DNA of 64,000 bases from Steroidobacteraceae bacterium (GCA_035501795.1 DATJVL010000017.1:3750-67749), one strand, 5' to 3'. Positions 1 to 64,000 are shown, numbered from the stretch's first letter. The notes: a model not told the origin generated them from the letters alone. Program-made: numbers and translations.

Positions 1-975
1 CAGCAGCGCGAGGCAGCGGTGCCGGTGCTGCGGGCCGCGATCGGCGGGCACCGTGACTTGCGGCAGCACCAGGCTGTAGGGCTCCCCGCCCGCCTCGGCG
101 TCTACGACCCAGCGCGCCAGCTGCGACAGGCGCGCCTCGGTGCCGGCGAGCGCCACGCGCGCGAAGTCGAAGACGCGCAGGTCCGCCGCCGCAGCCTGGT
201 ATTCCTTCACCAGCAGCGGCGCCTCGCGCGCGTAGGCCTTCCAGTCGACCTGACGCGGCGAGTCGCCGTCGCGAAACGGCCGCAGGCCGAGCCACTCGTC
301 CACGCCGGCACCGGCGCGCAGGCGGGCGGCGCCGCGCGCGGCGCCGTGCAGCGGCATGGGCAGCGCCCCGAGCGGGGCGGGGTAGACGATGAGCTCGAGC
401 GGCGCGTGCACCCAGGTCCAGGCGCGAAACAGCGCGTAGGGATGCGCGGTCGAGATGCGCACGCGCTCGAGCGGCACGACCCCGCGGCGCTGCGGCGGCA
501 GGCTGAGCGCGAGCTGAGCACTCGCTGCGGCCGCGAGGTCCGCGCGCACGCGCTCGCCGCCCTCCAGCTGCGCCTCGAGCGCCAGGCGTGCGCGCGCATC
601 CGGGTTGCCGAGCCGCACCAGCAGCGTCGCCGGGCGCTGTGCGAACACCGCCGGCGCCTCGAGCGCGACCACGCTGACCCCGAGGAGGTTGCGGTGGCAC
701 TGCTGCATGACCACCAGCACGAAGGCGGCGAGCAGGAAGGTCAACAGCAGCGCCAGGCTGTTGGCGTAGTTCAGGCCGGCGAGCAGCATGACCAGCAGCA
801 GCGTGCCGAAGGCGACGCCGCCGCGGGTCGGCAGGATGTAGAGGCGCCGCCGCTCGAGGCGGGCCGGCAGCTGATCCTCCCCCTGGCGCTCGCGCACCCA
901 GCGCGCCATGCGCGCGCGCACTCGCTGGCGCAGCGCGCCCAGGGGCTGCGGGAGGCCAAGCGCGCCGGCTGCCAC
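1..975 (-). CDS. DUF58 domain-containing protein (partial; C-terminus lies beyond the left window edge)
   Basis: This gene is not in the supplied track because it has no stop codon inside the window. My minus-strand translation from GTG 975 (or in-frame ATG 909) stays open to position 1. It reads ...RRLYILPTRGGVAFGTLLLVMLLAGLNYANSLALLLTFLLAAFVLVV... (two TM helices) and ...GVDEWLGLRPFRDGDSPRQVDWKAYAREAPLLVKEYQ..., the core motif of DUF58 proteins. It starts about 20 nt after the MoxR stop, the usual MoxR-DUF58 arrangement. Confidence 0.7.
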   Translation of the reverse strand, partial: MAAGALGLPQPLGALRQRVRARMARWVRERQGEDQLPARLERRRLYILPTRGGVAFGTLLLVMLLAGLNYANSLALLLTFLLAAFVLVVMQQCHRNLLGVSVVALEAPAVFAQRPATLLVRLGNPDARARLALEAQLEGGERVRADLAAAASAQLALSLPPQRRGVVPLERVRISTAHPYALFRAWTWVHAPLELIVYPAPLGALPMPLHGAARGAARLRAGAGVDEWLGLRPFRDGDSPRQVDWKAYAREAPLLVKEYQAAAADLRVFDFARVALAGTEARLSQLARWVVDAEAGGEPYSLVLPQVTVPADRGPQHRHRCLALL

Positions 976-995
976 GCCCTGAGCCTCGCGCGCCC

Positions 996-1943
996 TTACG
1001 CGGGCACCGGCACGCCGCGGATCAGCTCGGCGGCCAGCTCATCGGCTGCGGGCGCCTCGGCGGCGTCGCGCCGCTCGAGCCGGTGTGCCACCACCGCCGG
1101 CAGCACCGCCTGCACGTCCTCCGGCAGCACCGCGGCGCGGCCCTCGAGGTAGGCCCACGCCTGGGCAGCGCGCAGCAGCCCCTGGCCGGCGCGCGGGGAC
1201 AGCCCGAGCTTGAGGTCGGCGCGTTCGCGCGTGCGCGCGATCAAGCTCTGGGTGTAGTCAAGCAGCGCATCGGCGATGTGCACGGCGCGCACCGCGCGCT
1301 GCAGCCCCAGCACCCCGGCGGCCGAGAGCGCCGGCACGATGCCCGGCAGCAGCTCGCGCCGCTCCCCGCCGCGCAGCAGCGCCCGCTCGTGCGCCGCGTC
1401 CGGGTAGCCGAGCGTGACGCGCATGAGGAAGCGGTCGAGCTGCGATTCGGGCAGTGCGAAGGTGCCGAGCTGCTCGTGCGGGTTCTGCGTGGCGACCACG
1501 AAGAACGGCTCGGGCAGTGCGTAAGTGGTGCCGTCGGCGCTCACCTGGCGCTCCTCCATCGCCTCCAGCAGCGCGCTCTGGGTGCGCGGGCTGGCGCGGT
1601 TCACCTCATCGGCCAGCAGCAGCTGCGTGAACACCGGTCCCTGGCGGAAGTGGAAGCGCTGGTGCGAGCGATCGAACACCGACACGCCGATGATGTCCGC
1701 TGGCAGCAGGTCGCTGGTGAACTGCACCCGCTGCCAGGCGAGGCCGAGCACGTGCGCGAGCGCGTGCGCCAGCGTGGTCTTGCCCACCCCGGGCACGTCC
1801 TCGATCAGCAGGTGGCCGCGTGCCAGCAGGCACGCCAGGCACAGGCGCACCTGTCCGGGCTTGCCGAGGATCACGGTCTCGAGCAGCTCGCGCGCCCGCG
1901 CCAGCGCGGCCGCCTCCGGGGCTGCCTGTGCGGCGGCGCTCAC
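996..1943 (-). CDS. MoxR-family AAA+ ATPase
   Basis: The 315-aa product has Walker A DVPGVGKT, Walker [12 protein letters not shown], then [24 protein letters not shown], the AAA_3/MoxR pattern. Its start overlaps the valS stop by 4 nt. Confidence 0.9.
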
Positions 1944-4705
1944 GGCGGCAGCATTCCGCGCACGCGCGTCAGCTGTGCGCTCAGGTCGCTCAGGGCGCGG
2001 GCGAGTTCGCGCTCGCGCTCGCGATCAGCGGCCACCACCTCGGCCGGCGCGTTGCGCACGAAGCTCTCATTCGCCAGCCGCGCCTGCGTCTTGCCGAGCT
2101 CGGCCTGGGTCTTGCTGATGAGCTTGCCGAGCCGCTCGACCTCCGCCGCCGCATCGATGAGTCCGGCCATGGGCACCAGCAGCGCCAGCGTTCCCACGAG
2201 CGCGACGGCGCACTGCGGCGCCTGCGAGCCGGCGGGTAGCAGCTGCAGGCTCTCGAGGCCGGCGAGCCGCTCGATGAGGGCGCGATGGCGCCCGGCGTAG
2301 TCGCTGTCCTGGGCGCTGGCGTCGCGCAGCAGCAGCGGGATGCGCCGCGCCGGGCTGATGTTCATCTCGCCGCGGATCTGGCGCACGCCGAGCACCACCG
2401 CCTGGATCCAGGCGGCCTCGCGCTCGGCGGCCTCATCGGCCGGGTAGTCGGCCGCCTGCGGGTAGGGGGCGAGCATCACGCTCTCGCCGTGGGCGCCGGC
2501 AAAGGGTGCCACGCGCCGCCAGATCTCCTCGGTGATGAAGGGCATGAAGGGGTGCAGCGCGCGCTGCAGCGCCTCGAGCACGCCGCACAGGGTATGGAGC
2601 GCGCCGTGCCGTGCCGCCTGGTCCGCCGCACCCTGCAGCACCGGCTTGGTGAGCTCCAGGTACCAGTCGCAGAAGTCGTACCAGGCGAACTCGTACAGCG
2701 CGCTGGCGGCGTAGTCGAAGCGGTAGTCGCGGTACGCCTCCTCCAGGCGCGTGAGCATCCGGCCGAAGCGCGCCCGGATCCAGCGGTCGGCCACCGACAG
2801 CCCCGGGGGCGCGCCGGCCTGTGGTGCCGCCTCGCCCACCGCCAGCGTCACGTAGCGCGCCGCGTTCCACAGCTTGTTGCAGAAGTTGCGGTAACCGGCC
2901 ACGCGCGCCAGGTCGAAGCGGATATCGCGGTTCGGGGAGGCGAGGGCGGCGAAGGTGAAGCGCAGCGCGTCGGTGCCGTGCGCCGCGATGCCCTCCGGGT
3001 ACTGGCGGCGGGTGGCGCGCTCGATCTGCGGTGCCAGCTGCGGCTGCATCAGCCCGGCGGTGCGCTTCTCGATCAGCGCCCCGAGGCTGATGCCGTCCAC
3101 GATGTCCATCGGGTCGATGACGTTGCCCTTGGACTTGGACATCTTCTCGCCGCGCTCATCGCGGATCAGGCCGGTGATGTACACGTCGCGGAACGGCACG
3201 TCCCCCATGAACTTCAGCCCCATCATCAGCATGCGCGCGACCCAGAAGAAGATGATGTCGAAGCCGGTCACCAGCACGCTGCCGGGGTAGAAGCGCTTGA
3301 GGTCGGCAGCCTCAGCGGGCCAGCCGAGGGTGGAGAAGGGCCACAGTGCCGAGGAGAACCAGGTATCGAGCACGTCCTCGTCCTGCTTGAGCGGCAGCGC
3401 GCCAAGTCCGTGGGAGGCGCGCACTTCTGCCTCGCTGCGCCCGACGTATACGCGGCCCTGCGCGTCGTACCAGGCCGGGATGCGATGCCCCCACCACAGC
3501 TGGCGGCTGACGCACCAGTCCTTGATGTTGCGCATCCACTCGAAGTAGGTGCGCGCCCAGCCCTCGGGCACGAAGCGCGTGCGCCCCTGCTCGACCGCGG
3601 CCACCGCGGGCGCAGCCAGCGGCGCGATGCGCACGTACCACTGGTCGGTCAGGTAAGGCTCCAGGATCGCGCCCGAGCGGTCGCCGCGCGGCACCACCAG
3701 GCGGTGCGGCTCGACCTTCTCGATCAGGCCCGCCGCCTCGAGCTCGGCGAGCACGCGCTCGCGCGCGGCGAAGCGATCGAGGCCGCGCAAGCGCTCCGGC
3801 ACGGCTTCCGACAGCGCGGCCCGCGGCGTGAAGATGTTGATGAGCGGCAGCTGGTGGCGCTGGCCGATCTCGTAGTCGTTGAAGTCGTGCGCCGGGGTGA
3901 TCTTGACGCAGCCCGAGCCGAAGGCCGGGTCGACGTAGGCGTCCGCGATCACCGGGATGTCGCGCCCGGCGAGCGGCAGCTGCACCCGCCGGCCGACGAG
4001 GGCCTGGTAGCGCTCATCCTGCGGGTGCACGGCGACCGCCGCATCGCCCAGCAGGGTTTCCGGGCGCGTGGTCGCGACCACGAGGTAGCCGGCGCCGTCC
4101 GCGAGCGGATAGCGCAGGTGCCACAGCCGTCCGTCCTCCTCCTCGGCCTGCACCTCCAGGTCCGAGAGCGCCGTCAGCAGCACCGGGTCCCAGTTCACCA
4201 GGCGCTTGCCGCGGTAGATGAGTCCCTCGGCGTGCAGCTGCACGAACACCTCGGTGACGGCCTGCGACAGCTGCGGGTCGAGCGTGAAGCGATCGCGCGA
4301 CCAGTCGACCGAGTCGCCCAGGCGGCGCATCTGCGCCGTAATGGTGCCGCCAGAGTGCGCCTTCCACTGCCACACGCGCGCGACGAACTGCTCGCGCGTG
4401 AGCTCGGTGCGCTTCTTACCCTCGGCGTTGAGCTGCCGTTCCACCACCATCTGCGTGGCGATGCCGGCGTGATCGGTGCCCGGCTGCCACAGCACGTCCT
4501 GCCCGCGCATGCGGTGGTAGCGCGTCAGGGCGTCCATCAGCGTGTGCTGGAAGGCATGCCCCATGTGCAGCGTGCCGGTCACGTTGGGCGGCGGAATCAT
4601 GATGCAGTAGGGCGCGCCGCGGCCGCTGGGGGCAAACCAGCCGTGGGACTCCCAGCGCTCGTAGATGCGCCGCTCGATCTGTGCCGGCGCGTACACCTTG
4701 TCCAT
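1940..4705 (-). CDS. valS: valine--tRNA ligase
   Basis: The product has HIGH motif [14 protein letters not shown] motif EKMSKSKGN and a C-terminal coiled coil. The track ORF starts at 4732, but [19 protein letters not shown] (ATG 4705) matches the usual ValRS N-terminus. Confidence 0.96.
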
Positions 4706-4799
4706 GCGACCGCTTCGCGACTCTCGCCACAACAGGGGGGCGCCGGGGATTATAGCGGCAAGGCCGCGGCCGCCCCGGCGGCCGCGCGCCGGCGGGATT

Positions 4800-6287
4800 T
4801 CAGTGCGCGGCGCGCTGGATGAGGAAGTCCGCCAACAGCGGGGTGGGGCGCCCGGTGCTGCCCTTCTGCGCGCCGCTCTGGTAGGCGATGCCGGCGACGT
4901 CGAGGTGCGCCCACTTCAGTCCCTGGGTGAACTTGCCGAGGAAGGCGGCCGCGGTGATGGCGCCGCCGTCGCGCCCACCGACGTTGGCGAAATCGGCGAA
5001 GTTGCTCTTGAGTGCCTCGGCGTATTCCTCGGTGAGGGGCAGCTGCCAGCAGCGATCCTCGGCGCGCAGGCCCGCGGCCAGCAGCTCCTGCATGAGCCGC
5101 TCGTCGTTGCCCATCAGGCCGGCGTGATGGTGGCCGAGCGCGATCACGCAGGCGCCGGTCAAGGTGGCGATGTCGATGACCGCGCCCGGCTGGAAGCGCC
5201 GTGCGTAGTGGAGCGCATCGCACAGGATCAGGCGCCCCTCCGCGTCGGTGTTGAGGATCTCCACCGTCTGCCCCGAGGCGCTGGTGGCGATATCGCCCGG
5301 CTTGACCGCGCGGCCGCCCGGCATGTTCTCCACCGCGGCCACCAGCCCTACCACGTGCAGCGGCAGGCGCAGCTGCGCGGCGAGAGTGAGCGTGGCGATG
5401 ACCGCCGCCGCGCCGCTCATGTCGAACTTCATCTCGTCCATGCCCGGCGGATCCTTGAGCGAGATGCCGCCGGTGTCGAAGGTGACACCCTTGCCGACCA
5501 GCACCACCGGGGCCTGCGCCTTCTTGCCGCCGCGGTACTCGAGCACGATGAAGCGCGGCGGCTGGTGCGAGCCCTGCGACACCGCCAGCAGGCAACCCAT
5601 CTTCTCGCGCCGGATCGCCGGCTGATCGAGCACCCGCACGCGCAGGTTCGGGTAGCGCTTGCCGAGCGCGCGCGCCTGCTCGGCCAGGTACAGCGGCGTG
5701 CACACGTTGGCGGGCAGATTGGCGAGATCGCGCTGGATGACCTGGGCGGCGGCGATCGCCTCGCCGTGCTTCAGGCCGCGCAGCGCGGCGTTCGCCTTAC
5801 GCACCGGGCCGGCGAGCACCTTCTTCAGCGCGGCCGCCGGCGGCTTCTTGGCGGTCTTCAGGTCGTTGACCCGGTAGAGCGCCGCGCCGGTGAGCTCGGC
5901 CACCTGCCGCCCGAGGTAGTAGTCATCGAGCTGCCGGGTCTCGGGACGGTCGAGCGCGATGGCGCAGCTGCCGATGCGCGTGCGCACCAGCGCCGCCAGC
6001 GCCGCCTGGCAGGCGCGCCGCCACGCCTTGCGCTGGAAGGCCTTCTTGCTGCCAAGCCCGACCAGCAGCACGCGCGAGGCGCTGATGCCGGGCAGCTCGG
6101 CGATGAGCAGCGTGTCGCCGGCGCGGCCGGCGAAGTCGCCGCGCTCGAGCAGCTTCTTCAGGCGTCCGCCGCAGGCGCCATCGAGCGCGCGCGCCTCGCC
6201 GCTGAGCTCGCTCTCCTCGAACACGCCGAGCACCAGGCAATCCACCGCGAGGGTTGCCAGGCCCTTGGTCCAGACACCGAATTCCAT
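4800..6287 (-). CDS. pepA: leucyl aminopeptidase (M17)
   Basis: The 495-aa product starts MEFGV like E. coli PepA. It carries [11 protein letters not shown] and the NTDAEGRL signature. Confidence 0.95.
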
Positions 6288-6455
6288 TGCGTATCCCCTC
6301 GCCGTTGAGGCGCGTTAGACTCTCATTTACCTTATTGGGCGCCTCGCTCCGTGGTGCGTCGCTGCAGCGCTCGCTGCGCGCGCCCGGATGCATGCGGCGG
6401 CAAGTGTAACTCAAGAGCCCGCCGGGTTTGCGGGGGGCGAAACGGACGGTCCGCG

Positions 6456-7547
6456 TTGGGGAAGATCCTCGGCCGTTACATTCTGCGCGAGGTGGTGCTC
6501 GCCTGGCTGCTCGTGACCGGTGTGCTGCTGGTCATCCTGCTCGCCTACCAGGTGGTCGGCGTGCTCGAGCGCGCCGCCGCCAACCAGTTCCCGCCGGGCG
6601 TGGTGCTGCAGCTGATCTGGCTCGGCGCCCTGCAGTACCTGTCGATCCTGCTGCCCGTCGGGCTGCTGCTCGGCGTGGTGCTCGCCTTCGGCCGGCTCTA
6701 TGCCGACAGCGAGATGGCCGCGGCGCTCGCCTGCGGCGCCGGCCCGGCTTACATCTACTTCCCGGTGGTGGGCCTGGCGCTGTTGGTCGCCACCGCGCTC
6801 GCCTGGCTGACGCTGCTGTTTGCGCCGCAGGCCACCGAGCAGGCGCTGGCGCTGCGTCGCGAAGCGGTGCGTGCCGGGCAGTTCGCCCCGCTGGTGGCGG
6901 GCAAGTTCCGCAGCTTCGTCGGTGGCACGGCGGTGGTGTACGCGCAGGAGGTGAGCGCGGACGGCACGCTGCGCGATGTGTTCGTCGAGCGCAGCCGCGG
7001 CCCTCTGATACAGGTGGCGCTGGCGGACCGCGCGCGCCACAGCGTCACGGCGGACGGCCAGACGCACATCCTGACCCTCTACGACGGCGAGCGCTTCGAG
7101 GGCGTGCCGGGGAGCGCCGAGTTCCGCATCGTGCGCTTCGCCGAGCACGTGGTGCCGGTGCAGCTGCCGAGCGGCCATGACGAGATCCGCGACCTGGAGG
7201 CGCGCCCGAGCGCGCTGCTGGCGCGCTCGCGCGAGCCGGAGCAGCGCGCCGAGCTGCAGTGGCGCATCGCGACCCCGCTCATGTGCCTGGTGCTGGCGCT
7301 GATCGCCGTGCCGCTGGCACGGCTGCGCCCGCGCCAGGGACGCTACGCCCGCGTCTGGGTGGCACTGCTGATCTTCCTGCTCTACTCGCAGCTGATCTCG
7401 GTGGGTAAGGTCATGATCGCGCGCGGCCGGGCGCCGCCGCTGCTCGGGCTGTGGTGGACCCACGCGATCGTGGTGGCGTTCGCGCTGTTGGTGCTGTTCA
7501 CCCCCACGCTGCGTACGCGGCTGCGCTACCGGCGGCAGGTTGCATGA
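6456..7547 (+). CDS. lptF: LPS export ABC transporter permease LptF
   Basis: The product is a polytopic permease, divergent from pepA as in enterobacteria. The family-like N-terminus GKILGRYILREVVLAWLL begins at in-frame TTG 6456. The 35 upstream codons of track ORF 6351 are Arg/Cys-rich and unlikely to be coding. The stop overlaps the lptG start (ATGA at 7544-7547). Confidence 0.85.
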   Translation: MGKILGRYILREVVLAWLLVTGVLLVILLAYQVVGVLERAAANQFPPGVVLQLIWLGALQYLSILLPVGLLLGVVLAFGRLYADSEMAAALACGAGPAYIYFPVVGLALLVATALAWLTLLFAPQATEQALALRREAVRAGQFAPLVAGKFRSFVGGTAVVYAQEVSADGTLRDVFVERSRGPLIQVALADRARHSVTADGQTHILTLYDGERFEGVPGSAEFRIVRFAEHVVPVQLPSGHDEIRDLEARPSALLARSREPEQRAELQWRIATPLMCLVLALIAVPLARLRPRQGRYARVWVALLIFLLYSQLISVGKVMIARGRAPPLLGLWWTHAIVVAFALLVLFTPTLRTRLRYRRQVA

Positions 7548-8608
7548 GCATCCTCGACCGCTACATCGTGCGCACCATCCTCGGCTCGGTGCTGCTGATC
7601 GCGGGCGTGCTGCTGACCCTCGGCGCATTGCTCACCTTCATCGGCGAGCAGAATGACATCGGCAGCGGCGGCTACACCGCCTTCGATGCGCTGTGGTTCA
7701 CGGCGCTGCGCCTGCCGGCCTTCGCCTTCGACCTGCTGCCGATCACGGCGCTCATGGGGGCGCTCGTCGGGCTCGGCTCCCTGGCACGCGGCAGCGAGAT
7801 CACGGTGATACGCGCCACCGGCATCTCGGTCGCACACCTGGCCGGCATCTGCCTGATCGCCGGCCTGACCCTGGTCGGCACCGGGGTCGTGTTGGGTGAG
7901 TTCCTCGGCCCGACGCTGCAGCAGACGGCGCGCGAGCAGAAGGTGTTCCGGCGCTTCAATTCCGTGAACACCGCCGGCGGCGGCGCCTGGGTGCGCGACG
8001 GCAACCTGATCCTGCACGCCGCCGGCCAGTCGGGCCAGAGCCAGTTCGGCGGCATGCAGACCTTCGAGCTCTCACCCGAGCACCGCCTGCTCGCGCTCGG
8101 GCAGGCGCAGCACGCGATCGCGGGCACCAAGGGCACCTGGCTCCTCAGCAACTACAGCGAGTCGCGCTTCGAGGACGACCAGGTGCGCCGCGCCGGCCCG
8201 ACGCAGCGCGTGCTCGAATCGCACGTAACCGCGGCCTTCCTCGGGCTGGCGATCCAGAACCCCGAGCAGCTCACCAACCGCATGCTGTGGAAGCTGATCA
8301 GCTACTACCGCACCAACGGCCTCGATGACCGCGAGTTCGTGTTCGCCTTCTGGTCGCGCATCGCCCGCACCGTGGCGATCGCCTTCACGGTGCTGCTCGC
8401 CATCCCGTTCGTGCTCGGCTCGCTGCGCTCGGCCGGCACCGGCACGCGCATGCTGATGGGGCTGGTGCTCGGCATCGGCTTCTTCCTGCTGCAGCGGCTG
8501 ATCGAGAGCGGCACGATCGTCTTCAACCTCAACCCGATCGTGCTCGCGTGGCTGCCGACGGCGCTGCTGGCGGTGGTGACGGTGGCGCTCCTGGCGCGGG
8601 CGCGCTGA
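7544..8608 (+). CDS. lptG: LPS export ABC transporter permease LptG
   Basis: The N-terminus MSILDRYIVRTILGSVLL is typical of LptG. The product is a permease with a large periplasmic loop. The track ORF (7451) is an upstream extension inside lptF. Confidence 0.9.
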   Translation: MSILDRYIVRTILGSVLLIAGVLLTLGALLTFIGEQNDIGSGGYTAFDALWFTALRLPAFAFDLLPITALMGALVGLGSLARGSEITVIRATGISVAHLAGICLIAGLTLVGTGVVLGEFLGPTLQQTAREQKVFRRFNSVNTAGGGAWVRDGNLILHAAGQSGQSQFGGMQTFELSPEHRLLALGQAQHAIAGTKGTWLLSNYSESRFEDDQVRRAGPTQRVLESHVTAAFLGLAIQNPEQLTNRMLWKLISYYRTNGLDDREFVFAFWSRIARTVAIAFTVLLAIPFVLGSLRSAGTGTRMLMGLVLGIGFFLLQRLIESGTIVFNLNPIVLAWLPTALLAVVTVALLARAR

Positions 8609-8620
8609 GGGCGCGGGTCC

Positions 8621-9031
8621 TCAGCTGCCGCCGGCCGCGCGTGGCCACTGCGGCAGGTCATCGCCGATGTGCACCCAGGGGAGCTTGTCCGCCACCCACA
8701 CGTGCATCTGCGGCGTGAGCGCCCTGGGGTCATCGAGCGTGCCCAGCGTCACGTCGATCTCGGTGGGGCGCTTGTCGTTGCGATAGGTGAGCGAGCTGCC
8801 GCAGGCGGCGCAGAAGCCGCGCACCACCGGCGCCGAGGAGCGGAACTCGGCGAGCCGGCCGTGGGTGATGGCGAAGCGTGTGCGCTCGAAGGTCCCCCAC
8901 GGCACGCTCGGCGAGCCGGCCGCACGGCGGCAGCTGTCGCAGTGGCAGTAACACAGGTTGGTGGCCGTGCCGGTGGCGCGATAGCGCACCGCCCCGCACA
9001 GACAACCACCCGTGTAGACCGCCTCACTCAC
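8621..9031 (-). CDS. GFA family protein (glutathione-dependent formaldehyde-activating / CENP-V fold)
   Basis: The 136-aa product has GGCLCGAVRY...CHCDSCRR...FCAACGS, the Zn-binding Cys pattern of the GFA family. Confidence 0.85.
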   Translation of the reverse strand: MSEAVYTGGCLCGAVRYRATGTATNLCYCHCDSCRRAAGSPSVPWGTFERTRFAITHGRLAEFRSSAPVVRGFCAACGSSLTYRNDKRPTEIDVTLGTLDDPRALTPQMHVWVADKLPWVHIGDDLPQWPRAAGGS

Positions 9032-9113
9032 CCCGCTAACTTAGCACTCGTTGCCGTGCCGCTGCATTTCGGGGAACATCGCGAGCCCTTGCCGTGCGTT
9101 GAGGGGGTCAAGA

Positions 9114-10997
9114 ATGAGAGTCGCAGTCGCCGGCGCGCTGCTGGTGCTCGCCGTTGCCGGTTCCGTGGTGCAGGCGGCGGACATGACGGTGCGCGTGGAT
9201 GCCCGCGAGGTGGCCCGCAAGCGCATCCACACCGAACTCGAGCTGGCGGTCAGCCCCGGAGCGCTGACGCTGGTGTTCCCCAAGTGGATCCCGGGCGAGC
9301 ACGGCCCGAGCGGACCGCTCAACACGCTGGTCGGGCTCAGCATCCGCGCCGCGGGCGCGCCGCTCACCTGGCAGCGCGACCCCAGGGACATGTTCGCGCT
9401 GCACCTCACCGTGCCGCCCGGGGTGCGCCGACTGCAGATCGGGCTCGACTCCGGGCTGCCGCTCGAGGGCGGGGAGTTCACCGCCGGCCCGACCAGCAGC
9501 GCGCGGCTCGCGGTGCTCTCCTGGAACGAGTACGTGCTGCTGCCCAAGGGGCGCGACGCGGCGACCCTGAGTGTGGTGGCGAGCGTGCTCGCCCCGCCGC
9601 AGTGGCAGCTGGCCTGCGCGCTGCAGCTGGCGGCGCCGCAGGCCGACGGCAGCGTGCAGCTGGAGCCGACCAACCTCGCGCAGCTGATCGATTCCCCGCT
9701 GCAGCTCGGGCAGTTCACGCAGCGCATTTCGCTGCCAGGCTCCGCGCCGCTCGCGCAGCTGCCGCACAGCATCGCACTGGCGGCCGACAGCGCCGCCGCG
9801 CTGCAGGTGCCGGAGGACTTCGCCGCCGGCTACGGCCGCCTGGTGCAGCAGGCCGGGGTGCTGTTCGGCACGCGCCTGTACCGTCACTACACCTGGCTCC
9901 TGACGCTCTCCGACCACGTGGCCCACTTCGGTCTCGAGCACCACGAATCCAGCGACGACCGGGTCGATGAGAACTCCCTCGCCGATGCGCCGCTGCGCGA
10001 GGAGCTCGCGGAGCTGCTGGCGCACGAGTACGTGCACAGCTGGAACGGCAAGTACCGCCGTCCGGCGGGGCTCCTCAGCCCGGACTACCAGCAGCCGATG
10101 GACGGCTCGCTGCTGTGGGTGTACGAGGGCATGACGCAGTTCTGGGGCACGGTGCTGCCGGTGCGCGCCGGCCTCATGAGCCCGGAGACCTACCGCGAGA
10201 TGCTGGCGAGCCTCGCCAGCTCCTTCAGCCTCGAGAGCGGCAACCGCTGGCGGCCGCTGGCCGACACGGCCGTGGCGGCGCAGCTGCTGACCGAGGCGCC
10301 GGCCGCCTGGTCGAGCAGCCGCCGCGACCTGGATTACTACGAGGCCTCGGAGTTCCTGTGGCTGAACGTGGACAGCGAGCTGCGCCGCCGCAGCGCCGGG
10401 CGCATCTCGCTCGATGACTACGTGCGCCGCTTCTACGCCGGCACGGGTGGCGCCCCCGCCCTTAAGCCCTACGTCGAGCAGGACATCTACGCGACGCTGA
10501 ACGGCATCGTCCCGGCGGACTGGCGCACGCTCATCCACCGTCACCTCGACTCACTCGGCCCCGAGGTGCTGCTCGAGGCGCTGCGCGGCAGCGGCTGGCA
10601 GCTCAGCTACTCGGCACAGAAGAACTCCTACCTCGAGACACAGCAGCGGCGGCGCAAGGACACCGACCGCCAGGCCTCACTCGGGCTGCTGCTCGATGAC
10701 AAGGCCATCGTGGTGGAGACCATCGAGGGCGGCGCGGCGGCGAAGGCCGGCGTCGGCCCGGGCATGCAGCTGGTTGCCGTCAACGGTCGCAAGTTCTCCG
10801 CCGAGGTGCTCGATGCGGCAATCCTGGCCGCGCAGGCGAGCCGCCAGCCGCTTACGCTGCTGCTCGAGAGCGGCGACTATTACCAGATGCTGAGCGTGCC
10901 GTACTTCGACGGGCCGCGCTGGCCGCACCTGACCCGCATCGAGGCGCAACCGGACCTGCTGACACCGGTGGTGGCGAGCCGCAACGCGGCCAACTGA
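9114..10997 (+). CDS. M61 family (glycyl aminopeptidase-like) metallopeptidase with C-terminal PDZ domain
   Basis: The signal peptide MRVAVAGALLVLAVAGSVVQA starts at ATG 9114, preceded by GAGGGGG. The product has FPKWIPGEHGPSGP, an HExxH site (HEYVHSWNGKYRRP) and a PDZ-like segment (IVVETIEGGAAAKAGVGPGMQLVAVNGRKF). Confidence 0.85.
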   Translation: MRVAVAGALLVLAVAGSVVQAADMTVRVDAREVARKRIHTELELAVSPGALTLVFPKWIPGEHGPSGPLNTLVGLSIRAAGAPLTWQRDPRDMFALHLTVPPGVRRLQIGLDSGLPLEGGEFTAGPTSSARLAVLSWNEYVLLPKGRDAATLSVVASVLAPPQWQLACALQLAAPQADGSVQLEPTNLAQLIDSPLQLGQFTQRISLPGSAPLAQLPHSIALAADSAAALQVPEDFAAGYGRLVQQAGVLFGTRLYRHYTWLLTLSDHVAHFGLEHHESSDDRVDENSLADAPLREELAELLAHEYVHSWNGKYRRPAGLLSPDYQQPMDGSLLWVYEGMTQFWGTVLPVRAGLMSPETYREMLASLASSFSLESGNRWRPLADTAVAAQLLTEAPAAWSSSRRDLDYYEASEFLWLNVDSELRRRSAGRISLDDYVRRFYAGTGGAPALKPYVEQDIYATLNGIVPADWRTLIHRHLDSLGPEVLLEALRGSGWQLSYSAQKNSYLETQQRRRKDTDRQASLGLLLDDKAIVVETIEGGAAAKAGVGPGMQLVAVNGRKFSAEVLDAAILAAQASRQPLTLLLESGDYYQMLSVPYFDGPRWPHLTRIEAQPDLLTPVVASRNAAN

Positions 10998-11107
10998 GAC
11001 TGCGCCTGCGCTGTTGGTTGCTGCTCTGCGACGCGCCTACACTCGCGCCCCACGCGCCGCCCCTGAGGCGTGCGCAGCCCATGCAACCAGCAATCGGGGA
11101 GAAGCGC

Positions 11108-11884
11108 ATGAACAGATTCGTTTGGTCAGCCGTGCTGCTGGCGCCGACGGCGGTGCTCGCGGCCAGTGCCTTCGACGGGACCTGGAAGGCGCGTGTGGAC
11201 TCGGTGCAGGTGAGTGGCAAGCCCGACGTGTACGTCATCGCCGGCGGCACCTACAGCTGCCCGAGCTGTGACCCGCCGGTGGAGAAGGTGCCCGCCGACG
11301 GCGCCTGGCACAAGGTGAGCGGCCATGCTTATTACGACGAGCTCCGCGTGCGCGTCGTGGATGCGCACACGGTCGAGTTCGACCAGCGCCAGCACGGCAA
11401 GGACGTCGGCACCAACACCATGCAGGTCGCCGCCGACGGGCAGAGCCTGAGTGGCAAGTTCACCAGCTACCAGGGCTCACAGCCGGCCACCGGCAGCTAC
11501 CGCGAGAAGCGCGTGGCGGCCGGGCCGGCCGGGGCGCACGCCGTGTCAGGTTCGTGGCTGCAGGATCAGATGAGCGAGGCCAACGACGCGCTGCGCACCG
11601 TCGACTACGTGATGACCGCGGATTCCTTCAGCATGCACGCCAACGGGCAGAGCTACGACGCCAAGTTCGACGGGCAGCAATATCCGATCAAGGGCGATCC
11701 CGGCAACACCAAGGTGACGCTGAAGAAGATCGACGCGCACACGGTGCAGGAGACCGACTACCGCGGCGGCAAGGTGGTCGATGAGATCCGCCTGGCGGCG
11801 GCCGATGACGGCAAGACGCTGCAGCTGACGGACAAGGACGTGGCCCACGGCCAGACGGTCAGCATGACGCTCGAGAAGCAGTAG
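11108..11884 (+). CDS. secreted protein of unknown function with internal tandem duplication
   Basis: The signal peptide MNRFVWSAVLLAPTAVLAASA starts at ATG 11108 after GGGGAG. The two halves are paralogous: GTWKARVDS...VVDAHTVEFDQRQHGKDVGTNTMQVAADGQSL versus GSWLQDQMS...KIDAHTVQETDYRGGKVVDEIRLAAADDGKTL. Confidence 0.7.
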   Translation: MNRFVWSAVLLAPTAVLAASAFDGTWKARVDSVQVSGKPDVYVIAGGTYSCPSCDPPVEKVPADGAWHKVSGHAYYDELRVRVVDAHTVEFDQRQHGKDVGTNTMQVAADGQSLSGKFTSYQGSQPATGSYREKRVAAGPAGAHAVSGSWLQDQMSEANDALRTVDYVMTADSFSMHANGQSYDAKFDGQQYPIKGDPGNTKVTLKKIDAHTVQETDYRGGKVVDEIRLAAADDGKTLQLTDKDVAHGQTVSMTLEKQ

Positions 11885-11893
11885 CCGCAGGCC

Positions 11894-11929
11894 CCGTGGC
11901 CCGGGGGTGCAGCCGCTCCCGGGCCACGC
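11894..11929. terminator. GC-rich hairpin between convergent genes (candidate bidirectional terminator)
   Basis: CCGTGGCCCGGG (11894-11905) pairs with CCCGGGCCACG (11918-11928), giving an 11-bp stem and 12-nt loop. The hairpin sits between stop codons at 11882-84 and 11932-34. There is no U-tract. Confidence 0.4.
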
Positions 11930-11931
11930 GG

Positions 11932-12417
11932 CTAGTGATGCGGGTGGACCTCGTCCGGGAATAGCCAGCAGTAGAAGCACTGGCTCTTGTCGTGCCGCTC
12001 CGGCAGCAGGTGCCCGAGCATGGGCGCCTCGTCGCGCGAGGCGGCGAACTCGAAGCGCTGACTGTCGAGGTCGTGCGAGAGCACTTCCTGCGCGCCCTCG
12101 CGCTGCAGGATGTGAGTGGCCCGCTCGGTCTCGATCTGGCCGCGCGGGTGCACCGCGATGGTCGTTATGGCGCCGCGCTCGACGCGTGCGGCCAGCGACT
12201 CCACGAAATCCCGCTCATGCTCGGCATTGAACAGCGTGCCGAAGTACTGCTGGAATTTCTGGGCCGCGGAGGCGGCGGGCTGCTCGGCGGCGCGCCCGGG
12301 CTCGGCGCGCGCCGTGAGCTCGACGCGATCGGTGGGAAAGCCATCGCCGACCAGGCGGGTGCGCACGCGCTCGGCGTCCCCCTGGCGGTTGAAGACCGCA
12401 AGTAATACCGCACTCAT
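11932..12417 (-). CDS. hypothetical protein
   Basis: The 161-aa ORF has good GC3 and sits where no competing gene exists. I recognise no motif. Confidence 0.55.
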   Translation of the reverse strand: MSAVLLAVFNRQGDAERVRTRLVGDGFPTDRVELTARAEPGRAAEQPAASAAQKFQQYFGTLFNAEHERDFVESLAARVERGAITTIAVHPRGQIETERATHILQREGAQEVLSHDLDSQRFEFAASRDEAPMLGHLLPERHDKSQCFYCWLFPDEVHPHH

Positions 12418-12587
12418 GCTGCCTCCTTGGCCGTGGCGGCGATGCGGGCCGCTCCTTGAGGCCCGCTCCGAGCCCTGAGTCTAACCTGAGCGCGCACGCG
12501 GCGGCGACGTGTGGAACGGCCGTCCCGCCGCGCTCGCGCCCGCGATCGCGGCGGGTAAATCCACCCTGCGGCCGCTACCATGCGGCC

Positions 12588-13211
12588 ATGTCAGCGAATT
12601 CCCGCCGCGGCCGTCCGCCGCACGCCGACCTGCTGACGCCGGCCGAGTGGCGCACGGTGCACGCGCTGCAGCACGGCCTGAGCAACCGCGACATCGCGCG
12701 GCGCCGCGGCATCAGCACCGATGCGGTGAAGTTCCACATCGCCAACGCGCTTGCCAAGCTCGCATTGCCGGATCGCCGGGCGCTCAGGCGCTGGTTCCGG
12801 GCGCCGGCGGGCAGCGCACTTGCCAGGAGCAACCGAGTCATGAGCGAGCTGCAGCTGGGACCCGTGGCGCAGATCTCGCGCGGCGTGCGCGACCTGAACG
12901 AAGCCCAGGCCTTCTACGGACAGACCCTTGGCCTCAGGCACCGGTACACCTTCGGAACGGCGGCGTTTTACGACCTCGCCGGCACGCGCCTCTACCTGCA
13001 GCAGCAGGAGCACCCGGCCGCCGAGTCGATCCTGTACCTGCAGGTCGGCGACATCCGCGCCGCCTTCGAGCAGCTCAGCGCGCGCGGGGTCCAGTTCGCC
13101 GGTGCACCGCACCTGATTCACCGGCACGCCGACGGCACCGAGGAATGGCTGGCGAGCTTCACCGACCCGGAGGGCCGGCCGCTGATGCTGATGTCGCAGG
13201 TGCCGCCCTGA
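12588..13211 (+). CDS. LuxR/GerE-type HTH regulator fused to a C-terminal VOC (glyoxalase-fold) domain
   Basis: The gene starts at ATG 12588 (MSANSRRGRPP). The GerE HTH is LTPAEWRTVHALQHGLSNRDIARRRGISTDAVKFHIANALAKL. About 125 aa of VOC-like sequence follows (VRDLNEAQAFYGQTLGL...LYLQVGDIRAAFEQLSARGVQF...FTDPEGRPLMLM). Confidence 0.8.
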   Translation: MSANSRRGRPPHADLLTPAEWRTVHALQHGLSNRDIARRRGISTDAVKFHIANALAKLALPDRRALRRWFRAPAGSALARSNRVMSELQLGPVAQISRGVRDLNEAQAFYGQTLGLRHRYTFGTAAFYDLAGTRLYLQQQEHPAAESILYLQVGDIRAAFEQLSARGVQFAGAPHLIHRHADGTEEWLASFTDPEGRPLMLMSQVPP

Positions 13212-13237
13212 GGCGGTGCGCGCCGCGGCGCCTCAGG
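13207..13237. terminator. hairpin spanning both stop codons of convergent genes
   Basis: CCTGAGGCG (13207-13215) pairs with CGCCTCAGG (13229-13237). The TGA of the + gene and the TCA (TGA) of the - gene both lie inside the stem. Confidence 0.35.
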
Positions 13238-14303
13238 GCGCGGGCGGGGGCGGCGGCGGCTTGGCGTCCTTGCCGGGCTTGCCCGGCTTGGCGGGCTTCT
13301 TCACCGGCTGGGGGAGCGGCTTCAGCAGGTCGGTGAGCGGCGTGAAGATCGCCGCGTACTTGTAGTCGGGGATCTCGAACTCCCAGCCCGCGCAGCGCGC
13401 GTTGATCTTCTGCGCCTCCTCGGCGGGCGCGCCGCCCGCGGAGGCCCGGGCCTTGAGCACCAGCAGCGCGCGCGTCCCGTCCTTGCGGCCCACGGCCTCG
13501 ATCTCCAGCCCGTCGAAGGTGCGGAATATGGCGTGCGCGCTCTTGGCATCGCTGGCGGTGGCCTTGGCGACGTCATCGAGGGTCAGCCCGCTCAGGGCCG
13601 CGCCGAGCGTGTCCGCCGCGCCGGCGCTGCTCAACTCACGTCCCCTGGGGACCGGCACGACATTGAAGTGGGCGTCTTCCTTCTTCTGGCGCACCGCGGT
13701 GAAGGCGGCGCCCTCGAGCGGGTGCTCCTCGATCTCGCGCACGCGCTCGGCGGGCAGGTCGAGGAGGGCGTTGTCAAGCCAGGTGCGCGGCGCGGCATCC
13801 ACGCTCAGCAGCGGGGCGGCCAGCAGGCTCTGCGGCGCGTTGCCGACGCGCACGTAGCCGGACTTGGCCCCGGCGGGCTTGCCGATGATGAGCACCCAGC
13901 TGTGCCCCGGCGCGATGATCGAAACCTCGGTGCCGGTCGCCTTGGGCGAGGTGACGTCCTCGACGCCGAGCGCGGGATAGTTGGCCGGCACGCGCGTCTT
14001 CTCCTCGACCACGTTCAGGGCGCCCAGGTCCAGGAGGAGCTTGCGCACACGGCTCATCTGCGCCGGCCAGTCGCGTTCGGCCACGCTCCAGGTGCTGCCG
14101 CCCTTGGCGAGGGTGGTGTGGGTGCCGTCACCCTTGCGCAGGCGCACCTCGGTCACGGTGTTGAGCTCGTGCTCGAAGCCCGGCAGCACCACATCGCCTG
14201 CCAGCGTCGCGCGCTCCAGGTGGCGCAGCGAGGACAGCCAGATGGCGAAGGCGATCACCGCGACGCCGGCGGCGAGCAGCCACGCCACGCGCCGCGGGGT
14301 CAT
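13233..14303 (-). CDS. DUF4340 domain-containing protein (last gene of Gld-like ABC operon)
   Basis: The product has an N-terminal TM anchor. It occupies the position that DUF4340 proteins normally hold after GldG-like genes. It ends in a Pro/Lys-rich tail (KKPAKPGKPGKDAKPPPPPPAP) and overlaps the upstream gene by 4 nt. Confidence 0.75.
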   Translation of the reverse strand: MTPRRVAWLLAAGVAVIAFAIWLSSLRHLERATLAGDVVLPGFEHELNTVTEVRLRKGDGTHTTLAKGGSTWSVAERDWPAQMSRVRKLLLDLGALNVVEEKTRVPANYPALGVEDVTSPKATGTEVSIIAPGHSWVLIIGKPAGAKSGYVRVGNAPQSLLAAPLLSVDAAPRTWLDNALLDLPAERVREIEEHPLEGAAFTAVRQKKEDAHFNVVPVPRGRELSSAGAADTLGAALSGLTLDDVAKATASDAKSAHAIFRTFDGLEIEAVGRKDGTRALLVLKARASAGGAPAEEAQKINARCAGWEFEIPDYKYAAIFTPLTDLLKPLPQPVKKPAKPGKPGKDAKPPPPPPAP

Positions 14304-16195
14304 GGCTGCACCCGGCTGAGCCGGCGGCGCCGGCGCAGGTAGGCGAGGGCGAGCGCCAGGCCGGCGAACAGCAGCGGCACGACGATGATGTTGATGATCT
14401 TGAGCGTGGTGCCGAGGCTCTTGATGTCGGCGTCCAGGCCGGCGCGCACCGCGCGCAGCTCCTTGCGAATGCGCAGCTTCTCGTGCTGGAAGCGCTCGAT
14501 CTCCTGCTCCTGCGCCGGCGTCAGGATCAGCGCGGAGGCGGCCTTGTCACCGCCCTTGGCCTGCTGCAGCGCCGTCAGCTTCTCCTCGGTGCTCTGCAGC
14601 TGCTGCTCGAGCTCCTGGTCCTTGGCGTGGAAGCGCTCGTTGGCGGCACGACGCAGGCGCTCCACGCGCTCGAACGGGCGCGCGTAGGAGGCGCGGCCGC
14701 GCACGCTGATCAGGTCGGCGCTGCCGGCGAGGTTGTCGAGCGCGTTCTGCACCAGGTCGCCGTTGCTGGCCCAGGCCTGGTTCAGGCGCTGGCCGAAGAA
14801 GTTCTGCGAGCGCACCCAGAGGAAGTCCGACAGCAGGTCGGCGTCGGCGAGCACGATCAGGTTGAGCGGCTTGGCCGAGGCCTTGAGGTCGAGCTGCCCG
14901 GGCGCCAGCGTGACCCCCGCCGGCGGACCCTCGGGAAAAGCGCTCGTCACCATGCCCGTGACGCGCGCGCCGAGCGTGTAGCGCTGGCCGCTCGGCTTGA
15001 AGCCGTCGAGCAGGCTGGCCGGATCCATGAGCATGCGGAAGCGCGCCACCGGCAGCAGCTGCGCATCGGCACTCGAGCGCAGCAGCGGCTCGAAACGGAC
15101 CTTGGTGTCCTTCAGCGGCGCAAGCGCGCCGATGGTGGCGACGTTGACGATCGACAGCCCGGCGGTGGTCACGTCATCGGCGGTGAAGCTGTCCTTGTTG
15201 AGGCCGAGCACGCCCAGGTGCAGCACCGGCTCATCGCCCTGGCGCATGGTCACCGAGAGCGCGTGGCCGCGGTCGGCGACCACCATGCCGGGGTTGAAGT
15301 CCACGCCCCAGGCCTTCAGCAGCCGCTCGAAGTGGGAGGACTTGTCGGCCGCCATGGCGGCCATCGGGTTGCCGGGCTCGGCGCCGGAGTTGTCGGCTTC
15401 GGCGAGCGGGTCGACAAACAGCAGCACGTGGCCGCCGCGCAGCGCGAACTGGTCGATGGCGAACTCGGTGGCCGGTGAGAGCTGCTTGGGGTGCACCAGC
15501 ACCAGTACGTTGGTGTCCGGGTCGATCTTGGTGGCGTTCGGCTCCAGCACGCGCACGTCGAACAGCTGCCGCGCCTCGCTGTACATCACCCACGGCTCGC
15601 GCCCGCCGCCTGACTGCGGATCGAAGCCACCCTCCATCGGCAGCGTGGACAGCCAGCTGAGCACGGGCTTCTTGGGGTTGGCGAGCTCGTACACGAGCTT
15701 CATGACGTCGTACTCGAGAAACTGCTCCTTCTGCGGGTCGAAGAACTCGATCGTCGAGTGGCCGTCGGTGGCGTTGGTGCCGGCGAGCCCGAAGTACAGC
15801 TGCGCACCGCTGGCGCCGACCGGCGCGCCGCGCACGCCGAGCTCCGAGGCGCGGTCCTCCTCCTCGGAGAAGGGCTGCGGGTCGATCACGTGCAGGTGCA
15901 GCTTGCCGTTGGAGCGCGCGGTCAGTTCCTCCAGGAACTCGCGCACGCGCGTGCCATAGGATTTCAGCTGCGGCAGCTGCTGCGCCGTCTTCTCCGAGTA
16001 GAAGAAGTAGAGGTTGAGCGGTTCCTTGATGCTCGCGAGGATGCGGTCGGTGCCCGGTGCCGTGGTGTACAGCCGGTTCTGCGTGAGATCCAGCCGCCAG
16101 CCGCGCAGCGCGTGGTTGAACAGGATCGTCAGGCCGATGAAGAGCAGCGCCAGCGCGAGCAGCGCACCGCCACCGAGGGTGGAGCGTTTGTTCAT
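14300..16195 (-). CDS. GldG-like ABC transporter auxiliary component (ABC_transp_aux family)
   Basis: The 631-aa product has an N-terminal TM, a large periplasmic domain, a coiled coil (QELEQQLQSTEEKLTALQQ) and a C-terminal TM. It follows the ABC-2 permease. Confidence 0.8.
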   Translation of the reverse strand: MNKRSTLGGGALLALALLFIGLTILFNHALRGWRLDLTQNRLYTTAPGTDRILASIKEPLNLYFFYSEKTAQQLPQLKSYGTRVREFLEELTARSNGKLHLHVIDPQPFSEEEDRASELGVRGAPVGASGAQLYFGLAGTNATDGHSTIEFFDPQKEQFLEYDVMKLVYELANPKKPVLSWLSTLPMEGGFDPQSGGGREPWVMYSEARQLFDVRVLEPNATKIDPDTNVLVLVHPKQLSPATEFAIDQFALRGGHVLLFVDPLAEADNSGAEPGNPMAAMAADKSSHFERLLKAWGVDFNPGMVVADRGHALSVTMRQGDEPVLHLGVLGLNKDSFTADDVTTAGLSIVNVATIGALAPLKDTKVRFEPLLRSSADAQLLPVARFRMLMDPASLLDGFKPSGQRYTLGARVTGMVTSAFPEGPPAGVTLAPGQLDLKASAKPLNLIVLADADLLSDFLWVRSQNFFGQRLNQAWASNGDLVQNALDNLAGSADLISVRGRASYARPFERVERLRRAANERFHAKDQELEQQLQSTEEKLTALQQAKGGDKAASALILTPAQEQEIERFQHEKLRIRKELRAVRAGLDADIKSLGTTLKIINIIVVPLLFAGLALALAYLRRRRRLSRVQP

Positions 16196-16202
16196 GGTGT
16201 CG

Positions 16203-16937
16203 TCAGTCCGCCTTGCGCAGCTCGAGGGTGATCACGGTCGCGAGCAGGAACAGTCCGATCAGCATGGCGAAGTACAGCAGGTCGCGCACGTCGATCACGC
16301 CCTTGGCGATTGACTCGAAGTGCGCCAGGAACGACAGCGAGGCGATCGCATCCACCAGCGGCAGCGGCGCCCAGCTGCGGAATACATCGAGCACCAGCGG
16401 AAATCCCGCCAGCAGGAACACGAAGCACACCACCACGCCGAGGATGAAGGCGACCACCTGGTTGCGCGTCAGCGCCGACATGCACGAGCCGATGGCGAGG
16501 AAGCCGCCGGAGAGCATGAGGCAGCCGAGGTAGGCGGCGAGGATGGCGCCGTTGTCCGGATGGCCGAGGTAGTTGACCGTGAGCCACAGGGGAAAGGTCA
16601 GGCCGAGCGCCAGCGCGGTGAACAGCCAGGCGGCCAGGAATTTGCCGAGCACGGCCTGCCACAGCGTCAGCGGCTGCGTCATCAGCAGCTCGATGGTGCC
16701 GCTCTTGCGCTCCTCGGCCCACAGCCGCATGGAGAGCGCCGGGATCAGGAACAGGTACAGCCACGGCTGGAAGCTGAAGAACGGATCGAGATCCGCCTGG
16801 CCGCGCTCGTAGAAGCCGCCGAGGTAGAAAGTGAAGGCGCTGGAGAGCACCAGGAAGATCAGGATGAACACGTACGCGAGCGGCGTGGCGAAATAACTCG
16901 CCAGCTCGCGGCGCAGGATGATGCCCACGTCGTGCAT
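16203..16937 (-). CDS. ABC-2 type transporter permease (GldF-like)
   Basis: The product is a six-TM hydrophobic protein. MHDVGIILRRELASYF starts at ATG 16937. The track ORF start (16982) would overlap the ATPase gene. Confidence 0.85.
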   Translation of the reverse strand: MHDVGIILRRELASYFATPLAYVFILIFLVLSSAFTFYLGGFYERGQADLDPFFSFQPWLYLFLIPALSMRLWAEERKSGTIELLMTQPLTLWQAVLGKFLAAWLFTALALGLTFPLWLTVNYLGHPDNGAILAAYLGCLMLSGGFLAIGSCMSALTRNQVVAFILGVVVCFVFLLAGFPLVLDVFRSWAPLPLVDAIASLSFLAHFESIAKGVIDVRDLLYFAMLIGLFLLATVITLELRKAD

Positions 16938-16953
16938 GGTCGCGGTGGTCCCT

Positions 16954-17877
16954 TCAGGCGGTGATGGTGCGGAACACCTCATCGAGGCGTCCGGATTCCA
17001 GGTGCAGCTCCTGCAGCGCCAGTCCCTGGCGCGCGGCGAGCTCTGAGACGGCCGGCAGGATCGGGTTGCCGGCGCGCGGCAGCGCCGTGAGGCGTGCGTC
17101 GCGCTCGCTGACCTCCACTGCGGCCACGTCGGCGAGCCCCTCGAGGGCGCGCCGCGCTGCGCTCAGTTGCGCCGGCTCCTTCAGCTGCACCGACACGGCG
17201 TTGTGGTAGCGCGAGCGGGCGGCGAGCCCGGCGGGCGTGTCATCCGCCACGATGCGGCCGCGCGCGATGATGATGGCGCGTGTGCACAGCGCTTCGACCT
17301 CCTCGAGGATGTGCGTGGAGATGACGATGATCTTGTCGCGTGCCATGGCCGCGATCAGCGTGCGCACCTCGTGCTTCTGGTTCGGGTCGAGCCCGTCGGT
17401 GGGCTCATCGAGGATCAGCACTGGCGGATCGTGCACGATGGCCTGCGCCAGGCCCACGCGACGGCGGAAGCCCTTGGAGAGCGTGTCGATGCTCTGCGCC
17501 AGCACCGACTGCAGCTGCAGGTGCTCGATGACGTGCCTCAGGCGCGTGCGGCGCCGCTCGCCCTCGAGCGCACGCAGGTCGGCGACGAAGTCGAGGAAGG
17601 CCTGCACGCTCATCTCGCCGTAGAGCGGCGCGCCCTCGGGCAGGTAGCCCAGGGCGGCCTTGGCGGCGAGCGGCGCCTCGACCACGTCATGCCCACAGAT
17701 GCTGGCGCTGCCGGCCGTGGGGGTGACGAAGCCGGCGAGCATGCGCATGGTGGTGGTCTTGCCGGCGCCGTTCGGGCCGAGGAAGCCCAGCACCTCGCCG
17801 GGGTTTACCTGGAAGCTCACCGCATCCACGGCGGTCAGGGAGTCGTAGCGCTTGGTCAGTCGGTCGGTGTTGATCAT
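16954..17877 (-). CDS. ABC transporter ATP-binding protein (GldA-like)
   Basis: The gene starts at ATG 17877 (MINTDRLTKRY). It has Walker A GPNGAGKTT, signature LSKGFRRRV and Walker B VLILDEPT. The 120 upstream codons of the track ORF are Arg/Pro-rich noise. Confidence 0.92.
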   Translation of the reverse strand: MINTDRLTKRYDSLTAVDAVSFQVNPGEVLGFLGPNGAGKTTTMRMLAGFVTPTAGSASICGHDVVEAPLAAKAALGYLPEGAPLYGEMSVQAFLDFVADLRALEGERRRTRLRHVIEHLQLQSVLAQSIDTLSKGFRRRVGLAQAIVHDPPVLILDEPTDGLDPNQKHEVRTLIAAMARDKIIVISTHILEEVEALCTRAIIIARGRIVADDTPAGLAARSRYHNAVSVQLKEPAQLSAARRALEGLADVAAVEVSERDARLTALPRAGNPILPAVSELAARQGLALQELHLESGRLDEVFRTITA

Positions 17878-18351
17878 GCGTTGGGCTTCTGAGGCGCTGG
17901 CGGCGCGGAAAGTTCCCGGAGGATTTTGAAGCGCGCGATTGTGCGGGGGAGGCACCCCGGAATTCAACACCCGCAGGACGCGGGGTCTGGCGGTCACGCT
18001 GCGGTCAAGTGCCGCGGCCACACTTTGCACCCCCGGGGCCCCGAGGCCTCGCGGCCCCCAGGAGGGTCGGGCGATGCGGCCGATCCGCTTCCCGGGACGG
18101 CGGCTGCGGCCGGGGCGCGCGGCCGCGGACCTGTGCCAGGCGCACCAGCCGGTCGAGGCCGCCGCGCCTTTGTGTGCGAATCCGCCTGCCTGCTCCACGT
18201 CCTCACGCAGCGACGAGCGGCTCGAGGGCGCCGGCAACTGGGGCCGCGCTCGCGGACGGGCGCCTCTTTGGCCGCACCCGCTACGGCGGGCTGCTGCTGT
18301 GCGATGCCTGCGGGACGCAGCGCGGGCCGGTGCGCCTGCGCGCCCGGCGCG

Positions 18352-18972
18352 CTAGGGGCTGAAGCGCCGGCGCGCGCGCCAGTAGAGGATGCACAGGATC
18401 CCCCCCAGCATGCCGCCGAGGTGAGCGAAGTGCGCGACGCTCTGCTCCCGCCCGGTCACCCCGAAGAACAGCTCGACGAGCGCATAGCCCCCCACCACGA
18501 GCCAGGCCGGCAACGGCACCGGAATCGGCAGCACGATGAGCTTCTGGCGCGGGAAGAACCAGGCGAACGCGAGCAGCACCCCGAACACGCTGCCGGAGGC
18601 GCCGATGGTCGAGCCGGCTTCCGGCAGGTGGGCGGTGACCGCGAGCTGCACGATCCCGGCGCTCAGGGCGCAGATCAGGTAATAGAGAAGAAAGCGCCGC
18701 GCGCCCCAGTACGACTCGAGCGTGCGCCCGAACATGTAGAGGGCGAACATGTTGAGGAAGACGTGCAGGAAGTTGGTCGGATCGTGCAGGAAGGCGTAAG
18801 TGAGCAGCTGCCACGGATGAAACAGCGGGGTCGCGAGCGGCCACAGCCCGAAGAGATTGATCAGCAAATTGCCCGTGAGCAGCTCGAGCACGAAGACCGC
18901 CAGGTTGGCGAGGATCAGCGCGCGGGTGACTGGCGGCAGGGACCACATGCGTCCCATCTTACCCAAGCTCAC
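18352..18972 (-). CDS. rhomboid family intramembrane serine protease
   Basis: The product has 6 TM helices, catalytic GASGSVFG and HLGGMLGG motifs. Confidence 0.88.
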   Translation of the reverse strand: MSLGKMGRMWSLPPVTRALILANLAVFVLELLTGNLLINLFGLWPLATPLFHPWQLLTYAFLHDPTNFLHVFLNMFALYMFGRTLESYWGARRFLLYYLICALSAGIVQLAVTAHLPEAGSTIGASGSVFGVLLAFAWFFPRQKLIVLPIPVPLPAWLVVGGYALVELFFGVTGREQSVAHFAHLGGMLGGILCILYWRARRRFSP

Positions 18973-19466
18973 AACATGCGCTGCAGGAAGACTAAGTCGA
19001 GCCAGCGGTCGAACTTGTAGCCGACCTCGCGCAGGTGTCCGCTCTGTTGGAAGCCGAGCCGCTCATGAAAGCGGATCGAGGCCGCGTTGGCCGCGTCCAC
19101 GCCCGCGACCATCACGTGCTTGTGTAGTGCCGTGGCGCGCCTCAGCAGCTCCTGCAGCAGTCGCGTGCCGGTGCCGCGGCCGCGGCCATCGCCGCGCACG
19201 TGCACGCTGTGCTCGACCGTGAAGCGGTAGCCGGGCCAGGCGCGGAAGTCGCCGAAGCTGGCGAAGCCGGCGACTCCGCCGCCGTCCTCGGCGATGAGCA
19301 CGGGGTAGCCCTGGCCGGTGCGCTCGCGCCACCAGCGCACCCGCTCCTCGAGGCTCACCGCGGTAGAGGAATAGACCGCGGTCGAGGTGGCGATCACGTC
19401 GTTGTAGATCGCCACGAGTCCGGGCAGATCGGACTCGGTGGCGTCGCGGATCTGGAGCTCAGGCAT
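18969..19466 (-). CDS. GNAT family N-acetyltransferase (phosphinothricin/methionine-sulfoximine acetyltransferase-like)
   Basis: The 165-aa product reads IRDATESDLPGLVAIYNDVI...RGRGTGTRLLQELL...IRFHERLGF. It overlaps the rhomboid start by 4 nt. Confidence 0.85.
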   Translation of the reverse strand: MPELQIRDATESDLPGLVAIYNDVIATSTAVYSSTAVSLEERVRWWRERTGQGYPVLIAEDGGGVAGFASFGDFRAWPGYRFTVEHSVHVRGDGRGRGTGTRLLQELLRRATALHKHVMVAGVDAANAASIRFHERLGFQQSGHLREVGYKFDRWLDLVFLQRML

Positions 19467-19515
19467 GCCGGCCGCAGTTTAGGCGGCGGCGCGGCGGCGG
19501 GGAATGCGCGGCGCG

Positions 19516-20793
19516 CTAGGGTTTGATGAGCGAGACGAGCTGCGGAGCTGACCGTGCGGGCCCGGGTTCCTGGGGCCGCTCGGGGTGCAAGTGAGCGCAG
19601 GACTTAGCGCTGCCGCGCGTGCGCAGCCAGTGCTCATAGCACAGCTGCGCCATGGCCGCGGGCGAGTGGCGCGCGGCATCGAGCGCCAGGTCGCAGGGCT
19701 TGAGCGGGCCGTAGAGCGCGGGCTGGGAAGCCCGGAACAGCGCCACCGTCGGCACGGCAGTGGAGCTCGCCAGGTGCATCGGCCCGGTGTCCGCGCACAC
19801 AAACATGCGCATCTCGCCCATGGCGGCCGCGAGACGCTGCGGCGTGCGCACGTGCAGGGCGGCGAAGCGCGCATCGGTGGGTGCGCTCGTGGGCGTCGGC
19901 AGGAACTCCACCGGCACGGCCTCGGGCGCCAGCTGCCGGAAGCGCGTCCAGAATTTGAGCCAGTACTGCCGGTCGAACGACTTGGCGCCCGTGGCATGCG
20001 CAAAGAAGCCCACGGTCTGCGCATCCTGCGGCTCGATGCCGCGCCGCCGGAGCGCCTGCTCGATGAGTGCGCGCCCCTGGGCCTGCTCGCGCGCCCCGCC
20101 GGCGTTTCGCAGGCGCAGCCCCGTCGGCTGGTGCGCCACGCCGAGCGCCCGGTGCAGCAGGAACACCGGCTGGATGGCGCGATGTGCCGGCATCAGCGCC
20201 TCCGGCACGGCGTGCGTGAGGCGCGCCCACTGGTGCTCGGAGCCGAAACCGAGGCGCTGGCGTGCGCGGCACAGCGACAGCACGATGCGCGCACTGGTCG
20301 AGTTGGGCATGGGGTCGATTGCGAGGTCGTAGCGCTGCGCGCGTATCTGTGTCAGCGCCTGCAGGTAGCGCCAGGGCAGCTGGATGCCGCGGCTGGGGAA
20401 GACGATCACGCGCCGCACGCCCGGCAGCTCGCCGAGCAGATCGGTTGCCTGCGGGTAAGCGGTGGCGACATCGATCGCGGCTTCGGGAAGCAGCTCATGC
20501 AGCTGCTCGATGAGCGGCGTGAGGAACAGCGCGTTGCCCATGCGCGCGTTGACGCGGCAGATGAGTACGCTCTTGATCTGTTCGGCGCTGAGCGTCGCGG
20601 CGCTCGCGTGTGCGCGCGGCAGCCGTGCCAGCATGCGCCCGAAGCCGGCGCGCGCGCTGATGCGCAGATGTCGCAGCGCGGCCGGTGCGCGGCGCAGGTC
20701 CCACCAGACGCGCCGCGGCGCCGGCGCGCTAGCCGGTAGTGCCACGGTGGCTTGCTGCGGCTGCTGCATGGCGTGTGTGCCTTCGGTCGCCAT
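19516..20793 (-). CDS. glycosyltransferase family 9 (heptosyltransferase-like)
   Basis: The product has RMGNALFLTPLIEQL near the N-terminus and CADTGPMHLASSTAVPTVALF near the C-terminus. The true start may be downstream of 20793. Confidence 0.78.
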   Translation of the reverse strand: MATEGTHAMQQPQQATVALPASAPAPRRVWWDLRRAPAALRHLRISARAGFGRMLARLPRAHASAATLSAEQIKSVLICRVNARMGNALFLTPLIEQLHELLPEAAIDVATAYPQATDLLGELPGVRRVIVFPSRGIQLPWRYLQALTQIRAQRYDLAIDPMPNSTSARIVLSLCRARQRLGFGSEHQWARLTHAVPEALMPAHRAIQPVFLLHRALGVAHQPTGLRLRNAGGAREQAQGRALIEQALRRRGIEPQDAQTVGFFAHATGAKSFDRQYWLKFWTRFRQLAPEAVPVEFLPTPTSAPTDARFAALHVRTPQRLAAAMGEMRMFVCADTGPMHLASSTAVPTVALFRASQPALYGPLKPCDLALDAARHSPAAMAQLCYEHWLRTRGSAKSCAHLHPERPQEPGPARSAPQLVSLIKP

Positions 20794-21024
20794 CGGCCCT
20801 CATGTGCCTGCGTGCGGCACTGGTATCCGCGATCAGCTTCGGGGCATCCCTGAAACCGCGCCGGCCATCCTGGATCCGTGCCGAATTGGCGCTTTGCTGC
20901 GGATTCTGCTTAAGGCAATCTTAAGAGTAAAGCCCCTGTGGCCGGAGGGGGACGGAGCCCCGCTGGCTGTGCGTTCCGGCGCGAGCGTGTACCCCGATGC
21001 TTCGCGGCTGAATATGATCCGGAC

Positions 21025-22226
<1,202 letters not shown>

Positions 22227-22230
<4 letters not shown>

Positions 22231-23195
22231 CGCGCCGCTGCCCAGGGCAGCCGCTCGAGGTCGAGGTTGGCGCCGCTGAGCACGATGCCCACGTCGCGGC
22301 CCGCAAAGCGCGCCGCGCAGGACCTGAGGGCTGCGTAGGGCACGGCGCCCGAGGGCTCGACCAGGATCTTCAGCACGCTCCACAGCTCGCGCATGCCCTC
22401 GATGATCGCCGGGTCGCTCACCGTGAGGATGTCGGCGACGTGGGCACGGATGGCGGCGAAGGTGCGCGCACTCAGGGCGCCGCGCAGCCCATCGGCGATG
22501 GTTTGCGGCGCGGGCATCGGCTGCAGCTGTCCGCTGTGCAGTGAGGCGGCGGCGTCGGCGGCACCCTCGGGCTCGGCGCCGAGCACCTCGAGCCGCGGCG
22601 CCAGGTGCGCGCTGGCCACCGCGCAGCCGCCGAGCAGGCCGCCGCCACCGACCGGGCAGATGAGCACCTGCAGCTGCGGCACCTCGGCGAGGAACTCCAC
22701 GGCCACGCTCGCCTGGCCTGCCATCACCAGTGCATCGTCGTAGGGATGCACGAAGGTGGCGCCCGTGCTGGCGAGCAGTTCGCGCGCCGCCTGCTCACGC
22801 GCGGCGAGCGTGGATGCGCAGAAGCGGATCTGCCCGCCGTAGCGGCGTACCGCGGCGCGCTTGGCCTCGGGGCTGTTGTCCGGCATGACGATGTAGGCGG
22901 GGATGCCGCGCAGTGCGGCGGCGCGCGCCAGCGCCGCGCCGTGATTGCCGGAGGAGTGCGTGGCGACCCCGCGGCGCGCCTGCGCCTCGCTCAGCGCCAA
23001 CACCGCGTTGGCGGCGCCACGCGCCTTGAAGGCGCCGCACTTCTGGAACGTCTCGCACTTGAAATACAGCCGCGCGCCGGTGAGTGCATCGAGGCTGCTG
23101 CTGCGCAGTACCGGCGTGTGCAGCACGTGTGGCGCAATGCGCGCCTGGGCGGCTTCGATCAGAGGCCAGTCGGGGTAGTGCTCGGGGTGGGACAC
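22227..23195 (-). CDS. PLP-dependent serine/threonine dehydratase family protein
   Basis: The product has CGAFKARGAANA (PLP lysine), SSGNHG and GGGGL motifs. The track ORF start (23369) overlaps the S8 gene. GTG 23195 gives a typical length of about 322 aa, but the start remains uncertain. Confidence 0.85.
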
Positions 23196-23244
23196 CGCGG
23201 CGCCAGCATGGGCGGCGCGTGCCGGCAGGGTCAAGGTGGGGCGC

Positions 23245-24477
23245 TCAGGGAGCGCGGGCGAGGCGGGTGCCCGCGCCGAGGCGGGCCAGCGCGGCGCTTG
23301 CATCCACGCTGTGTCCCTGTTCGGCCGGCGCGAGCAGCGCCGCGAGGTTCGCCTGGCTGAGGCGCGCATGGGCTGCGGACATAAGCAACGCGATGACGCC
23401 GGTCACCTCGGCGGCGGCCACCGAGCTGCCGGAGACAAAGTCGTACTCGCCGCCCGGCCGCAGGGTCAGCACGTGCTCGGCGGGGGCGTGCAGCGCCAGT
23501 GCCGAGCCGGCGTGCTCGCTGCCCTCGGCGGCGAGCACGCCGGCGACCGAGGTCGGAAAGGTGGCGGCGCCGGCGGGCAGCGCACCGACGAAGGTAATGC
23601 CGCGCTTCACGCCCTGGCCGATGAGCGCGGCGAGCAGCGGGTCCTGCGGTCCGGCGATGCTCAGGTTCACGAGCTGCGCGCCCGAGGTCAGGGCGGCGGC
23701 CAGCGCCTGCGCCAGCGTGAAGGTGTTGCATGCCGCCGCATCCGCATCCGGAGCGAGCTGCCAGCAGGCGGCGAAGACTTCCAGCTGTGCCTGCGGGGCG
23801 ATGCCGACGATGCCGAGATGATTGTTCGCGACGGCGGCGATCAGGCCGGCCATGGCCGTCCCGTGGCGCGAGCCGGCGGAGCCCTGCGGCGGCAGGTAGG
23901 AGTGCGTGCGCAGGATGCGCCCGCGCAGATCCGGGTGCGTGTCATCGACCGGGGTGTCGATGAGTGCCACCTTGATGCCGGCGCCCTGGACGTGCTCCTG
24001 GGCGGCCGCGATCCCGAGTGGACCCAAGTTCACCTGCATGTCGTAGAGCGGATCGTTATAGGCGGCCGCGGCGGCGCTGCTCAGGGTGTGGAACTCCTGC
24101 AGGGGCTCGGCCAGTACCACGCGCGCATCCTGCTGCAGCTGCAGCAGCAGCTCGCCGACGTTGCGGCCCGCGGGCACCTCGTAGACCACGCAGTGCATCG
24201 ATAGCGCTTCGATCGGCCAGCTGGTCAGCTCGCGCAGCGAGTAGGCGTCGGCCACGCGGCGCGCCTGTCGCTGCGCGGCCTGTGCCAGGCGGTAGCCATC
24301 CCCGCCGTAGCGCGTACCGGTCGTGCCGGCCGGTGCCGGCGAGCCGAGCGGCGCGTTGGCGAACGCCACCACGATGCGAGCGCCGGCCCCGGCGGCCGGC
24401 AGGGGTGGCGGGGCGGCCGCCGCGGCGTGCATCAGCACGCCCAACAACAGGAGAAGTGCGAGTCGCGCGGCGCGCAT
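23245..24477 (-). CDS. S8 family (subtilisin-like) serine peptidase, secreted
   Basis: The product has a signal peptide (MRAARLALLLLLGVLMHAAAAA) and a propeptide-like N-terminal domain. The catalytic triad contexts are ALIDTPVDDTHPDL, HGTAMAGLIAA and GSSVAAAEVTG. The gene starts 2 nt after the anti-sigma stop. Confidence 0.88.
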   Translation of the reverse strand: MRAARLALLLLLGVLMHAAAAAPPPLPAAGAGARIVVAFANAPLGSPAPAGTTGTRYGGDGYRLAQAAQRQARRVADAYSLRELTSWPIEALSMHCVVYEVPAGRNVGELLLQLQQDARVVLAEPLQEFHTLSSAAAAAYNDPLYDMQVNLGPLGIAAAQEHVQGAGIKVALIDTPVDDTHPDLRGRILRTHSYLPPQGSAGSRHGTAMAGLIAAVANNHLGIVGIAPQAQLEVFAACWQLAPDADAAACNTFTLAQALAAALTSGAQLVNLSIAGPQDPLLAALIGQGVKRGITFVGALPAGAATFPTSVAGVLAAEGSEHAGSALALHAPAEHVLTLRPGGEYDFVSGSSVAAAEVTGVIALLMSAAHARLSQANLAALLAPAEQGHSVDASAALARLGAGTRLARAP

Positions 24478-24479
24478 CT

Positions 24480-25187
24480 TCAGCGCACCGCTGTGCTTCC
24501 CGCTGCCTCGTTCGCGGTGGTACCGGGCACGGGTTCGATCCAGCGGACCCGAGGATCACCGCGCAGCCGTGCGGCGAGCGCCCGCAGCCTCTGGCTGCCG
24601 GCGGCCGACTCGCCCGGCTCCGGTGCGATGCCGAAGACTCCGCTCGTGTCGGGCGCTTCCACTATGCGTGCGTCGGCGGAGCGCAGCAGCTCCTCGATGG
24701 TACCGAAGGGCAGTGTCGGGTCGAACGCCACGTGCAGCACCTGTGCCGGCGCGCGCGGGGGACTGGTGTAGGTGCCGTACAGCGGCTGCGACATTCGGTA
24801 CGCGGTGGCGGACAGCAGACCCAGCGTCACCGCCAGCAGGAAGCTGGCCGCCCAGGCCAGTCCGGGTGGGCGCCACGTGGCCGCCCGGGTGAGGCGCCTC
24901 GCCGGCGCGCGCACCGGCGTGCGGCCGGACGCACTAACCGGTGCCTGCTCGCCCTCGATGCGCTCCATGAGCTTGCGCAGTGAAGGCCCGGGGGCATACG
25001 TGATGCGCTCCGGCTCGGTGAGCAGCCCGCACACGCGGCGCTGCACCTCCAGCTCCTGCGCGCATGCGGCACAGGCGCGCACGTGCTCCTCGGCCTGCAG
25101 CCGTTCGGCACCGCCGAGCCGGCCGTTGGCCAGCCAGGGCAGCAGCAACCAGACTTCGTCGTGGTCAGTGAGCATGTGAGTATTCAT
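24480..25187 (-). CDS. anti-sigma factor (zf-HC2 type, single TM)
   Basis: The product has the N-terminal HVRACAACAQEL zinc motif, a TM helix (WAASFLLAVTLGLLSATAY) and a periplasmic domain of about 85 aa. It overlaps the ECF sigma gene by 4 nt. Confidence 0.8.
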   Translation of the reverse strand: MNTHMLTDHDEVWLLLPWLANGRLGGAERLQAEEHVRACAACAQELEVQRRVCGLLTEPERITYAPGPSLRKLMERIEGEQAPVSASGRTPVRAPARRLTRAATWRPPGLAWAASFLLAVTLGLLSATAYRMSQPLYGTYTSPPRAPAQVLHVAFDPTLPFGTIEELLRSADARIVEAPDTSGVFGIAPEPGESAAGSQRLRALAARLRGDPRVRWIEPVPGTTANEAAGSTAVR

Positions 25188-25789
25188 GCGGATCGGCCTT
25201 CGCGCTGCGGCGCAGGGGGCACGGAGGGCGCGGCCAGCTGCGGCAGCAGCCGCTGCAGCTTCGCACGCGCGTGAAACAGGCGCGTCTTAACCGTGTTGAC
25301 CGGGCAGTTCATGATGGCAGCAATCTCTTCGCAGGAGTGACCCAGCTCGTAGCACAGCTCGACCGCGAGGCGCTGCTCGACGGGCAGCTGCGCCAGCGCC
25401 TGGCCGAGCCAGTCGCGCAGCTCCTCACCCCCGGCCGGCGTCTCAGTGGTGAGTGGCTCATTGGCTAGGGCCAGGTTCTGCTCATTGAGTCGTGCGGCGC
25501 TGCGGAACGCGCTCCGCGCCTTGCGGTAGGCGATGCCGAGAATCCAGGTCGAGGGCTGTGAGTCGCCGCGAAAGTCGCCGGCCTTGCGCCAGACCACCCA
25601 GAAGGTGTCGTTGATGACCTCCTCGGCCAGGTCATAGCGGCGCGTGAGCCGGGTCAGGAAGCGCGCGAGGCGCCGGTGGTAGAGGCTGTAGAGCTCCTCG
25701 AACGCACGCCGGTCGCCCGCGGCGATGCGCCTCATGAGCTCCATCTCCCGGGCCACTGTGGCCGCTCCGCGATATGTTGAATCCGCCAT
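25184..25789 (-). CDS. ECF-type RNA polymerase sigma factor
   Basis: Region 2 reads DLAEEVINDTFWVVWRK. Region 4 HTH reads HSCEEIAAIMNCPVNTVKTRLFHARAKL. Confidence 0.92.
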   Translation of the reverse strand: MADSTYRGAATVAREMELMRRIAAGDRRAFEELYSLYHRRLARFLTRLTRRYDLAEEVINDTFWVVWRKAGDFRGDSQPSTWILGIAYRKARSAFRSAARLNEQNLALANEPLTTETPAGGEELRDWLGQALAQLPVEQRLAVELCYELGHSCEEIAAIMNCPVNTVKTRLFHARAKLQRLLPQLAAPSVPPAPQREGRSA

Positions 25790-25807
25790 AGGCCTGAAGG
25801 GTTACCT

Positions 25808-25835
25808 GTCGCGCGCTTGTTCCCGGTAAGTTCCC
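25808..25835 (-). promoter_or_regulatory. candidate autoregulated ECF promoter
   Basis: The minus strand reads GGGAAC-TTACCGGGAACAAGCG-CGCGAC: a GGAAC-type -35, a 16-nt spacer and a CG-rich -10. It lies 19-46 nt upstream of the sigma start codon. A second GGGAAC repeat sits 11 nt downstream. Confidence 0.25.
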
Positions 25836-25885
25836 GCTTGCGGCGCCGCGGTTCAAAGCACCCTAGGCCCAGTGGGCCATCCGGG

Positions 25886-26659
25886 TCAAAAGTGCCAGGC
25901 GATGGTCGCGGCTACCTTGTGATTGGCACTGGGGTAGGGAACGGAGCGGGCCGCAGCATCCTGGGTGAGGAAATAGCCCACGTCGAGGCGCCAGCGGCCG
26001 CGCTCGTAGGCGGCCCCGGCGTTTCCGTAGGCATAGCCCGTGGCGCGCTCGATCCCGGGGCCGGTGCCCTCGGAGCGGTAATATCCGGCCCCGGCAGTGA
26101 CATAGAAGTGCTCCCACAGCAGCCATTGCGCCGAAGTGTCCGCCACCCAGGCCGGGGCACGGCTGATGCGCTGGTAGACCCAGTAGCGCACGGCGCTCGG
26201 AATCCAGGCGACCCCGAGGGACCAGCGATCGAGGTAGCCCAGGCCGAGGGAGAGCTCCTGATAGTCCGCGGAGGGCTCGTAGTCGCTGGCATTCACGTAA
26301 TAGCGAGCGCGACCACTCGCCGTCAGGCTCCAGGCCGTGTCGAGCGCAAAGTGATGCCCCAGATACAGGTCCACCAGCGCGTTGGCGCCGGGCTCGAGGT
26401 CCTTGTTGCGGGTGGAAGTCCATATCCCGAGGAAGGAGCCGCCGGCCGTGCCGAGGTGGGCATCCGCCTGTACGGCACCGGGGCTGTCGCTTTGGGAGAC
26501 CCCGCGGTAGATGTAGTCCGTGGTGAGGGCCAGGCCCGCGCCGAAGCTGACTCCATCGAAAGGGGTAGGGACATCGGAGCGGGCGGCCTCGATCCTCAGC
26601 AGGCCGAGGAGCAGAAATCCCACGGCTGCGGGCGTCTTATGGAAAAGCGCTGCGGGCAC
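25886..26659 (-). CDS. outer-membrane beta-barrel protein, TIGR02001 / Gcw_chp-like family
   Basis: The product has GVSFGAGLALTTDYIYRGVSQSDSPGAVQADAHLG, many aromatic-ended beta strands and a C-terminal ...TIAWHF. The start is uncertain. GTG 26659 gives a signal-peptide-like N-terminus, while the track ORF starts at 26773. Confidence 0.7.
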   Translation of the reverse strand: MPAALFHKTPAAVGFLLLGLLRIEAARSDVPTPFDGVSFGAGLALTTDYIYRGVSQSDSPGAVQADAHLGTAGGSFLGIWTSTRNKDLEPGANALVDLYLGHHFALDTAWSLTASGRARYYVNASDYEPSADYQELSLGLGYLDRWSLGVAWIPSAVRYWVYQRISRAPAWVADTSAQWLLWEHFYVTAGAGYYRSEGTGPGIERATGYAYGNAGAAYERGRWRLDVGYFLTQDAAARSVPYPSANHKVAATIAWHF

Positions 26660-26803
26660 TACGCTGGTCCGGATTGCCGGGTTGGCGTGCGCGAGTGTAG
26701 TAGGCGCGGGCGTCCGCAGCACGCGCTCGCAGGGCCGGTCGCAGCCTACCGCAGCCGTGCCGCTCACAGACAAGCCCCCGGTAAATGAAGAAACGTATAC
26801 TGT

Positions 26804-27289
26804 TTGAGTATGAAGACCTTAGCGCCGGCTGAGCATGACGCCGTGCGACGCATCGTCGCGCAGCTCCGCGACCGCCCCGGCCCTCTTTTGGAGGTGCTGC
26901 ACGCCATCCAGGGGGAGCTGGGGTTCATCCCGGAGGGGGCCATCGCGCCCGTGGCCGACGGGCTGAACCTCTCACGGGCTGAGGTGCACGGCGTGGTGAG
27001 CTTCTACCACTTCTTCCGCCACCACCGGCCCGGGACGCACACGGTGAGCGTGTGCCAGGCGGAGGCCTGCCGGTCGATGGGGGCGGTCGCGCTGACGGCC
27101 CACGCCAAGCGCACCCTCGGCATCGATTTCCACCAGACGACCCCGGACGGGCGCTTCACCCTCGAGCCGATCTACTGCCTGGGGAACTGCGCCTGCTCGC
27201 CGGCCGTCCTCATAGATGGGGCGCTGCACGGGCGCGTGAGCCCGGAGCGCTTCGACGCGCTGATTGCCCAGCACACCCGCAAGTCATGA
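26804..27289 (+). CDS. fdsG: NAD-dependent formate dehydrogenase gamma subunit (NuoE-like 2Fe-2S)
   Basis: The 161-aa product has the NuoE-type Cys pattern VCQAEAC...CLGNCACSP. It is the first gene of the fds operon. Confidence 0.88.
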   Translation: MSMKTLAPAEHDAVRRIVAQLRDRPGPLLEVLHAIQGELGFIPEGAIAPVADGLNLSRAEVHGVVSFYHFFRHHRPGTHTVSVCQAEACRSMGAVALTAHAKRTLGIDFHQTTPDGRFTLEPIYCLGNCACSPAVLIDGALHGRVSPERFDALIAQHTRKS

Positions 27290-28824
27290 CCAACACGGTT
27301 TTCGTCCCCAAGGATGCCAGCGCACTCTCGCTCGGTGCGGATGCGGTGGCCCAGGCGATCCAGGCCGAGGCGAGGCGGCGCAGGGAGCCGCTGCAACTGG
27401 TGCGCACCGGTTCGCGCGGCGCCTTCTGGCTGGAGCCGCTGGTGGAGGTCGTCACCGCGGGCGGGCGCGTGGGCTACGGGCCGGTGAGCGCGGAGGATGT
27501 GCCGGGGCTGTTCGCGGCCGGCTTCCTCAAGGGCGGTGCGCATGCGCGCGCGCTCGGGCCGACCGAACAGATAGCCTGGTTCAAGAACCAGCAGCGGCTC
27601 ACCTTCGCGCGCGTCGGCATCGTCGACCCGGCCAGCGTCCCCGACTACGTGCGCAACGGCGGCTACGCCGGGCTCACGCGCGCGCTCGCCATGGAGCCGG
27701 CGGCCATCGTGCAGCTCATCACCGCCTCCGGCCTGCGCGGGCGCGGCGGCGCGGCCTTCCCGACCGGCATCAAGTGGAAGACGGTGCTCGAGCAGTCCGC
27801 GCCGCAGAAGTACGTCACCTGCAACGCGGACGAGGGCGACTCGGGCACCTTCGCCGACCGCATGCTGATGGAGGGCGATCCGCTCACCTTGATCGAGGGC
27901 ATGACGATCGCCGGGCTCGCGGTCGGGGCAACACAGGGCTACATCTACCTGCGCGCCGAATATCCGCACGCCCACCGCGCGCTCAACACGGCGATCGCGG
28001 CGGCCTATCAGGCGCGCTACCTGGGCGAGGACGTGGCCGGCAGCGGCCGGCGCTTCGACCTGGAGGTGCGGCTCGGCGCCGGCGCCTACATCTGCGGCGA
28101 GGAGACCTCGATGCTGGAGAGCCTCGAGGGCAAGCGTGGCGAGGTGCGCGTGCGCCCGCCGCTGCCGGCGATCAAGGGGCTCTTCGGCCAGCCGACGATC
28201 GTCAACAACGTCATCACCCACGCCAGCGTGCCGTGGATCCTCGCCCACGGCGCCGAGGCCTACGCGAACTACGGCATGGGCAAGTCGCGCGGTACGCTGC
28301 CGGTGCAGCTGGCCGGCAACATCCGGCGCGGCGGCCTGGTGGAGCGCGCCTTCGGCCTCAGCCTGCGCGAGCTGCTCTACGACTACGGCGGCGGCACCGC
28401 GACCGGCCGCCCTATCCGCACCATCCAGGTGGGCGGTCCGCTCGGGGCCTACATCCCGCCGGCGCACTTTGACACGGCGCTCGACTACGAGGCGCTCGCC
28501 GGCGTCGGCGCGCTGCTCGGGCACGGCGGCATCGTGGTCTTCGACGACACGGTAGACATGGCGCACATGGCGCGCTATGCAATGGAATTCTGCGCCATCG
28601 AGTCCTGCGGCAAGTGCACGCCCTGTCGCATCGGCTCGACGCGCGGCGTCGAGGTCATCGACCGCATCCTCGCAGGCGAGGACGGCGAGCGTAACCTCAG
28701 GCTCCTCGAGGAGCTGTGCGAGACGATGGTGCAGGGCTCGCTGTGCGGGCTGGGCGGCATGGCGCCCTTCCCGGTGCAGAGTGCGCTGAAACACTTCAGG
28801 GAAGACTTCCGCGCGCACAAGTGA
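27286..28824 (+). CDS. fdsB: NAD-dependent formate dehydrogenase beta subunit (NuoF-like, FMN/NAD/4Fe-4S)
   Basis: The gene starts MTNTVFVPKD at ATG 27286, overlapping the fdsG stop (ATGA). It has the GRGGAAFPTG FMN motif and ESCGKCTPCR cluster motif. Confidence 0.93.
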   Translation: MTNTVFVPKDASALSLGADAVAQAIQAEARRRREPLQLVRTGSRGAFWLEPLVEVVTAGGRVGYGPVSAEDVPGLFAAGFLKGGAHARALGPTEQIAWFKNQQRLTFARVGIVDPASVPDYVRNGGYAGLTRALAMEPAAIVQLITASGLRGRGGAAFPTGIKWKTVLEQSAPQKYVTCNADEGDSGTFADRMLMEGDPLTLIEGMTIAGLAVGATQGYIYLRAEYPHAHRALNTAIAAAYQARYLGEDVAGSGRRFDLEVRLGAGAYICGEETSMLESLEGKRGEVRVRPPLPAIKGLFGQPTIVNNVITHASVPWILAHGAEAYANYGMGKSRGTLPVQLAGNIRRGGLVERAFGLSLRELLYDYGGGTATGRPIRTIQVGGPLGAYIPPAHFDTALDYEALAGVGALLGHGGIVVFDDTVDMAHMARYAMEFCAIESCGKCTPCRIGSTRGVEVIDRILAGEDGERNLRLLEELCETMVQGSLCGLGGMAPFPVQSALKHFREDFRAHK

Positions 28825-28846
28825 GCGCGCGAGCGAGGCAACGGCA

Positions 28847-31711
28847 ATGTTCGCGATCGACTACGAAGACTTCGGCACCCCGGCTCCCGCCGCGGCCAGC
28901 GGCCAGGTGACGCTGCAGATCGACGGCACCAGCGTCACGGTGCCCGAGGGCACGAGCCTCATGCGTGCCGCGGCGCTCGCCGGCGTGCAGGTGCCGAAGC
29001 TGTGCGCGACCGACACCCTCAAGGCCTTCGGCTCCTGCCGGCTGTGCCTGGTGGAGATCGAGGGCCGCAAGGGGTATCCGGCCTCCTGCACTACCACGGT
29101 CGCCGCCGGCATGAAGGTGCGCACCCAGTCGCCGAAGCTCATGCAGCTGCGTCGCGGCGTCATCGACCTGTACGTCTCGGACCATCCGCTCGAGTGCCAG
29201 GGCTGCCCGGCCGAGGGGCACTGCGAGCTGCAGGACATGGCCGCCGCGGTGGGCGTCACCGAGACCTCCTACGCGCCCGGTGGCCAGGTGCACCGTCCGC
29301 AGGCCCAGGATGAGAGCAATCCTTATTTCACCTTCGACCCGGAGCTGTGCATCGTGTGCTCGCGCTGCGTGCGGGCGTGCGATGAGACGCAGGGCACGCT
29401 GGCGCTCACGATCCAGAGCCGCGGCTTCAGCTCCAAGGTGGCGGCGAGCCAGAATGAGCCGTTCCTCGATTCGGAGTGCGTCTCCTGCGGCGCGTGCGTC
29501 GAGGCCTGCCCGACGGCCGCGCTCACCGAGAAGTCGGTGATCGGGCTCGGCGTCGCCGAGCGCGCCGTCGGCACGACCTGCGCCTACTGCGGCGTCGGCT
29601 GCGGCTTCAAGGCCGAGGTGCGCGGCGAGGGCGCCGACGTGGAAGTGGTGCGCATGGTGCCGGACCGCGACGGCAAGGCGAACCATGGCCACGCCTGCGT
29701 CAAGGGGCGCTTCGCCTGGGGCTACGCCACCCACAGCGACCGCGTGAAGAAGCCGATGATCCGCAAGAGCATCCGCGACGAGTGGCGCGAGGTCTCCTGG
29801 GAGGAGGCCATCGGCTACGCCGCCAGCGAGCTCAAGCGCGTGCAGGCCAAGTACGGCAAGAACTCGATCGGCGGCATCACCTCCTCGCGCTGCACCAACG
29901 AGGAGACCTTCCTGGTGCAGAAGCTGGTGCGCGCCGTCTTCGGCACCAACAACGTCGACACCTGCGCCCGCGTGTGCCACTCGCCCACCGGCTACGGCCT
30001 GAAGAACACGCTGGGCGAGTCCGCCGGCACCCAGGCGTTCGACTCGGTGATGCAGGCGGACGTGGTCATGATCATCGGCGCCAACCCGAGCGAGGGACAC
30101 CCGGTGTTCGGCTCGCAGCTGAAGCGCCGCCTGCGTCAGGGCGCGAAGCTGATCATCGCCGACCCGCGTGAGACCGCACTGGTGAGGGCGCCGCACATCC
30201 AGGCCGACGTGCACCTGCAGCTCACCCCGGGCACCAACGTGGCGCTCATGAACGCGCTCGCGCACGTGATCGTGACCGAGGGCATGGTGAAGGAGGATTA
30301 CGTGGCGGCGCGGTGCGAGGGACCCTCGTTCGCGCAGTGGAAGGCCTTCGTCGCCGAGGAGCGCAACTCCCCCGAGGCCGCCGAGGCCATCACCGGCGTG
30401 CCGGCGCACAAGCTGCGCGAGGCGGCACGCCTCTACGGGCGCGCCGGCAACGGCGCCATCTATTACGGCCTCGGCGTCACCGAGCACAGCCAGGGCACCA
30501 CGACCGTCATGGCGATCGCCAACCTCGCCATGGCCACCGGCAACCTCGGGCGCGAGGGGGTGGGCGTCAACCCGCTGCGCGGCCAGAACAACGTGCAGGG
30601 CTCGTGCGACATGGGCTCCTTCCCGCACGAGTTCTCCGCCTATCGGCACGTCTCCGATCCGGCGACGCGCGCACTGTTTGAGGCAGCCTGGGGCGTCACG
30701 CTGCAGGCGGAGCCGGGGCTGCGCATCCCCAACATGTTCGAGGCCTCCCTCGATGGCACCTTCAAGGCCATGTACGTGCAGGGCGAGGACTTCGTGCAGT
30801 CCGATCCCAACACGCACCACGTCAACGCCGCGATGGAGGCCATGGAGTGCGTCATCGTGCAGGACCTGTTCCTGAACGAGACGGCGAAGTTCGCGCACGT
30901 GTTCCTGCCCGGCTCCTCCTTCCTTGAGAAGACCGGCACCTTTACCAACGCCGAGCGGCGCGTGTCGATGGTGCGCAAGGTGATGGAGCCGCTCGCCGGC
31001 TACGAGGACTGGCAGATCACCTGCCTGCTCTCCAACGCGCTCGGCTACCCGATGAACTACACGCACCCGCGCCAGATCATGGAGGAGATCGCACGGCTGA
31101 CGCCGACCTTCGCGGCGCTCACCTACGAGAAGCTCGACCGGCTCGGCAGCATCCAGTGGCCGTGCACCGCCGATGCGCCCGAGGGTACGCCCACCATGCA
31201 CGTACACCAGTTCGTGCGCGGCAAGGGCAAGTTCTGGGCCACCGAGTACGTGCCGACCAGCGAGCGCTCCACCAGCCGCTTCCCGCTGATCCTCACCACG
31301 GGGCGCGTGCTGACCCAGTACAACGTCGGCGCGCAGACCCGCCGCACCAACAACGTCGTCTGGCATGCCGAGGATGTGCTCGAGATCCACCCGCACGATG
31401 CCGAGGTACGCGGCATCAGCGACGGCGACTGGGTCGGGCTCACCAGCCGCGCCGGCGACACCGTGCTGCGCGCGCGCGTCACGGAGAAGATCGCCCCCGG
31501 GGTGGTGTACACGACCTTCCACTTCCCGGAGACCAACGCCAACGTCGTCACCACCGAGAACTCCGACTGGGCCACCAACTGCCCCGAGTACAAGGTCACC
31601 GCGGTCGAGGTGGTGCTCGTCAACCAGAAGGATGCCTGGCAGAAGCGCGCCGAGGCCGAGCGCTCGTTGCCGCACCCGCGCAAGCGCCGGCGCGATCCCG
31701 CCCCCGCGTGA
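28847..31711 (+). CDS. fdsA: formate dehydrogenase alpha subunit (Mo-bisPGD, Cys-type)
   Basis: The 954-aa product has an N-terminal 2Fe-2S (GSCRLCLVEI), ferredoxin motifs (CIVCSRCVRAC, CVSCGACVEACP), TCAYCGVGC and the active-site context TCARVCHSPTG. There is no in-frame TGA. Confidence 0.95.
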   Translation: MFAIDYEDFGTPAPAAASGQVTLQIDGTSVTVPEGTSLMRAAALAGVQVPKLCATDTLKAFGSCRLCLVEIEGRKGYPASCTTTVAAGMKVRTQSPKLMQLRRGVIDLYVSDHPLECQGCPAEGHCELQDMAAAVGVTETSYAPGGQVHRPQAQDESNPYFTFDPELCIVCSRCVRACDETQGTLALTIQSRGFSSKVAASQNEPFLDSECVSCGACVEACPTAALTEKSVIGLGVAERAVGTTCAYCGVGCGFKAEVRGEGADVEVVRMVPDRDGKANHGHACVKGRFAWGYATHSDRVKKPMIRKSIRDEWREVSWEEAIGYAASELKRVQAKYGKNSIGGITSSRCTNEETFLVQKLVRAVFGTNNVDTCARVCHSPTGYGLKNTLGESAGTQAFDSVMQADVVMIIGANPSEGHPVFGSQLKRRLRQGAKLIIADPRETALVRAPHIQADVHLQLTPGTNVALMNALAHVIVTEGMVKEDYVAARCEGPSFAQWKAFVAEERNSPEAAEAITGVPAHKLREAARLYGRAGNGAIYYGLGVTEHSQGTTTVMAIANLAMATGNLGREGVGVNPLRGQNNVQGSCDMGSFPHEFSAYRHVSDPATRALFEAAWGVTLQAEPGLRIPNMFEASLDGTFKAMYVQGEDFVQSDPNTHHVNAAMEAMECVIVQDLFLNETAKFAHVFLPGSSFLEKTGTFTNAERRVSMVRKVMEPLAGYEDWQITCLLSNALGYPMNYTHPRQIMEEIARLTPTFAALTYEKLDRLGSIQWPCTADAPEGTPTMHVHQFVRGKGKFWATEYVPTSERSTSRFPLILTTGRVLTQYNVGAQTRRTNNVVWHAEDVLEIHPHDAEVRGISDGDWVGLTSRAGDTVLRARVTEKIAPGVVYTTFHFPETNANVVTTENSDWATNCPEYKVTAVEVVLVNQKDAWQKRAEAERSLPHPRKRRRDPAPA

Positions 31712-31733
31712 GGGCGCACCCCGGCAGGCAACC

Positions 31734-32567
31734 GTGAGCACCGGGCCGCTCGCCTCTGCGCCGCCGGCAGCCTCGCTCGCGGTGAGCGCCTCGGTGGAGG
31801 TCGAGCGCTGGTCGCAGGGCGCGCTCGCGCAGGCCAGTGACCTGGTCGCCGAGGAGGTGCCGGTCGCGCTCGTCTACCACGACGTGCCGCACGTGGTCAT
31901 GCTCGCCACCCCTGCCGACCTCGAGGATTACGCGGTCGGCTTCACGCTCAGCGAGGGCCTGGTCGCGCGCCCGCAGGAGATCCGCGGCGTCGAGGTGGTG
32001 CTTGGCCCAGGGGTCGCGGACGTCAAGATCACGGTGGCCTGGGAGCGCTTCACGCAGCTGCTGCAGCGCCGCCGCAACCTCGCCGGCCGCACCGGCTGCG
32101 GGCTGTGCGGGGCCGAGACCGCGGCCGATGCCATCCGCGAGGTGGCGCCGGTGCCGGCGGGCGTGCCCGTGAGCGCCGCGCAGCTGCACGCCGCGATCGA
32201 TGCGCTCAAGACGCGCCAGCCCATCAACGCCCGCACCGGCAGCGTGCACGCCGCCGCCTGGGTGCTGCCGGAGGGGGGCATCCAGCTGGTGCGCGAGGAC
32301 GTCGGACGCCACAATGCGCTCGATAAGGCGATCGGCGCGCTGGCGCGCGCCGGCACGGATTTCGCCTCCGGTTACATGCTGATCACGAGCCGCGCCAGCT
32401 ACGAGATGGTGCAGAAGTGCGCCACCGTCGGCATCCCGCTGCTCGTGGCACTCTCGGCGCCGACCGCCTTTGCGGTGCGCCTGGCCCGCGCCAGCGGACT
32501 CACGCTGGTCGCGTTCGCGCGCAGCGACCGCCACGTGGTATACGCGCACCCCGAACGCCTCCGCTGA
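31734..32567 (+). CDS. fdhD: formate dehydrogenase accessory sulfurtransferase FdhD
   Basis: The gene starts at GTG 31734 (VSTGPLAS...). It has LEDYAVGFTLSEGLV, GCGLCG and DVGRHNALDK motifs. The track ORF (31365) is an upstream extension inside fdsA. Confidence 0.9.
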   Translation: MSTGPLASAPPAASLAVSASVEVERWSQGALAQASDLVAEEVPVALVYHDVPHVVMLATPADLEDYAVGFTLSEGLVARPQEIRGVEVVLGPGVADVKITVAWERFTQLLQRRRNLAGRTGCGLCGAETAADAIREVAPVPAGVPVSAAQLHAAIDALKTRQPINARTGSVHAAAWVLPEGGIQLVREDVGRHNALDKAIGALARAGTDFASGYMLITSRASYEMVQKCATVGIPLLVALSAPTAFAVRLARASGLTLVAFARSDRHVVYAHPERLR

Positions 32568-32590
32568 AAATCACTACCACCATAAGCCCC

Positions 32591-32836
32591 ATGAACATCG
32601 ACCTGCTCATCAAGATGGCCAACGAGATCGGCATGTTCTTCAACGGCGCCACCGCCGATGCCGCCGCGCGTGACGTGGCGACACACCTGAAGCGCTACTG
32701 GGACCCGCGCATGCGCCGCCAGATCATCGGTTACCTGGATGAGCGCCACGGTGCGGGACTCTCGGACGTGGCGCGCGCCGCGGTCGAGCAGCTGCGCGCC
32801 GAGTCCGCGGCGGGCACACCGGCGCCGCCTCCATGA
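32591..32836 (+). CDS. fdsD: formate dehydrogenase delta subunit
   Basis: The 81-aa product reads MNIDLLIKMANEIGMFFNG...HLKRYWDPRMRRQI, typical of the FdsD family. It starts at ATG 32591. Confidence 0.8.
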   Translation: MNIDLLIKMANEIGMFFNGATADAAARDVATHLKRYWDPRMRRQIIGYLDERHGAGLSDVARAAVEQLRAESAAGTPAPPP

Positions 32837-33774
32837 GTGCGACCCCGGGCGGCGGGGCGTTGATCTGCGGCTCGGTGGCGTACGACACCATCATGGTGTT
32901 CGGCGACCGCTTCGCCAATCACATCCTGCCCGACAAGATCCACATGCTCAGCGTGTCGTTCCTCGTGCCGCAGCTGCGGCGCGAGTTCGGCGGTTGTGCC
33001 GGCAACATCGCCTACAACTTGCGCCTGCTGGGCGATGCCGGTTACCCGATGGCCACCGTGGGACGCGACTTCGGGCCCTACCGCGAGTGGCTTGGCAGCT
33101 GCGGCGTGCCGACCGACTACCTGCGTGAGATCGACTCCGAGCTCACCGCGCAGGCCTTCATCACGACCGACCTGGATGACAACCAGATCGCCGCCTTTCA
33201 TCCGGGAGCGATGCAGCACTCGCACCTGAACCGCGTCGCGGATGCGCACGGCATCGCCCTCGGCATCGTCGCTCCGGACGGGCGCGAGGGCATGCTCACG
33301 CACGCGGCCCAGTTCGCCGCCGCCGGGATCCCCTTCATGTTCGACCCGGGCCAGGGGCTGCCGCTGTTCGACGGCGCGGCGCTGCAGGGCCTGATCGGTC
33401 ACGCGCGCTGGGTGGCGCTGAACGAGTACGAATGGCAGCTCGTGCAGCAGCGCACCGGCTGGGGGGTGCGCGAGCTGACTTCCAGGGTCGAGGCGCTCAT
33501 CGTCACGCGCGGCGCCGCCGGCTCGAATATCTATACCCGCGGCGAGGAACTGACGATCGCGGCGGCCCCGGTGAGCCAGGTCGTGGATCCCACCGGTTGC
33601 GGCGATGCTTACCGGGCGGGGCTCCTGCACGGGCTGTTGCACAAGCTCGACTGGCGACGCACCGGACAGATCGCCTCCCTCCTCGGGGCCATCAAGATCG
33701 AGGCGCGCGGTACCCAGAACCACCGCTTCACCACGGCCGAGTTCGAGCAGCGCCTGCGCAAGGCTTTCGGCTGA
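32833..33774 (+). CDS. PfkB-family kinase, adenosine kinase-like
   Basis: The N-terminus GSVAYDTIMVFGDRFANHILPDKIHMLSVSFLVPQLRREFGGCAGNIAYNL resembles mycobacterial-type adenosine kinase. The product ends with a DPTGCGDAYRAGLL anion-hole motif. The start overlaps the fdsD stop (ATGA). Confidence 0.75.
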   Translation: MSATPGGGALICGSVAYDTIMVFGDRFANHILPDKIHMLSVSFLVPQLRREFGGCAGNIAYNLRLLGDAGYPMATVGRDFGPYREWLGSCGVPTDYLREIDSELTAQAFITTDLDDNQIAAFHPGAMQHSHLNRVADAHGIALGIVAPDGREGMLTHAAQFAAAGIPFMFDPGQGLPLFDGAALQGLIGHARWVALNEYEWQLVQQRTGWGVRELTSRVEALIVTRGAAGSNIYTRGEELTIAAAPVSQVVDPTGCGDAYRAGLLHGLLHKLDWRRTGQIASLLGAIKIEARGTQNHRFTTAEFEQRLRKAFG

Positions 33775-33918
33775 GCGCTGCCGTGGCGCCGGCGCAATGG
33801 CCTGCGGACATAAGCCGATGGCCGCCGGTTCGGGCGCTCAATGACGGCCCGCTTTCGCGGCGGGCTGGGTTAAACTAGGGGTTCTGTCTTCGGACCACCT
33901 AAGCCCATAAGCGAGCCC

Positions 33919-35091
33919 ATGGCCAACGACTACCTGTTCACCTCGGAATCAGTCTCCGAGGGACACCCCGACAAGATTGCCGATCAGATCTCCGATGCGG
34001 TGCTCGATGCGATCCTCAAGGAGGATGACCGCGGCCGCGTGGCGTGCGAGACGCTGGTGAAGACCGGCGTGGTGGTGGTGGCCGGCGAGGTCACCACGCG
34101 CGCCTGGGTGGACGTCGAAGCGTTGGTGCGCAAGACCGTGCTCGACATCGGCTACAACTCCTCGGACATGGGCTTCGACGGCGCCAGCTGCGGCGTGCTC
34201 AACATCATCGGCAAGCAGTCCCCCGACATCGCCCAAGGCGTCGACCGCAAGGACGAGCGCAAGCAGGGCGCGGGTGATCAGGGCCTGATGTTCGGCTACG
34301 CCACCAACGAGACCGACGTGCTCATGCCGGCGCCCATCACGCTGGCACATCGGCTGGTCAAGCGCCAGGCGCAGGTACGCAAGTCCGGCAAGCTCGACTG
34401 GCTGCGACCGGATGCCAAGAGCCAGGTGACGCTGCGCTACGAGGACAACAAGCCCGTCGGCCTCGAGGCCGTGGTGCTCTCGACGCAGCACAGCGATGAA
34501 GTCTCGACCAAGAACCTGCGCGAGGCGGTGCTGGAGGAGATCCTGAAGCCGGTGCTGCCGGCGAAGTGGATCGACAAGCGCACCAAGTATCACATCAACC
34601 CGACCGGACGCTTCGTCATCGGCGGCCCGGTGGGCGACTGCGGGCTCACCGGACGCAAGATCATCGTCGACACCTACGGCGGCTACGCGCGCCACGGGGG
34701 CGGCGCCTTCTCCGGCAAGGATCCCTCGAAGGTCGACCGCTCCGCCGCCTATGCGGCGCGCTACGTCGCCAAGAACATCGTGGCCGCCGGACTTGCCGCG
34801 CGCTGCGAGGTGCAGGTGTCCTACGCCATCGGCGTCGCCGAACCGACCTCGATCATGGTGGAGACCTTCGGCACCAGCCACCTCTCGCGCGAGCGCCTGA
34901 CACAGCTGGTGCGCAAGCACTTCGACCTGACGCCCTATGGGCTGCGCGAGATGCTCGACCTGGTGCGGCCCATCTACCAGAAGACCGCCAGCTACGGGCA
35001 CTTCGGCCGCACCGAGCCGGAATTCACCTGGGAGCGCACCGACCTCGCCGAGGCGCTGGCCGCGGAGGGCAAGGGGGCGCGCGCCGCGTAG
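33919..35091 (+). CDS. metK: S-adenosylmethionine synthetase
   Basis: The product has [29 protein letters not shown] and [16 protein letters not shown] motifs. Confidence 0.97.
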
Positions 35092-35132
35092 TACAATGTG
35101 ATTTTCCGCCGCAGCAAGCGGCAGCCGCCCCC

Positions 35133-35202
35133 GCTGAGGAGCGTTGCGACAGGCACCGGCCTGCCAGGCTCAGCGAGCGCGGATCATCTATACGGCGCTC
35201 AC
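35133..35202 (+). promoter_or_regulatory. SAH riboswitch (S-adenosylhomocysteine-responsive leader of ahcY)
   Basis: The sequence is GCUGAGGAGCGUUGCGACAGGCACCGGCCUGCCAGGCUCAGCGAGCGCGGAUCAUCUAUACGGCGCUCAC. P1 is GCUGAG/CUCAGC and the internal hairpin is CAGGC/GCCUG. The pseudoknot pairs GAGCG with the 3' CGCUC of ACGGCGCUCAC. This matches the conserved GAGGAGCG.UGC...AGGCUC...ACGGCGCUCAC pattern of this class, 22 nt before the ahcY ATG and just before the GGAG RBS. Confidence 0.8.
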
Positions 35203-35223
35203 TCTGTGATCACGGAGTCATTC

Positions 35224-36644
<1,421 letters not shown>

Positions 36645-36645
<1 letters not shown>

Positions 36646-37541
36646 TGGCCGGGGCAACCTCGGAGCGCGCCGCCGGCGGCGGCGCCCAGCTCCTGGATGG
36701 CAAGGCCGTGGCGGCGCGGGTGCGCTCGCAGGTGGCGGCGCGCGCGGCGGCCTTCGCCGCGCGCGCCGGACGCCGCCCGGGGCTGGCCGTGGTGCAGGTG
36801 GGCGAGGATCCGGCCTCGAGCGTGTACGTGCGCAACAAGCGCCGCTCCTCGCTCGAGGCCGGCATCGAGTCCTTCGCGCACGATCTGCCGGCGCAGACCG
36901 AGGCCGCGCAGATCCTCGAGCTGGTGCACAGGCTGAACGCCGACGAGCGCGTCGACGGCATCCTCGTGCAGCTGCCGCTGCCGAAGGGCGTGGACGCCAA
37001 CCGCATCATGGACGCCGTCGACCCGGCCAAGGACGTCGATGGTTTCCATCCGGTCAACACCGGGCTGCTGGCGCAGAAGCGGCCGCGCCTGCGCCCGTGC
37101 ACGCCCTTTGGCGTCATCCGCCTGGCGCAGGAGTACGGCATCGAGCTCGCCGGAGTGCGGGCGACCGTGGTGGGCGCCTCGAACATCGTCGGTCGCCCGA
37201 TGGCGCTCGAGCTGCTGCTGGCGCGTGCCACGGTTACGGTCTGTCACACCGGCACGCGTGACCTGCGCGCCGAAGTGGAGCGCGCCGACCTGGTGGTCGC
37301 GGCGGTCGGCAAGGCCGGTTTCGTGCGCGGTGAGTGGATCCGGCCCGGCGCCGCCGTGTTCGATGTCGGCATCAACCGCAGCGCCAGCGGTCAGCTGGTC
37401 GGTGACGTCGAGTTCGCGAGCGCCGCGCAGCGCGCCGCCTGGATCACACCGGTGCCCGGCGGCCTCGGGCCGATGACCATCGCGATGCTGCTTTCCAACG
37501 CCGTCGATGCGGCGTACTGGCGCGCCGGCCTCGCCGAGTGA
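36645..37541 (+). CDS. folD: bifunctional methylene-THF dehydrogenase / methenyl-THF cyclohydrolase
   Basis: The product has [29 protein letters not shown] and [14 protein letters not shown] motifs. The ATG overlaps the ahcY TGA (TGATG). Confidence 0.93.
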
Positions 37542-37572
37542 ATCGTGCCGCGCACGCGGCTGCGTGCCGGCT

Positions 37573-37588
37573 GTCGGCGTTCGCCGAC
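37573..37588 (+). terminator. small hairpin downstream of folD (weak terminator candidate)
   Basis: GTCGGC-GTTC-GCCGAC is followed by GTGCGTGTTGG. It lies 32 nt after the folD stop. Confidence 0.25.
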
Positions 37589-37834
37589 GTGCGTGTTGGC
37601 CCGGCGAGCGATGTAACTGCGCGGTCACAGCCCGCGCACGCGCCGCGCGCACCGTTGTCACGCTTCAGTTCAACAACACTGCCGCGGTGCGACCTCACTG
37701 CACAGTTAGCAGTTACAAGTTGGTTCGCTGTTGGCGCGCGTTCCAACATGACGACCGCAGCCGTTCCTGATTTGCACCACGCCTGCAGTCGGGGCGGTGT
37801 ATCATCTGCGACCCCCCGAACCCTCTGGAGCACG

Positions 37835-38041
37835 ATGATGGCCAGACGTCCACCCAACGATGGCGCCTCCTGGAGCGCCCGCGAGCTCAAGACCCTCAAG
37901 GCCCTCGCTCGGGCCGGCACACCGACGAGTCAGGTGGCGCAGAAGCTGGGACGCACGGCGGCCGCCGTCCAGCAGAAGGCCATGCGTTCCGGAATTTCCT
38001 TCCGTGCCGCGAAGCGTTCGGGAGCGCGTCGCAGGAAGTGA
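37835..38041 (+). CDS. small basic protein, possible SANT/Myb-like HTH
   Basis: The 68-aa product reads MMARRPPNDGASWSARELKTLKALARAGTPTSQVAQKLGRTAAAVQQKAMRSGISFR.... A GGAG lies 4-7 nt upstream of ATG 37835/37838. The track ORF (37538) spans the long intergenic region. Confidence 0.5.
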   Translation: MMARRPPNDGASWSARELKTLKALARAGTPTSQVAQKLGRTAAAVQQKAMRSGISFRAAKRSGARRRK

Positions 38042-38082
38042 GCGCGCGGCCGGGATAAGCGGCGTAGCCCACGGCTGTTTGC

Positions 38083-38811
38083 TTGATGCGCGCCCCTGAA
38101 GTGTTGTCTCTGCTGCGCGCCTGCGCGGCCGCGCTCATGCTTGCGGCCGGCTCGCTTGCGAGCGCGGCGCCGCCTGCGGGCGCGGCGCAGAAGATCGGCA
38201 TCATCGGCACCGGCCACATCGGGGGCTCCTTGGCGAAGCTCTGGGTCGAGTCCGGGCACGAGGTGCTGATATCTTCGCGTCATCCGGAGCAGTTGCGCGC
38301 GCTTGCCGCGACCCTCGGCCCGAAAGCTCACGTGGGCACGGCGCGCGATGCGGCGCTGTTCGGCGAAGTAGTATTGATGTCGGTGCCCTACAAGGCGCTG
38401 CCCGAGCTCGGCCAGCAGTTGCGCGCCGAGCTCGCCGGCAAGGTGGTGCTTGATACCTGCAACCCCTATCCGGAGCGCGACGGCCCGATGGCGGTGGACG
38501 TGCGGCGCGAGGGGACTGGCGTGGCCTCGCCGCGGCTGCTGCCGGGGGTACGCCTGGTGCGCGCCTTCAACGCGATCGGCTTCCGCGACCTGCAGCGCCT
38601 GGCGCATCGCGAGGGTGCGCCGGTTGCCATTCCGCTGGCCGGCGATGACGCCGACGCCTTGAAGGTCGCGGCGCAGCTGGTGCGGGATGCCGGGTTCGAG
38701 CCGGTAGTGGTGGGGTCATTGAGTCGCGCGCGCGAGTTCGACGTCGGCACCTACCCCTACACGCACGTGCTGACGGCCGACGAGCTGCGCCAAAACCTCG
38801 CTGTCAAGTAG
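38083..38811 (+). CDS. NADP oxidoreductase, coenzyme F420-dependent-like (Rossmann fold)
   Basis: The dinucleotide-binding motif is KIGIIGTGHIGGSLAKLWVESGHEVLISSR. The N-terminal 34 aa look like a signal peptide. An alternative in-frame ATG lies at 38137. Confidence 0.78.
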   Translation: MMRAPEVLSLLRACAAALMLAAGSLASAAPPAGAAQKIGIIGTGHIGGSLAKLWVESGHEVLISSRHPEQLRALAATLGPKAHVGTARDAALFGEVVLMSVPYKALPELGQQLRAELAGKVVLDTCNPYPERDGPMAVDVRREGTGVASPRLLPGVRLVRAFNAIGFRDLQRLAHREGAPVAIPLAGDDADALKVAAQLVRDAGFEPVVVGSLSRAREFDVGTYPYTHVLTADELRQNLAVK

Positions 38812-38934
38812 ACCGCGGCACCGAGGGCATCCGATGGCCGGCCGCTGCCTGCTCGGGCAGGCTCGCGCGTGGTCCGTTCCCCTTCTGCCATACAATCACC
38901 AGCCAGTTGCTTGAGCTCGGGGGTTGCGGTCCGC

Positions 38935-39513
38935 ATGCATCGATCCGCCGTCACCATGACAGCCGCAATCCGGCGCCGGACAGTGGCCGCCGCGCTGGCA
39001 GTGGCCGCGGCGCTGGCGGTCGCGGGATGCTGGACGGTACCCGTCGCCGAAGTACAGCCCAAGGGAGAGCCGCGCCTCGTTCAAGGCGGCATCACGGTCG
39101 AGTCGGTCAAGGACGCGACGCTCGTGCAGGCGGTGGATCCCGGGGCGCGTACCCTGGTGCTGGGCGCGCGGGAGGGCGCGACCTACACCTACAGGGCCGG
39201 CGCACAGGTGGATAACCTGGAGCGCATCAAGGCGGGCGATACCGTGCGGGCCACGGTCGCGGAGGAACTCACCGTCTACGTGTTGCGAGACGGCCAGCTG
39301 CCCGGGACTGATGGCACGCCCCGCACCATCAGCTCCGACGCCCGCGTGCTGTTGGTCGATCCGAGCTATCGCCTGCTGACGCTGCGCTACCCGGATGGGC
39401 GCGACGAGACCTTCAAGGTCGCCCTCGGCGTCAAGCTCGGCGAGATGGAGGCGGGCGACGCCGTCGTCATCCGCCCGCTCGAGGTACGTTCCGTGCAGGT
39501 GCGGGCCCGTTAG
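38935..39513 (+). CDS. lipoprotein of unknown function with two internal repeats
   Basis: The lipobox is LAVAGC. The repeats are VDPGARTLVLGAREGATYTYRAGAQVDNLERIKAGDTVRATV and VDPSYRLLTLRYPDGRDETFKVALGVKLGEMEAGDAVVIRPL. The start is ATG 38935 or 38956. Confidence 0.65.
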   Translation: MHRSAVTMTAAIRRRTVAAALAVAAALAVAGCWTVPVAEVQPKGEPRLVQGGITVESVKDATLVQAVDPGARTLVLGAREGATYTYRAGAQVDNLERIKAGDTVRATVAEELTVYVLRDGQLPGTDGTPRTISSDARVLLVDPSYRLLTLRYPDGRDETFKVALGVKLGEMEAGDAVVIRPLEVRSVQVRAR

Positions 39514-39531
39514 AGCGGCGGCCAAAGCCCG

Positions 39532-40572
39532 TTGCTGCAGCGATCCACCGCCATGCCCGCCACGGACACTGCCCGCAGAGCACCGCGCGCGCCGCCCGCG
39601 GGGATCTGGCTCGCGTGGCTGCTGCTGGCTCTGCAGCCGCTGGCAGCGTTTGCGCAGATCAGCCCCGACGAGGCGAACGAGATCCGTAATGCCATCGGCA
39701 ACCGCGTCGAGGCGCTCTCGATCCTGGCGGGGGACTACGGCATCACCGGCGGTGACTTCCGCACCACCGGCAAGTTCCAGGGCGGCGAGACCATCGATGC
39801 CGAGATGGCGGTGACCAAGCTGGGAGGCGCCGGTGACTTTGGCATGCCGCGACCGGTGGGCGACCTCGCTATCGGCTGGCAAGGCCGGCTGCAGGGGAAC
39901 ATGGGTTATATCGAGGCCACCAACCACCTGCATTCGCCCCTGCTCGAGGGCGACGTCAGCACGTTCAGGGAGTATGCGCTCGAGTTCGGCGGTGGCGTGC
40001 GTCTGTGGGTGAGCGACGGGCTGAGCCTCGCGCCCACGGTGTTGGGGATCTACGGCCATACCGTGAACGACTACACGGCGCACAGTCCCTTCATGCAGGC
40101 CAATCTTGCGCGCGCCATCGACATAGGACTGGTGAACTGGAGCGTGGATACCTGGACGCTGCGCCCCGCCCTGAACATCCAATACCTCATCACCTGGGAG
40201 CGCACGAGGATCAAGCTTTCCACCGAACCGGCCTACTACCACACCGAGAGTTTCAAGAGCTCAAACCCGAACCTCACCCTCAGCGGGGACTCGCAATCCA
40301 TCGCCAGTACGGTCGACGTCGATATCCCGCTCGGCGTGGAGCTCTTCGGTCACGAATTGCGCAGCGGCGGTGGTTTCGAGCACACGGATTTCTTCGGCGA
40401 CCTCAAGACAGGGCTCAACGTGAGCCACATCAACGAGATCGAGGGCCGCCTGGTGCTGGATTTCCTCAACCAGCTCTGGAAGGCACAGTGGATCGGAGCC
40501 AGCGCGTCCTACGTCTGGGGCACGAACTTCACCGGCTGGACGGCCGGGCTCGACATCGTATTCCGCTTCTGA
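39532..40572 (+). CDS. outer-membrane beta-barrel protein (solitary autotransporter-barrel-like)
   Basis: The product has a signal peptide ending LAAFAQ, alternating amphipathic strands and a C-terminal ...GLDIVFRF (terminal Phe). It starts 18 nt after the lipoprotein gene. Confidence 0.68.
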   Translation: MLQRSTAMPATDTARRAPRAPPAGIWLAWLLLALQPLAAFAQISPDEANEIRNAIGNRVEALSILAGDYGITGGDFRTTGKFQGGETIDAEMAVTKLGGAGDFGMPRPVGDLAIGWQGRLQGNMGYIEATNHLHSPLLEGDVSTFREYALEFGGGVRLWVSDGLSLAPTVLGIYGHTVNDYTAHSPFMQANLARAIDIGLVNWSVDTWTLRPALNIQYLITWERTRIKLSTEPAYYHTESFKSSNPNLTLSGDSQSIASTVDVDIPLGVELFGHELRSGGGFEHTDFFGDLKTGLNVSHINEIEGRLVLDFLNQLWKAQWIGASASYVWGTNFTGWTAGLDIVFRF

Positions 40573-40578
40573 GCGGCC

Positions 40579-40601
40579 CTGACTGCCGTACGCGGCATCA
40601 G
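40579..40601. terminator. hairpin between convergent genes
   Basis: CTGA-C-TGCCG tacg CGGCA-TCAG. It lies between the stops at 40570-72 and 40636-38. Confidence 0.3.
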
Positions 40602-40635
40602 TACGCGTTCCCGCCGCGCCGGAACACGCCCGGTT

Positions 40636-41055
40636 TCAGGCGGGTACCACCGGGGGTGGCTGCCCCGTCACCTGCGGCAGCTGCGCGTCGATACAGGCCC
40701 AGCTCGGGGCGGCGGCGGTCCAGATGGTCATCGCCGGCCGCGCAAGCTCCGGGTCATCCAGCGTTCCCGCCCGCACGAACACCAGGTGCGGGCGCGCCTC
40801 GGCCTGGCTCAAGAGGTGGGTTCCGCAAGCCGGGCAGAAGCGACGGTGCATGAGGTTGCCGCTGTCGGCTGTCAGGGTGAAATCGCGCAGCTCGCCGCTC
40901 AGGCTCAGCGACGCGCTCGGGAAGCATACGTTGACCGTTGCGCTACCGGCGCCGATGTACTGGCAGACCCGGCACCAGCACACCCGGGTCACGAGCGGTG
41001 CGGCCGTGATGCGGTAACGCACGGCCCGGCACAGGCAGCCACCGTCGATGTTCAT
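40636..41055 (-). CDS. GFA family protein (second paralogue)
   Basis: The gene starts MNIDGGCLCRAVRYRI at ATG 41055. It has CWCRVCQ...FCPACGT Zn-Cys motifs. Confidence 0.85.
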   Translation of the reverse strand: MNIDGGCLCRAVRYRITAAPLVTRVCWCRVCQYIGAGSATVNVCFPSASLSLSGELRDFTLTADSGNLMHRRFCPACGTHLLSQAEARPHLVFVRAGTLDDPELARPAMTIWTAAAPSWACIDAQLPQVTGQPPPVVPA

Positions 41056-41261
41056 GGCGAGCTCCCGGGAAGAGGGGAGCGACAGCATAGCCGGCTCGGG
41101 GGGAATGCACCGGGATGAAGCGGGCCCAAATCCGGAGCGTGCGTGTAAAAGTGCCCGCGCGAAGTAAGGGTGGGCCGCTCGGGAGCCCGCTCATCCGGTG
41201 CGGGATCAAGTATTGCGGGCCGCTGCTGAACGAGTCGTGAATGCGCGCGCTGCGGCACTCC

Positions 41262-41975
41262 TCAGTCACGCAGGCGCGCGCGCAGCGCGGCAACCTCGGC
41301 GCCGCTGAGTCCGATGCTGCCGAGGTAGGCGCGCACGCCGCCGGCCTCTTCCAAAAACTTCAGCATGTTGTAGGCGCCCTCCGGGGGACAGCGCACCGCC
41401 TCGATGATGCGCGCCGGGTCGGCGCCCGCGTAGCGGCGCAGGTATTCGGCGCGCAGGTTCTCGCCGCTCTGCGCGTAGTCGGCGGCGATCGCCTGCGGTT
41501 CGACGTCCGCCAGCGCCAGCAGCAGCGCCGCCACGAGCCCGGTGCGGTCCTTGCCGGCGACGCAGTGGAACAGCAGCGCCTCCGGGGCCGCGTGCGCGAT
41601 CACGCTAAGCACGCGGCGCAGCTCGGCGCGCACATGTGCGAGCACCACGCACTTCCACAGTTCCTTGGCGACGTCGCGGCTGCGCAAGCGCCATTCATCC
41701 TCGGTGTGCGTCAGGAGCGACACGTGCTCGAAGCGCACCCCTGGCAGTGCCTGCGGCACCGGGTTCGGGTCGCGCGCGGCTTCCTCCGGCCAGCGCAGGT
41801 CGAGCACCGTACGCACGCCGTAGGCCTCGAGCGCGCGCAGTCCCGGCAGCTGCAGCTGCGCCAGATCGTCGGCGCGCAACAGCGATCGCGGGCGGGTGCG
41901 TGCGCCGTCGGTGGTCGGGTGGTCGCCCAGATCGCGGACGTTGAAGAGTCCGGGGATCCTGAGGGGTCGGCTCAT
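41262..41975 (-). CDS. tyrosine-protein phosphatase (Y_phosphatase3-like)
   Basis: The gene starts MSRPLRIPGLFNVRDLGD at ATG 41975. It has the CX5R active site HCVAGKDRTG. The start overlaps the EamA stop (ATGA). The rest of track ORF 41262..42674 is an out-of-context extension. Confidence 0.85.
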   Translation of the reverse strand: MSRPLRIPGLFNVRDLGDHPTTDGARTRPRSLLRADDLAQLQLPGLRALEAYGVRTVLDLRWPEEAARDPNPVPQALPGVRFEHVSLLTHTEDEWRLRSRDVAKELWKCVVLAHVRAELRRVLSVIAHAAPEALLFHCVAGKDRTGLVAALLLALADVEPQAIAADYAQSGENLRAEYLRRYAGADPARIIEAVRCPPEGAYNMLKFLEEAGGVRAYLGSIGLSGAEVAALRARLRD

Positions 41976-42889
41976 GCGCGCGCGCGCCGCTGGCTCAGCC
42001 CCACACCGGAGAGAATCAGGATGCCGGCCAGTGCCATGCTTAAGGTGAGCGGCTCCCCGAGCAGCAGCCAGGCCCAGATGACCGCGAACAGCGGGATCAG
42101 GTAGGTGACGGTCGATGTGCGGGCAGCTCCGATCCGGGCGATGAGGCGGTAGTAAAAGACGAAGGCGGCACCGGTGCACAAGGTTCCCAGCAGCACGGCG
42201 CTGATCCAGGAACGCAGGCTGATGGGTGCGGCGGGCCAGCTGGCCAGCGCCAGCGGGGCGAGCAGCACGCTGCCGGCCACCAGGTTGGCCGCCGCCACCG
42301 CGCCGGAGGGGAGGTCCGTCAGGTAACGACGCACGAGGTTGATGCCGACGCCATAGCACAGCGAGGCCAGCGTCCCGGCGAGCGCCGCCGGCCACACGCT
42401 CGTGCCGGCGGTGCGGCCGCTGGCGAGCACCACCACGCCGACAAAGCCGGCCAGCAGCCCGAGCAGGCGTCGCGGGCCGATCTGCTCGCCGTAGAACGCG
42501 TAGGCCACCAGCGTGGTGAACATCACCGTGAGGGCGTTGGTGATGGCACCGATGCCGGCCGGCGCGCGCTCGGCGCCCCAGGCAAAGAGGGCAAAGGGAA
42601 TCACGGAGTTCACCGCCGCGATGCCGGCAATGCGCAGCCACAGTCGCACCGAGAAACGCGCCCGCGCACGCCACAGGAACGGCAGCAGGACGAGCGCGCC
42701 GAGCGCCAGGCGCGCCTCCACCAGCGGCAAGGCGCCGAACTCGCCCGCCGCCACCCGCATGAACAGGAACGAGCCGCCCCAGATGGCCCCGAGGCCGAGC
42801 AGCTCCAGCGTTATGCGCGAGGTGCCCTCCGCCTCGGGGGCGGCGGCTGGGGCAGGGGCGGGGGCGGCGGAAGTATCGGTCCCTGACAT
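41972..42889 (-). CDS. EamA/DMT family transporter
   Basis: The 305-aa product has about 10 TM segments in two EamA-like halves. Confidence 0.87.
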   Translation of the reverse strand: MSGTDTSAAPAPAPAAAPEAEGTSRITLELLGLGAIWGGSFLFMRVAAGEFGALPLVEARLALGALVLLPFLWRARARFSVRLWLRIAGIAAVNSVIPFALFAWGAERAPAGIGAITNALTVMFTTLVAYAFYGEQIGPRRLLGLLAGFVGVVVLASGRTAGTSVWPAALAGTLASLCYGVGINLVRRYLTDLPSGAVAAANLVAGSVLLAPLALASWPAAPISLRSWISAVLLGTLCTGAAFVFYYRLIARIGAARTSTVTYLIPLFAVIWAWLLLGEPLTLSMALAGILILSGVGLSQRRARA

Positions 42890-42985
42890 GGCGGACTCAG
42901 TGGCGCTTGGGGAGCGGCAGTGTGGCAGGCGCCGCGCCCGCGGCCCATCCGAAGCTTGCTCGGTGCATCGCGCGGGGGCGGCTGC

Positions 42986-44149
42986 TCAACGCAGCGCCTG
43001 CGCGAAATCCTCGGCCAGGTCCTCGGTCGCCTCGATCCCGACCGACAGGCGCAGCAGTCCGTCGCTGATGCCGAGGGCGCGGCGCTGTTCGGCGCTGAGC
43101 CCGGCGTGCGAGGTGGTGGCGGGGCGCGTGAGCAGGGTATGCACGCCGCCCAGGCTCGGCGCCACTGCGGGGATGCGCACGCGCGCGGCGAAGTCCTCGG
43201 CGGCGGCGACGCCGCCGTGCAGCTCGAAGCTGAGCACGCCGCCGCAGCCGGCGAACAGCTCGCGGGCGCGGGCATGTTGGGGATGCGACTCGAGGCCGGG
43301 GTAGTGCACCTGGCGTACCCGCGGTTCGGCGGCGAGGAAGCGCGCCAGCTTGAGGGTGCTCTCGTTCTGGAAGCGCACCCGCAGGGCCAGGGTCTTCAGG
43401 CCGCGCTTGAAGAGAAAGGCGGCATGCGCATCGAGCGCGCCGCCGAGGATGTTGGCCTTGTGGCGGATGCGCTCGATCAGCTCGCCGCCGCCGGCGACGG
43501 CGCCGGCCACGATGTCACTGTGGCCGTTGAGATACTTGGTGGCGCTGTGCAGGCAGAGGTCGAAGCCGGCGGCGATGGGCCGGAAGTTCACTGGGGTGGC
43601 GAAGGTGTTGTCGATGATCGACAGCAGCCGGTGCTCGCGCGCGAACGCCACGACCGCGCGCAGGTCGGCCACTTCGAGCAGCGGGTTGGTCATCGCCTCG
43701 ACGTAGACGGCACGTGTCGTCGGCCGCAGCTGCGCCGCCCAGCCGCGAGGATCCGTGGCATCGATGAAACTGGCGGCCAGGCCGGCCTTGGGGAATTCCT
43801 CGGTCAGCAGCTCGTACGTACCCCCGTACAGGCAGCGCTGCGCGAGCACGTGATCGCCGGCGGACAGCAGCCCGAGCAGCGTCGCGGAGATGCTGGCCAT
43901 GCCGCTGGCGCTCACCAGGGCGGCCTCCGCACCCTCGAGCGCGGCGAGCTTCGCGTGCAGCGCCAGCTGGCTCGGGGTGTTGTTGCTGCGCAGGTAGCGC
44001 ACGTCGTCGTAACGCTTCTCGCCCGCGTAGGTGTAAGTCGCCGACTGGAAGATCGGCATCTCCACCGCGCCGGCGATGCGCGGCAGCGGTTCGCCGGCGT
44101 GGACCAGCTGCGTCTCGAGGCGCGGGGTGCGTTCAGCCATGGGTGCCAT
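42986..44149 (-). CDS. PLP-dependent trans-sulfuration enzyme (cystathionine gamma-synthase/beta-lyase family)
   Basis: The product has TQLVHAG, an SATKYLNGHSD PLP-lysine motif and a C-terminal LLRLSVGIE. Confidence 0.9.
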   Translation of the reverse strand: MAPMAERTPRLETQLVHAGEPLPRIAGAVEMPIFQSATYTYAGEKRYDDVRYLRSNNTPSQLALHAKLAALEGAEAALVSASGMASISATLLGLLSAGDHVLAQRCLYGGTYELLTEEFPKAGLAASFIDATDPRGWAAQLRPTTRAVYVEAMTNPLLEVADLRAVVAFAREHRLLSIIDNTFATPVNFRPIAAGFDLCLHSATKYLNGHSDIVAGAVAGGGELIERIRHKANILGGALDAHAAFLFKRGLKTLALRVRFQNESTLKLARFLAAEPRVRQVHYPGLESHPQHARARELFAGCGGVLSFELHGGVAAAEDFAARVRIPAVAPSLGGVHTLLTRPATTSHAGLSAEQRRALGISDGLLRLSVGIEATEDLAEDFAQALR

Positions 44150-44199
44150 TGTCGTGCGGATACGTTACCGTGTCCGTATGTCTTTATGGGGAGGGACGC

Positions 44200-44988
44200 G
44201 TGCGCGCAGCCGTGCCGGACGCTAAGGATTCCACCGAACGCTTCTCCAGCCGCGTGGCCAACTACGTGCGCTATCGGCCGAGCTACCCGCGCGCCGCCAT
44301 CGAGCTGCTCGAGCGCCGCTGCGGCCTCGGCCCGGGCTGCCAGGTGGCCGACCTGGGCTCGGGCACCGGCATCCTGACGCGGCTGCTGCTGCAGACGGGT
44401 GCCACGGTGAGCGCGGTCGAGCCGAACGATGGCATGCGCGCGGCCGCCGAGCACGCCCTCGGCGAGGAGCCGCGCTTCCGCAGCATCAAGGCGACCGCGG
44501 AGGCGAGCACGCTCGCGAGCGCCAGCATCGATCTGATCGTCGCCGGCCAGGCCTTTCACTGGTTCGACGTGGCGCGCGCCCGCGCGGAGGCGCTGCGCAT
44601 CATCCGCGCCGGCGGCTGGGGCGCGCTGGTGTGGAACGAGCATCCGAGCGCGGGCAGCCGGTTCCTGAGCGACTACGAGGCGCTGGTGCGCCGCCATGCG
44701 CCCGAGTACGACCAGGTGGTCGGCAGCCGTGCCGACGCGGCGGCCATGCGTGAGTTCTTCGGTGGCGCGATGCAGGCGGCCGAGTTCCCCAACCAGCAGG
44801 TGTTCGATTTCGACGGGCTGGCCGGCCGGCTGATGTCCTCTTCCTACGCGCCCGAGCCTGGCCACCCGCAGCACGCCCCGCTGCTCGCCGGCCTGCGCGA
44901 GCTGTTCGCGCAGCACGCGCACGCGGACCGCGTGGTGTTTCCCTACGTGACGCTCGTGTATTTCGCGCCGCTGGCGGCTCGCACCTGA
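44200..44988 (+). CDS. class I SAM-dependent methyltransferase
   Basis: The gene starts at GTG 44200 after GGGGAGGGA. Motif I is VADLGSGTGILT, followed by DLIVAGQAFHWF. Confidence 0.8.
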   Translation: MRAAVPDAKDSTERFSSRVANYVRYRPSYPRAAIELLERRCGLGPGCQVADLGSGTGILTRLLLQTGATVSAVEPNDGMRAAAEHALGEEPRFRSIKATAEASTLASASIDLIVAGQAFHWFDVARARAEALRIIRAGGWGALVWNEHPSAGSRFLSDYEALVRRHAPEYDQVVGSRADAAAMREFFGGAMQAAEFPNQQVFDFDGLAGRLMSSSYAPEPGHPQHAPLLAGLRELFAQHAHADRVVFPYVTLVYFAPLAART

Positions 44989-45007
44989 ACGCTGAGCGGG
45001 CGCGGGT

Positions 45008-45790
45008 GTGGCCATGCTGACTCGCATCATGAACGCGACCCGCATGCTCAGGACGCAAGGTCCCTCGTACACCGCACGCTACGCCGGCCAGCGCCTGCTG
45101 CGCCCGCTAAGCACGCGGCTCACCGAGCTCAGGTACGAGCGGCGCTTCGGCATCCGCACGCGCGGGAAGATCCAGATGCACTCGCTCGGCATCCGCGATC
45201 CGGATGCCATCTGGTACGAGCCCACTTCCTATCCCGGCTTCTTCAACGCCATGCGCCATGTCGTGGTGCGCGGCGGCTTCGTCGACTACGGCTGCGGCCT
45301 CGGGCGCGCGGTGGTGGCGGCGGCAGCCTTGCCGTTCGCGCGCATCATCGGCGTGGAGCATTCCCCGCAGCTCGCCCGTCGCGCGCGCGAGAACGTGACC
45401 GCGGCGCGCCGGATCAGGTGCCGGAACATCGAGGTGGTATGCGCGAACGCGCTCGACTGGCGCGTGCCCGATGACCTGACCGTCTTTCACTTCTATAACC
45501 CCTTCGTGCAGCAGACCCTGCGTGCGGTGGTCGCAGAGATCGCCCGCTCGCTGCGCCAGACGCCGCGGCGGGCGTGGATCGTGTTCGCGTGCCCGTGGGG
45601 GATGGAGCCCTTGATGCGCTCCGGTCAGCTGATTCCGCACCACTGGCAGCAGCGCACGGTCGATGAGATCTGGCCGTGGTATCCGGCCGTGCCCGAAGAC
45701 CCCGACAGCAACCGCTACCGTGTCTACGCGCTCGACTCGACCCGCGCCGGGCCGGCCGCAGCGCCGCCCGGCGCTGAACGGCCAGGATGA
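45008..45790 (+). CDS. class I SAM-dependent methyltransferase-like protein
   Basis: The product has the Gly-rich motif FVDYGCGLGRAV, then IIGVEHSPQLARRAREN and VFHFYNPF. Confidence 0.7.
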   Translation: MAMLTRIMNATRMLRTQGPSYTARYAGQRLLRPLSTRLTELRYERRFGIRTRGKIQMHSLGIRDPDAIWYEPTSYPGFFNAMRHVVVRGGFVDYGCGLGRAVVAAAALPFARIIGVEHSPQLARRARENVTAARRIRCRNIEVVCANALDWRVPDDLTVFHFYNPFVQQTLRAVVAEIARSLRQTPRRAWIVFACPWGMEPLMRSGQLIPHHWQQRTVDEIWPWYPAVPEDPDSNRYRVYALDSTRAGPAAAPPGAERPG

Positions 45791-46668
45791 ACGCGCGCGG
45801 CGTATTCATGGGCCCGGGCGGGATACGCGCCGGCTGGCGCTTCGCGGCCTTCGCCGCGCTCTGGTATGCGGGCGACTGGCTGGTGTTTCCGCTGGCCTCG
45901 CGCGTGCACCGCTTTTCCGACACCGGGTTCACGCCCGAGGACCTGCTCGTCTACGAGAGCGCCGGCGCGCTCTACATGGTCGCGGTGAGCGCGCTGCTGG
46001 TGCGACTCGAGCGCCACCGCATGTCCTGGTTCGGCTTCAGCCTCGGCCGCGGCGTTCTGCGGCTCTTTGGCACGGGCTGTTTATGGGGCGGTGCCGCCGT
46101 GACCCTGCTGCTGCTGATCGGCTGGAGTTGCGGCTACGTCCGTTTCGGCGGTGCCGCAGAGCACGGGGCGCACCTGTGGCGCTACCTGCTGCTGTGGCTC
46201 GCGGCGATGCTCGTGATCGGCCTGGACGAGGAGCTGCAGTTCAGGGGGTATGCGCTGGCGAGTCTGACACGCGGGCTGGGATTCTGGCCGGCCGCAGCCG
46301 TGCTGTCGCTGGCGTTCGCCGGCGCACACGTGACCAAGCCGATGGAGACCGCGCCCGACATCATCAACATCGTGCTGCTCGGGCTGTTCACCGCGTACAG
46401 CGTGCTGCGCACCGGCAGCCTGTGGTTCGCCATCGGGTTCCATGCCGCGTTCGATTTCTTTGCCCTCGCGTTCTATGGCTCGCCGAACACCGGCAACCGC
46501 GGCCTGCCGCTGGCACACCACCTGCTCGACACACACATCGACGGGCCCGCGTGGCTCACCGGCGGCGCGCAGGGTCTGGAGGCCAGCTGGCTCTTGCCAG
46601 CGTTGTTGCTCTTGATGGCATGGCTGCTGCGGCGCGTGTATCCGGTGACGCGCTATCCGCACGACTGA
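45787..46668 (+). CDS. CPBP family intramembrane glutamic endopeptidase
   Basis: The product is multi-TM with EELQFRGY and FAGAH...FHAAFD motifs. It overlaps the upstream gene by 4 nt. Confidence 0.85.
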   Translation: MNARGVFMGPGGIRAGWRFAAFAALWYAGDWLVFPLASRVHRFSDTGFTPEDLLVYESAGALYMVAVSALLVRLERHRMSWFGFSLGRGVLRLFGTGCLWGGAAVTLLLLIGWSCGYVRFGGAAEHGAHLWRYLLLWLAAMLVIGLDEELQFRGYALASLTRGLGFWPAAAVLSLAFAGAHVTKPMETAPDIINIVLLGLFTAYSVLRTGSLWFAIGFHAAFDFFALAFYGSPNTGNRGLPLAHHLLDTHIDGPAWLTGGAQGLEASWLLPALLLLMAWLLRRVYPVTRYPHD

Positions 46669-46698
46669 GGCGCCGGTGGTGTCGCCACGCCCGGCTCG

Positions 46699-48753
46699 CT
46701 ACCACACGCGCACGCGCTCTCCCGGGGCGAGGTAGAGCTTCGCCCCCGCCGGCACCTTGAAGGCGGCGTACCAGGGGTCGAGGTTGCGTACGGTGTCGGC
46801 GCGATACTCCGCCGGCGCATGGCCATCGGTGATCAGCTGCCGCCGCAGCGCCGGCTCGCGGATCTTCTGCTGCCAGCTCTGCGCGTAGCTGATGAAGAAC
46901 AGCTGCTCGGCGCTGAAGCCGGCGGTACCCGGGGCGCTCTTGCCATTGAGCATCAGCTGCCAGGCATCGTGGGCCACCGACAGCCCGGCGACGTCGGCGA
47001 TGTTCTCGCTCAGGGTCTGCGCGCCATTCACGTGGATGTCAGGAAAGGGGCGGTAGCCGTCGAACTGCCTGGCAAGCCGCGCACCGGCGGCCTTGAAGTG
47101 GGCAAAGTCCTCCGGCGTCCACCAGTTCTGCAGCTTGCCGCTGGCATCGAACAATGCGCCCTGGTCATCGAAGCTGTGGCTGATCTCATGTCCGATGGTG
47201 GCACCGGTGTCCCCGTAGTCCATCTCCGCCGGCCGGCGTGGATCGAAGAAGGGCGGCTGCAGGATGCCTGCGGGAAAATTGAGCGCATTCATGGCCGGCA
47301 GGTTCACCGCATCCACGGTCTGCGGCAGCATCACCCATTCGCCCCGGTCCACCGGGCTGCCGAGTTTCTTCAGGTTGCGCTCGAGTTCGAAGCGCTCGGC
47401 ACGCTCGGCATTGCCGAAGGTATCGTGCGCGCGGACCTCCAGGCCCGCAAAGCTGCGCCAGTGGTCGGGGTAGCCGACGCCGACCTTGAGGACGGCGAGC
47501 TTGGCCTTGGCGCGCGTGCGCGTCTGCGGCGTCATCCACTCCAGCTGATCGATGCGCGCCGCGAACGCGGCGATCAGGTTCTTCACCAGGGCCGCGGCGC
47601 GCGCCTTCTCGCTCGCCGGGAAGTAGCGCTCGGCATAGAGCTTGCCGACGGCTTCCCCGAGGGCCTGGTTGGTCTCCTCCACCGCGCGCTTCCAGCGCGG
47701 CGGTCCCTGCGGGATGCCCGAGAGGGTGTGGCCGTGGAAGGCGAAGTGCTCGTCGACGAACGCCTTGGGGAGATAGGTGGCGTTGTGCTCGAGGTAGTGA
47801 AAGCGCAGCCAGTCCTTCCAGGTCTCGAGCGGCTCGCTGCCAACCAGTGCGGCCATGCCGGTCACCGCGCTCGGCTGCCATACGACGAACTCGCGCTGCG
47901 CGCCGAGCCCGGCGGCGCTGAAGTACGCGCCCCAGTCCAGTCCTGGCGCGCGGCTGGGGAAGTCGGCGGCCTGCCAGTGATTGTTGCCCTTCTGCACCTG
48001 CTCACTGTCCTCGCGGCTCCAGTGCGCCCGCGCGATGCGGGTCTCGAGCGCAAAGATGCGCTCGGCGCGTGCGGCAGCTTCCCCAAGGTGCGCAAGCCCG
48101 AGCATGCGCGCGATGTGCGTCTGGTACTGGCGGCGGATGTCCGCCATCTTCGGCGAGGCGTTCAGATAGTAGTCGCGGTCCGGCATCACCAGCCCGCCCT
48201 GCAGCAGGAAGGGCGAGTAACGGCTCGGGTCGCTCAGATCCTGCGCGACCCACAGGCCGAGGAGGTTCTCGGTGTGCAGGCTGGTGTTGTTGAGGAAGTC
48301 GACGTCCGCGCGCAGCGTCGCTCCGAGCGCCTGCGCGAGTGCGCGCCGGTCGCCGATCGCGTCGATGCGCTGCAGTCCCGGCTGCAGCGGCGCGACTCCG
48401 GTACTTTCGATGCGCGCCTCATCCATATACGCTGCGTAGTACATGCCGACCTTGCGCGCATCCGCGCTCGCCGCGCTCGCCTTGGCGGCCGACTGGATGA
48501 GCTCGGCGGTGCGCTTGTTGGTCAGCTCCGCGACGATCTCGCCGTAGCCCCAGGCGGCGCGATCCGGCGGTATCTCGGTTTTCGCCAGCCAGGCGCCGTT
48601 GACGTAACGGAAGAAGTCATCGCCAGGGGCGACGTTGCGATCGATGCTCGAGAAATCCAGGGCCGGCTCGGGGGTTACCGGAGCCGCAGACGCGCTCAGC
48701 GTGAGCAGTACGAGAACGGGGAGGGCCAGAGTGCGTGTCAGCGAGCAGGTCAT
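46699..48753 (-). CDS. M13 family metallopeptidase (PepO / endothelin-converting-enzyme-like)
   Basis: The product has a signal peptide, HEISHSFDDQG (HExxH), ENIADVAG and a C-terminal ...ERVRVW. Confidence 0.92.
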   Translation of the reverse strand: MTCSLTRTLALPVLVLLTLSASAAPVTPEPALDFSSIDRNVAPGDDFFRYVNGAWLAKTEIPPDRAAWGYGEIVAELTNKRTAELIQSAAKASAASADARKVGMYYAAYMDEARIESTGVAPLQPGLQRIDAIGDRRALAQALGATLRADVDFLNNTSLHTENLLGLWVAQDLSDPSRYSPFLLQGGLVMPDRDYYLNASPKMADIRRQYQTHIARMLGLAHLGEAAARAERIFALETRIARAHWSREDSEQVQKGNNHWQAADFPSRAPGLDWGAYFSAAGLGAQREFVVWQPSAVTGMAALVGSEPLETWKDWLRFHYLEHNATYLPKAFVDEHFAFHGHTLSGIPQGPPRWKRAVEETNQALGEAVGKLYAERYFPASEKARAAALVKNLIAAFAARIDQLEWMTPQTRTRAKAKLAVLKVGVGYPDHWRSFAGLEVRAHDTFGNAERAERFELERNLKKLGSPVDRGEWVMLPQTVDAVNLPAMNALNFPAGILQPPFFDPRRPAEMDYGDTGATIGHEISHSFDDQGALFDASGKLQNWWTPEDFAHFKAAGARLARQFDGYRPFPDIHVNGAQTLSENIADVAGLSVAHDAWQLMLNGKSAPGTAGFSAEQLFFISYAQSWQQKIREPALRRQLITDGHAPAEYRADTVRNLDPWYAAFKVPAGAKLYLAPGERVRVW

Positions 48754-48817
48754 AGGCAGCCCTTCCGGCCTGGGGTGGCGCAGTCTACCTGAGCCGCACG
48801 AAGCGGCCTCGCACCGC

Positions 48818-49693
48818 GTGCGGCGCAGTCAGGCTAGCGTGCGGGTCGCGCTGCTGCTCTTCGCTTTGGCGCAGGCACCGCACGGACTGGCCTTCGGGCC
48901 GCAGGGGCATCGCACCGTGGGGGCGATCGCCGGCCAGCTGCTGACCGCCAGCGCGCGCGCCGAGGTCGAGCGGCTGCTGGCCGATGACCTGGACCGCTTT
49001 GGTAACCCGTCGGGCCGGCACACCCTCGAGGCGGTGTCCGTGTGGGCGGATGAGTTGTCCGGTACGACGCAGGCACGGCCACGCTGGCACTACGACAACG
49101 AGCCGGTCTGTGGCTCGGCATCGATGGCGCTCATCTGCCCTGACGGCGAATGCGCCAGCGCGCAGCTGCAGCGTCTGGTCGGTGTCCTGTCTGACCGGCA
49201 TGCTCCTGTCCGCACCCGCAATGAGGCCCTGAAATGGGTGGTGCACCTGGTGGGGGACCTTCACCAGCCGCTGCATGCGGCCGACAATCGCGATCGTGGC
49301 GGCAACGAGGTGAGGGTCGTGCTCGCCGGGGTGCGCACTCGCGGGCATGAAACGCTGCACCGCGCCTGGGACAATGACTTCGTGTATCTGGCCCTCGGTG
49401 CCCGCAGCCGCCAGCAGCCGCCCGCCGAGCTGGATGTGCTGGTGCGGGAAGCCCAGACGCTGCTGGGCGAGGCCGGCGTGGGCGACGTGCCACAGTGGCT
49501 GTCCGAATCCAACCACCTGGCGCGCAACATCGCCTATGCCTACCCCGGCTTTGCCTGCGGGGCCGGACCCCGATCAGACATAGTGCTCGACGAGGCCTAC
49601 GTCGCACGGGCCGCGGCCCTGACGCGCGAGCGGCTGCTCCTGGGCGGGGCGCGCCTGGCGGCCCTCCTGAACCGCAGTCTCGGCGGGGGCTGA
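48818..49693 (+). CDS. S1/P1 nuclease family protein, secreted
   Basis: The product has FGPQGHRTVGAIA, WHYDNEP and HLVGDLHQPLHAAD motifs. The start is GTG 48818 or 48839. The upstream part of track ORF 48635 overlaps the M13 gene. Confidence 0.8.
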   Translation: MRRSQASVRVALLLFALAQAPHGLAFGPQGHRTVGAIAGQLLTASARAEVERLLADDLDRFGNPSGRHTLEAVSVWADELSGTTQARPRWHYDNEPVCGSASMALICPDGECASAQLQRLVGVLSDRHAPVRTRNEALKWVVHLVGDLHQPLHAADNRDRGGNEVRVVLAGVRTRGHETLHRAWDNDFVYLALGARSRQQPPAELDVLVREAQTLLGEAGVGDVPQWLSESNHLARNIAYAYPGFACGAGPRSDIVLDEAYVARAAALTRERLLLGGARLAALLNRSLGGG

Positions 49694-49781
49694 ACGGGGG
49701 GTGTTGGCAGCTTCCCGGGCCCGCTGGCACCGGGATGGTCGCGTGCTAAATTACTCATTCAAGCAGGAGGTTGTCCGAGCC

Positions 49782-51071
49782 GTGAACGCCTTTGACGAGA
49801 GCTTGACATCGAACGCGCGTGCAACCGCGGGGCACCGCCCGCCCCCTGCGGCGCGCGCCGCCACATCGGTGGCGGCTGCCCGTGGCTCCATCGACCAGTG
49901 GCTGCTGAGCCGGCTGCGCGCCACGCTCGGCGACCCGGCGGTCGAGTTCGCGGTCGCCGGCCGCGCACTGGTGGGCCCGGAGGACGTGCCGGCGGTGGCG
50001 CGCGTGACCTTTGCGAGCCGCCGCGTGCTCATGAGCATCCTGCCCGATCCGGCGCTGCGCTTCGGGGATGCGTACGCGGACGGCACCGTCTTGATCGAGG
50101 GCGACCTCGTCAATCTGCTCGAGACGGTCTATCGCGCCGGCCTCGCCGGCGGCCGGCCGGCCACGCTGCTGGAGCGCGCGCGCGGCGCGCTGCGGCGCCC
50201 GCAGCGCAACACGCTCGCCGGCTCGCGCGACAACATCCATCACCACTACGACATCGGCAACGCGTTCTACGCCCTCTGGCTCGGCGGCACGATGGCCTAC
50301 ACCTGCGCCTACTATCCGAGCGCGGCGGCCGGGCTGGACGAGGCCCAGGTCGCCAAGATGGATCATGTATGCCGCAAGCTGCGCCTGCGCAGCGGCGAGA
50401 GCGTGGTGGAGGCGGGCTGCGGCTGGGGCACGCTGGCGCTGCACATGGCGCGCCATTACGGCGTCAAGGTACGCGCCTTCAACATCTCCCGCGAACAGGT
50501 GCACTATGCACGCGAGCGCGCCACGCGCGAGGGGCTCGCCGGGCAGGTCGAGTACGTGCTCGAGGACTACCGCAACATCAGCGGGCGCTACGACGCGTTC
50601 GTCTCGGTCGGCATGCTCGAGCACGTGGGTGTCGACAATTATCGGCAGCTCGGCGACGTGGCGCGGCGCGCGCTCGGGCGCCGCGGCCGCGGGCTGATCC
50701 ATTCGATCGGACGCAACGCGCCGGCGCCGCTGCAGCCCTGGATCGAGAAGCGCATCTTTCCCGGCGCCTACCCGCCGGCGCTCAGCCAGATGATGGCCAT
50801 ATTCGAGCCCTGGAACCTCTCCGTGCTCGACGTCGAGAACCTGCGCCTGCACTACGCGCAGACGCTGCGCGACTGGCTGGCGCGCTACGAGGACGCCGCC
50901 GAGCGCGTGCGGCAGATGTTCGATGAGCGTTTCGTGCGCATGTGGCGGCTGTATCTGGCCGGCTCGGTGGCCGGCTTCACCACCGGCACGCTGCAGCTCT
51001 TCCAGGTGCTGTTCGCGCCCGGGGAGAGCAATGAGGTGCCATTGACGCGCGCGCACCTGTACCAGTGCTGA
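49782..51071 (+). CDS. cyclopropane-fatty-acyl-phospholipid synthase family methyltransferase
   Basis: The product has HHYDIGNAFYALWLG and the SAM motif VVEAGCGWGTLA. GTG 49782 lies downstream of AGGAGG, but the start is uncertain (track 49701). Confidence 0.87.
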   Translation: MNAFDESLTSNARATAGHRPPPAARAATSVAAARGSIDQWLLSRLRATLGDPAVEFAVAGRALVGPEDVPAVARVTFASRRVLMSILPDPALRFGDAYADGTVLIEGDLVNLLETVYRAGLAGGRPATLLERARGALRRPQRNTLAGSRDNIHHHYDIGNAFYALWLGGTMAYTCAYYPSAAAGLDEAQVAKMDHVCRKLRLRSGESVVEAGCGWGTLALHMARHYGVKVRAFNISREQVHYARERATREGLAGQVEYVLEDYRNISGRYDAFVSVGMLEHVGVDNYRQLGDVARRALGRRGRGLIHSIGRNAPAPLQPWIEKRIFPGAYPPALSQMMAIFEPWNLSVLDVENLRLHYAQTLRDWLARYEDAAERVRQMFDERFVRMWRLYLAGSVAGFTTGTLQLFQVLFAPGESNEVPLTRAHLYQC

Positions 51072-51084
51072 CGGCCGTCACGGC

Positions 51085-52086
51085 ATGCGCTCGGTCGATG
51101 TCCTGATTGTCGGCGGCGGACCCGCCGGTGCCAGCGCGGCCTGGCAGCTGCGGCGCGCGGGCCGCGAGGTGCTGGTGCTCGATCGCGAGCGCTTCCCGCG
51201 TCCCAAGCTGTGCGCCGGCTGGATCACCCCGGAGGTGGTGCAGGAGCTCGGGATGGACGTGAACGCCTATCCGCACAGCCTGCTCACCTACCCGCGCCTG
51301 CGCATGCACTTCGGCCGCTGGCAGCTGCCGGTGCCGTGCGTGCAGCACTCCATCCGCCGCTACGAGTTCGACGCCTGGCTGCTCGAGCGCTCCGGGGCGG
51401 AGGTGCTCGAGCACAACGTGCGCCACATCGAGGCGGACGGGGAGGGCTACCGCATCGACGGAGCGTACCGCTGCCGCTACCTGATCGGTGCCGGTGGCAC
51501 GCGCTGCCCGGTGTATCGCACGCTGTTCCGCGAGCTCAACCCGCGCGCCGAGGAGCTGCAGATCGTGACGCTCGAGCACGAGATCCGCTACGAGTGGCGC
51601 GAGCGCGACTGCCACCTGTGGTTCTTCGGGCACGGCTTGCCCGGCTATTCCTGGTACGTGCCCAAGGAGCGCGGCTGGCTCAACGTCGGCGTGGGTGCGA
51701 TCGCCGCGCGCCTGAAGGCGCGCGGCCAGGATATCCGCAGCCACTGGGGGCACCTGGCGGCGATGCTGGAATCGCGCCTGGCGCCCGGGGCGCGCTACGA
51801 GCCGACCGGTTACAGCTACTACCTGCGGGGCAACGTCGACGTCGTGCGCCGGGGCAACGCCTTCGTCAGCGGCGATGCCGCGGGCCTTGCCACGCGCGAC
51901 CTCGGCGAGGGCATCGGGCCGGCGGTGCGCAGCGGGCTGCGTGCGGCGCGCGCAATCTGCGAGGATGCGCCGTACCAGCTGAAGGACGTCACCGGCACGA
52001 GCCTGGCGAGCATCGCGCGCAGCATGTTCGACCGCAGCGCGCGCGCCGGGGCGCTCGCCGGACGGCGGGGACACGCGCGCGCATAG
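51085..52086 (+). CDS. FAD-dependent oxidoreductase (geranylgeranyl-reductase-like)
   Basis: The N-terminal dinucleotide motif is VDVLIVGGGPAGASAAWQL. Confidence 0.83.
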   Translation: MRSVDVLIVGGGPAGASAAWQLRRAGREVLVLDRERFPRPKLCAGWITPEVVQELGMDVNAYPHSLLTYPRLRMHFGRWQLPVPCVQHSIRRYEFDAWLLERSGAEVLEHNVRHIEADGEGYRIDGAYRCRYLIGAGGTRCPVYRTLFRELNPRAEELQIVTLEHEIRYEWRERDCHLWFFGHGLPGYSWYVPKERGWLNVGVGAIAARLKARGQDIRSHWGHLAAMLESRLAPGARYEPTGYSYYLRGNVDVVRRGNAFVSGDAAGLATRDLGEGIGPAVRSGLRAARAICEDAPYQLKDVTGTSLASIARSMFDRSARAGALAGRRGHARA

Positions 52087-52112
52087 CACGGGCGGGACGA
52101 GGGAGCCGCACC

Positions 52113-52502
52113 ATGGCCTACGTCACGGTAATCAACGAGCACGGGCACCTGCAGCAGATCGTCTCGGGCCATCACCATCTGACGGCCGACGAGCCGGTGA
52201 GCGGCGGCGGCAGCGACGCCGGCTTCGCCGCGCGCGAGCTGCTGCTCGCCAGCTTGGGTGCCTGCACGGCGGTGGCCTGCCGGCGCCATGCCGCGCACAG
52301 CAACTGGAACGTGGGCAAGATCACCGTCGGGGTGCGCTGGTCGCGCGATGCCGCCGGCCATGAGCACATCGAGCGGCGCATCTCCTTCGCGCGCCTGCTG
52401 AGCGCGCAGCAGAAGAGCGAGATGCTGCAGGTGGCCGAGTCCTCACCGATCGCGACCGTGCTGGCCACCGCGCTCAGCATCCAGTCGAGCATCCCCGACT
52501 AA
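52113..52502 (+). CDS. OsmC family protein
   Basis: The 129-aa product starts at ATG 52113 (MAYVTVINEHG). It reads ...ARELLLASLGACTAV.... Confidence 0.82.
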   Translation: MAYVTVINEHGHLQQIVSGHHHLTADEPVSGGGSDAGFAARELLLASLGACTAVACRRHAAHSNWNVGKITVGVRWSRDAAGHEHIERRISFARLLSAQQKSEMLQVAESSPIATVLATALSIQSSIPD

Positions 52503-52509
52503 GCGCGGC

Positions 52510-54564
52510 TCACTTGATGCGCTGCGCACCGATGGCAAGATCGGTGCGTTCGCGGGTGCTCACCTGCACCTCGGTGCGTCCGCCGTTGCCGAGTACCCAG
52601 GGCAGCGGCAGGTTGTCGGCCTGCACCGTAATCACATGGCGGCCGGCGACCACGGCCGGGAAGTCGAAGCGCCCGTTGGCATCGGTGCGCACCGAGAAGC
52701 GCCCGTCGAGGATCACCGTGACGTTGGCCGCGCCGCTCTCGCCGGCGTCGTAGCGGCCGTTCTCGTTGGCGTCCAGGTAGATGATGCCGCCGAGCTCGCC
52801 CGAGCCCGCGCCGGCGACTCCGCCGAGGGGCACGAAGTGCCCGCCGCGTGCCTGCTGGTAGCGCAGCGTGAGGAAGAAGCCGCTCTGCGCCTGCGACTCC
52901 TGCGGGCTCGGCACCGGGGGGGTCAGGGGCGAGGTCACCACCAGCGGCGTCCAGGCGCCGACGCGGCTCTCGTAGAAGCTGAACAGCAGCGCCCAGGAGC
53001 GCGCGATCTGGTAGTCGACCGTGATGTCGGCCGTGGTGGTGGGCGCCGCGCGTCCCTGCACCGCAGCGGCCCACTGCACGCTGCCGTCGATCGACAGCCG
53101 CGCGGTGAGGTTGCCACCGCCGTAGGCGGCGAGACGCACCACGGTGCTGTCCTCGGCGGGCAGGCCTGGCGCCAGGGCGCTGTGCACGCGATCCACCGCG
53201 GCGCTGGTCGCCAGGCGGGCGCCGGTCGCCATGTTCCAGTTCTGCTGCAGCGTTAGCGAGGAGTCCTGCGTGAGCTCATCGGTCGCGTACCCCACCTGCA
53301 GGCGGCCGAGGCCGTAGCCATTCACCTGGTCGAGGTAGCCCTCGAGCGACCAGGAGGTATTGCGGCTGCCATCGCGCGCCAGCAGCACGTTGGCGATGCC
53401 GCCCACGCCGGTATCGCGCGCGAGCTGGTAGCGCGCATCGCCGTTGAGGAAGGTACTGTCGACGCCGTTGCCCGACACTGACAGTACCTCGTCGACGCCC
53501 GCATCCGCGGTCCAGCGCCGGCTCTGGTAGCCGACGCGGTAGTACCCGCCCTGTACGTCGCTGGTGATCAGCTGATTGCCCCAGGCCAGGTGCGGGTCGA
53601 TGTGAAAGGCCCCGAAGGACTGGGTGATGTGTCCGGAAGCGTGGGTGGCGTCAGCCCAGGCACCGAAGGCGTTGCCGTTGCCATCGAGCGTGCCGTCGAT
53701 GAAATTCATCTGCGCATGCGTGCTGCCATCCTGCCACGCGGCGCTCAGCAGCCCGGTGTTGGAGGAGATGCGCTGCTCGGCCACCTCCGGCGGCAGCAGC
53801 GTGTAGCCGGGGGGCTGGTAGTAGATGTTGGCGTCGTGCGCTCCGGCGAACTCCCCGCCGATGCTCCAGTGCTCGGCGGGTGAATACTGCGCCCCGAGGC
53901 TCGCAGTCGAGCCGCCCAGGGTGTCGAAGGTGGGGACCTTGATGCCACCGTAGATGCCGGGCTCGCCGCCGCCGGCCACCAGCTGTACGCCGGAGGGCCC
54001 GCGCCACTCGGTCTCCGCACCCAGCATGGTGCCGGAGGCGAGCACGAAGCGCGGCTGGCTGCGCGCCAGCTCGATCAGCGGGGTGTTCAGGTCGCCGAGC
54101 GCGTTGTCGGCCTGCCAGCCGCCGTCGAAGGGCATGCCGCGCTGGTGCAGCACGAAGGAGCCGTGTGAGTTACCCGCGCTCAAGCGCTCGTCATCGCCGC
54201 CCAGGCGCACCGCAGCGTCGGCCGACCAGGAACCCCAGCGGGCCGTTTCCCACTGCGCATCCATCACCACGCCGTCCTCGTGCAGGCTCGGCGCGGCGTT
54301 CGGGCCCTCCTGCGAGAGCACGCTGACCACGCCGTCGAGGCGCAGCGCCCGTGCCAGGCCGCCGCTGTCGGCGCTGCCAAAGAGCTCGCCGCTCGAGACG
54401 TCGGGCGCGAGCGCGCCGCCGTTGAGCAGGCGGTCCTCGTAGGCGGGCGGCGGGCCGGTGGCGGGCGCATCCTGCGCCGGCGCGGGTGGCCCGGTAAGCG
54501 CAGCGACCGCGAGCACGCACAGGCACGCCACCCGGTGAAGGGCGTGTGCTGCGCGCGCCTTCAT
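52510..54564 (-). CDS. large outer-membrane protein with C-terminal CarboxypepD_reg/SdrD-B-like beta-sandwich (usher-position gene of fibre operon)
   Basis: The 684-aa product has a signal peptide ending APAQ and about 530 aa of Gly/aromatic-rich alternating strands. The last ~95 aa read GGIIYLDANENGRYDAGESGAANVTVILDGRFSVRTDANGRFDFPAVVAGRHVITV. It overlaps the chaperone-like gene by 4 nt. That it is a CDS is secure, but its function is inferred. Confidence 0.75.
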   Translation of the reverse strand: MKARAAHALHRVACLCVLAVAALTGPPAPAQDAPATGPPPAYEDRLLNGGALAPDVSSGELFGSADSGGLARALRLDGVVSVLSQEGPNAAPSLHEDGVVMDAQWETARWGSWSADAAVRLGGDDERLSAGNSHGSFVLHQRGMPFDGGWQADNALGDLNTPLIELARSQPRFVLASGTMLGAETEWRGPSGVQLVAGGGEPGIYGGIKVPTFDTLGGSTASLGAQYSPAEHWSIGGEFAGAHDANIYYQPPGYTLLPPEVAEQRISSNTGLLSAAWQDGSTHAQMNFIDGTLDGNGNAFGAWADATHASGHITQSFGAFHIDPHLAWGNQLITSDVQGGYYRVGYQSRRWTADAGVDEVLSVSGNGVDSTFLNGDARYQLARDTGVGGIANVLLARDGSRNTSWSLEGYLDQVNGYGLGRLQVGYATDELTQDSSLTLQQNWNMATGARLATSAAVDRVHSALAPGLPAEDSTVVRLAAYGGGNLTARLSIDGSVQWAAAVQGRAAPTTTADITVDYQIARSWALLFSFYESRVGAWTPLVVTSPLTPPVPSPQESQAQSGFFLTLRYQQARGGHFVPLGGVAGAGSGELGGIIYLDANENGRYDAGESGAANVTVILDGRFSVRTDANGRFDFPAVVAGRHVITVQADNLPLPWVLGNGGRTEVQVSTRERTDLAIGAQRIK

Positions 54565-55355
54565 TTGAAGTGCTCGTCGAGGTCAGCGTGCTGGTCGGCC
54601 CACTCGAGCGTGCCGCGCACGTTCACCGGGAAGGCGAGTGTCGGCTGCTTCTTGTCCTCGGTGGAGGGCGTGAGGAACACCGTGCGCACCTCGCCGGGCA
54701 GGATCGGGAAGTCGGACGGCGTGAAGTCGTAGCTGCGCCCGCTGGCGTCCTTGCCGGTGAGGAACCCGCTGAGGCGCGTGTGCGCGTTGCCGGCGTTGTG
54801 CACGCGCAGCGCCGGCACACGCTGGCCGTTCACCGTCAGCACCTCCGGCCCGAACATCTCGATCTGCGCCGCGGCATCGCCCACCGTCACGTAGACGATC
54901 ACGGCGATGCGTCCGACGATCGGCAGCTGCACCGCCCCGGTCGTGGCCAGCGTGGGCTCGTCAGCCTCGACCATGAGCGCAAAGCGGCACTCGCCCGCGG
55001 GCGCTTCCGGCGGGATCTGCACTTCGAAGCGGTAGCGGATGGTGGCGCCGGCGGGGAGGCTGACCAGCGGGCGCTCGATCGCGACCCAGGGGCGGCAGCT
55101 GTCCGGCTGCAGCTCATCGTGGAAGACCACGCTGTAGTCGCTGCCGAGCGTGAAGTCGGCGCTGTGCACGCGCAGGCGGCTGGGCACATTCGCACCGTTG
55201 GTGATCTCGATCACCTGGCGCAGCTTCGCCCCGGGCTTGCCGCTGAGCTCGAAGCGCGGCGGCGATACCAGGGCCGCGAACCCCTGCGCGCGCAGCGCGC
55301 CCGCGCCGCTGACGGACAGCAGCCCCAGGATGACAGTGAACATTAGGCGTCGCAC
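54561..55355 (-). CDS. PapD-like periplasmic fimbrial chaperone (putative)
   Basis: The 264-aa product has a signal peptide, and its mature length fits two Ig-like domains. The mature N-terminus is FAALVSPPRFEL...VIEITNGAN, with Arg at about position 9, like the chaperone F1 strand. An alternating hydrophobic strand (VGRIAVIVYVTV) resembles the G1 donor strand. The second domain reads LRVHNAGNAHTRLSG. Confidence 0.6.
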   Translation of the reverse strand: MRRLMFTVILGLLSVSGAGALRAQGFAALVSPPRFELSGKPGAKLRQVIEITNGANVPSRLRVHSADFTLGSDYSVVFHDELQPDSCRPWVAIERPLVSLPAGATIRYRFEVQIPPEAPAGECRFALMVEADEPTLATTGAVQLPIVGRIAVIVYVTVGDAAAQIEMFGPEVLTVNGQRVPALRVHNAGNAHTRLSGFLTGKDASGRSYDFTPSDFPILPGEVRTVFLTPSTEDKKQPTLAFPVNVRGTLEWADQHADLDEHFK

Positions 55356-55358
55356 GGA

Positions 55359-55823
55359 TCAGTCCTCGTCGATCTCGAAGCGGAAGTTGACCGGGTAGCT
55401 AGCGAGCATGCGTCGGCCGTCGACGGTGACCGTCAGCTGCACGACGTCCTCGATGAAGGGGGTCGTGATCGGGCCCGAGTAGACCAGCGCCCGCGTGCCG
55501 GGCAGCAGCTGCCCGGGCAGCAGCCGGCCCTGCGTGGTCCAGGCAGCCTGCAACGCGCCAGGCTGCTGCGCCGGCAGCACCATGTAGATGCGGCCGTTGT
55601 GCTTGAGCCAGGGGGAGACGTTCAGGCGCACGCGCAGCTGCAGCGTGCCGACCATCTGCGTAGCGTGCGGCCCGCGCGGCTGTGCCTGCTGCCAGCGCAT
55701 GGCGACGGCGGCGTTGTAAGGCAGCGTGCCCGAGTCGTCGACGACTGCCGTCTTGGCGGCGTGCGCGGCGGAGCCGAGGGCGAGCCAGATTATGCAGTAT
55801 GCGAGGGTGTGAAGCGGGCGCAC
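55359..55823 (-). CDS. small secreted protein of unknown function (fibre operon)
   Basis: The 154-aa product has the signal peptide MRPLHTLAYCIIWLALGSAAHA and is beta-rich. It ends 3 nt before the chaperone-like gene. Confidence 0.7.
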   Translation of the reverse strand: MRPLHTLAYCIIWLALGSAAHAAKTAVVDDSGTLPYNAAVAMRWQQAQPRGPHATQMVGTLQLRVRLNVSPWLKHNGRIYMVLPAQQPGALQAAWTTQGRLLPGQLLPGTRALVYSGPITTPFIEDVVQLTVTVDGRRMLASYPVNFRFEIDED

Positions 55824-55846
55824 GGCTTGCCTTCCGTTGGCGGGCG

Positions 55847-56509
55847 TCAGGGCGCGGTGACCGTGTAGAGCACGCGGCCCGTGTAGGTGCCCGCGGCCGG
55901 AACGACGGTGTTCTTGTACGAGAAGGTCCAGCAGCTCTCGGCCCAGGTGTTCTGGCCGATGCTGCCGACATTGATGCTGGTGCCGGAGAAACTGCCGGCC
56001 GGGAAAGGCTGCGCGCCGGTATCGCCGTTGCCGGAGCTGGTCCAGCTGATCTGGGAGAACGGCAGCGTGTCGCCCGCGGTATCCACGAGCGAGGCCGGCA
56101 CGGTGGCGATCACCGAGACGCTGCCGGAGCCGTTGCCGGTGGTGCGGTAGAAGCCGCCGATGTAGAGCTGCTGGGGCAGGTTGCAGAAGGCGAAGCCGTC
56201 CCAGAAGCTGAGGGACTGGCTGCTGTCGGTGGTCATCGCCTGCGCGGTGCCGTTGCCGACGCTGGCGGCCGCGACACTGACACTCACCTTGTTGATCGTG
56301 GTGTTGTTGGCGGGGTTGCCGGTCGGCTGGCCGTTGTTCTTGATGGGCGTGTAGTTGCCGCCGGTGAAAGTGCCGTTACCGATCTGCAGGTAGATGGTCT
56401 TGGGTGAGGCGGCCGTGAGCGTCGCGGTGAAGGCGAACGCGCCGCCACCGACTGCAAAGCCACCGCACGCCAGTGCCACGGCGGCACCTGCGCTCCTTCG
56501 GGTGTTCAC
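55847..56509 (-). CDS. pilin-like secreted subunit B (paralogue of subunit A)
   Basis: The gene starts at GTG and has a signal peptide ending GAFA. The mature protein is Thr/Gly/Asn/Ser-rich with two Cys (FAFCNL, AESCWTF). The C-terminus is VVPAAGTYTGRVLYTVTAP. Confidence 0.7.
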   Translation of the reverse strand: MNTRRSAGAAVALACGGFAVGGGAFAFTATLTAASPKTIYLQIGNGTFTGGNYTPIKNNGQPTGNPANNTTINKVSVSVAAASVGNGTAQAMTTDSSQSLSFWDGFAFCNLPQQLYIGGFYRTTGNGSGSVSVIATVPASLVDTAGDTLPFSQISWTSSGNGDTGAQPFPAGSFSGTSINVGSIGQNTWAESCWTFSYKNTVVPAAGTYTGRVLYTVTAP

Positions 56510-56520
56510 GGGGGATTCAG

Positions 56521-56556
56521 GCCCCCGGGGCGACGCTGCGCGCCGCCCCGGGGGGC
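56521..56556 (-). terminator. strong GC hairpin between the two subunit genes (attenuator / mRNA-stabilising stem-loop candidate)
   Basis: GCCCCCGGGGCG (56521-56532) pairs with CGCCCCGGGGGGC (56544-56556), giving a 12-bp stem with one bulge. It lies in the 79-nt gap after the first subunit gene. No U-tract follows. Confidence 0.35.
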
Positions 56557-56588
56557 ATCCTGCACCGGTTACTCGAGGTGCGCGGCCG

Positions 56589-57227
56589 TTACGGCACCGA
56601 GGCGGTGTAGGTCACGCGCCCCGCGCCCACGTTAGTCGCGCCACCACCACCGTAGGTGCCCGAGGGCGGCACGGTGGTGTTGAGGTAGGTGTAGGCCCAC
56701 TTGGCGTCCTGCTGCACGATCTTGCCCACGGCGGTGAGCGTGCTGCTCGTCGTGGCGCCGTCGGCCAGCGCCGGAGCCGCCAGCACGGTCGCAGTCGTGT
56801 TGGCAGTGGCGGTGGTCTTGATCTGCGCGTAGCTGATCGTGTCACCCGCGCCGTTGTTCAGCGGCCCGGTGGTGGTCGAGGACAGCGTGACGTTGCCGTT
56901 GTTGGCGACCACGACCGCGGTCTCCGTGCCGGTACCCAGATCGCCGCCGGTGCCGTTGAGCGCCGTGCCGTTGCCGACCTGCGCCGAGGTCGGCGCCCAG
57001 GTGATCTGGTCGACCGTGGCCAGGGTGGCGAAGCCGCCCGCCGCCGTACCGGTGCCGGTGCCGACGCGCAGGAACAGGAACTTCGGGATGGTGATCTGGA
57101 AGTCCACGTGCGCGGTAGCCGTGAGCGCCCCGGCGCCGGTCTGAAAGTTCGATTCGGCCGTAGCGAGCATCGGCGCAGCGAGGGCCGCGGCGGCGAGCAC
57201 GCCTTTAACGAAGGATGAAGTCCGCAT
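56589..57227 (-). CDS. pilin-like secreted subunit A (first gene, candidate major subunit)
   Basis: The 212-aa product has the signal peptide MRTSSFVKGVLAAAALAAPMLATA and an AAGGTAGGA RBS. The mature protein is Thr/Gly/Ala-rich with no Cys. An alternating N-terminal strand reads ALTATAHVDFQITIPKFLFLRV. The C-terminus is TVPPSGTYGGGGATNVGAGRVTYTASVP. Confidence 0.72.
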   Translation of the reverse strand: MRTSSFVKGVLAAAALAAPMLATAESNFQTGAGALTATAHVDFQITIPKFLFLRVGTGTGTAAGGFATLATVDQITWAPTSAQVGNGTALNGTGGDLGTGTETAVVVANNGNVTLSSTTTGPLNNGAGDTISYAQIKTTATANTTATVLAAPALADGATTSSTLTAVGKIVQQDAKWAYTYLNTTVPPSGTYGGGGATNVGAGRVTYTASVP

Positions 57228-57450
57228 GATGAATGATTCCTACCTTGAGAGAGGGATCCGGTGCTGGCCGGCAGTGTAGGGAGTGCGTTTGGGCCTCATC
57301 CGTGCTTATGTCACGCTTCTGTGCGCCGCCGTGGGACTCCGTCCACGCCCGGCGCGGTGCTGCGATTTGCTTCACCGTTCGGCCAGGCCGGAAACTGTGA
57401 CGCGGCACACAACCGGGTGGTGCTGGTGACTGCGGTGTTGGGAGTCAGAA

Positions 57451-58266
57451 ATGAGTGATCCCGTCGTATTCAAGGAGCGTTACGGGCCGACGGCGCTGGT
57501 GCTCGGTGGCTCGGAGGGCATCGGCCGCGAGTTCGCCGAAGAACTCGCGACGCGCGGGCTCGACCTGTTGCTGGTGGCGCGCAGCCCGGACGCGCTGGCG
57601 CAGGCCGCCACACAGATCCAGGCGCGGCACGGCGTGCGCGTCGGCACGCGCGCGCATGACCTGGGGGCGGCCGGCGGGGAGCGACTCGCGCACGAGCTGC
57701 TCGCCTCGCACGACATCGGCCTGCTCATCTGCAATGCCGGCGCCACGCACGGCGTCGGGCGCTTCCTCGATGAGCCGCTGGAGAAGGCGTCGCGCCTCGT
57801 GAGCCTCAACTGCCAGGTGCCGCTCGCCTTCGCGCACGCCGCGCTCGCGCGCCGGCGCGGGCGTGGTGCCGGCGTGGTGGTGGTGTCATCGATGTCGGCG
57901 CTGGCCGGCAGCGGCCTGATCGCCGCCTATGCCGCCGCCAAGGCTTTTCAGATTGCGCTCTGCGAGGGGCTGCACTGGGAGTTGCGGGGCGCGGGGCTGG
58001 ATGTGCTGTGCGCGGTGGCCGGCCTGACCGACACGCCGGCGATGCGGCGCTCGGGCCTGTCCTTCGCCGCCGCGGCGGAACGGGGCTACGCGCCGATGAG
58101 CGCCGCGCAGGTGGCGCGCGGTGCGCTCGCGCAGCTGGGACGCACGCCGGTCTGGTACGCGGTGGGCGAGGAGACCGTGGCCAGCCTGCGCGCCATGCCA
58201 CGCGAGGAGCTCACCGCGGCGATGAGCGCGGCCACCGCCGCCATGTACGGCGTCAGCCTCGCGTAG
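57451..58266 (+). CDS. SDR family oxidoreductase
   Basis: The product has VLGGSEGIGREFA (TGxxxGxG-like) and the catalytic YAAAKAF (YxxxK). Confidence 0.9.
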   Translation: MSDPVVFKERYGPTALVLGGSEGIGREFAEELATRGLDLLLVARSPDALAQAATQIQARHGVRVGTRAHDLGAAGGERLAHELLASHDIGLLICNAGATHGVGRFLDEPLEKASRLVSLNCQVPLAFAHAALARRRGRGAGVVVVSSMSALAGSGLIAAYAAAKAFQIALCEGLHWELRGAGLDVLCAVAGLTDTPAMRRSGLSFAAAAERGYAPMSAAQVARGALAQLGRTPVWYAVGEETVASLRAMPREELTAAMSAATAAMYGVSLA

Positions 58267-58277
58267 TGACGGCGCGC

Positions 58278-58706
58278 TCAACGCGCGAACAGCTGCCGCA
58301 GGTCGGCGAAGGACTTGAACTCCAGCGCGTTGCCGGACGGATCGAGGATGAAGAGCGTCCACTGCTCGCCCGGCAGGCCCTGGAAGCGCACCGTCGGCTC
58401 GATCACCCATTCGACCGGATGCTGGCGCAGGCGAGCGGCCAGCGCGTGCCACGCGGCCGGCGCCAGCACCACGCCACAATGCGGCACCGGCACGCCATGG
58501 CCGTCGACCGGGTTGAAGTGCGCGCCGATGCGCCCCTCGCGGCCCAGGCACGGGTTGAGGTGACACACGAACTGGTGTCCGTACATGTCAAAGTCGATCC
58601 ACTCGGCGGCGCTGCGGCCTTCGGCGCAGCCGAGCATCCCGCCGTAGAAGCGGCGCGCCTCGGCGAGGTCGCGCACCTGCACGGCGACATGAAAGGGCAT
58701 CAGCAT
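58278..58706 (-). CDS. VOC family protein (glyoxalase/dioxygenase fold)
   Basis: The gene starts [27 protein letters not shown] at ATG 58706. It reads ...[13 protein letters not shown]. Track ORF 58787 is an extension. Confidence 0.85.
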
Positions 58707-58807
58707 TGCGCTCTCCAGGGCCGCGCTGGTGCGCGGCCGGAGCGAGCATAGCAGCCGCCGCGCCCGCAGCCGCTGCCCGACCGGCACCCGCCCGATGCCG
58801 CCGGCGC

Positions 58808-59281
58808 CTAGGCGGCGCGTGCCGCCGCCGACTGCGGCAGGTGCGCGGGCACCAGCAGCACCGGCACCGGACTGCGTCGCACGATGTATTCGGCGTCACT
58901 TCCCATCACGAAGCGCCCCAAGCCGCGGCGACCGTGCGTGCCGCACACGATGAGGTCCGGCTTCCAGCTGGCCGCCTCCTGGATGATGCGTGGGCCCGCG
59001 GTACCGCCAAACTCCTCGATGAGGCAGCGATCCGCCGTGACCCCCGCACTCAGGGCCTCCGCGGCGGCGTCTGCGAGCACGGCCTCACCGGCGCTCCGCA
59101 GCGCGAGCAGCACGCTGTCGAGCACTGGCGCGCCCGCGGGCGGCTCGATCACCGGCAGCTCATCGACCACGTGCACCAGATGCAGCTGCCCGCCGTGGCG
59201 GCTCGCCAGACGGATTGCCTCGCGCAGCCCGAGCATCGCTGGTGCGCTGCCGTCGACCGGAACCAGGATTCTCTCGTACAT
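58808..59281 (-). CDS. universal stress protein (single UspA domain)
   Basis: The gene starts [12 protein letters not shown] at ATG 59281. It reads ...[36 protein letters not shown]. Confidence 0.88.
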
Positions 59282-59445
59282 CGCTTGCCTCCGGTACACC
59301 TGCCTCTAAAGCTGCAGTTTGGCGGCGGCGCGCATCCGGCAAAATCGTGGAAGTTACCTGCACCGCCGCCCCGGGCATGCGCATAAGTACGGAGGCCCCA
59401 TGCCGGAGCAGTCCCTAGGATGCACGATCAGGCCGTTGTACAGCC

Positions 59446-60023
59446 GTGGGCAAGAGCATTCTGGTCGTACTGGAGCGCGCCGGCGATCCCGCGCCGGCGC
59501 TGGCGCGGCGCATGGCTGCGCGCGCCGACCTGTGCCTGTGCGAGGCGGAGACCGCTTACGCCCTGCAGCACCAGTTCGACAGCGAAGCGACGGAGCGCAT
59601 CCGCCGATCGAGCGGTCACAAGGCGCAGGCATGGATCGAGCGAGAGTGGCAGGCGATGGCTGCCCCGGTGAGGAGCAGCCTGAGATCAGTCGCCGCGTGC
59701 TCGCCGCCGCCGACGGCATGGCGCGCTGCTGTGGCGCGCGTCTCGAGCTGCTGTATGCACGGGGTGCCGCCGATGCAGTGGCGCGGCAGTGCCGCGAGCA
59801 ACAGTTGGCGCGTCTCGGCGCCACCGCCGGGGTGACCGTAGCGGCGGCGCACGTGCTCAATGGGGAAGCCGCCGCTATTGCCGCCCGCGCCCGCGCGCAC
59901 GACTACGAGATCCTGGTTCTCGGTGCCCTGGCACACCGCCAGCCCCAGGTCGGCTCGCTCACGGGCCGGCTGCTCGAGGAACTCGACTGCGATCTGCTGC
60001 TGGTGCGCCCGCCCGCTCAGTAG
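59446..60023 (+). pseudogene. UspE-like universal stress protein, apparently frameshifted and internally shortened
   Basis: The N-terminal part is in the frame of GTG 59446 (KSILVVLERAGDPAPALARR...ERIRRSSGHKAQAWIEREW, like the UspE first domain). The C-terminal part is in the frame ending at TAG 60021-23 (ISRRVLAAADG...YEILVLGALAHRQPQVGSLTGRLLEELDCDLLLVRP). The frames switch around 59660-59680. Alternatively, a 130-aa single-domain USP starts at ATG 59631. Confidence 0.45.
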
Positions 60024-61003
60024 CCCGGCAGTGCGGGGGCGGCGATGACCTGTGGGCCCCGCGGTGCGCGCGCCACCGTGTTGCGGAACCCGCGGGGCTT
60101 GACGATGAGCACATCGCAACTGAGCCGATCGAGCATGCGTTCGGCCGTGTTGCCGATCAGCAGCCGCTTCAAGCCCGAACGCGCCACCGCCCCCATGACC
60201 ACAATGTCCGCCGCGACATCGTCGGCGACGTAGCGGATCACGTCCACAGGGAAACCGGCGAGCACGTGGCGACGCGTGCGCGGGATGCGCAGCTGACTAA
60301 GCCGGGGTTCCAGCTCGGCCTGTGCGTGTTGCGCCGCGGCGCGCAGTGTGTCCCTTAGCTCAGCGCGCGAGCCGTCAGCCGCGCGCGTGGCCGGCGGCGG
60401 CAGTGGGTTGAAGGCGTACACCGCATGCACGGCGCCGTGCAGCGGCTTCGCCAGCGTGTCGGCGAAGCGCAGAATCTCGTCGTTGAGGTCACGCGGCTTG
60501 GCGAAGGCATGGCCGGGATCCACTGCGGCGAGGACCTGGGGCCGCCGGTACGGCTTGTGATTCCTCACCAGCAGCACCGGGATGCTGCTGTTGCGCAGCA
60601 GTTCCCAGTCCGTGAAGTGCAGCAGCCACGGCGCCGTGTGCGCCGCGCGGGGGCTGTCGACGATGATCAGGCTCGCCTCGTAGCGCGCGGCCGCGCGAAT
60701 CACGGCCTCGTGCGTGGGATAGTCGAAAGTGACGGCCGTCGTCACCTCGATGCGACGTCGCCGCAGGCGGCGTGCCATGGCCTCCAGACGGCGGGTGTGG
60801 GCGCGGCGCGCATGTTCCTCGAGCCGCGCCAACGCCGGCCCTTCCAGCTGCGTGGCATCCAGGTAGATCGCCTCGGGAATGGCATGGAACAGGCAGACTC
60901 CCGCGCCGAGGCTGTGGGCGAGCTGCGCGGTGCGATCCAGCGCCGGCGTCGTACGTGCCGTGGTGTCCTTGATGGCGACCAGGATGCGGTTGATGGCGTA
61001 CAC
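60017..61003 (-). CDS. tandem-domain universal stress protein (UspE-like)
   Basis: The product has two USP domains: NRILVAIKD...IPVLLVR and PQVLAAVDPG...ADIVVMGAVARSGLKRLLIGNTAERMLDRLSCDVLIVKP. The start is probably GTG 61003 (track 61105). Confidence 0.85.
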   Translation of the reverse strand: MYAINRILVAIKDTTARTTPALDRTAQLAHSLGAGVCLFHAIPEAIYLDATQLEGPALARLEEHARRAHTRRLEAMARRLRRRRIEVTTAVTFDYPTHEAVIRAAARYEASLIIVDSPRAAHTAPWLLHFTDWELLRNSSIPVLLVRNHKPYRRPQVLAAVDPGHAFAKPRDLNDEILRFADTLAKPLHGAVHAVYAFNPLPPPATRAADGSRAELRDTLRAAAQHAQAELEPRLSQLRIPRTRRHVLAGFPVDVIRYVADDVAADIVVMGAVARSGLKRLLIGNTAERMLDRLSCDVLIVKPRGFRNTVARAPRGPQVIAAPALPGY

Positions 61004-61127
61004 GGCATCTCTCTCGCAGCCCGGACGATGCGCGCAGATTATGGCTGCAGTATGTCTGCTTTGCGGTACGCGGGACAGGCTACCCCGCCGCGTCCGCGCC
61101 CGCATCCGTAGAAGTGCATAGCGCCGC

Positions 61128-62078
61128 TCAGCGCAGCGTCCAGGGTTCTCCCAGCGGGCCGTGCGCGAAATGCTTGGCGAGGAAGGCCTCGCCGCTCTCG
61201 AGCACGAAGTAGCGGAACGCCTCGGCGGCCGGGGACAGCGTCTTGGCGAGGTTGTTCACCACGTGCCAGCGGCGCATGACGGGCAGCCCTTCGACCTCCG
61301 GGGCGGCGATCAGGTCGTGATCGAGCTCCAGGCCCACGGTGTGCAAGGACAGCAGTGCCACGCCCATCTTCGCCATGACCGCCTGCTTGATCGCCTCGTT
61401 GCTCGACATCTGCATGATGACGTGCGGGCGCATCTGGTGCGCCTCCATGTACTCATCGAGCGCAGCGCGCGTACCCGAGCCCGGCTCGCGCACGATGAAG
61501 CCCTCGTTCATGAGCGCGCGCGCAGGCACCTTCTCCGCGCGCGCGAACGGATGCTCGATGGAAGTGACCAGCACGTGCGGGTGCATGGCGAAGGGCTCCG
61601 CGCGCGAGGGCCAGTTCTTCGGCGGCCGGCCCATGATCGCCAGCTCCACCGAGCCCTCGCGCATGAGGTCGACCACCTCGTCACGGTTGTTGGCCACCTG
61701 CAGGCGGATTTCGATCCCTGGATGCTCGTCCCGGAAGTCGGCGAGCAGGCGCGGCAGGAAGTACTTCGCCGTGCTCACCATCGCCACGTCGAGCAGCCCG
61801 GTGCGCAAGCCGCGGAAGCGGGCCACCATGTCCTCGGCGTCCCGCATGGCCGCCAGCACCCGCTGGGTATAGGCGAGCACGTACTCCCCGACCATCGTCA
61901 GGGAGACCTTGCGGCTCGAGCGGTCAAAGACCGGAAGCCCAACCTCCGCCTCCAACTCCTTGATCTGCATGGATACGGCTGGCGCGGTTAGGCCCAGCTC
62001 CTCGGCAGCTCGGGCAAAGCTCGAGTGCCGGGCTACGGCGGAGAAGACACGCAGCTGCCGCAGGGTGGCATTCTTCAT
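61128..62078 (-). CDS. cbbR: LysR-family transcriptional regulator CbbR
   Basis: The N-terminal HTH is LRQLRVFSAVARHSSFARAAEELGLTAPAVSMQIKELE. The gene is divergent from cbbL with a 99-nt spacer, the canonical cbbR position. Confidence 0.9.
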   Translation of the reverse strand: MKNATLRQLRVFSAVARHSSFARAAEELGLTAPAVSMQIKELEAEVGLPVFDRSSRKVSLTMVGEYVLAYTQRVLAAMRDAEDMVARFRGLRTGLLDVAMVSTAKYFLPRLLADFRDEHPGIEIRLQVANNRDEVVDLMREGSVELAIMGRPPKNWPSRAEPFAMHPHVLVTSIEHPFARAEKVPARALMNEGFIVREPGSGTRAALDEYMEAHQMRPHVIMQMSSNEAIKQAVMAKMGVALLSLHTVGLELDHDLIAAPEVEGLPVMRRWHVVNNLAKTLSPAAEAFRYFVLESGEAFLAKHFAHGPLGEPWTLR

Positions 62079-62128
62079 TAAGGAATATTTAACTGATCAG
62101 TAATTTAAAGTGACTTCACTGAATGATA
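62078..62128. promoter_or_regulatory. cbbR-cbbL divergent control region with LysR-type boxes
   Basis: This AT-rich island sits in a GC-rich genome. It contains TTAAGGAATATTTAA (62078-62092; TTAA-N7-TTAA containing a T-N11-A) and the dyad AGTGA-CT-TCACT (62109-62120). Confidence 0.55.
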
Positions 62129-62129
62129 G

Positions 62130-63662
<1,533 letters not shown>

Positions 63663-63683
63663 CGCCTCAAGGACGCACTCACC

Positions 63684-64000
63684 ATGATGACCAATCCCAC
63701 CGGACGTATCACGCAGGGCCAGTTCAGCTTCCTGCCGGAGCTGAGCGATGCGGAGATCACCCTGCAGATCGAATACGGCCTGAAGAAGGGCTACGCCTGG
63801 AGCATCGAGTACACCGACGACCCGCATCCGCGCAACACCTACTGGGAGATGTTCGGCATGCCGATGTTCGACCTCAGGGATGCGGCCGGCGTGCTGATGG
63901 AGCTCAACAACTGCCGCAAGAGCTTTCCGCAGCATTACATGCGCCTCGTCGCCTTCGACTCGACGCGCAACATCGAGAGCATCGCCATGAGCTTCATCGT
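63684..64000 (+). CDS. cbbS: RuBisCO small subunit, red-type (partial; continues past right edge)
   Basis: This gene is not in the track because it has no stop in the window. My translation from ATG 63684 reads [64 protein letters not shown]...[10 protein letters not shown]. An AAGGA lies about 10 nt upstream. Confidence 0.95.

Follow-up and report, generated by a model that had tools for sequence, protein, structure and literature searches.

Five genes on the minus strand, at positions 52510-57227 of a 64,000-nucleotide stretch of DNA (the window) from a member of the Steroidobacteraceae (Gammaproteobacteria), appear to encode a self-contained, chaperone-usher-like envelope pathway made from parts that are different from those of known chaperone-usher systems, or related to them beyond recognition. 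We give this reading a probability of about one half. The products of the operon would be exposed on the cell surface, probably as a fibre. A stronger version holds that the operon represents a new class of donor-strand fibre assembly in diderm bacteria, with a chaperone of the WxLIP lineage, an "usher" of about 26 strands that is not of the PapC/FimD kind, and a new family of pilins; this version is, on balance, doubtful. No description of the operon was found in the literature searched, and the suspicion of the first-pass annotation, that the set falls in no named fimbrial clade and is a candidate undescribed system, stands. The features are:

56589..57227, minus strand: SubA, ORF of 212 aa; secreted, T/A/G-rich
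55847..56509, minus strand: SubB, ORF of 220 aa; paralogue of SubA
55359..55823, minus strand: p154, ORF of 154 aa; secreted
54561..55355, minus strand: WxLIP-like two-Ig-domain protein, ORF of 264 aa; putative chaperone (AF2, Foldseek, profiles)
52510..54564, minus strand: outer-membrane protein (OMP), ORF of 684 aa
52855..54357, minus strand: beta-barrel portion of the OMP, residues ~70-570 (AF2 secondary structure)
52513..52797, minus strand: C-terminal Ig-like (SdrD_B/CarboxypepD_reg-type) domain of the OMP, residues ~590-684 (Pfam SdrD_B)
57228..57450, no strand: intergenic region between the operon and the divergent SDR gene; presumed operon promoter, from position only

In gene order, the ORFs are separated by 79, 23 and 3 nt, and the last two overlap by 4 nt; the tight packing first reported is correct in its coordinates and its spacing. 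All five proteins have N-termini that resemble signal peptides. No match to a sigma-70 consensus was found in the 57228-57450 intergenic region. The flanks are, as had been said, unrelated to the operon. An OsmC gene (52092-52502, plus strand) is convergent with it, an SDR gene (57451-58266, plus strand) is divergent from it, and the flanking genes are common to only 3-26 of 80 related loci.

The five genes, in turn, are co-linear in all 80 of those loci, to the extent that the contigs cover them. This is what a survey of gene neighbourhoods, proposed with the original observation, needed to deliver: these are real genes, and they form a strongly co-conserved module. A SubA orthologue is present at every locus whose contig extends that far, its gene being duplicated in 30 of 79; the subunit gene occurs in two to three copies, and p154 is present in 80/80. 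Very divergent loci, where the identity of the chaperone is only ~25-29%, keep a core that consists of a subunit, a subunit paralogue (a protein of ~150 aa), a WxLIP-like protein and a barrel with SdrD_B. The close relatives all come from uncultured MAGs, and the Steroidobacteraceae are known mainly from metagenomes of soil and peat; Usitatibacter, a betaproteobacterium, has a relative at 49% identity. The system is common: relatives of the chaperone alone (E<=0.001) make up some 2,500 clusters (50% identity), not every one of which represents this type of operon, and the species-level genomes number at least 428.

The 264-aa protein has, in its AF2 model (pLDDT 69, pTM 0.66), two Ig domains. 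Foldseek places CsuC first (E 3.6e-7), followed by CfaA, WxLIP, EcpB, PapD, Caf1M, FaeE and FimC, with the matches to PapD-type chaperones running from E 3.6e-7 to 1e-4 at TM-scores of 0.4-0.5. A long beta-hairpin (residues 121-158) ends in VGRIAVIVYVTV. This motif and ...VSPPRFEL...ITN, both quoted by the first-pass annotation for a PapD-type chaperone, are indeed present, and are conserved in 30 homologues, where R34, G148, R149, I150, I153, V154 and Y155 are invariant. The C-terminus (...EWADQHADLDEHFK) has no hydrophobic segment and no TM helix. This, together with a conserved pair of cysteines (C87/C123), indicates that the protein is periplasmic and soluble.

Its family is another matter. 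PapD_N/C finds no match in the protein (E<=1), nor in any of 42 diverse members of its family. A profile search of the PDB with the family returns no PapD-type chain at E<=10, and the hhalign score against FimC is 0.9%. Against seven authentic WxLIPs, the same family profile scores 96.7% (E 3.6e-10, 222 columns), and in the PDB it finds the EfmWxLIP1 structures (9i25/9i1y) at E 1.7e-4. WxLIP_PGBD gives weak matches in 18 of the 42 members (best 3.1e-5), all under the Pfam gathering score. As judged from these profiles, the protein is a WxLIP (DUF916+DUF3324) homologue across both Ig-like domains, and one that has lost its membrane anchor. Thus, a PapD-type two-Ig-domain chaperone is a good description of the fold (CsuC, CfaA, EcpB, PapD) and a mistaken one of the family, whose lineage by sequence is that of WxLIP. 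The WxLIP family has so far been treated as a speciality of the Firmicutes.

The first two proteins are paralogues, as claimed (BLASTP, 31% identity, E 2e-10), with the similarity detectable only over the C-terminal ~100 residues. SubA has a variable middle region between a conserved N-terminal ATAHVDF.IVIPK.LYLRVGTG and a conserved C-terminal RVTYTA.P; SubB is, by conservation profile, far better conserved, with a cysteine pair (C109/C193). SubA is a candidate for the major subunit, SubB for a minor or adaptor subunit. Across the subunits, N-terminal strand-like segments are conserved and the C-terminus, ...Y-T-x-x-x-P-COOH, is invariant. SubA has no match in Pfam, NCBIfam or the PDB, and neither SubB nor p154 has a family match. 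Fimbrial (PF00419), SCPU (PF05229), DUF4402 and WxL (PF13731) have no match in 46 subunit sequences at E<=10, and Fimbrial, SCPU and PF13731 none in six divergent subunits at E<=1; with hhalign, the scores against FimA/I/F/G are 0.7-1.6%. The impression that these proteins do not resemble type-1/P or SCPU (Csu) pilins is thereby borne out.

The 154-aa protein was listed apart from these two. That it is secreted holds. In two divergent loci, L094 and L096, the gene at its position encodes a clear subunit paralogue, which is without 10-15 of the N-terminal residues that follow the signal peptide. The link from p154 of the window to the subunit profile is weak (7% over 94 columns, vs 0.1% for the null). 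From its position and from the clear paralogy in the divergent loci, p154 is probably a diverged subunit paralogue. In chaperone-usher pili, of course, tip subunits have no donor strand. The N-terminal shortening in L094 and L096 is like theirs, and makes p154 a candidate tip or terminal subunit.

A WxLIP-like protein beside small secreted proteins recalls the WxL/Csc clusters of Gram-positive bacteria, which hold a WxLIP (DUF916 + DUF3324 + a TM helix), small and large WxL proteins, and an LPXTG protein. The likeness is that a protein homologous to WxLIP over both Ig-like domains adjoins at least two proteins that are small, secreted and rich in beta structure, and that carry a C-terminal motif (Y-x-x-x-[VL]-x-Y-x-[VL]-x-x-P) similar to WxL motif 2. 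One might propose, then, that the operon encodes a diderm WxL/Csc complex, where the small proteins are exported and stay at the surface unpolymerised (for example, as a platform for adhesion or polysaccharide binding), with the WxLIP-like protein as a stable partner in the structure and the barrel as an anchor or exporter. No component has, after all, a significant sequence relationship other than that to WxLIP. On a plasmid of Arthrobacter, a monoderm, a WxLIP-like protein with a TM anchor has neighbours that are WxL-like. It speaks against the fibre reading that the characterised WxLIPs of Gram-positive bacteria are believed to form complexes bound to the wall rather than fibres. Subunits score 0.2-8% against 10-12 WxL proteins with hhalign, and the 4-8% scores among these exceed the reversed null (0.1-0.4%; Fim control 1-1.6%).

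However, this subunit-WxL homology is below significance, and the partners here are not detectable as WxL domains. The hosts of WxL/Csc clusters are monoderm, with attachment to peptidoglycan and often an LPXTG protein, whereas the present host is a diderm proteobacterium; here the WxLIP-like protein has lost its anchor, and the operon has no LPXTG or sortase component. The Gram-positive clusters have nothing like the large dedicated outer-membrane barrel, whose ~26 strands exceed what an anchor needs, and the shortened second subunit of the divergent loci better suits ordered polymerisation. We consider a diderm WxL/Csc complex unlikely.

The chaperone-usher-like reading gives that barrel a larger role. 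The OMP is modelled by AF2 (pLDDT 58.7, pTM 0.50) as a barrel of ~26 strands with one C-terminal Ig domain; residues 24-69, between the signal peptide and the barrel, are conserved and unmodelled. An usher is marked by a barrel of 24 strands with a plug, together with one N-terminal and two C-terminal domains. Neither a folded N-terminal domain nor a plug-sized insert is seen in the OMP model, whose confidence is low to moderate. No Usher-family signature (Usher, PapC_N/C) is present in 32 OMP members (E<=10) or in three divergent OMPs, and hhalign gives 0.1% against FimD. The protein does not look like an ordinary usher, although, at this model confidence, it may be akin to ushers in fold; an ordinary usher together with ordinary SCPU/Fimbrial pilins would have undone the claim of novelty. 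Residues 590-650 match SdrD_B (E 2.2e-7) and a CarboxypepD_reg-type domain (E 1.1e-5) in Pfam, and the first-pass annotation was right to see a CarboxypepD_reg-like sandwich there; SdrD_B is found in all 32 members. In the divergent OMP of L096, an OmpA peptidoglycan-binding domain follows the Ig domain, which suggests that the Ig-like domain is periplasmic. Domain and fold analysis thus supports the proposed layout, in which subunits are followed by an Ig-like periplasmic protein and then by an outer-membrane barrel.

That layout is also the gene order of the archaic (sigma) chaperone-usher pili, Csu of Acinetobacter baumannii and CupE of Pseudomonas aeruginosa, which likewise have several subunit paralogues, one a conserved minor subunit. 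The operon might, then, be an extremely diverged true member of the chaperone-usher family (classical, alternate or archaic), its OMP a trimmed PapC/CsuD homologue and its subunits diverged SCPU/Fimbrial pilins. The order in csu/cupE is identical, the chaperone model matches CsuC best, and PapC and FimD are within the five best Foldseek matches of the barrel. Against this, permissive searches of 42 chaperones, 32 OMPs and 52 subunits found no PapD_N/C, Usher, PapC_N/C, Fimbrial or SCPU; hhalign scores against FimC, FimD and Fim pilins are only about 0.1-1.6%; and the chaperone profile finds WxLIP in the PDB, and no PapD-type chain. The OMP has 684 aa rather than >800, ~26 predicted strands rather than 24, a single SdrD_B-type C-terminal Ig domain, and no recognisable usher N-terminal domain or plug. 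Further, no tip-adhesin gene follows that of the OMP. Such a descent is improbable.

The best Foldseek match of the OMP is, in fact, MtrB (6r2q_B, E 5e-5), ahead of PapC (5.8e-4), FimD (7e-4) and LptD, all at TM-scores of 0.2-0.4; MtrB, porins, ushers, LptD and TonB-dependent transporters fit about equally poorly. The 26-strand MtrB/PioB sheaths are similar in strand number, but the TM-score is ~0.3, no Pfam family (MtrB_PioB included) matches the barrel portion of the 32 members, and no multihaem cytochrome partner is encoded here. A system not made for display, in which an outer-membrane channel and periplasmic accessory or binding proteins import or export a polymer or other substrate, would suit these even resemblances and the CarboxypepD_reg-type domain, which is common in outer-membrane transport proteins, but is the least probable of the alternatives, since the operon encodes no enzyme and no partner of the ABC transporter, TonB or cytochrome kind, and since three Sec-exported beta-rich proteins with strict C-termini, together with a PapD/WxLIP fold, typify strand complementation.

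Another non-canonical system has come to light recently. The Pam pili of Candidate Phyla Radiation (CPR) bacteria have two-domain PapD-like chaperones proposed for donor-strand assembly of pilins, and their Ig-like pilins were missed by sequence searches (bioRxiv 10.64898/2026.03.03.709456). The likeness, by description, is in the PapD-like chaperones; Pam chaperones differ in being membrane-anchored, and there is no outer membrane or usher.

How, then, might a chaperone-usher-like pathway work with these parts? Complementation of subunits by a donated strand has been shown for PapD-type chaperones, and AlphaFold2 modelling predicts that a hairpin strand of WxLIP enters the WxL partner (PMC10599100). 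By analogy with both, the 264-aa protein may donate a strand. Sec would export SubA, SubB and p154 into the periplasm. There, the soluble WxLIP-type two-Ig-domain protein would bind them, its long conserved hairpin (...GRIAVIVYV...) probably donating the strand that completes the beta-sandwich of the subunit. It would then deliver the subunits to the dedicated ~26-strand barrel, where the periplasmic C-terminal Ig-like domain could be a docking site or a plug. The subunits would cross the barrel to reach the surface, where they would most probably stand as a short polymer or fibre with the variable SubA as its main component and the conserved SubB and p154 as minor (adaptor/tip) ones. The analysis itself shows which genes are present, in what order and how strongly they are conserved together, the fold and WxLIP homology of the putative chaperone, the OMP design of a barrel with an Ig domain, and the lack of known pilin and usher signatures. 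That the 264-aa protein acts as a chaperone, that strands are complemented, that subunits pass through the barrel and that they polymerise is what we infer from this; the conserved hairpin strand of the chaperone and the shortened second subunit of L094 and L096 are indirect hints of strand complementation.

Chaperone-usher pili are the textbook route to fibre assembly in Gram-negative bacteria, and are detected by a handful of Pfam signatures. An operon that has the logic of the pathway without any of its Pfam signatures is therefore missed completely by current annotation, where its proteins are "hypothetical" or have an "SdrD B-like domain". The operon is the first indication that we have found of soluble, periplasmic relatives of WxLIP that work with an outer-membrane barrel. 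If true, the reading would bring in an usher-like pore and a family of pilins that are both new, and would offer a Gram-negative setting in which to test strand insertion by WxLIP-type proteins. Should the new-class reading also be true, WxL/Csc surface complexes would be linked to Gram-negative chaperone-usher pili, and WxLIPs in general would be strand-donating assembly chaperones.

Five open reading frames lie on the minus strand, exactly where the first-pass annotation had put them:

56589-57227, minus strand, open reading frame for SubA (212 aa), a putative subunit
55847-56509, minus strand, open reading frame for SubB (220 aa), a putative subunit
55359-55823, minus strand, open reading frame for p154 (154 aa), a putative subunit
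54561-55355, minus strand, open reading frame for the putative chaperone (264 aa)
52510-54564, minus strand, open reading frame for the predicted outer-membrane protein, OMP (684 aa)

Read from SubA to OMP, the gaps between these genes are 79, 23, 3 and -4 nt, the tight packing that had been described, and all five products have signal-peptide-like N-termini. One flank has OsmC, which is convergent, together with an FAD oxidoreductase and a methyltransferase resembling cyclopropane-fatty-acid synthase; the other has the SDR, which is divergent, with Usp and a protein of the glyoxalase family. These neighbors are housekeeping genes unrelated to the operon; the annotation had already called OsmC and the SDR unrelated. 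A promoter scan found no sigma-70 consensus upstream of the operon.

A scan of GTDB with one genome per species delivered 428 loci containing relatives of the chaperone. In the best 80 of these 428, the five genes are co-linear in every case as far as the contigs reach, while the window's flanking genes are found in only 3-26 of the 80. The number of subunit gene copies ranges from one to three (two in 44 loci, three in 30). All 80, and with them all close relatives of the operon, come from metagenome-assembled genomes, labeled Steroidobacteraceae, Steroidobacterales, Nevskiaceae, Gammaproteobacteria or simply Proteobacteria. All five are genuine genes and make up one module.

The best-supported reading makes this module a functional analogue of the chaperone-usher pathway. 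Its anatomy, co-conservation and chaperone homology are shown; binding, transit and polymerization of the subunits are inferred, along the following lines. The subunits would be exported by Sec. A periplasmic protein of the WxLIP type (the WxL-interacting protein of Gram-positive WxL surface-protein loci) would capture them, probably via strand insertion, and would hand them to a dedicated barrel through the periplasmic Ig domain of that barrel. The subunits would then reach the cell surface, most likely in polymeric form, built from variable SubA and with the conserved subunits as minor components.

The chaperone has 2,842 homologues in a collection of 5.8 billion proteins. None of the 2,842 carries a Pfam domain, and most are labeled "hypothetical protein," with a few JGI records labeled "fimbrial chaperone protein" or "PapD." An exhaustive profile search (E<=0.001) sizes the family at 2,526 clusters at 50% identity. 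A 49%-identical relative in Usitatibacter is also annotated "hypothetical protein," and a plasmid search gave just three distant matches (Deinococcus, Arthrobacter, Streptomyces).

Forty-two full-length members (25-50% identity) were used for per-member Pfam tests and for a profile. PapD_N was found in none of the 42; WxLIP_PGBD (DUF916) gave sub-threshold matches in 18, the best at 3.1e-5. Single-sequence searches of the PDB with the chaperone, OMP and SubA returned nothing meaningful, and profiles of close homologues returned nothing. Only the profile of the 42 diverse chaperone members reached a WxLIP, EfmWxLIP1 (9i25_C, 9i1y_A; E 1.7e-4), and it found no PapD-type chain. For hhalign, annotated plasmids of Enterococcus, Melissococcus, Lactococcus and Lactiplantibacillus supplied the reference set, seven authentic WxLIPs along with ten WxL proteins of the small type. 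Here, the chaperone family matched the seven WxLIPs at 96.7% (E 3.6e-10) over 222 columns across both domains, and FimC at 0.9%.

WxLIPs are composed of DUF916, DUF3324 and a transmembrane helix (PMC10599100). Because of the weak WxLIP_PGBD matches, the EfmWxLIP1 profile match and the hhalign score, the 264-aa protein is, judged by its sequence, a WxLIP homologue without the C-terminal transmembrane helix of the Gram-positive proteins. With a signal peptide, an invariant cysteine pair (C87/C123) and no such helix, it should be soluble and periplasmic.

The AlphaFold2 model of the chaperone (30-sequence alignment; pLDDT 69, pTM 0.66) has two beta-sandwich domains and a long hairpin, residues 121-158, that terminates in the conserved strand VGRIAVIVYVTV (147-158). 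In WxLIPs, a long hairpin is predicted by AlphaFold2 to become a strand closing a gap in the beta-sandwich of WxL (PMC10599100). Against the PDB, Foldseek ranked CsuC first (3.6e-7), followed by CfaA, EcpB, PapD, Caf1M, FaeE and FimC, with the recently solved E. faecium WxLIP interleaved among them at 1.2e-6; identities were 9-15% and TM-scores 0.4-0.5. Because chaperone-usher chaperones rank on top, a PapD-like fold is supported. Thus, the "PapD-type chaperone" of the first-pass annotation survives as a fold and fails as a sequence family, where WxLIP takes its place. The fold and the co-conservation, on which that proposal had also been staked, are both supported.

Two further family observations may be recorded. 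On Logan contig ERR14788036 (locus L093, 2266-4711), the 263-aa member P0328 (31% identity to the window protein) has a quite different setting: it lies immediately upstream of GspF-like and GspG-like genes of type II secretion, and neither barrel nor subunit genes adjoin it. Plasmid CP069367.1, labeled Klebsiella pneumoniae, has at 101986-102474 an unannotated stretch that encodes a homologue 63% identical to E. faecium WxLIP1; an Enterococcus-type surface-protein gene in this record suggests a mislabeled or chimeric entry, or an unusual transfer.

SubA and SubB are indeed paralogues; their similarity can be detected in the C-terminal ~100 residues only (31% identity, E 2e-10), and p154 has no BLASTP similarity to either. 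Neither families nor PDB sequences nor profiles gave a match for the subunits. An example of a subunit's N-terminal segment is ATAHVDFQITIP. SubA is variable in its middle and conserved at its N-terminal ATAHVDF.IVIPK.LYLRVGTG and C-terminal RVTYTA.P. SubB is far more conserved, and carries a cysteine pair. The last residue, P212, is invariant in both paralogue families.

The subunits' C-terminal motif is similar to the second motif of WxL proteins, Y-x-x-x-L-x-W-x-L-x-x-x-P. This likeness, with the WxLIP homology, feeds the main rival explanation, that the operon makes a non-filamentous WxL-like surface complex. The subunits were examined by per-member Pfam and by hhalign with 10 and 12 WxL sequences, local and global, with a reversed-profile null. 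With WxL and Fim profiles that are shallow (10-12 and 4 sequences), they scored 0.2-8% against WxL, 0.1-0.4% in the null and 1-1.6% in the Fim control. As no Pfam or hhalign score is significant, WxL identity is not claimed for the subunits; their WxL ancestry is treated as a lead rather than a finding. As classical pilins, they are rejected at the sequence level by hhalign against Fim proteins.

A genuine chaperone-usher system that has diverged extremely far is a less likely alternative. It would suit the chaperone's fold, and its known signatures were sought widely. Pfam and NCBIfam placed PapD_N, PapD_C, Usher, PapC_N/C, Fimbrial, SCPU and DUF4402 on none of the five proteins; NCBIfam gave nothing on any of them. 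Pfam found the same families in none of the 42 diverse chaperone relatives, 46 subunits (E<=10), 32 OMPs (E<=10), or the components of three very divergent loci. Profile-profile comparison with authentic E. coli FimC, FimD and FimA/I/F/G (locus L081) gave probabilities of 0.1-1.6%, archaic SCPU pilins, DUF4402 and CsuD-type ushers being compared through Pfam alone. This agrees with the earlier view that the subunits resemble neither type-1/P nor Csu pilins. The sole Pfam match in the operon is an SdrD_B/CarboxypepD_reg-type Ig-like domain at OMP residues 590-650, the C-terminal sandwich already recognized.

For the functional analogue of the chaperone-usher pathway, the OMP would be the pore. 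Its AlphaFold2 model, of low-to-moderate confidence (pLDDT 58.7, pTM 0.50), runs from signal peptide through a conserved but unmodeled segment (24-69), ~26 beta-strands (70-570) and a linker to the C-terminal Ig-like domain. Foldseek matched it to MtrB (5e-5), porins, the PapC pore (5.8e-4), FimD (7e-4) and LptD at TM 0.2-0.4; in the model, these are matches of generic large-barrel type only, and they support a large barrel. In this low-to-moderate confidence model, neither an N-terminal domain of usher type nor an insert the size of a plug was seen. The usher candidate is rejected by sequence (hhalign against FimD, Pfam on the 32 OMPs); the fold matches decide neither for nor against it. An unrelated channel with accessory proteins, which such generic matches would fit, is a less likely alternative.

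Two clusters of invariant residues fall outside the predicted strands: D44, G50, L52, P54, D55, S57 and G59 (segment 24-69), and D153, G157, R172, F173 and L175 (segment 157-180, which contains a short helix between strands). A chaperone-docking peptide and a pore gate are candidate roles for these short segments.

Three divergent loci have the following components:

L091: chaperone P0362; upstream proteins of 185 and 151 aa; OMP of 645 aa, barrel plus SdrD_B
L094: chaperone P0384; upstream proteins of 167 and 150 aa; OMP of 721 aa, barrel plus SdrD_B
L096/L097: chaperone P0364; upstream proteins of 179 and 163 aa; OMP of 903 aa, barrel plus SdrD_B plus OmpA

The divergent relatives retain the operon architecture. 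Their chaperones are 25-29% identical to the window's and score 100% against the family profile. Against the SubA/SubB profile, the first subunits reach 64-98.6%; the OMPs match at 96%, only over the last strands and Ig domain.

Because the L096 protein continues past its Ig domains into an OmpA peptidoglycan-binding domain, the C-terminal Ig domain is placed in the periplasm. The C-terminal domains of ushers are likewise periplasmic. This 903-aa protein (6851-9562; GCA_040960095.1, contig JBFOMS010001582.1), with OmpA after its SdrD_B domains, would anchor the predicted assembly pore at the cell wall.

In L094 (E 4e-22) and L096 (E 1e-15), the first subunit and the product of the ~150-aa gene are obvious paralogues. 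By position, p154 is probably a subunit paralogue as well; it also has a weak profile match to that class (7%, 94 columns, against a 0.1% null). N-terminal alignments show that the second subunit of L094 and L096 lacks 10-15 residues directly after the signal peptide. In chaperone-usher pili, the subunit without an N-terminal donor strand is the tip subunit; the likeness is suggestive.

In L094 (2804-3784), a 326-aa chaperone-like protein has a ~65-residue basic tail rich in Lys, Ser, Thr and Pro in place of the Gram-positive transmembrane helix, and the tail of a Deinococcus WxLIP-like protein is rich in Pro, Gly and Ser. Both tails may serve as alternative tethers.

Firmicutes hold >91% of known WxL sequences (PMC9772566). 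On Arthrobacter sp. plasmid pA40H1 (L090, NZ_MH067970.1, 4160-6736), a WxLIP-like protein with a C-terminal transmembrane helix lies between two small proteins ending ...YTATLTHSVL and ...YSAIITHSVL, one of which matches a WxL profile at 88.7%; "hypothetical protein" is the annotation of each of the three. This actinobacterial WxL-type cluster suggests that the range of WxL/WxLIP clusters extends far outside Firmicutes, with degeneration of the second WxL motif. A Deinococcus sp. NW-56 plasmid (L089, NZ_CP026517.1, 4902-10475) has four genes, for 292, 298, 190 and 1,013 aa. The 298-aa protein is WxLIP-like (99.1% to the window chaperone family) and the 1,013-aa protein has two SdrD_B/CarboxypepD_reg domains; the set may be a Deinococcus version of the system.

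In the literature searched, neither this operon nor any WxLIP-like protein of a Gram-negative bacterium is described. Non-canonical donor-strand systems outside the classical families, invisible to sequence and with PapD-like chaperones, are described in a 2026 preprint on the "Pam" pili of CPR bacteria (bioRxiv 10.64898/2026.03.03.709456). Assembly of beta-sandwich subunits by a chaperone plus an outer-membrane pore is known, and this operon would be a case of it. What appears new, from sequence comparison, is the separate lineage of the chaperone, combined with a barrel and subunits that belong to no known family. That this is an uncharacterized and widespread system is well founded; its function, as we infer it, would be that of a chaperone-usher analogue.
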